Assembly: GCA_038821645.1 (NCBI GenBank)
Contig: JAWBDT010000015.1
Span: forward strand, 30,948 to 47,203
Length of the DNA stretch: 16,256 nucleotides
DNA from: Ignisphaera sp.
GTDB lineage: Archaea; Thermoproteota; Thermoprotei_A; Sulfolobales; Ignisphaeraceae
Direction of reading: 5' to 3'
Shown: in pieces, positions 1 to 16,256 of the stretch
Layout of the letters: each line of letters starts with the position of its first letter
Position numbering within the stretch: position 1 is the stretch's first letter
The notes under the pieces: model-generated
Told to the model about the DNA's origin: nothing
The model's database searches: none
Seen by the model: only the letters and a program-made list of their open reading frames with translations
Translations under genes and position numbers: made by a program

Positions 1-2
1 GG

Positions 3-518
3 GAGAATCAGAATAGGCTTTGGGAAGAAGTTAGAGACTTGAGAAAAGATTTCATAATGTTTGATAAACGTTTAACTAGTCTAGAGAAACGTATTGATAG
101 ATTAGAGAAAGGTATGGGTTCTCTTGCTAAAGCTGTTGGTGTTACTCTTGATCACTATACAGCTACATTTGTTGAAGAAATCCTTAGATCTAGTGGTATA
201 CCAGAGGATAAGATCGACGTTAGAGTTGAGGTAGTTCTATCGTTTAAAGACATAGAAAGAGAAGTAGATATATTCAACAAAGATCCTCTAGTCGTAGGAG
301 AAGTAACAACATATATAGATAGCATCGAAAACGCTAGAAAAGAACTCAACAAAGTTCTAGAAGACATAAAGTTTGCAGAATCTATATTCAACAGAAGAGT
401 CTTTATGGCTATACTAGCTGTAGAGAATATACCTAAAGATGTTGCAGAATTTCTTGAAGAAGAATGTAGACGTCACGGCATTAAGCTTATATATGGAAAA
501 GAAATAGAAAAACTGTAA
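3..518 (+). CDS. 5'-truncated coiled-coil protein with C-terminal PD-(D/E)XK-like domain (crenarchaeal DUF3782/PaREP-like)
   Basis: The frame is open from the window edge (ENQNRLWEEVRDLRKDF...RLTSLEKRIDRLEK, heptad pattern), so the real start lies upstream. C-terminal EVDIF...VVGEVTT resembles a nuclease-fold D...ExK motif with K replaced by T. Confidence 0.7.
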   Translation, partial: ENQNRLWEEVRDLRKDFIMFDKRLTSLEKRIDRLEKGMGSLAKAVGVTLDHYTATFVEEILRSSGIPEDKIDVRVEVVLSFKDIEREVDIFNKDPLVVGEVTTYIDSIENARKELNKVLEDIKFAESIFNRRVFMAILAVENIPKDVAEFLEEECRRHGIKLIYGKEIEKL

Positions 519-582
519 GTAATATACAATATATCAATTAATAACAGTAACTTACCATAACAAACAAAAATATTTAAATATG

Positions 583-661
583 TGGCGGGCCCGAGGGGAT
601 TTGAACCCCTGACCACCGGCTCCGAAGGCCGGCGCTCTATTCCTGGCTGAGCTACGGGCCC
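583..661 (-). tRNA. tRNA-Arg (anticodon UCG), intronless, CCA encoded
   Basis: Reverse complement folds as a cloverleaf: GGGCCCG/CGGGCCC acceptor stem, GCTC/GAGC D-stem, CCGGC-CT-TCG-GA-GCCGG anticodon arm, AGGGG-TTCAAAT-CCCCT T-arm, ending GCCA. Confidence 0.97.
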
Positions 662-883
662 TTTAGATGTCTGTATCTGAGGTTTTTAGATCTTGATTAA
701 TATTACAACTTTGTTTATAGATTAAGGATGTTACTTGAATTTATAATTGATTAGAGCTGGCTATATAGCTTTAGGTATTTCATAGATTGGAGATGCAATA
801 GATGAAGATTATTATTATAGTTCATTTCTCGATCATTGTATCTTGTATATTCTGGTAATTGATCTGAATTTTGATTATTTGTT

Positions 884-938
884 TCAGTCTCGGGTTCTTA
901 CATCATTTGTTCAGAAGCAGCAGGCCTTACATCATCAT
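884..938 (-). ncRNA. C/D-box methylation guide sRNA (#1)
   Basis: Minus strand reads ATGATGA(C)-TGTAAGGCCTGCTGCTT-CTGA(D')-ACAA-ATGATGT(C')-AAGAACCCGAGA-CTGA(D). This is the canonical archaeal box order at about 55 nt, in intergenic DNA, with an upstream BRE/TATA. Confidence 0.88.
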
Positions 939-958
939 CTATGTTTTTTGTTGCGTGG

Positions 959-971
959 CTTAAATATTTTG
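959..971 (-). promoter_or_regulatory. BRE/TATA promoter of C/D sRNA #1
   Basis: Minus strand CAAAATATTTAAG lies about 21-33 nt upstream of the C box. Confidence 0.55.
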
Positions 972-1136
972 ACTTCTTATGTGTGTTATGTAGTTTGTTA
1001 CTAGCTATTTTTGTAATAGCATACTAGAATTAGTTGGGGTTTGTTCTGGCCTTAATAATCATAAGGTATGTAGACAATCTCTATTGTTTATAATATCTTG
1101 ATTACTTGTAGTGATGTGGTTAAACAAGTTAGATCT

Positions 1137-2039
1137 CTACTTATTGATATATTTCTCTTTAATGTAATTAAGTATTGAGAGGGTAGCTACTATGGCTTCT
1201 TCTGTTCTTATATTTTCGACTCCTTGTCTAGGTACAAAGTTAACGATATAGTTAGCATACTTATCGATATCTATACCCTCGTTTATCGCTATCTCGTCTA
1301 CATCTAGGTAAGTTCCTCCAAAGACTACTAACACATTATGTTTATTTCTAAAATCATCTACAATATAGTTCTCTAAATCGTATAACGGTTTACCCTTCTT
1401 TGATGCTACAATAATTAGATAACCATTCTTATACACAAAATCAAGCATCTCTTTCAAAGAACTTATGCTCTGCACCCTATATCCCCAGTAAATATCTAGA
1501 GACTCTCTATCAACAATCTCTACATAATAATATCTGCTATCTTCATGAACTATCTCTACAGTAATCCGCGTATTTACACTAGGGCATCTACCTCTCATTA
1601 CACCTTTCTTATCTAGACCAAGCTCAATTAAGCATTTACTTTCTGACCTACTAATAACGATACCCTCACGATATTGTGTATCAAATATCTCTGGAGGAAC
1701 ATGGTGTGGTGTTTTAAGTGGGGGTAGAAGTCCCACATACCTTAATTCTTGAGTAATTGGTACAACGATTTTCTTCATATATGGTGGAACCTCCATATAG
1801 TTGAGTACGCTTTGAATAAATCTTACATGATCAGCATCTGTATCTGGATCTCTGTATATGAATATATTTTCGACACGAAATATTGCAGCAGCTCTACCTA
1901 TAGATCCTACCTTTAGTGTCTGTTCACGTAGAGTCTTTGCATCTAATACTACTGATGCTGGTATAGCTATAGATATGAATGGTTTTGTTCTAAGAGGCCT
2001 CATGTACCTTCTATGCACATCTACTTCATCTATCTTCAT
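1137..2039 (-). CDS. SPOUT-family RNA methyltransferase (DUF171/MTH1/C9orf114-like, with OB insertion)
   Basis: 300-aa ORF with ISIAIPASVV, IGRAAAIFRVENIFIY, LNYMEVPPY, LRYVGLLPPLKTPHH, YWGY, VVFGG and NFVPRQGVENIRTEEA, all typical of this family. Confidence 0.92.
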   Translation of the reverse strand: MKIDEVDVHRRYMRPLRTKPFISIAIPASVVLDAKTLREQTLKVGSIGRAAAIFRVENIFIYRDPDTDADHVRFIQSVLNYMEVPPYMKKIVVPITQELRYVGLLPPLKTPHHVPPEIFDTQYREGIVISRSESKCLIELGLDKKGVMRGRCPSVNTRITVEIVHEDSRYYYVEIVDRESLDIYWGYRVQSISSLKEMLDFVYKNGYLIIVASKKGKPLYDLENYIVDDFRNKHNVLVVFGGTYLDVDEIAINEGIDIDKYANYIVNFVPRQGVENIRTEEAIVATLSILNYIKEKYINK

Positions 2040-2056
2040 CTATCTACAACCTGAAA

Positions 2057-2084
2057 ATCTATAAACTTGCCACAGTTTATAGAT
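2057..2084. promoter_or_regulatory. Inverted repeat forming back-to-back TATA boxes (bidirectional promoter)
   Basis: ATCTATAAACT-tgccac-AGTTTATAGAT has perfect 11-bp arms. Each arm reads TTTATAGA outward, about 20-30 nt from the SPOUT ATG (2039, minus) and the C box (2108, plus). Confidence 0.65.
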
Positions 2085-2107
2085 ATCTATTAGTGATATA
2101 GGCCTAG

Positions 2108-2166
2108 ATGATGATCCCTTCATGCACTGAATACGTAATGAAAATGATGTGTGCTGGGATACCTGA
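2108..2166 (+). ncRNA. C/D-box methylation guide sRNA (#2)
   Basis: ATGATGA(C, 2108-2114)-TCCCTTCATGCA-CTGA(D', 2127-2130)-13 nt-ATGATGT(C', 2144-2150)-GTGCTGGGATAC-CTGA(D, 2163-2166). Both guides are exactly 12 nt. Confidence 0.88.
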
Positions 2167-2206
2167 GAATCTCAATATTATCTCCATAGCATAAATACTA
2201 ACAACA

Positions 2207-2214
2207 TTAATAAA
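2207..2214 (+). promoter_or_regulatory. TATA box for the H/ACA sRNA
   Basis: TTAATAAA lies 24-31 nt upstream of the hairpin start at 2238. Confidence 0.5.
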
Positions 2215-2237
2215 GAGTTATACAAAATACAGTTAAT

Positions 2238-2314
2238 GCCCCCTGTGGCCAGACTCGTGTGAATATGATCCATAGGGTGATAATGATCACGAGATCTCCG
2301 CAGGGGGTACAAGA
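2238..2314 (+). ncRNA. Single-hairpin H/ACA pseudouridylation guide sRNA with K-turn
   Basis: 11-bp basal stem GCCCCCTGTGG(2238-2248)/CCGCAGGGGGT(2298-2308) is followed directly by ACA (2309-2311). Internal pocket CCAGA/ATCT, upper stem CTCGTG/CACGAG, and TGA...ATGAT K-turn elements are present. The top of the pocket is 15 nt from ACA. Confidence 0.82.
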
Positions 2315-2355
2315 ATCTCATGGTATAGAGAAAATCTATCAACACTCTTTATTCA

Positions 2356-2790
2356 CTAACCTATTATGGCAATAGGCTGTCCAATATCAATGAAGCTTTT
2401 CTCTTTTGCTAATATCTTCTTTATCTTACCGTTAAAGGGGCTCTTTAGCTCTATCATCATCTTCATAGATTCTATAATCGCTATAGACTGACCTTGGCTA
2501 ACGCTATCACCCTCATTAACAAGAAACTTTACGAGTCTTCCAGGTATATCGCTACGGATAACCATACCCTCCGGCTCTAAATCATTTAAAGTTTGTTGAG
2601 ATATAGATTCAGTAGCTATAATATCCGATCTTTCTATGCTTTCTCTTGCTATATTGCTAAGTAGCTCTTTAGTTACATGAATCACATATTCTCTATCCCC
2701 AATTCTAGCTACATAGGTATCCTTCTCTTTCTCATATACCTCTACCTCATATTTTTTATTATTGATAACAACAGTGAGCTTTGTTCCCAT
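2356..2790 (-). CDS. Biotin carboxyl carrier protein (biotinyl-domain subunit)
   Basis: C-terminal biotinyl domain (IRSDIPGRLVKFLVNEGDSV...IIESMKMMIELKSPFNGKI) with the MKM biotinylation motif. The N-terminal VVINNKKYEVEV segment is typical of carrier subunits. Confidence 0.93.
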   Translation of the reverse strand: MGTKLTVVINNKKYEVEVYEKEKDTYVARIGDREYVIHVTKELLSNIARESIERSDIIATESISQQTLNDLEPEGMVIRSDIPGRLVKFLVNEGDSVSQGQSIAIIESMKMMIELKSPFNGKIKKILAKEKSFIDIGQPIAIIG

Positions 2791-2980
2791 TACCAGTACC
2801 TACTCAGTGATGAATTTCCGGAGAGATATATAAGATTTAATATAGCTGTTCAAAAACCTATGCACATAGCATTATATCTTCTATTAAGGATCTTAGAAAT
2901 CTATATCCTTGGAGACCTACTACAGCTCCCTACTCCATATATCAATCATAAGAGTTGCATTAGCTAATACAGATACTCTT

Positions 2981-2995
2981 CAAAAGTCTTAAATA
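2981..2995 (+). promoter_or_regulatory. Putative BRE/TATA of the carboxyltransferase gene
   Basis: CAAAAGTCTTAAATA lies about 35-50 nt upstream of ATG 3030, with an SD-like GAAGGT before the start. Confidence 0.4.
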
Positions 2996-3029
2996 GTTGC
3001 CCTCAACCATTATCTAGAAGGTATTAGTA

Positions 3030-4613
3030 ATGAGCTTAACTCAGGAAGGTACACGTAGAGAAATTCAAGAGCTTAGAGAAATGATCAACAGAGCTAGAAT
3101 TGGTGGTGGACGTGAAGCTATAGAGAAACAACATTCTCAGGGAAAGCTTACAGCAAGAGAAAGACTTGATATACTGTTTGATGGTGGAAACTATATAGAG
3201 ATAGACATGTTTGTTATGTCTAGAGCTACAGAATTCGATATGGATAAAAAGAAGGTTCCTGGAGATGGTGTTATTACAGCATTTGGTAAAATTGATGGTA
3301 GATATGTTGTAGGTATTGCACAAGACTTTACAGTAATAGGTGGATCTGTAGGAGAAATGCATGCTTCAAAAATTGTTAAAGCTCTTCAATATGCTTTAAG
3401 TGTAGGTGTTCCAGTAGTTTTCTTAAATGATTCTGGTGGTGCTAGGATACAGGAAGGAGTAGACTCTCTTAAAGGTTATGGAGATATATTCTATATGAAT
3501 GTAGCTGCTTCTGGTGTTATTCCACAAATCGCCGTGGTCATGGGTCCTTGTGCTGGAGGTGCTGTATATTCACCTGCTTTAATGGATTTCATCATAATGG
3601 TCGAAAAAACATCATACATGTTCATTACAGGTCCTCGTGTCGTTAAAGCAGCTTTAGGTGAAGAAGTAACAGAAGAAGAGCTTGGGGGGCCTCAGATACA
3701 TATGTCTAAGAGTGGTGTAGCGCATTTTGTTGCTAGAGATGATAAGGAAGCTATATATCTCGTTAAAAAACTCTTGAGCTATCTACCATCAAACAATATG
3801 GAGATGCCGCCAAGAGTAGAGACAGGTGATGAGCCAGAGAGGATTACCCCATCTCTAGACACCATAGTGCCTGAAGATACTAAAAAACCCTACAACATGT
3901 ATGAAATAATAGAAAATGTTGTAGACAGAGGATCATTTTTTGAGATTCAAAAAGAGTTTGCTAAAAACGCTATAGTTGGTTTCGCACGAGTAAACGGCTA
4001 TGTTGTTGGAGTAGTTGCAAATAACCCAATGTACTACATGGGTGCACTCGATATAGATTCTTCAGATAAGATAGCCAGATTCGTAAGATTTTGTGATGCA
4101 TTCAATATACCGATAATCACATTCGTAGATGTACCAGGGTTTGTACCTGGTACATATCAAGAGCATAGAGGAATCATAAGGCATGGAGCTAAGATAATAT
4201 ATGCTTATAGTGAAGCCACAGTACCTAAGATAACAGTAATCGTGAGGAAAGCATATGGAGGTGCCTACATAGCGTTAGGCTCAAAACATCTTGGAGCAGA
4301 CATGGTTTTTGCATGGCCTACAGCAGAAATAGCTGTTATGGGTCCTGAAGCTGCTGCTGAAGTCATTTGGCGCAAGAAGCTTGACGCTATAACTGATCCT
4401 AGTGAAAGAGAGAAGATGTTACAAAAACTTGCAGAAGAATATAGAGAGAAACTTGCGAAACCTTATTATGCTGCTTCTAGAGGTTATGTCGATATGGTCA
4501 TAGAACCTAGCGTAACTAGACCGATGATAGTAAAAACACTAGAATTCTTGTTGTCAAAGAGGGAAATTAGGTTAAGGATTCCACCTAAGAAGCATGGATT
4601 GATGCCTCTATAG
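3030..4613 (+). CDS. Acyl-CoA carboxyltransferase subunit (PccB / methylmalonyl-CoA decarboxylase alpha family)
   Basis: 527 aa with GKLTARERL, QDFTVIGGS, DSGGARIQEG, GPCAGGAVYSPALMDF, FVDVPGF, IIRHGAK and RKAYGGAY, ending PPKKHGLMPL. Confidence 0.95.
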   Translation: MSLTQEGTRREIQELREMINRARIGGGREAIEKQHSQGKLTARERLDILFDGGNYIEIDMFVMSRATEFDMDKKKVPGDGVITAFGKIDGRYVVGIAQDFTVIGGSVGEMHASKIVKALQYALSVGVPVVFLNDSGGARIQEGVDSLKGYGDIFYMNVAASGVIPQIAVVMGPCAGGAVYSPALMDFIIMVEKTSYMFITGPRVVKAALGEEVTEEELGGPQIHMSKSGVAHFVARDDKEAIYLVKKLLSYLPSNNMEMPPRVETGDEPERITPSLDTIVPEDTKKPYNMYEIIENVVDRGSFFEIQKEFAKNAIVGFARVNGYVVGVVANNPMYYMGALDIDSSDKIARFVRFCDAFNIPIITFVDVPGFVPGTYQEHRGIIRHGAKIIYAYSEATVPKITVIVRKAYGGAYIALGSKHLGADMVFAWPTAEIAVMGPEAAAEVIWRKKLDAITDPSEREKMLQKLAEEYREKLAKPYYAASRGYVDMVIEPSVTRPMIVKTLEFLLSKREIRLRIPPKKHGLMPL

Positions 4614-4636
4614 GGTTTATATAGAGCTTGTAGAGA

Positions 4637-5365
4637 ATGACCCCAAAATTTCATGAAATAGTTAGAGATGAGTATCTAGATAGAATTCTAATGTATGCTA
4701 AAGTACTGATTGAAGTAGAGAATATCATAGAGGAATTGATAGAAGATATTGATACAACTCCCCCAGGTTTAAGTTTAAAGATTGAAGGGATATATACCGA
4801 TAGAATAGATAATGTGATAAAGGTGTACATAAACTTAGGTAAGAGATGTAGCTTAGAGAAGAAAGTGGACAACATATCGATAGAGATAGAATGCAAAAAT
4901 GTGTATCCTAACTCCAATGAAGTTTATAGAACGCTAATTGTAGAGTTAATGAGGTTAGCGATAAAATCTCTTAAACCGTATATAAATAGAAGCAAAGAAT
5001 ACATGTTTATAACGATTCTAGGTAGTAAGACTAGTGGTACACTTGTTCTCGAAGGTGAAGAAAAGAACATAACAATACCATATATTCCCGGCACAATATT
5101 TATTTGTCACACTCATCCAAAAACGTATTCAGCGATTTTCTCTAAAAACGATATACTCTCTTTACTTGATATTCTATCTAACCAAGGCTTTGGATCCTGC
5201 GTTATAACACCTTCTACACAATTTACCATATACAGATACAGACCATTCGTCATAGAAGACTACTACAAGTTATTTAGGATAGCCAAAGAATACGAATACC
5301 TAGATTATGTATTATTTCATAGAATCGGCTTCTCATCCTTAGAGAGTATATACAGTACGATCTGA
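4637..5365 (+). CDS. Hypothetical protein with C-terminal JAB/MPN(JAMM)-like metal-binding motif
   Basis: 242-aa ORF starting 23 nt after the carboxyltransferase. It has an upstream KEYMFI and the motif FICHTHPKTYSAIFSKND (HxH-x8-SxxD) at 5108-5152. Confidence 0.7.
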   Translation: MTPKFHEIVRDEYLDRILMYAKVLIEVENIIEELIEDIDTTPPGLSLKIEGIYTDRIDNVIKVYINLGKRCSLEKKVDNISIEIECKNVYPNSNEVYRTLIVELMRLAIKSLKPYINRSKEYMFITILGSKTSGTLVLEGEEKNITIPYIPGTIFICHTHPKTYSAIFSKNDILSLLDILSNQGFGSCVITPSTQFTIYRYRPFVIEDYYKLFRIAKEYEYLDYVLFHRIGFSSLESIYSTI

Positions 5366-6154
5366 TTATTCTCTGGGATAAATCTTGGTAAACCTTGTGG
5401 GAATAGCTATATAGATCTCTACATACTTATCTAATCCACTTGTTTTAACCTTAGGTAACAAGACTTCTTCAAGCTGAAATAGACCTGCGTATTCATCCAT
5501 GTGTATAACTATTTTAACTGGTTTTTCAGTACCCTGCTCTACTTCAACTCTCTTTATAGTTATAGCTGAAACAGCATGCATATCTAGTTTACCTAATTTA
5601 TAGGGAACTCTTGCTCTACCTTCAGCCATATCGAGTCCATCACCAATTTTCACAACACCACATTCTGTTGTTAGACACCGAACATTGTATTCTGTAGCGT
5701 ATATTGCATGCATAATTTCTTGCCTAATGGCGATAAGCCTTCTATCTACAAAGCCTAGCTTTGGTAATAACCTATTGAGTATGTCTTTAGCTAAAAGAGC
5801 TCCTAGAAACTCGTGGTTAGCTCTATGAACAGCATTACCTATATCATGAAAATATGCTGCAAATAGTACAACAAGTTTAGCTTCATCTACATTCTTGGTT
5901 GTTCCATCTCTTATAGTAGTTAACTCTATATTGTTACGAATGAGAATATCTACAAGTTCTAAAGCTACACCTCCAACTATTCTTGCATGAACTATTCCAT
6001 GATCATTATATCTAAGTCTTGTAACAGCCATAATGTTGCTCATCTTCAATAGCTCTAAAACCTCATCATCTTCCTCAAGTATACGAAATGCTGACCTTAG
6101 AAGAGATGAAGCTTCAACATGTTTGTAGATGAGTTGAGAGGATACGATAACCAT
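5366..6154 (-). CDS. HD-superfamily metal-dependent phosphohydrolase (COG3294-like)
   Basis: YNDHGIVHARIV, AAYFHDIGNAVHR and GDGLDMAEGRARVPY. ATG 6154 is preferred over GTG 6163 because AGGTGA lies 5 nt upstream; TTTATAAA is at 6183-6190. Confidence 0.9.
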   Translation of the reverse strand: MVIVSSQLIYKHVEASSLLRSAFRILEEDDEVLELLKMSNIMAVTRLRYNDHGIVHARIVGGVALELVDILIRNNIELTTIRDGTTKNVDEAKLVVLFAAYFHDIGNAVHRANHEFLGALLAKDILNRLLPKLGFVDRRLIAIRQEIMHAIYATEYNVRCLTTECGVVKIGDGLDMAEGRARVPYKLGKLDMHAVSAITIKRVEVEQGTEKPVKIVIHMDEYAGLFQLEEVLLPKVKTSGLDKYVEIYIAIPTRFTKIYPRE

Positions 6155-6274
6155 AACAATCACCTTTATCTATGGAACATTATTTATAAACAGTATACTG
6201 CCGTAGAGATTTAAGAGCGTATATTGAAATAGTGTGTAGCGTGTTATTTACAAGAGAGATATAGTTGTACAGTA

Positions 6275-6787
6275 TTACATTTTCAAAACTTCATTAACTC
6301 TCTCTATAAAGGTTTGTAGAATCCTCAAGTATGTTGATATACTGTTCAAAATAGATGTACTGTTTCCGTAAATGAGATACATGGAGGGTTCAATAATAGC
6401 TGGAAGATTTTTTGTCTTTAATACCTTAACTAAGAATGTATCGTTTTTTGTTGTTTTCTCTACCAGACATACATGGTTCTCTATCTCCATATACCCTACA
6501 AATCTTTTAGATAAACCCTTTGGAACAGGTTTTATCCCTATCTTTCTCCATATATTGTCATCCGATTTGATAATCTTTATCACAAGCCTTAAATAGATAT
6601 TGAAGAACCCCTTTATACTAGATAAACATTTTATGCCTTCTTCTACATCATCGAGAAGCAAAATATGTAGGATTCTTTTTTCGCTATCTCCATACAGTTT
6701 CTTAACAGAACATTGGCTAGCTATTTTAAGTGCTTTTGCGTAGCCGAAGTCTGGGTCAATAGTTATATCGATTATGGCTTGAATCAT
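6275..6787 (-). CDS. Hypothetical protein (170 aa)
   Basis: Starts 14 nt after the valS stop on the same strand. Composition is protein-like, but no motif was recognised. Confidence 0.7.
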   Translation of the reverse strand: MIQAIIDITIDPDFGYAKALKIASQCSVKKLYGDSEKRILHILLLDDVEEGIKCLSSIKGFFNIYLRLVIKIIKSDDNIWRKIGIKPVPKGLSKRFVGYMEIENHVCLVEKTTKNDTFLVKVLKTKNLPAIIEPSMYLIYGNSTSILNSISTYLRILQTFIERVNEVLKM

Positions 6788-6801
6788 AGTTGTAGCTAAC
6801 C

Positions 6802-9261
6802 TTAATCATAGATTAAGTATATACCGGGTGCAAGCTCTATGTATGTCTCTAGAGATGGTTTTCCTGATTTAACGTCACGAACCTTATGTAGACTCTTTAT
6901 GTCTTTTGCAAATACTAGTAGCTCTTCTGGTACATAAACTATAGCATTTAGAGCATCAGAAAGATTCATACCATTCTGTTTTTTATATCTCCATATAGTG
7001 CTATTTAGCTCAATAATCTTGTTCAGAACCTCAGCGTATCTAGTGTCATAAGTTTCTATAGGCTGTGGAAATAGTTCAATATGTATTGATTTTGTTCCAT
7101 ATAGTTTTCTCCATATATAGTCGGTTACAAACGGCATTATGGGGGCAAGCATTAGAAGTATTTGTTTAAGTAATGTGTGTAGTGTATACCAGGCGCTTTT
7201 CTGTTCTTTTTCTGTATATTCACTAAAACCGTAGGCTCTTGCTTTAACCATCTCCAGATAGTGATCAGCTAGTATATTCCATACGAAATGATATAGATTG
7301 TGGATAGCGGTATAGAAATCAGTTTCTTCATAACTTTTCCTCGTCTCTTTTACAACTTCATTGAGTTTACTTAATATTGCTAGATCAAGTGGATAAAGCT
7401 CATCTACATGCTCGACTATCGGAAACATTGATATAAAGCGCGCAATATTGAGAAGTTTTACCACAAAGAGCATACCGGTTCTCATAAGCTGTTCAGAAAC
7501 TCTATAATCGCTTCCAAGTTTGGCTGCAGCAGCTGCCCAAAACCTTACAGCATCAGCACCGTATTTTTCTATAAATGGTTCTGTGTATAGTACGTTACCT
7601 TTACTTTTGTGCATAGCCTCTCCTTTTTCATCGAGCCCCATACCATTTATTCTAATGATATCAAAAGCAGGTTTCTTGTATAGAAGGTATAATCTGAGTA
7701 TGGTGTAGTATAGCCAAGTCCTAATGATTTCGTAACCCTGAGGCCTCAGAGTCTTAACCCAATTCTTTATATAGAGATCAAATATATATGGATATTTCGT
7801 TCTACCTGTGGCATAAAGAACCGATATAGAGGAATCAAACCATGTATCAAATACCTTAGTTTCACCAACAAGTTCTTCTCTAGGTGCTTTACATACTGGA
7901 CAGCTATCCCATGGCGGAGGATCTCTCCAAGGTCTATAGTATCTATCTGGCTCAGGAACAAGTATAGATCCACAAGCTCTACACTTCCATACCGGTACCT
8001 CTGTAGCGTAGTATCTTGTTCTAGATATAGGCCAGTCCATAGCTAACGAATCGATCCAGTTAATTAGTCTCTGTTTAAACTCCTTTGGAAAGAATTCTAT
8101 TCTCTCTACAATATTCTTTAACGCATCTCTGTATTCAAGTTGCTTTAAGAAGTATTCTCTTGTGTGTATAAATTCTATTGGTGTACTACACCGCCAACAA
8201 GTAGGTACATTTCTAGTAATAGTCTCTATCTTGACTAAGTATCCCTTCTCATTAAGTAGTTCTACAATTCTCTTTCTTGCTTCACGAATACTTAAACCAG
8301 CTATAGGTCCAGCCTCATGATTCATATAACCATTTTCATCAATTATTATCCTAGGTTCTAAGTTTAATTCACGTATAATCCTTACATCTGCTTGATCACC
8401 ATAGCTACAAATCATCATGATACCTGTACCAAATTTGGGATCTACATAGTGGTGCTCAACTATATCAATAGTACGATTGTATATCGGTACTACTGCTTTT
8501 TTGTTCTTTAAATTCTTGTACCTTTCATCATATGGGTTATAGGCTAGAACAAGACATGCACCAAGTAGCTCTGGTCTTGTTGTGGCTATGGTGACTATAC
8601 CTCCATCTTCTATTGGGAATGCTATGTAGTATAGTTCTGAGATCTCTTCTTTATATTCGACTTCTGCTTCAGCTAAAGCAGTCTTACATCTAGGGCACCA
8701 TATAACAGCTCTTTCAGCTTCGTATATCAGTCCCTCTCTCCACATTTTTATGAATGTTTCTTGCGTTATCTTTCGATATTCTTCACTATCGGTGCCTTCT
8801 TTCCAGTATTCAAAAATACATCCTAATCGTCTCCATATGTTTATAAACTCTTTCTCTACTTCATCTAAATGTTTTCTACAAAGATCAAGAAATTTCTCTC
8901 TACCTTCAACTGTTTTTGAAACTTCATGCGGATTGATCTTATATGTTCTTTCAACAAAGATTTCTACAGGTAGACCGTTTCTATCTCCATAGAATGGTAC
9001 TAAAACATTGTAGTTCAGCATCCTGTAGGCGCGAGCAACCATATCTATTTGTATGTAGCTTGCAATCTGACCTATATGTGGTTTACCTGAAATATATGGT
9101 GGAGGAGTATCTATTACAAGAGTAGGTTTGTTAGGATCATAGACAAATTTATAAAGACCTTCTTTTTCCCATAATGTAGATAATTGAAGTTCATAATCTT
9201 TGTTCCATCTAGTTTCCAATATCTTGGGAACAAAGCTTCTTTGTGAATAACTGTTCTCCAT
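6802..9261 (-). CDS. valS: Valine--tRNA ligase (archaeal type)
   Basis: IDTPPPYISGKPHIGQ, WCPRCKTALAEAEV, IATTRPELL, VDPKFGTGIMMICSYGD, DWPISR, FDTWFDSS, AMHKSKGN and YGADAVRFW. Start ATG 9261 has a GGTG SD; the alternative is GTG 9294. Confidence 0.96.
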   Translation of the reverse strand: MENSYSQRSFVPKILETRWNKDYELQLSTLWEKEGLYKFVYDPNKPTLVIDTPPPYISGKPHIGQIASYIQIDMVARAYRMLNYNVLVPFYGDRNGLPVEIFVERTYKINPHEVSKTVEGREKFLDLCRKHLDEVEKEFINIWRRLGCIFEYWKEGTDSEEYRKITQETFIKMWREGLIYEAERAVIWCPRCKTALAEAEVEYKEEISELYYIAFPIEDGGIVTIATTRPELLGACLVLAYNPYDERYKNLKNKKAVVPIYNRTIDIVEHHYVDPKFGTGIMMICSYGDQADVRIIRELNLEPRIIIDENGYMNHEAGPIAGLSIREARKRIVELLNEKGYLVKIETITRNVPTCWRCSTPIEFIHTREYFLKQLEYRDALKNIVERIEFFPKEFKQRLINWIDSLAMDWPISRTRYYATEVPVWKCRACGSILVPEPDRYYRPWRDPPPWDSCPVCKAPREELVGETKVFDTWFDSSISVLYATGRTKYPYIFDLYIKNWVKTLRPQGYEIIRTWLYYTILRLYLLYKKPAFDIIRINGMGLDEKGEAMHKSKGNVLYTEPFIEKYGADAVRFWAAAAAKLGSDYRVSEQLMRTGMLFVVKLLNIARFISMFPIVEHVDELYPLDLAILSKLNEVVKETRKSYEETDFYTAIHNLYHFVWNILADHYLEMVKARAYGFSEYTEKEQKSAWYTLHTLLKQILLMLAPIMPFVTDYIWRKLYGTKSIHIELFPQPIETYDTRYAEVLNKIIELNSTIWRYKKQNGMNLSDALNAIVYVPEELLVFAKDIKSLHKVRDVKSGKPSLETYIELAPGIYLIYD

Positions 9262-9478
9262 ACTTATGTACACCACTATTAAGATAGTTACCACTATATA
9301 TTAGGCCCTAAATGTTTTGAGTTTTAGAGTCTGGTGAAGTACTGATATAAGTTCTTATGTAAAGGATAAAATCTTTTATCTAGCTTAATAAAGAAAAACT
9401 CTTTGAGAGCTATTTCGGTTTGATGTGCTATAAACTTATTAATTTTTGATGATAGTGTGGTGATATAGAGGGATTTAT

Positions 9479-10924
9479 ATGGTTCCACCCTTAAAGAAGA
9501 TAGACGATGTTATTTGGATGATACCGAAAGAGTACAAGAAGTGTATGCATGTACCTGCTATAATATATGCTGATGAATTTCTACTTAATAAAATGAAGGA
9601 AGATGCAACACTAGACCAGGCCGCGAATGTTTCTTGTCTGCCTGGTATAGTAGTAGCAAGCTATACTCTTCCAGATGGACATCAAGGCTATGGTTTCCCT
9701 ATAGGTGGTGTAGCGGGATTCATGTTAGATGAAGGTGTTGTTAGTCCTGGAGGTGTTGGTTATGACATTAACTGTGGTGTTCGCGTACTTAGGACTAATC
9801 TATCCATGAAGGATGTTAAGCCCAAAATTAAGGATATTGTTGAGTATCTATTTAGAAATATTCCAAGTGGTGTTGGTGCAACAGGTAAGCTTAGACTAAC
9901 AATGCTGCAATTGGATGAAGTTCTGGAAGAAGGCGCTCAATGGGCCTATAGACAGGGGTATGGTACGGAGAGAGATATAGAACATACAGAGTCTAGAGGT
10001 AGACTCGACTGGGCTGATGCAGATAAGGTTAGTAGAAAGGCTAAAGAGAGAGGCGCTCCACAGCTGGGGACTCTAGGTAGTGGTAACCACTTCTTGGAGG
10101 TACAGATTGTTGATAAGATCTATCTGCCAGAGATAGCTAAGAAGATAGGAATATTCGAAGAAGGGCAGGTAACACTAATGGTACATACAGGCTCTAGAGG
10201 ACTTGGACATCAAGTTGCAAGTGACTACTTAATGGTTATGGAGAGAGCCATGAGGAAATATGGGATAAATCCTCCAGACAGAGAACTTGCAGCAGTACCC
10301 TTCAATAGTCCTGAAGGTCAAGACTATTTTGCAGCTATGGCAGCAGCAGCAAATTATGCTTGGGCTAATAGACAGATAATAACTCATTGGGTTAGAGAAT
10401 CATTTGCACGTGCTGTAGGTATAGAGGCTGAGAAGTTAGGCATAGAATTGATATATGATGTTGCACACAACATAGCTAAAGTAGAAGAACACGAAGTAGA
10501 GGGAAAAAAGGTGAAGCTGGTTGTACATAGAAAAGGAGCAACACGAGCTTTTCCACCAGGACATCCAGAGATTCCACTAGACCATAGAGAATTTGGTCAA
10601 ATAGTTCTCATACCAGGGAGCATGGGTACGGCAAGCTACATAACTATAGCAGGATCGAGAGCTAAGGAGACTTGGTGGTCTGCGCCTCATGGAGCTGGTA
10701 GATGGATGAGTAGAGCAGCAGCAACAAGAGCTGTATCACCAAAAGAGGTTATAGATATGCTAGAAAGGAAGGGAGTTATGGTGAGAGCAGCAACAATGCG
10801 AGAACTTGCTGAAGAAACTCCAGATGCGTATAAGAATGTAGATAAGGTTATCGATGTAGCGACAAGAGCGGGAATTGTTAGACCTATTGCTAGATTGATA
10901 CCACTAGCTGTGATAAAAGGGTGA
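9479..10924 (+). CDS. rtcB: RtcB tRNA-splicing ligase (no intein)
   Basis: PDGHQGYGFPIGGV, PGGVGYDINCGVR, GTLGSGNHFLE, HTGSRGLGHQ, YDVAHN, HRKGATRAF, PGSMG and HGAGR in a 481-aa ORF. Confidence 0.98.
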   Translation: MVPPLKKIDDVIWMIPKEYKKCMHVPAIIYADEFLLNKMKEDATLDQAANVSCLPGIVVASYTLPDGHQGYGFPIGGVAGFMLDEGVVSPGGVGYDINCGVRVLRTNLSMKDVKPKIKDIVEYLFRNIPSGVGATGKLRLTMLQLDEVLEEGAQWAYRQGYGTERDIEHTESRGRLDWADADKVSRKAKERGAPQLGTLGSGNHFLEVQIVDKIYLPEIAKKIGIFEEGQVTLMVHTGSRGLGHQVASDYLMVMERAMRKYGINPPDRELAAVPFNSPEGQDYFAAMAAAANYAWANRQIITHWVRESFARAVGIEAEKLGIELIYDVAHNIAKVEEHEVEGKKVKLVVHRKGATRAFPPGHPEIPLDHREFGQIVLIPGSMGTASYITIAGSRAKETWWSAPHGAGRWMSRAAATRAVSPKEVIDMLERKGVMVRAATMRELAEETPDAYKNVDKVIDVATRAGIVRPIARLIPLAVIKG

Positions 10925-11001
10925 TAAATGATAGAGATTAGAATAATCAAAAAATTGATTGATTGTGTGATACAAGGTTCGAATAAATAGGGCTAAAAAC
11001 A

Positions 11002-11070
11002 TTACTTCTTCTTTTGTTCTTCTTTCTTTTCAGCTTTCTTTTCTTCTTTCTTTTCAGGCTTCTTCGACAT
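11002..11070 (-). CDS. Putative 22-aa Lys/Glu-rich microprotein MSKKPEKKEEKKAEKKEEQKKK
   Basis: ATG is preceded by a GGTG SD-like motif. The purine-rich tract keeps one frame with mixed AAG/AAA codons, and the TAA is followed by a T-run. Confidence 0.55.
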   Translation of the reverse strand: MSKKPEKKEEKKAEKKEEQKKK

Positions 11071-11198
11071 GAGTTATGCACCGATTTCTAACAAGTTACT
11101 CCGTCTTAAGCCCTCTTGTTCAATAAGCTATAACTACGGCAAGATATTTGTTACACATCTTGTTGTAGACTAATATAAATGTACAGATCTATATTGCT

Positions 11199-11909
11199 CT
11201 ATATTGTGGTTACATAGAATACCGAGGACGTTATACCTGTTATCGCAAAATCTAGACAATCAGTACTGATGTATACTGTAGCTATTCCTTGTACCTTCAT
11301 GTTGCTAGACTTTAGCAGTAGCGATATTGTTTTAAGCTTCTCTAAATCATCTATAAGTATATCCACTAGAAAAATCTCCACATCTTCATCGATACACATT
11401 TTTGGAAGTAGAAAGAATTCAAGTTCATTATTTCGTGACGAGTAGTACCATGCAACCTTAATTTTAGTATCTATAATTTTTCTACTGAATGGCGGTATAC
11501 AGAGTTTTGCACCTAATTCCCAAGCCAAAATCGATGCAAAAGGTATGGCGTATTCTGAGAGAGGAATTATTAAGCCTATGTCTATGTTTTCTAGCATATC
11601 CTCTAGCTTTAATGAGTATATAGAGAGGAAACCTATATCAGAGGCTATACCGTAGATATTGTCTTTATACTTATCAACTATATCTGATATAGTTCTATCA
11701 ATAATCTTCATATTATTGAGTTTAGTGATGATATCCATAGCTATTTCGTCACTAGGTATCGCTATCATATTAACATATTTCCAGATATTCTGATAAGGTA
11801 TATCAAGTAACGTCTCTAGATGTCGTAAACTATAGAGGTAGTTTAGAGCTTTAAGCATCTTCATTAGCTTTATCTTTTCGTTACGCTTCAAATGTCTAGA
11901 GTTTACCAC
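11199..11909 (-). CDS. N-terminal HTH + phosphoribosyltransferase-like domain protein (probable regulator)
   Basis: YSLRHLETLLDIPYQNIWKYVNMIAIPS is HTH-like. AIPFASILAWELG and IFLVDILID match PRTase-fold elements with a degenerate PRPP loop. GAGG SD precedes the GTG start. Confidence 0.7.
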   Translation of the reverse strand: MVNSRHLKRNEKIKLMKMLKALNYLYSLRHLETLLDIPYQNIWKYVNMIAIPSDEIAMDIITKLNNMKIIDRTISDIVDKYKDNIYGIASDIGFLSIYSLKLEDMLENIDIGLIIPLSEYAIPFASILAWELGAKLCIPPFSRKIIDTKIKVAWYYSSRNNELEFFLLPKMCIDEDVEIFLVDILIDDLEKLKTISLLLKSSNMKVQGIATVYISTDCLDFAITGITSSVFYVTTI

Positions 11910-12052
11910 AGATCCTCACTAATGTATCTATAGAAACATGATAACGATCAAATTTTTAAGTTGATAGACTCTATACATAATTATCTAGACCAAGGAGAGG
12001 GAGTACTGTTCATTGATAACTAGTAAATTATATCGGTGTTCTATCTAGCTAC

Positions 12053-13255
12053 TTAGTCTTTATTTAGAGTAGCTCTTTCTATTTTCCTCCAATAGTGATA
12101 CAAATTCTCAAGTGCCTTTCTTTTGAGTTTACCATCAAGTTTAGAACTATTTATAGCATCTTCTAGAAATTGTATAGTGTTCTTCATTATATCGAACTTT
12201 ACTGGAAAAGGTATACCATCTTTACCACCATGTGCAAAAGAGTAAGCAAAAGGATCTATTGCATGAGTCACAGGATCTCTGAAAGAGGGGACCTCGCCGT
12301 ATATTAGATCAGCTACAAGAACTAGAGCTCGTATGAACTCAGGACCTACATGGAGAAGAAGAGAATCAAAGTTTTCTGTAAATGTTTTAACAACATGGTT
12401 TAGAACATCTTCAATTCTTTTTATATTAGTAATAGGTCTGTATAGTATTGGATTAACATTTTTTAAATAATCCACCTTCTTCGATTCTCCGCTAAACTCT
12501 ATATCTGTAGATCTATTGCTGGTCCATTGTTCAAGAGATGCATCCTTTCTAAGTAATCGATTAACAGTCGCTATATGGTTCAATATCTTTTTAGGATTCT
12601 CATTAAGGAGATCTAGAATAAGCTTTTTTGTTGAATACGATTCTCTATCTATAAGATTAATGACATTCGATTTTATGTTGCATGCAATACCGCTATGGGG
12701 ATCTATGTCAGTTGATATGTTGTTCGTATGTATATGGTATCTTCTAGCCATTCTTTTAGCAACATTCATACCTTGTTGTATAACTGTCCAAGCACCTTCT
12801 CTAGATAGGACAATGCTATGTATATATAGTGTGTATCCATCCTGTAGTGCAACACTATCTATCTTGGCGCTAAGTTTACTAACATACATTAGATAATCTA
12901 CATCTAGATCAAATCTATCTAGATACTCGATTTCTTTAACACAATTTCTGGCATCTACACCTTTACCTCCAACTACAGCTAGACCTATATCACCAAATGT
13001 ATCTATATTTGCAAAACTTTTCAGAACATATAAAACAACTGTTGTAGATCCACTACTATCCCAATCCATACCTATGACGTTATTAAATGCTTGAAACCAT
13101 AATGGGTCGGAAAGTCTCTTAACAAGTTCTATAGGTCCAAAAACATCAACTATATACATAGCTATAGCTCTTCCCAATCTCTTCATGAGCTCTAGCAGAT
13201 ATGGAGGAACATGTCCATCATGGAGAGATAGTTCTGCAATACCATGTATATACAT
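12053..13255 (-). CDS. DUF763 family protein
   Basis: LSLHDGHVPPYL, RLSDPLWFQAF, GMDWDSSGSTT, AKIDSVALQDGY, WTVIQQGMN, ARRYH and YSFAHGGKDGIPFPV. Confidence 0.9.
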   Translation of the reverse strand: MYIHGIAELSLHDGHVPPYLLELMKRLGRAIAMYIVDVFGPIELVKRLSDPLWFQAFNNVIGMDWDSSGSTTVVLYVLKSFANIDTFGDIGLAVVGGKGVDARNCVKEIEYLDRFDLDVDYLMYVSKLSAKIDSVALQDGYTLYIHSIVLSREGAWTVIQQGMNVAKRMARRYHIHTNNISTDIDPHSGIACNIKSNVINLIDRESYSTKKLILDLLNENPKKILNHIATVNRLLRKDASLEQWTSNRSTDIEFSGESKKVDYLKNVNPILYRPITNIKRIEDVLNHVVKTFTENFDSLLLHVGPEFIRALVLVADLIYGEVPSFRDPVTHAIDPFAYSFAHGGKDGIPFPVKFDIMKNTIQFLEDAINSSKLDGKLKRKALENLYHYWRKIERATLNKD

Positions 13256-13446
13256 ATAATATACACGCTATACAGTACTATCTAGTAAACATGATGTTTA
13301 CAAGCGTTATAATCACTGAGGCCTGTGAAAGTATTTGAATTATTAGAGAAATCTTAGAGTAGTTGTGCTGTTGTTAGTGGTTGGAAGTCGTTTCTGCATA
13401 GATGTATATTAAGCTCAATAGTGTTTCGGTATTATGGGTAGACTAT

Positions 13447-15000
13447 ATGGCTTCAGATAGATATGCTATAAGTGTAACACCAGATCTAGCTCTAGATGTA
13501 GGATACACATATGCTGGTGGTTTAGGTGTTTTAGAAGGAGATAAGTTCTATGCTGCTGCAAGATTAAACGTAAACTATATTGTGATGACCTTCTTCTATA
13601 GACATGGTTATGTAGACTACGAATTCGATTCTGATTGTACACCCAAGCCAAAAGCTCAAGAACAACCAGAGGAATTCTTGAAGAATCTATCTACTGAAGA
13701 TAGATTTAGTGTCAAGGTAGCGGGACTAGATGTAAGTATTGAAGCTCTTGTTTACAGGTATGGTTCTGCTAAAGCGATATTCTTCAACGTTCTATCGCCT
13801 GAGGAGATAGCAAAAGCTACGGATAGAATATATATCGAGAATGGTAATGAAGAAAGAGTATATAAATATATTCTGCTTTCTAAAGCTGTTGCTGAATACA
13901 TTAAGAGGAATATAGAATTAGAAGATATAGCGTACATAGATCTTCAAGAAGCGTATACAGCATTACTACCCCTCCAACTAAAGATTCCAGGAAAATATAG
14001 ATTAGTAATTCATACAGCAGGTATATGGGGACATCCATCTTTTCCAAGATACATTCTCGAGAGAGAATATGGATACAAATTCATAGAGCCAGATATACTG
14101 TTAACAGAAATAGGGTTAGCTGCTTCTCAACAAGCATTTGCTGTTTCAGCTAAACACTACGATGTTCTTTTGAAGATATTTCCACACTTTAGTGAAAAAA
14201 TAAGCTATGTGACTAATGGTGTTAATATTGAGCGGTGGATGAGGACAGAGATAAGAGAAGCGTATCAATCCCTAAATCTCTCAATAGATAGATTAGTAAA
14301 ACTCAAGGAAAAAATATGCTGTGAACTTGAGACTTTTCTACAAAGATATAAAAAGGATGTATCTACAGATGGAAAATTCATAGTTATATGGGCTAGAAGA
14401 ATTACGGAATACAAAAGGCCATGGATGGCTATAAGACTAGCTAAAGAGTTGAAAGATATGCCGATACTCTTTATATTTGGAGGTAAAGCTCATCCTAAAG
14501 ATCAATCAGGATTAGAGTATATGAAGATTTTTAGGAAGATGCATAATGAGATGTCTAATGTTGTTTTTATTCATGATTATGATGTTGCTAAAGCAAAAAT
14601 CCTTTTATCAGCATGTCATGTGCTTCTCTTTACACCATTCTCAGGTTTAGAGTCGTGTGGAACAAGTTATATGAAGGCGGCATTAAATGCTGTACCATCT
14701 ATAGCTTCTAGAGATGGTGGTGTACTTGAATTTATTGTAGATAATGTTAATGGATGGCTATTTGGTGAAGATATAAGAGAACCAATAGAAATTGGCAGTC
14801 AGAAAGCTATGGAGATTAACGAAAGAGAGTATACAGAACTTAAAGAAAAACTGATAAAGGTATACAAAATGTTTAAAGAAGAACCTGAGAGATACTATGG
14901 AATAGCACTTTCAGCTCTAAGATCCTTTGTGCCTAGAGCAAGTATGTATAGAGTACTAAAGGAATACTATCCAGATCTAGTAAAAATACCAATAGTCTAG
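13447..15000 (+). CDS. glgP: Alpha-glucan (glycogen/maltodextrin) phosphorylase, short form, GT35
   Basis: YAGGLGVLEGD, VSAKH, VTNGV, WARRITEYKRP, GGKAHPKD and the PLP-lysine motif ESCGTSYMKAALN (14650-14676). ATG 13447 is the likely start; the ORF extends to 13402. Confidence 0.9.
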   Translation: MASDRYAISVTPDLALDVGYTYAGGLGVLEGDKFYAAARLNVNYIVMTFFYRHGYVDYEFDSDCTPKPKAQEQPEEFLKNLSTEDRFSVKVAGLDVSIEALVYRYGSAKAIFFNVLSPEEIAKATDRIYIENGNEERVYKYILLSKAVAEYIKRNIELEDIAYIDLQEAYTALLPLQLKIPGKYRLVIHTAGIWGHPSFPRYILEREYGYKFIEPDILLTEIGLAASQQAFAVSAKHYDVLLKIFPHFSEKISYVTNGVNIERWMRTEIREAYQSLNLSIDRLVKLKEKICCELETFLQRYKKDVSTDGKFIVIWARRITEYKRPWMAIRLAKELKDMPILFIFGGKAHPKDQSGLEYMKIFRKMHNEMSNVVFIHDYDVAKAKILLSACHVLLFTPFSGLESCGTSYMKAALNAVPSIASRDGGVLEFIVDNVNGWLFGEDIREPIEIGSQKAMEINEREYTELKEKLIKVYKMFKEEPERYYGIALSALRSFVPRASMYRVLKEYYPDLVKIPIV

Positions 15001-15629
15001 CTATATCGTACTCCTTCTAAAACAGTAAACAAAACTATGAATACACTAAACCAAGACACCAAACATCAAGCACAGAATTCTGGCTTTTCAACCATAGGCT
15101 TGGAAACCTCGACCAAATTTACATCAACGTATACAGTCTATGTATGTAGCAGTAGCTAAATGAATTCGCTTCGAATAAACCTTGCTACAAACAATATTAA
15201 TCAACGTGTATATAACATTATATCTCACGAACCTTCTAAAACATTTTCAGCAGATAGAACCTCTTCTTAGCATAACTCCTATTGTTATCTCTGTCAATAC
15301 TACTATGAGGCTAATGTTTTCGAGAACCTTAGAGTATCTCTAGATATTTATATCTTTCATAAGGTTTCAACATCTATTCAAGCCTAGGTTATTCCTAACA
15401 CTAAATGATGTATGACAAATTTTGAGACAAGTTTATACTGAATTCTATCATTAGTTTAGATGCTAGCTCTATAGTTTATAACTTATTGTCTAGATTCTCT
15501 ATGTGCTTAGAGTCTGCTTGACCGTAGATGTGTAGACATTTTGTTGCTATTTAAAACTGTTCCAAAAATATAAGGTCTGTTTATTGTAGTGCATAAGTGA
15601 TTGCATGGAGTAGTGTGGTTGAAGATGAA

Positions 15630-16256
15630 ATGGTCTAGTTCTACATCAAGTTGATTGTAATGTTGCTATTGATTATTGCTCTCTCGATAACCGCATCTGT
15701 TCCAATCTCTAAGAATATATTGACAAATGTGCCAGATGCATTAAGAAATGCTGATAGTAGTAGCATAACGTCAAGTAGATTGGTGGATAGCATGTATACC
15801 AGTTATAAACTTTTATGTATTCCTTCCTGTTTCCAGAATTCGTGAACTGATTGACGTTAGAGTTAGTAGAATTTTGTTGTTCATTGTTACGATGATTCTA
15901 TCATAGCTCCTGTTAGCATTATTCCAAGAAGATTCACACAAACTCATATGGTGACTACTAACGAGAATGTTATCATTTCAGACATAGACGATTGTGTACT
16001 ATCTGAAGAAGATGTTCTAGCGATACCTCTACTTTTTGGTTGTGGATCAAATTTGTGGGTAAAAGATGTATGGATACGATTTACTGCTATAATTCATCAA
16101 CTATCTGTCTCAGTATTTAGTGAATGTTTTGGGTTGATACCTATAGATATATAAGGTTCTTTTGCATCATTATTTTCTAGGTGGGTTATGCATATTGTTA
16201 AATCTCTTCAAGATTATCTTTCAGTATTGAACAGATTTAGGAGAATAGTAGTTATT
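15630..16256 (+). pseudogene. Probable disrupted gene for an exported protein
   Basis: ATG GTC TAG then FYIKLIVMLLLIIALSITA resembles a signal peptide with a stop at codon 3. ORF fragments 15651-15845, 15948-16154 and the open tail to 16256 share one frame, separated by stops. Confidence 0.4.

Follow-up and report, generated by a model that had tools for sequence, protein, structure and literature searches.

Five RNA-modification genes within 1.7 kb of an Ignisphaera genome, probably juxtaposed by lineage-specific rearrangements

Within 1.7 kb of the genome of an uncultured hot-spring archaeon, Ignisphaera sp., lie one tRNA gene, two box C/D guide RNA genes, one H/ACA guide RNA gene and one methyltransferase gene. 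We put the probability at roughly 70% that these are five genuine, separately transcribed RNA-modification genes that were brought together by lineage-specific rearrangements and form no conserved functional unit. The locus would then be a mosaic, recently assembled from ordinary, separately inherited genes. The initial annotation of the window (the whole 16,256-nucleotide stretch of DNA analysed) had recognised the same elements, and each proves to be real: the tRNA by ARAGORN and Rfam, the two C/D RNAs by a four-box scan, the H/ACA RNA by its fold and covariation, and the methyltransferase by a match to Pfam family PF02598. As had been claimed, the 1.7 kb encode three chemistries of RNA modification.

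The tRNA gene is a tRNA-Arg with anticodon TCG, placed by ARAGORN at 583-661 on the minus strand and by Rfam at 586-661 on the same strand (RF00005, 67.6 bits, E = 3.7e-13, against a gathering threshold of 29 bits). For box C/D RNAs we required boxes C (RUGAUGA), D', C', D (CUGA), occurring in that sequence and separated by roughly 12 nt, and regarded as a guide any spacer with at least 9-10 bp to rRNA or tRNA, the target lying opposite the fifth base upstream of D or D'. With at most two box mismatches allowed, this strict scan, which uses a pattern of our own and misses degenerate sRNAs, finds 44 matches in the 1.57-Mb genome versus 1, 2 and 2 in three shuffled genomes. The two genes considered here, sR-A (884-938, minus strand) and sR-B (2108-2166, plus strand), both pass with one box mismatch each, and given the genome-wide excess over shuffled sequence these matches stand far above chance. 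A third C/D-like motif at about 803-867 on the plus strand has AT-rich spacers and lacks internal boxes; it does not pass the scan.

At its gathering thresholds Rfam recovers only the tRNA and recognises none of the three guide RNAs. Among sub-threshold C/D matches, sR9 reaches 22 bits (threshold 36) over 882-939 of the minus strand, on top of sR-A, followed by snoPyro_CD (19.6 bits, threshold 45), sR11 (18.1 bits) and sR5 (14.6 bits). Because sR-A and sR-B both score below the cut-off of every Rfam C/D family, they would represent undescribed families. Judged by these profile scores, the shortfall rules out the curated families and leaves membership in the box C/D class intact; both RNAs share the box order and 12-nt spacers of the Sulfolobus and Pyrobaculum sRNAs. 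Local density, a comparison that the initial annotation had called for, is above the genome background: the two C/D genes are 1.17 kb apart, versus 0.028 such genes per kb genome-wide. Gaps below 1.5 kb account for 5 of 29 same-contig gaps (1.2 expected), four of them elsewhere in the genome.

The clearer of the two C/D RNAs with respect to targets is sR-B. Its box C (AUGAUGA, 2108-2114) is followed by the D' guide (2115-2126), box D' (CUGA, 2127-2130), box C' (UGAUGU, 2145-2150), the D guide (2151-2162) and box D (CUGA, 2163-2166), so that both guide spacers measure 12 nt. Specifically, the D' guide forms 11 of 12 pairs with positions 2133-2144 of the organism's own 23S rRNA, and the D guide forms nine Watson-Crick pairs and one G-U pair, out of 12, with positions 2160-2171. 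The target stretch is identical in all six 23S sequences of the genus, and CCCTTCATG within the D' guide is kept in 13 of 14 homologues outside the window genome, with CCTCTTCATG in the remaining one; this conservation extends to a second genus (G017). Complementarity makes sR-B a dual guide with predicted 23S sites 27 nt apart; with its help fibrillarin, Nop5 and L7Ae would 2'-O-methylate U2137 (D' guide) and C2164 (D guide) in domain IV. Dual-target sRNAs of this kind are familiar from Pyrobaculum, where about 45% of sRNAs target sites less than 100 nt apart (PMC6009581). The predicted sR-B sites also fall in the domain IV hotspot, helices 68-71, described in PMC7994747.

The second C/D RNA, sR-A, is an orphan guide. 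Box C occurs in two overlapping registers (AUGAUGA/AUGAUGU, 938-929), and D' (CUGA), C' (AUGAUGU) and D (CUGA, 887-884) follow; the first spacer spans 14-17 nt, and the 12-nt spacer between C' and D holds the D guide AAGAACCCGAGA. Its 10-nt core AGAACCCGAG is unchanged at all nine genus loci (eight homologues and the present copy), and no rRNA or tRNA site pairs with the guide at 10 or more of 12 positions. The only GC-rich perfect 10-mer complements of the D guide, at C10:49805 and C6:34510 in the genome, were rejected as targets: they map to the antisense strand at the 3' ends of two TnpB/Cas12f-like ORFs (PF07282), and neither site has an Rfam match. An action on the neighbouring tRNA-Arg was likewise discarded, as direct reading reveals 6-bp matches only. 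The sR-A gene is nevertheless physically linked to tRNA-Arg(TCG), at distances of 55 nt to 1.2 kb in seven of nine loci. Orphan status and linkage to a tRNA gene are both shared with other archaeal C/D sRNAs, from which sR-A differs in its longer first spacer and in having no recognisable target despite an invariant guide.

The H/ACA RNA (2238-2311, plus strand), 71 nt from sR-B and 198 nt upstream of the methyltransferase start, is a classic single hairpin. An 8-bp lower stem (2238-2245 with 2301-2308) and an upper stem of seven positions (2254-2260 with 2287-2293) enclose the pocket strands 2246-2253 and 2294-2300, and the apical region 2261-2286 is K-turn-like with GA motifs. Box ACA (2309-2311) directly follows the lower stem, 15 nt past the upper stem, where archaeal H/ACA RNAs are held to carry an ANA box 14-16 nt downstream of the pocket top. 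The fold energy of -40.1 kcal/mol (z = -6.4) is equalled by none of 200 shuffles. Across five homologues, in an alignment with 93% of cells paired, double-sided compensatory changes occur in 6 of 15 pairs, a count that none of 500 shuffles attained. Searching 31 related genomes with a covariance model yielded a single copy in each of 17, with box ACA or AUA in every one; UGA motifs flank the apical stem. Of the pocket strands, the 3' one (UCUC) never changes and the 5' one varies, much as the 3' guide of sR435 of Sulfolobus islandicus is reported to be the more conserved one (PMC11077068). In its lower stem, pocket, upper stem with putative K-turn, and ACA/AUA box 15 nt below the pocket, the RNA resembles Pab91/Pf9 of Pyrococcus and sR115 and sR435 of S. 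islandicus; it differs in matching no Rfam H/ACA family at E <= 10 and in the shortness of its predicted pairing (4 bp + 6-8 bp).

To rank possible targets, the guides of six genomes were each scored against their own rRNAs at aligned uridines. In this ranking, which takes the best of all sites and carries no probability, 16S U852 comes first both by worst-genome energy (-20.5 kcal/mol) and by mean energy (-23.5 kcal/mol). Guides of the G007 type pair at U852 in canonical geometry, with 4 bp, UA and 6 bp, whereas the 5' guide of the window genome does so only with one guide base bulged, its 3' arm contributing merely 4 bp. A rival site, 23S U2016, forms eight perfect pairs with this same 5' guide. 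Strict canonical searches of 16S, 23S, tRNAs with introns, GC-rich islands and the whole genome returned nothing convincing. Two further candidates were rejected: complementarity does not fit a role like that of sR115 as guide for U35 of pre-tRNA-Tyr, and at 23S U2744, the equivalent of yeast U2944, at most 4 + 4 pairs form, flanking 6 unpaired bases. Cbf5, Nop10, Gar1 and L7Ae would most likely pseudouridylate 16S U852 in helix 27, a position that is absent from the sites in Table 1 of the P. abyssi (PMC2377435) and S. islandicus (PMC11077068) reports.

The protein-coding member of the locus (1137-2039, minus strand, 300 aa) is a putative rRNA methyltransferase of the SPOUT1 family. It matches PF02598 (Methyltrn_RNA_3) with E = 1.1e-60 and 206.1 bits (cut-off 27) over profile positions 2-302 of 302, aligns with MT0001 (PDB 1K3R) at E = 7e-41, and aligns over residues 18-294 with human C9orf114/SPOUT1 at E ~1e-26 (4RG1, 1.3e-26; 8QSU). 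Like SPOUT1/Ptch/C9orf114 it shows full-length homology and, as judged by Pfam coverage, an OB-fold-containing SPOUT domain, and its RTEEA and VFGG motifs align with those of solved family members. The cofactor pocket of the human enzyme is lined by R352, T353, A356 and G293 (PMC11833075). Human N86 is replaced by Asp in the archaeal protein, which also lacks the basic N-terminal helix known from the human one. A homologue exists in Sulfolobus acidocaldarius as well. Fly and human data indicate that Ptch/SPOUT1 makes m3U at the peptidyl-transferase centre, and archaeal homologues and m3U in archaea are mentioned in PMC11641110. The organism's own 23S rRNA has a uridine run at 2753-2755. By analogy, we infer that the ORF encodes a putative m3U methyltransferase acting on a uridine of the peptidyl-transferase centre.

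Separate transcription is suggested by the arrangement of promoter-like elements, read from the sequence of an AT-rich genome. Each RNA gene has a TATA-like box of its own, and the locus contains four separate ones. For sR-A a box may lie at 960-969 (minus strand), about 25-30 nt upstream, and for the H/ACA RNA the box TTAATAAA may serve at 2207-2214 (plus strand), about 24-30 nt upstream; similar A/T boxes stand at the same distance from the H/ACA RNA in G010, G001 and G015. Between the methyltransferase start and sR-B, a perfect 9-nt inverted repeat (TCTATAAAC, 8 nt, GTTTATAGA; 2058-2083) carries TATA-like boxes facing both directions, one about 19-27 nt before the methyltransferase ATG and the other about 25 nt before sR-B, and constitutes a putative divergent promoter. 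Metatranscriptome reads over 400-3000 numbered 0, 0, 6 and 0 in four runs, too few to judge expression, and none of the six fell on a guide RNA.

Comparison among genomes speaks for the mosaic reading. The full five-element layout occurs only in the window genome (G000) and in G004, whose SPOUT proteins are 97% identical. The gene order SPOUT-[sR-B]-H/ACA-BCCP-carboxyltransferase is found only in these two genomes, G010 and G001, the last without sR-B at this place. Of the 17 genomes carrying the H/ACA gene, 4 place it next to SPOUT and 11 place it at most about 100 nt from the rtcB 3' end; sR-B adjoins SPOUT at 3 of 15 loci. The older linkage groups are thus different ones, namely tRNA-Arg with sR-A, H/ACA with rtcB, and SPOUT with another C/D sRNA. 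Synteny of the SPOUT neighbourhood, which the initial annotation had named as a check alongside sRNA density, is not conserved, and its proposal of a co-regulated rRNA-maturation or thermostabilisation locus finds no support there.

The broader idea of RNA-modification clustering fares better for one of the parts, even as the parts themselves derive from different linkage groups. Across the class, a C/D sRNA lies near 26 of 60 loci of SPOUT1-family genes versus 3 of 99 control loci, counts that come from related, non-independent genomes and so overstate the strength of the enrichment. Among the relatives, at least one strict C/D match accompanies 17 of 26 SPOUT loci, compared with 2 of 30 RtcB and 1 of 29 DUF763 loci; with one genome per new genus, the figures are 9 of 34 SPOUT loci and none of 40 windows displaced by 12 kb. 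In an old pairing, a guide of the form TTTGCC[GA]AGT adjoins SPOUT at 16 of 60 loci, in 15 genomes, versus 1 of 99 control loci, and one sRNA-SPOUT pairing persists in no fewer than eight family labels. SPOUT1-family genes of this class are therefore non-randomly close to C/D sRNA genes, which suggests some selective or mechanistic reason, such as shared promoter regions.

This proximity has to be weighed against the mosaic reading from two sides. If the cluster were a co-regulated rRNA-maturation or thermostabilisation locus, with SPOUT and the three guides co-expressed, for example from 2058-2083, then the inverted repeat with a TATA-like box facing each way, the class-wide enrichment of C/D genes beside SPOUT, and the location of both the sR-B target and the predicted SPOUT substrate in 23S rRNA would all be accommodated. 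We consider such a locus unlikely, since its layout is shared with a single 97%-identical genome, linkage ties the H/ACA gene and sR-A to other partners, the genes occupy both strands with four separate TATA-like boxes, the palindrome is not recognisable in G010, and the predicted targets are split over 23S domain IV, 23S domain V and 16S helix 27. At the other extreme, small RNA genes might simply fill intergenic gaps, making this one of several random tight clusters. The four other short C/D gaps in the genome agree with this, as does the tendency of archaeal C/D genes to be grouped in twos or threes, tRNA-linked and highly mobile (PMC7994747 and PMC6009581). Pure chance is very unlikely all the same, because C/D genes are about ten times commoner at SPOUT loci than at two control genes and shifted windows of the same genomes, and because of the pairing that spans so many family labels.

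A physical partnership between the SPOUT protein and a neighbouring guide RNP would have a precedent in yeast, where a protein of the same family became part of a snoRNP. There, as PMC13015370 describes, the homologues Upa1-Upa2 bind the H/ACA RNA snR37, and pseudouridine 2944 depends on them; this residue is close to the m3U-equivalent position. In both organisms a PF02598-family gene and an H/ACA guide occur together, and the closeness of the H/ACA gene to the SPOUT start and the recurrence of C/D genes beside SPOUT could be read in the same way. Yet the yeast link is physical, its proteins are inactive and its target is helix 90 of 23S, whereas here there is gene adjacency only, in 4 of 17 genomes, with rtcB the usual neighbour, and the predicted target is in 16S. 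The H/ACA pocket misfits U2744, and the H/ACA RNA, reduced to one minimal hairpin, lacks the additional helices to which Upa1/2 attach in yeast. The archaeal protein keeps its cofactor-pocket motifs, as would suit a stand-alone enzyme. We regard such a partnership as highly improbable.

Three hitherto unannotated guide RNA genes, with three to four sites of predicted rRNA modification, are a useful and routine gain, and the mosaic reading illustrates that apparent archaeal modification islands can arise recently from mobile small-RNA genes. As a comparative by-product, the archaeal SPOUT1-homologue gene emerges far more often beside C/D genes than controls do, in several independent configurations. 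If functional, this proximity offers a way to test how guide-dependent and stand-alone rRNA modification might be coordinated in large-subunit assembly. A more ambitious hypothesis, which we hold to be rather doubtful, is that SPOUT1-family genes are selectively kept beside C/D genes throughout the class: an ancient divergent pairing with the guide of the 23S ACUCGGCAAA site would be replenished by new guide neighbours wherever it was lost, and enzyme and guide RNPs would work jointly on early 50S precursors, by way of common promoter control or direct cooperation, as an archaeal forerunner of the yeast Upa1/2-snoRNP. Set against the mosaic reading, the frequent presence of C/D genes beside SPOUT could point to a cluster that goes beyond a mosaic.

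All five elements proposed by the initial annotation of this Ignisphaera sp. DNA, namely a tRNA, two C/D guides, an H/ACA guide and a SPOUT gene, are confirmed by ARAGORN, Rfam, a box scan, folding and PF02598, and each is an ordinary representative of a known class. The window spans C15:30948-47203 of the source genome (G000), which comprises 1.57 Mb in 31 contigs, is 97.8% complete and has 35% G+C. ARAGORN places tRNA-Arg(TCG) at 583-661 (-), with an Rfam score of 67.6 bits. The box C/D sRNAs sR-A (884-938, -) and sR-B (2108-2166, +) each have the box order C-D′-C′-D and a 12-nt D spacer, the H/ACA sRNA hairpin at 2238-2311 (+) is recognized by its fold and box, and the SPOUT ORF at 1137-2039 (-) encodes a full-length PF02598 protein (E = 1.1e-60). 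A strict four-box pattern with at most two box mismatches returns 44 candidates from the genome versus 1, 2 and 2 from three Markov-shuffled genomes. At curated thresholds, Rfam reports the tRNA alone; its C/D matches are sub-threshold, and the H/ACA RNA matches no family. The guide RNA genes are flanked at 2356-4613 by a divergent gene pair encoding a biotin carboxyl carrier protein (BCCP) and a carboxyltransferase (acyl-CoA carboxylase), and other products of the window are an HD-domain protein, a class I aminoacyl-tRNA synthetase, RtcB, DUF763 and a glycosyltransferase. Three ORFs of 170-242 aa, at 3-518 (+), 4637-5365 (+) and 6275-6787 (-), have no Pfam and no NCBIfam match.

A C/D guide directs methylation to the target nucleotide facing its fifth position, counted upstream from box D or D′. 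The D′ guide of sR-B forms 11/12 pairs with 23S 2133-2144, and its D guide forms nine Watson-Crick pairs and one G-U pair of 12 with 23S 2160-2171. By the fifth-position rule, the predicted targets are therefore 23S U2137 and C2164, which a hand alignment places at about E. coli 1967 and 1994. The target stretch is the same in 6/6 23S sequences of the genus, and the D′ guide keeps CCCTTCATG in 13 of the 14 sR-B homologues from other genomes, with CCTCTTCATG in G001. The D-guide core of sR-A, AGAACCCGAG, is invariant in 9/9 homologues and its D′ guide varies in 3/9; no site with 10/12 or more pairs was found among rRNAs and tRNAs.

The lower stem of the H/ACA RNA is 8 bp long and the upper stem spans seven positions, with an 8/7-nt pocket between them; in the apical part UGA motifs flank a small stem, and the ACA box follows 15 nt below the pocket. 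The fold scores -40.1 kcal/mol (z = -6.4). Among five BLAST-level homologues, 6/15 pairs show double-sided changes, a value reached by 0/500 shuffles (slid controls, 0-2). A covariance-model search of 31 related genomes recovered the RNA in 17, always as a single copy and all inside the family. Homologues all keep UCUC as the 3′ pocket strand, differ in the 5′ strand, and carry either ACA or AUA as the box.

Strict canonical target searches for this RNA did not succeed, and candidate sites were ranked by pairing the guide of each of six genomes with its own 16S and 23S rRNAs at aligned uridines. The top-ranked site is 16S U852 (GGGGAG-U-ACGGCCGCA), where energies average -23.5 kcal/mol over the six genomes and are -20.5 kcal/mol in the worst genome. 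Guides of the G007 type pair canonically there (4 bp, UA, 6 bp) if the top A-U of the pocket closes, and in the G000 guide one base has to bulge. As reported for S. islandicus sR435, classic H/ACA RNAs function with 8-11 bp, bulges included, and the 3′ guide counts most (PMC11077068). 23S U2016 remains a rival target: the G000 5′ guide pairs with it perfectly at eight positions, though the 3′ arm is poor.

The SPOUT protein aligns over nearly its whole length with the archaeal structure 1K3R (7e-41) and with human C9orf114/SPOUT1 (4RG1, 8QSU; about 1e-26), and its VFGG and RTEEA motifs align with those of the solved homologues. In the human enzyme, the cofactor is reported to be surrounded by G293, R352, T353 and A356 (PMC11833075). 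In flies and humans, Ptch/SPOUT1 is described as making the single m3U of the peptidyl-transferase centre; the same source places an m3U at this centre in Haloarcula and one m3U in Sulfolobus 23S rRNA, and notes archaeal Ptch/SPOUT1 homologues (PMC11641110). A uridine run at 23S 2753-2755 of G000 matches this m3U site, and we infer that the putative substrate is a peptidyl-transferase-centre uridine, as for Ptch/SPOUT1. The yeast PF02598 proteins Upa1-Upa2 are reported to be inactive structural parts of the snR37 H/ACA snoRNP (PMC13015370). The adjacency of the archaeal PF02598 and H/ACA genes is suggestive, but it occurs in only 4/17 genomes that have the H/ACA RNA, and the archaeal pocket is unfit for the equivalent 23S site.

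The further proposal of a co-regulated locus stays unproven, and synteny mostly speaks against it; the "island" is a mosaic of recent origin. Local C/D density is high, yet the genome holds four other C/D gaps below 1.5 kb (5/29 gaps observed versus 1.2 expected), and synteny splits the cluster into separate pieces. All five genes occur together only in G000 and G004, whose SPOUT proteins are 97% identical. The order SPOUT-[sR-B]-H/ACA-BCCP-carboxyltransferase is confined to G000, G004, G010 and G001, and the G001 copy of sR-B lies on a separate contig from the SPOUT-H/ACA locus. The order of BCCP and carboxyltransferase relative to SPOUT is also kept in G004, G010 and G001. In 11/17 genomes with the H/ACA gene, no more than about 100 nt separate it from the 3′ end of rtcB, mostly in convergent orientation; this arrangement may influence the tRNA ligase mRNA at its termination or in its 3′ UTR. 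The gap to the rtcB stop codon is 6-91 nt, usually with convergent genes, in G002, G003, G005-G009, G012 and G014-G016 (e.g. L236-L244). In 7/9 loci, sR-A and tRNA-Arg(TCG) are 55 nt to 1.2 kb apart, in varying orientation. Just upstream of SPOUT in G015 (L027 2476-2570), ARAGORN reports an odd 95-nt tRNA-Thr(AGT) that may be intron-containing or mis-called. Read by eye, a TATA-like box precedes every RNA gene at the distance expected, and the boxes of SPOUT and sR-B, which face opposite ways, lie in a 9-nt inverted repeat at 2058-2083; because these are direct readings in an AT-rich genome, their promoter role is putative. The predicted substrates sit in 23S domains IV and V and 16S helix 27. 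Earlier work on archaeal C/D genes already describes tight clusters, linkage between tRNA and sRNA genes, and a fluid genomic context (PMC6009581, PMC7994747).

A modest new lead is that SPOUT1-family genes recurrently lie near genes for C/D guides. One scanner was applied to SPOUT genes and controls, with gene ± 1.5 kb as the interval in relatives. At least one C/D gene was found at 17/26 SPOUT loci in the set of 25 relatives (0.29 per kb) and at 9/34 in 34 further genera (one genome each), versus 2/30 RtcB loci, 1/29 DUF763 loci and 0/40 windows shifted by 12 kb. Pooled, these are 26/60 versus 3/99 (Fisher p = 2e-10, a value that exaggerates the effect, since related genomes do not count as independent). 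The sRNAs next to SPOUT belong to at least seven different families. In the oldest pairing, the sRNA beside SPOUT is a C/D RNA whose D′ guide reads TTTGCC[GA]AGT; it is mostly upstream and divergent and occurs at 16/60 loci (15 genomes, at least eight family labels), and the motif at 1/99 control loci. The G000 copy lies elsewhere (C5:62980-63028), outside the window, and its guide has changed from G to A (TTTGCCAAGT versus TTTGCCGAGT in relatives) in step with a C-to-U change in the 23S target 1863-1872 (ACUUGGCAAA versus ACUCGG in 5/5 relatives). The two form a guide-target compensatory pair. No mention of SPOUT-C/D linkage was found in the passages of PMC6009581 and PMC7994747 that were consulted.

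Two divergent C/D sRNAs 25 nt apart at G000 C12:16412-16535, near a tRNA-Tyr gene (16637-16724), have guides complementary to the 3′ end (GGAGGTGATC) and 5′ end of 16S rRNA, and this pair neighbours the SPOUT gene in several relatives. G000 also carries two TnpB/Cas12f-like genes (PF07282) that are 85% identical, one at C10:48631-49869 (+) and a paralogue near C6:34447-34544; their G+C-rich 3′ ends, which have no Rfam match, are presumably associated guide-RNA scaffolds. In the G012 16S gene (L257, 1695 nt), the helix 27 region is directly followed by about 120 inserted nt, likely an intron, that the five other aligned 16S genes of the genus lack. A second, fragmented 16S copy is present on G012:C2.

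Follow-up and report, generated by a model that had tools for sequence, protein, structure and literature searches.

A candidate box H/ACA guide RNA conserved across a family of uncultured hot-spring Thermoprotei

Box H/ACA guide RNAs are few in each archaeal genome, evolve fast and are mostly absent from Rfam and from genome annotation. Those that have been described share a recognisable architecture. In archaea, the ACA box is placed at a distance of 14-16 nt (PMC7991803), while another account sets the kink-turn (K-turn) 5-6 bp above the pseudouridylation pocket, with ACA 14 nt from the target uridine (PMC2651775). An RNAMOT descriptor for such RNAs sets minimum lengths of 7 bp for the lower stem (H1) and 5 bp for the upper stem (H2), and lets each loop strand measure 5-11 nt (PMC2377435). 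Two classic H/ACA RNAs, sR435 and sR115, are described from Sulfolobus islandicus, a cultured member of the Thermoprotei, and sR435 is reported to have eight targets, which it recognises mainly by its 3' guide through bulged pairings of 8-11 bp (PMC11077068).

A second well-described system is Pab19/Pfu19 of Pyrococcus, which guides modification of 16S U1017 within a segment said to join in A-site formation (PMC2377435). Reconstituted Pab19 modifies Pyrococcus abyssi U1017 in vitro, and the in-vivo test was masked by a reverse transcription pause (PMC2377435). The interaction is non-canonical, in that T-G-C stays unpaired and C1019 is dispensable (Muller et al. 2008, PMC2377435). In S. islandicus, a pseudouridine at 16S U1009 has been equated with P. 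abyssi U1017; its guide is the atypical sR136, whereas the P. abyssi site is guided by a classic H/ACA RNA (Li et al. 2024, PMC11077068).

A 74-nt hairpin at positions 2238-2311 of the forward strand resembles these RNAs in a 16,256-nucleotide stretch of Ignisphaera sp. DNA (the whole stretch that was analysed, hereafter the window). It is very probably an archaeal box H/ACA guide sRNA, because it is conserved across a family of genomes, its stems covary, its ANA box keeps a fixed spacing, its apical part carries tandem G-A motifs and its genome encodes the partner proteins. As such, it is a previously uncatalogued member of a known RNA class, and the known picture of the system is unchanged. 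Like sR435 and sR115, as described in PMC11077068, the hairpin combines an upper stem and K-turn candidates with a sizeable internal loop, with a lower stem and with an ACA box. It shares with Pab19, as described in PMC2377435, the single hairpin and the ANA box, and its K-turn candidates parallel the K-turn of that RNA.

A first-pass annotation of this DNA had proposed a novel H/ACA guide RNA with a K-turn, built on a G+C-rich basal stem, an ACA at the base of that stem and an internal loop, all of which are seen at 2238-2314. The forward strand of this interval folds at -39.2 kcal/mol, compared with -20.9 +/- 3.2 kcal/mol for 200 dinucleotide shuffles (z -5.71), none of which folded as well. 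The opposite strand reached a z of only -2.55. The H/ACA identity proposed in that annotation is strongly supported by what follows, while the bounds it gave to the pocket and the target it predicted are not.

The absence of the RNA from Rfam was also borne out, both for the window copy and for two relatives. At the gathering threshold, Rfam release 15 recognised no H/ACA family in the window and only a tRNA gene (586-661, minus strand, 67.6 bits). Permissive scans of the window copy and the two relatives gave chance-level matches only. For instance, HgcG, one of the archaeal families of the same RNA class (HgcG/Pab40, RF00064), scored 6 bits (E 8.3) on a relative's copy, and the window copy matched no H/ACA family at E <= 10. 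A full-text literature search with general H/ACA terms returned nothing on this lineage, which is not proof of absence.

Homologues of the hairpin are widespread in the family. Matches at the level of blastn (E <= 0.001) were found in five of 41 related genomes, the window's own included, and compensatory changes in the upper stem are already visible among these copies. A covariance model built from four copies (R1) gave a match at E <= 1 in 24 of 26 genomes from the GTDB family, and the remaining two are 89% and 72% complete. Forward-strand matches at E <= 0.001 occur in 23 family genomes, with one significant copy per genome. Three further alignment rows were reverse-strand echoes and were dropped, and the match in G019 (20.6 bits, E 0.06) was excluded from every alignment. 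The model is also strand-specific in the window, scoring 98.6 bits on the forward strand against 24.1 bits on the reverse.

Outside the family, order-level sampling under strict filters (108 genomes for R1, 37 genomes for R2) matched only one genome, G052. The hairpin found there (L063, G052:C5:214878-214951, minus strand) belongs to a different family of the order and looks like a classic H/ACA RNA, in which a tandem G-A sits immediately on the upper stem, of 7 bp, and an ACA follows 15 nt after that stem. Its guide strands differ, and the model probably picked up another guide here by its architecture.

Covariation defines two stems. The lower stem, P1, joins 2238-2245 to 2301-2308 by 8 bp, and the upper stem, P2, joins 2254-2259 to 2288-2293 by 6 bp in the window. 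A seventh P2 position (2260/2287) is T-T in the window and C-G or T-G in most relatives. Across 22 sequences (21 family copies and that of G052, with L054 and L055 excluded by the E-value cut), changes on both sides were found in 7/8 pairs of P1 and 6/7 pairs of P2, with 96% and 96.8% of cells paired, respectively. Overall, 13 of 18 pairs changed on both sides, as against 7.0 +/- 1.3 in shuffles, and 94.1% of cells were paired, as against 82.7 +/- 1.0% in column shuffles; none of 500 shuffles equalled the observed value in either case. Sliding the partners by 1-3 columns reduced pairing to 32-59%, in an alignment that was fitted to the model and so favours structure, a bias that the slid controls carry as well.

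RNAalifold, run on the same alignment, predicted only a P1 of 8 bp and a P2 of 7 bp with an open loop between them. The first-pass annotation had drawn an 11-bp basal stem, of which the lower 8 bp are conserved and covarying. The top three pairs are another matter, with double changes in 0/3, 82% pairing and no place in the RNAalifold structure. Since these three pairs neither covary nor are predicted, the pocket is taken to comprise 2246-2253 and 2294-2300, that is, 8 + 7 nt, and the earlier 5 + 4 nt version proves too small. Measured against the RNAMOT-type descriptor, the RNA has a P1 of 8 bp, a P2 of 6 bp (7 bp in relatives) and loop strands of 8 and 7 nt, all within its bounds.

The two pocket strands have evolved differently. 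The 5' guide strand (2246-2253, TGGCCAGA), lying between P1 and P2, keeps a G-C-C/T core across the 23 family copies and otherwise differs by lineage, its variants including GGCCAGA, GGCCAG, GGCTGG, GGTCTGG, GGCCGA, GCGCCGA and GCGCCGG. The 3' guide strand (2294-2300, ATCTCCG) has a nearly invariant TCTC core and reads N-TCTC-(C/T)-(G/A) in 22 of 23 copies, the first base being A, G or T; the exception is L055, with TCTCAA. Conserved unpaired loop strands framed by covarying stems point to base-pairing with something in trans. This combination of a fixed 3' guide and a drifting 5' guide offers a case for how little pairing Cbf5 particles need.

Directly 3' of P1 lies the ACA box (2309-2311), 15 nt past the last base of P2 and thus within the archaeal range of 14-16 nt. 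The first-pass annotation had read this 15-nt spacing in the window, and it recurs exactly in 23/23 family copies as an ANA triplet (ACA in 18, ATA in five). The homologues show both the stem covariation and the box on which that annotation had staked its reading.

The apical element (2260-2287) contains T-G-A motifs, a terminal hairpin and two nested tandem G-A motifs, either of which is a K-turn candidate. The motif next to P2 consists of T2260-T2287, G2261-A2286 and A2262-G2285 with a 3-nt bulge at 2282-2284, and sits 6 bp above the pocket. The K-turn that the first-pass annotation proposed is matched by this motif and its distance in the window, but the complete tandem occurs in only 4/23 family copies. 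Beside P2, an A is kept as the second base of the 5' side in 23/23 copies, and on the 3' side ATG stands ahead of the last base in 22/23. The second motif lies nearer the apex, where G2267/A2268 oppose G2279/A2280 and are followed by CC/GG (2270-2271 with 2276-2277). Its pattern, GA-N-SS-loop-SS-N-GA, is found in 21/23 copies, about 12 bp above the pocket. The non-canonical stem of this family-wide motif presumably faces the apex, going by the strand rules for K-turns. At about 12 bp it does not fit the 5-6 bp rule, and the assignment of the K-turn between the two G-A motifs is ambiguous. The family thus provides a case for which K-turn register L7Ae uses.

The proteins of an H/ACA particle are encoded in the same genome. 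Cbf5 (432.6 bits), Nop10 (87.5 bits) and Gar1 (37.7 bits) all score over their curated cut-offs, as do two L7Ae-family proteins (103.7 and 60.2 bits). The Cbf5 match (locus L082, G000:C11:37987-38976) runs through one in-frame TGA, which could reflect a split gene, an intron-bearing gene or an assembly error. In S. islandicus, Cbf5 is encoded by two exon fragments, and guides of that species were accepted by P. furiosus proteins (PMC11077068).

By analogy with solved and reconstituted archaeal particles, the hairpin would assemble with these proteins as follows. A single-hairpin H/ACA sRNA, probably about 3 nt longer at its 3' end than 2238-2311, would be transcribed from its own promoter on the forward strand. 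The PUA domain of Cbf5 would hold the 8-bp lower stem and the ACA box, L7Ae would bind one of the tandem G-A motifs as a K-turn above the 6-7-bp upper stem, and Nop10 and Gar1 would complete the particle. The strands 2246-2253 and 2294-2300 would then pair with the substrate sequences flanking a uridine, and Cbf5 would isomerise that uridine to pseudouridine. In the minimum-energy fold of the isolated RNA the pocket is shut, and the first three bases of its 5' strand are able to pair with 2298-2300, a pairing that does not covary. This partly self-paired pocket would have to open, as is described for sR563, whose pocket also pairs with itself in the free RNA (Li et al., PMC11077068). Specificity would come mainly from the nearly invariant 3' strand (TCTC-C/T), which would read a GGRGG purine run just 5' of the target U, with the 5' strand (core GGCC) as the more variable partner. 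A comparison by description only suggests a likeness to sR435 here, in that specificity seems to rest mostly with the 3' guide.

The target is the less certain part of this proposal. The first-pass annotation had predicted AGAT-T-N-TCTGG and asked for a search of rRNA and tRNA. No such site exists in the organism's own 16S and 23S rRNA with up to one mismatch, nor, under a relaxed contiguous rule, in rRNA or in 46 tRNAs called by ARAGORN, and the prediction is not upheld. Genome-wide, 40 sites fit 4 + 5 bp, a raw count scattered across contigs. The tRNA set used for the target scans is imperfect because several ARAGORN calls are doubtful, being implausibly long (230, 412 and 1,510 nt). A call labelled 'tRNA-Tyr' may represent a tRNA whose intron sits at a non-canonical position.

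Scans with the revised pocket covered 14 distinct guide variants and about 1,230 uridines, under scoring rules that disagree on the top site. The best three scores in real rRNA (7.70, 7.52 and 7.27) were equalled by the best site in 16, 21 and 30 of 60 dinucleotide-shuffled rRNA sets, respectively. Since no rRNA site beats the shuffled controls, complementarity alone identifies no target, and the RNA may be an orphan guide, as had been suggested. No canonical rRNA or tRNA site with bipartite complementarity around an unpaired U-N was found, which does not exclude function, because pairing is weak in known guides as well, sR435 among them.

An anchored score allowing 2-4 unpaired bases placed 23S U2536, 23S U1041 and 16S U1007 on top. 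Several candidates were set aside. 23S U2536 is the best canonical site with a 2-nt gap, but in 4/10 genomes retaining the guide a C replaces its U, and in G004, whose guide is near-identical, the flank has changed. Uridines in the variable loops of tRNA-Gly, tRNA-Lys and tRNA-Met fit the guides of some lineages only and score 0 for others. The targets of the S. islandicus RNAs were compared by hand, and the window's guide differs from both sR115 and sR435 in this respect. For pre-tRNA-Tyr U35, the Sso1/sR115-type target, the guide does not pair with the flanks in either of the two tRNA-Tyr calls made by ARAGORN. The counterparts in the window's genome (G000) of three sR435 sites, 16S U928, 16S U941 and 23S U2626, offer at most 5 bp to the 3' guide and 0-2 bp to the 5' guide.

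By precedent only, the most plausible target is 16S U1007 (own numbering), a tentative choice that may well be wrong. It is preferred because of the published pseudouridine, its T-G-C context, the kept pairing at U1011 and the match between unpaired and variable guide positions. Its context in G000 is GGAGG-T-GCA-TGGCC (T1007-G1008-C1009), and the site is invariant in 9/9 aligned relatives. A flexible scan with the window's guide alone puts U1007 first (5 + 7 bp), and the site ranks third of about 1,230 uridines by the anchored multi-guide score and fourth of 1,233 by duplex energy. In the proposed pairing, 2295-2299 would pair with 16S 1002-1006 and 2247-2251 with 16S 1011-1015, with 3-4 substrate bases left unpaired. 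Opposite 16S U1011, guides of the window's clade have A and the others have G, giving A-U or G-U, so that pairing is kept. The two guide bases beside P2, which are unpaired at U1007, are exactly the variable ones.

At U1007 the window's guide pairs by 5 + 5 (up to 7) bp and those of relatives by 4-5 + 3-8 bp, which is not above what shuffled rRNA gives. This pairing leaves four substrate bases and 2-3 guide bases unpaired, and anything beyond 5 + 5 bp requires the opening of 2245-2246 with 2300-2301. Guides of other genera pair more weakly, with 5 + 4 bp, and that of L055 with 4 + 4. Among nine assemblies from the other five genera, none contained 23S rRNA. As a rough estimate, with about 1,230 uridines in play, one of some 11-25 published archaeal sites would fall within the top 3-4 with a chance of 3-8%.

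U1007 appears to be the same site as the published U1009 and U1017, judging by numbering and by the quoted T-G-C rather than by an alignment. The guide strands of the window are complementary to Pab19-type flanks, GGAGG and TGGCC, and extra substrate bases would stay unpaired after the target U, as in the interaction proposed for Pab19 (T-G-C; PMC2377435). The window's proposed pairing leaves four such bases unpaired and that of Pab19 three. The 5' guide of Pab19 is 15 nt long, against 8 nt for the 5' strand in the window, and Pab19 has an additional 5' stem-loop (PMC2377435). Functional equivalence with Pab19 is offered as a hypothesis, the two RNAs having been compared by description rather than by sequence. 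If U1007 is the true target, archaea would be retaining the same helix-34 pseudouridine by means of guides that look unrelated, of the classic type in Pyrococcus and the window's lineage and atypical in Sulfolobus (sR136).

That the hairpin is an H/ACA guide serving another substrate, or several, has a chance not far below even. The strongest single competitor is 16S U852 (GGGGAG-T-A-CGGCCG), which ranks first of 1,233 by duplex energy (mean of -16.5 kcal/mol over 14 guide variants), is the top 16S site in the canonical scan with a 2-nt gap and is invariant in 9/9 aligned relatives. At this site, however, A2251 of the window's clade would face a C, so that the pair is lost or a bulge is needed, and the first base of the 3' guide pairs only if it is T, where the window has A and many relatives G. 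Moreover, no reported pseudouridine was found for U852, and it is absent from the eight S. islandicus 16S sites. 23S U1041 scores 7.52, second in the anchored scan, and keeps its U in 9/9 aligned relatives; in the window it pairs by 6 + 5 bp around three unpaired bases, but, by hand, the 5' side yields just 4 bp for guides ending in GGCCGA. Neither U852 nor U1041 beats shuffled rRNA. Several weak sites might instead be addressed through the 3' guide, which is nearly invariant while the 5' guide drifts, as Li et al. describe for sR435 (PMC11077068). The poor pairing at the three sR435 counterparts argues against this version.

A further reading, rather unlikely, is that of a lineage-specific H/ACA particle of unusual geometry, in which L7Ae would sit on a K-turn about 12 bp above the pocket, its non-canonical stem facing the apex, and a 5-nt pyrimidine 3' guide would do nearly all the substrate selection, addressing several purine-rich, possibly non-ribosomal sites instead of a single canonical rRNA uridine. 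More improbable still is a conserved K-turn RNA that guides no pseudouridylation, having another L7Ae-binding role or acting as an H/ACA-like chaperone of rRNA folding. The lack of a statistically supported target, the self-pairing of the pocket in the free RNA and the non-canonical distance of the family-wide G-A motif would all suit such an RNA. Against it stands the specific H/ACA architecture, namely an 8-bp stem with an ANA at a fixed 15 nt, an open 8 + 7 loop and a 6-7-bp stem.

Returning to the H/ACA guide reading, the genomic setting indicates a gene of its own. The hairpin lies in a 316-nt gap separating two minus-strand genes, one for a SPOUT-type RNA methyltransferase (1137-2039, PF02598) and one for a biotin carboxyl carrier protein (BCCP; 2356-2790). 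The BCCP gene is convergent with it, and its stop codon stands 45 nt away. These flanks are common to only 4/24 loci, which make up the window's subclade. At L036, L038 and L040 the RNA adjoins genes for a phosphoribosyltransferase and RtcB, and at L047 those for a phosphoribosyltransferase and Translin (six neighbouring ORFs scanned, L047 included). A comparison of loci L033-L055 with window positions 1137-4613 indicates that the H/ACA gene has moved. Most copies (19/24) overlap no ORF of at least 70 aa; the five overlapping ORFs are mechanical and, except for that of L038, lie in G+C-rich relatives. Its sequence is preserved in changing genomic surroundings, which suggests an independent gene.

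The intergenic position close to the convergent BCCP stop codon might suggest an element acting in cis on an adjacent gene, be it a terminator, an attenuator or a UTR hairpin, or else a palindromic repeat of the dispersed kind. Such a reading is very improbable, given that the RNA is kept where the neighbours differ, that there is one significant copy per genome, that the model score is specific to one strand, that no T-run follows the hairpin and that the conserved loop sequences and ANA box are nothing a terminator needs.

Upstream of the hairpin, a TATA-like box, TTAATAAA, is found at 2207-2214 on the forward strand, at -31 to -24 from the first hairpin base. The first-pass annotation had pointed to this TATA, and an A+T peak coincides with it across the 23 family copies (0.90 at -30..-26, compared with 0.56-0.74 in adjoining bins), which sit in different genomic contexts. 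From its sequence and position, TTAATAAA may act as a promoter element. No reads matched the stretch in 3-5% of each of three raw-read hot-spring metatranscriptomes or in one contig set, a result that counts neither for nor against expression.

Taken as a whole, the locus adds a family-wide guide and its covariance model for an uncultured hot-spring family of the Thermoprotei. The gap also contains a well-formed candidate box C/D sRNA (2108-2166, forward strand) about 70 nt upstream of the H/ACA hairpin, with boxes C (2108-2114), D' (2127-2130), C' (2144-2150) and D (2163-2166) and two 12-nt guides. Its D' guide forms 11/12 Watson-Crick pairs with the organism's own 23S 2133-2144, predicting 2'-O-methylation of U2137, and Rfam snoPyro_CD scores it at 19.6 bits, below the cut-off of 45. 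A box C/D sRNA directly adjoins the Sulfolobus sR115 homologues Sso1, Sto1 and Sac1 (PMC2651775), whereas the candidate in the window stands at that distance of about 70 nt. The 3' half of the C/D candidate recurs upstream of the H/ACA copy in G010.
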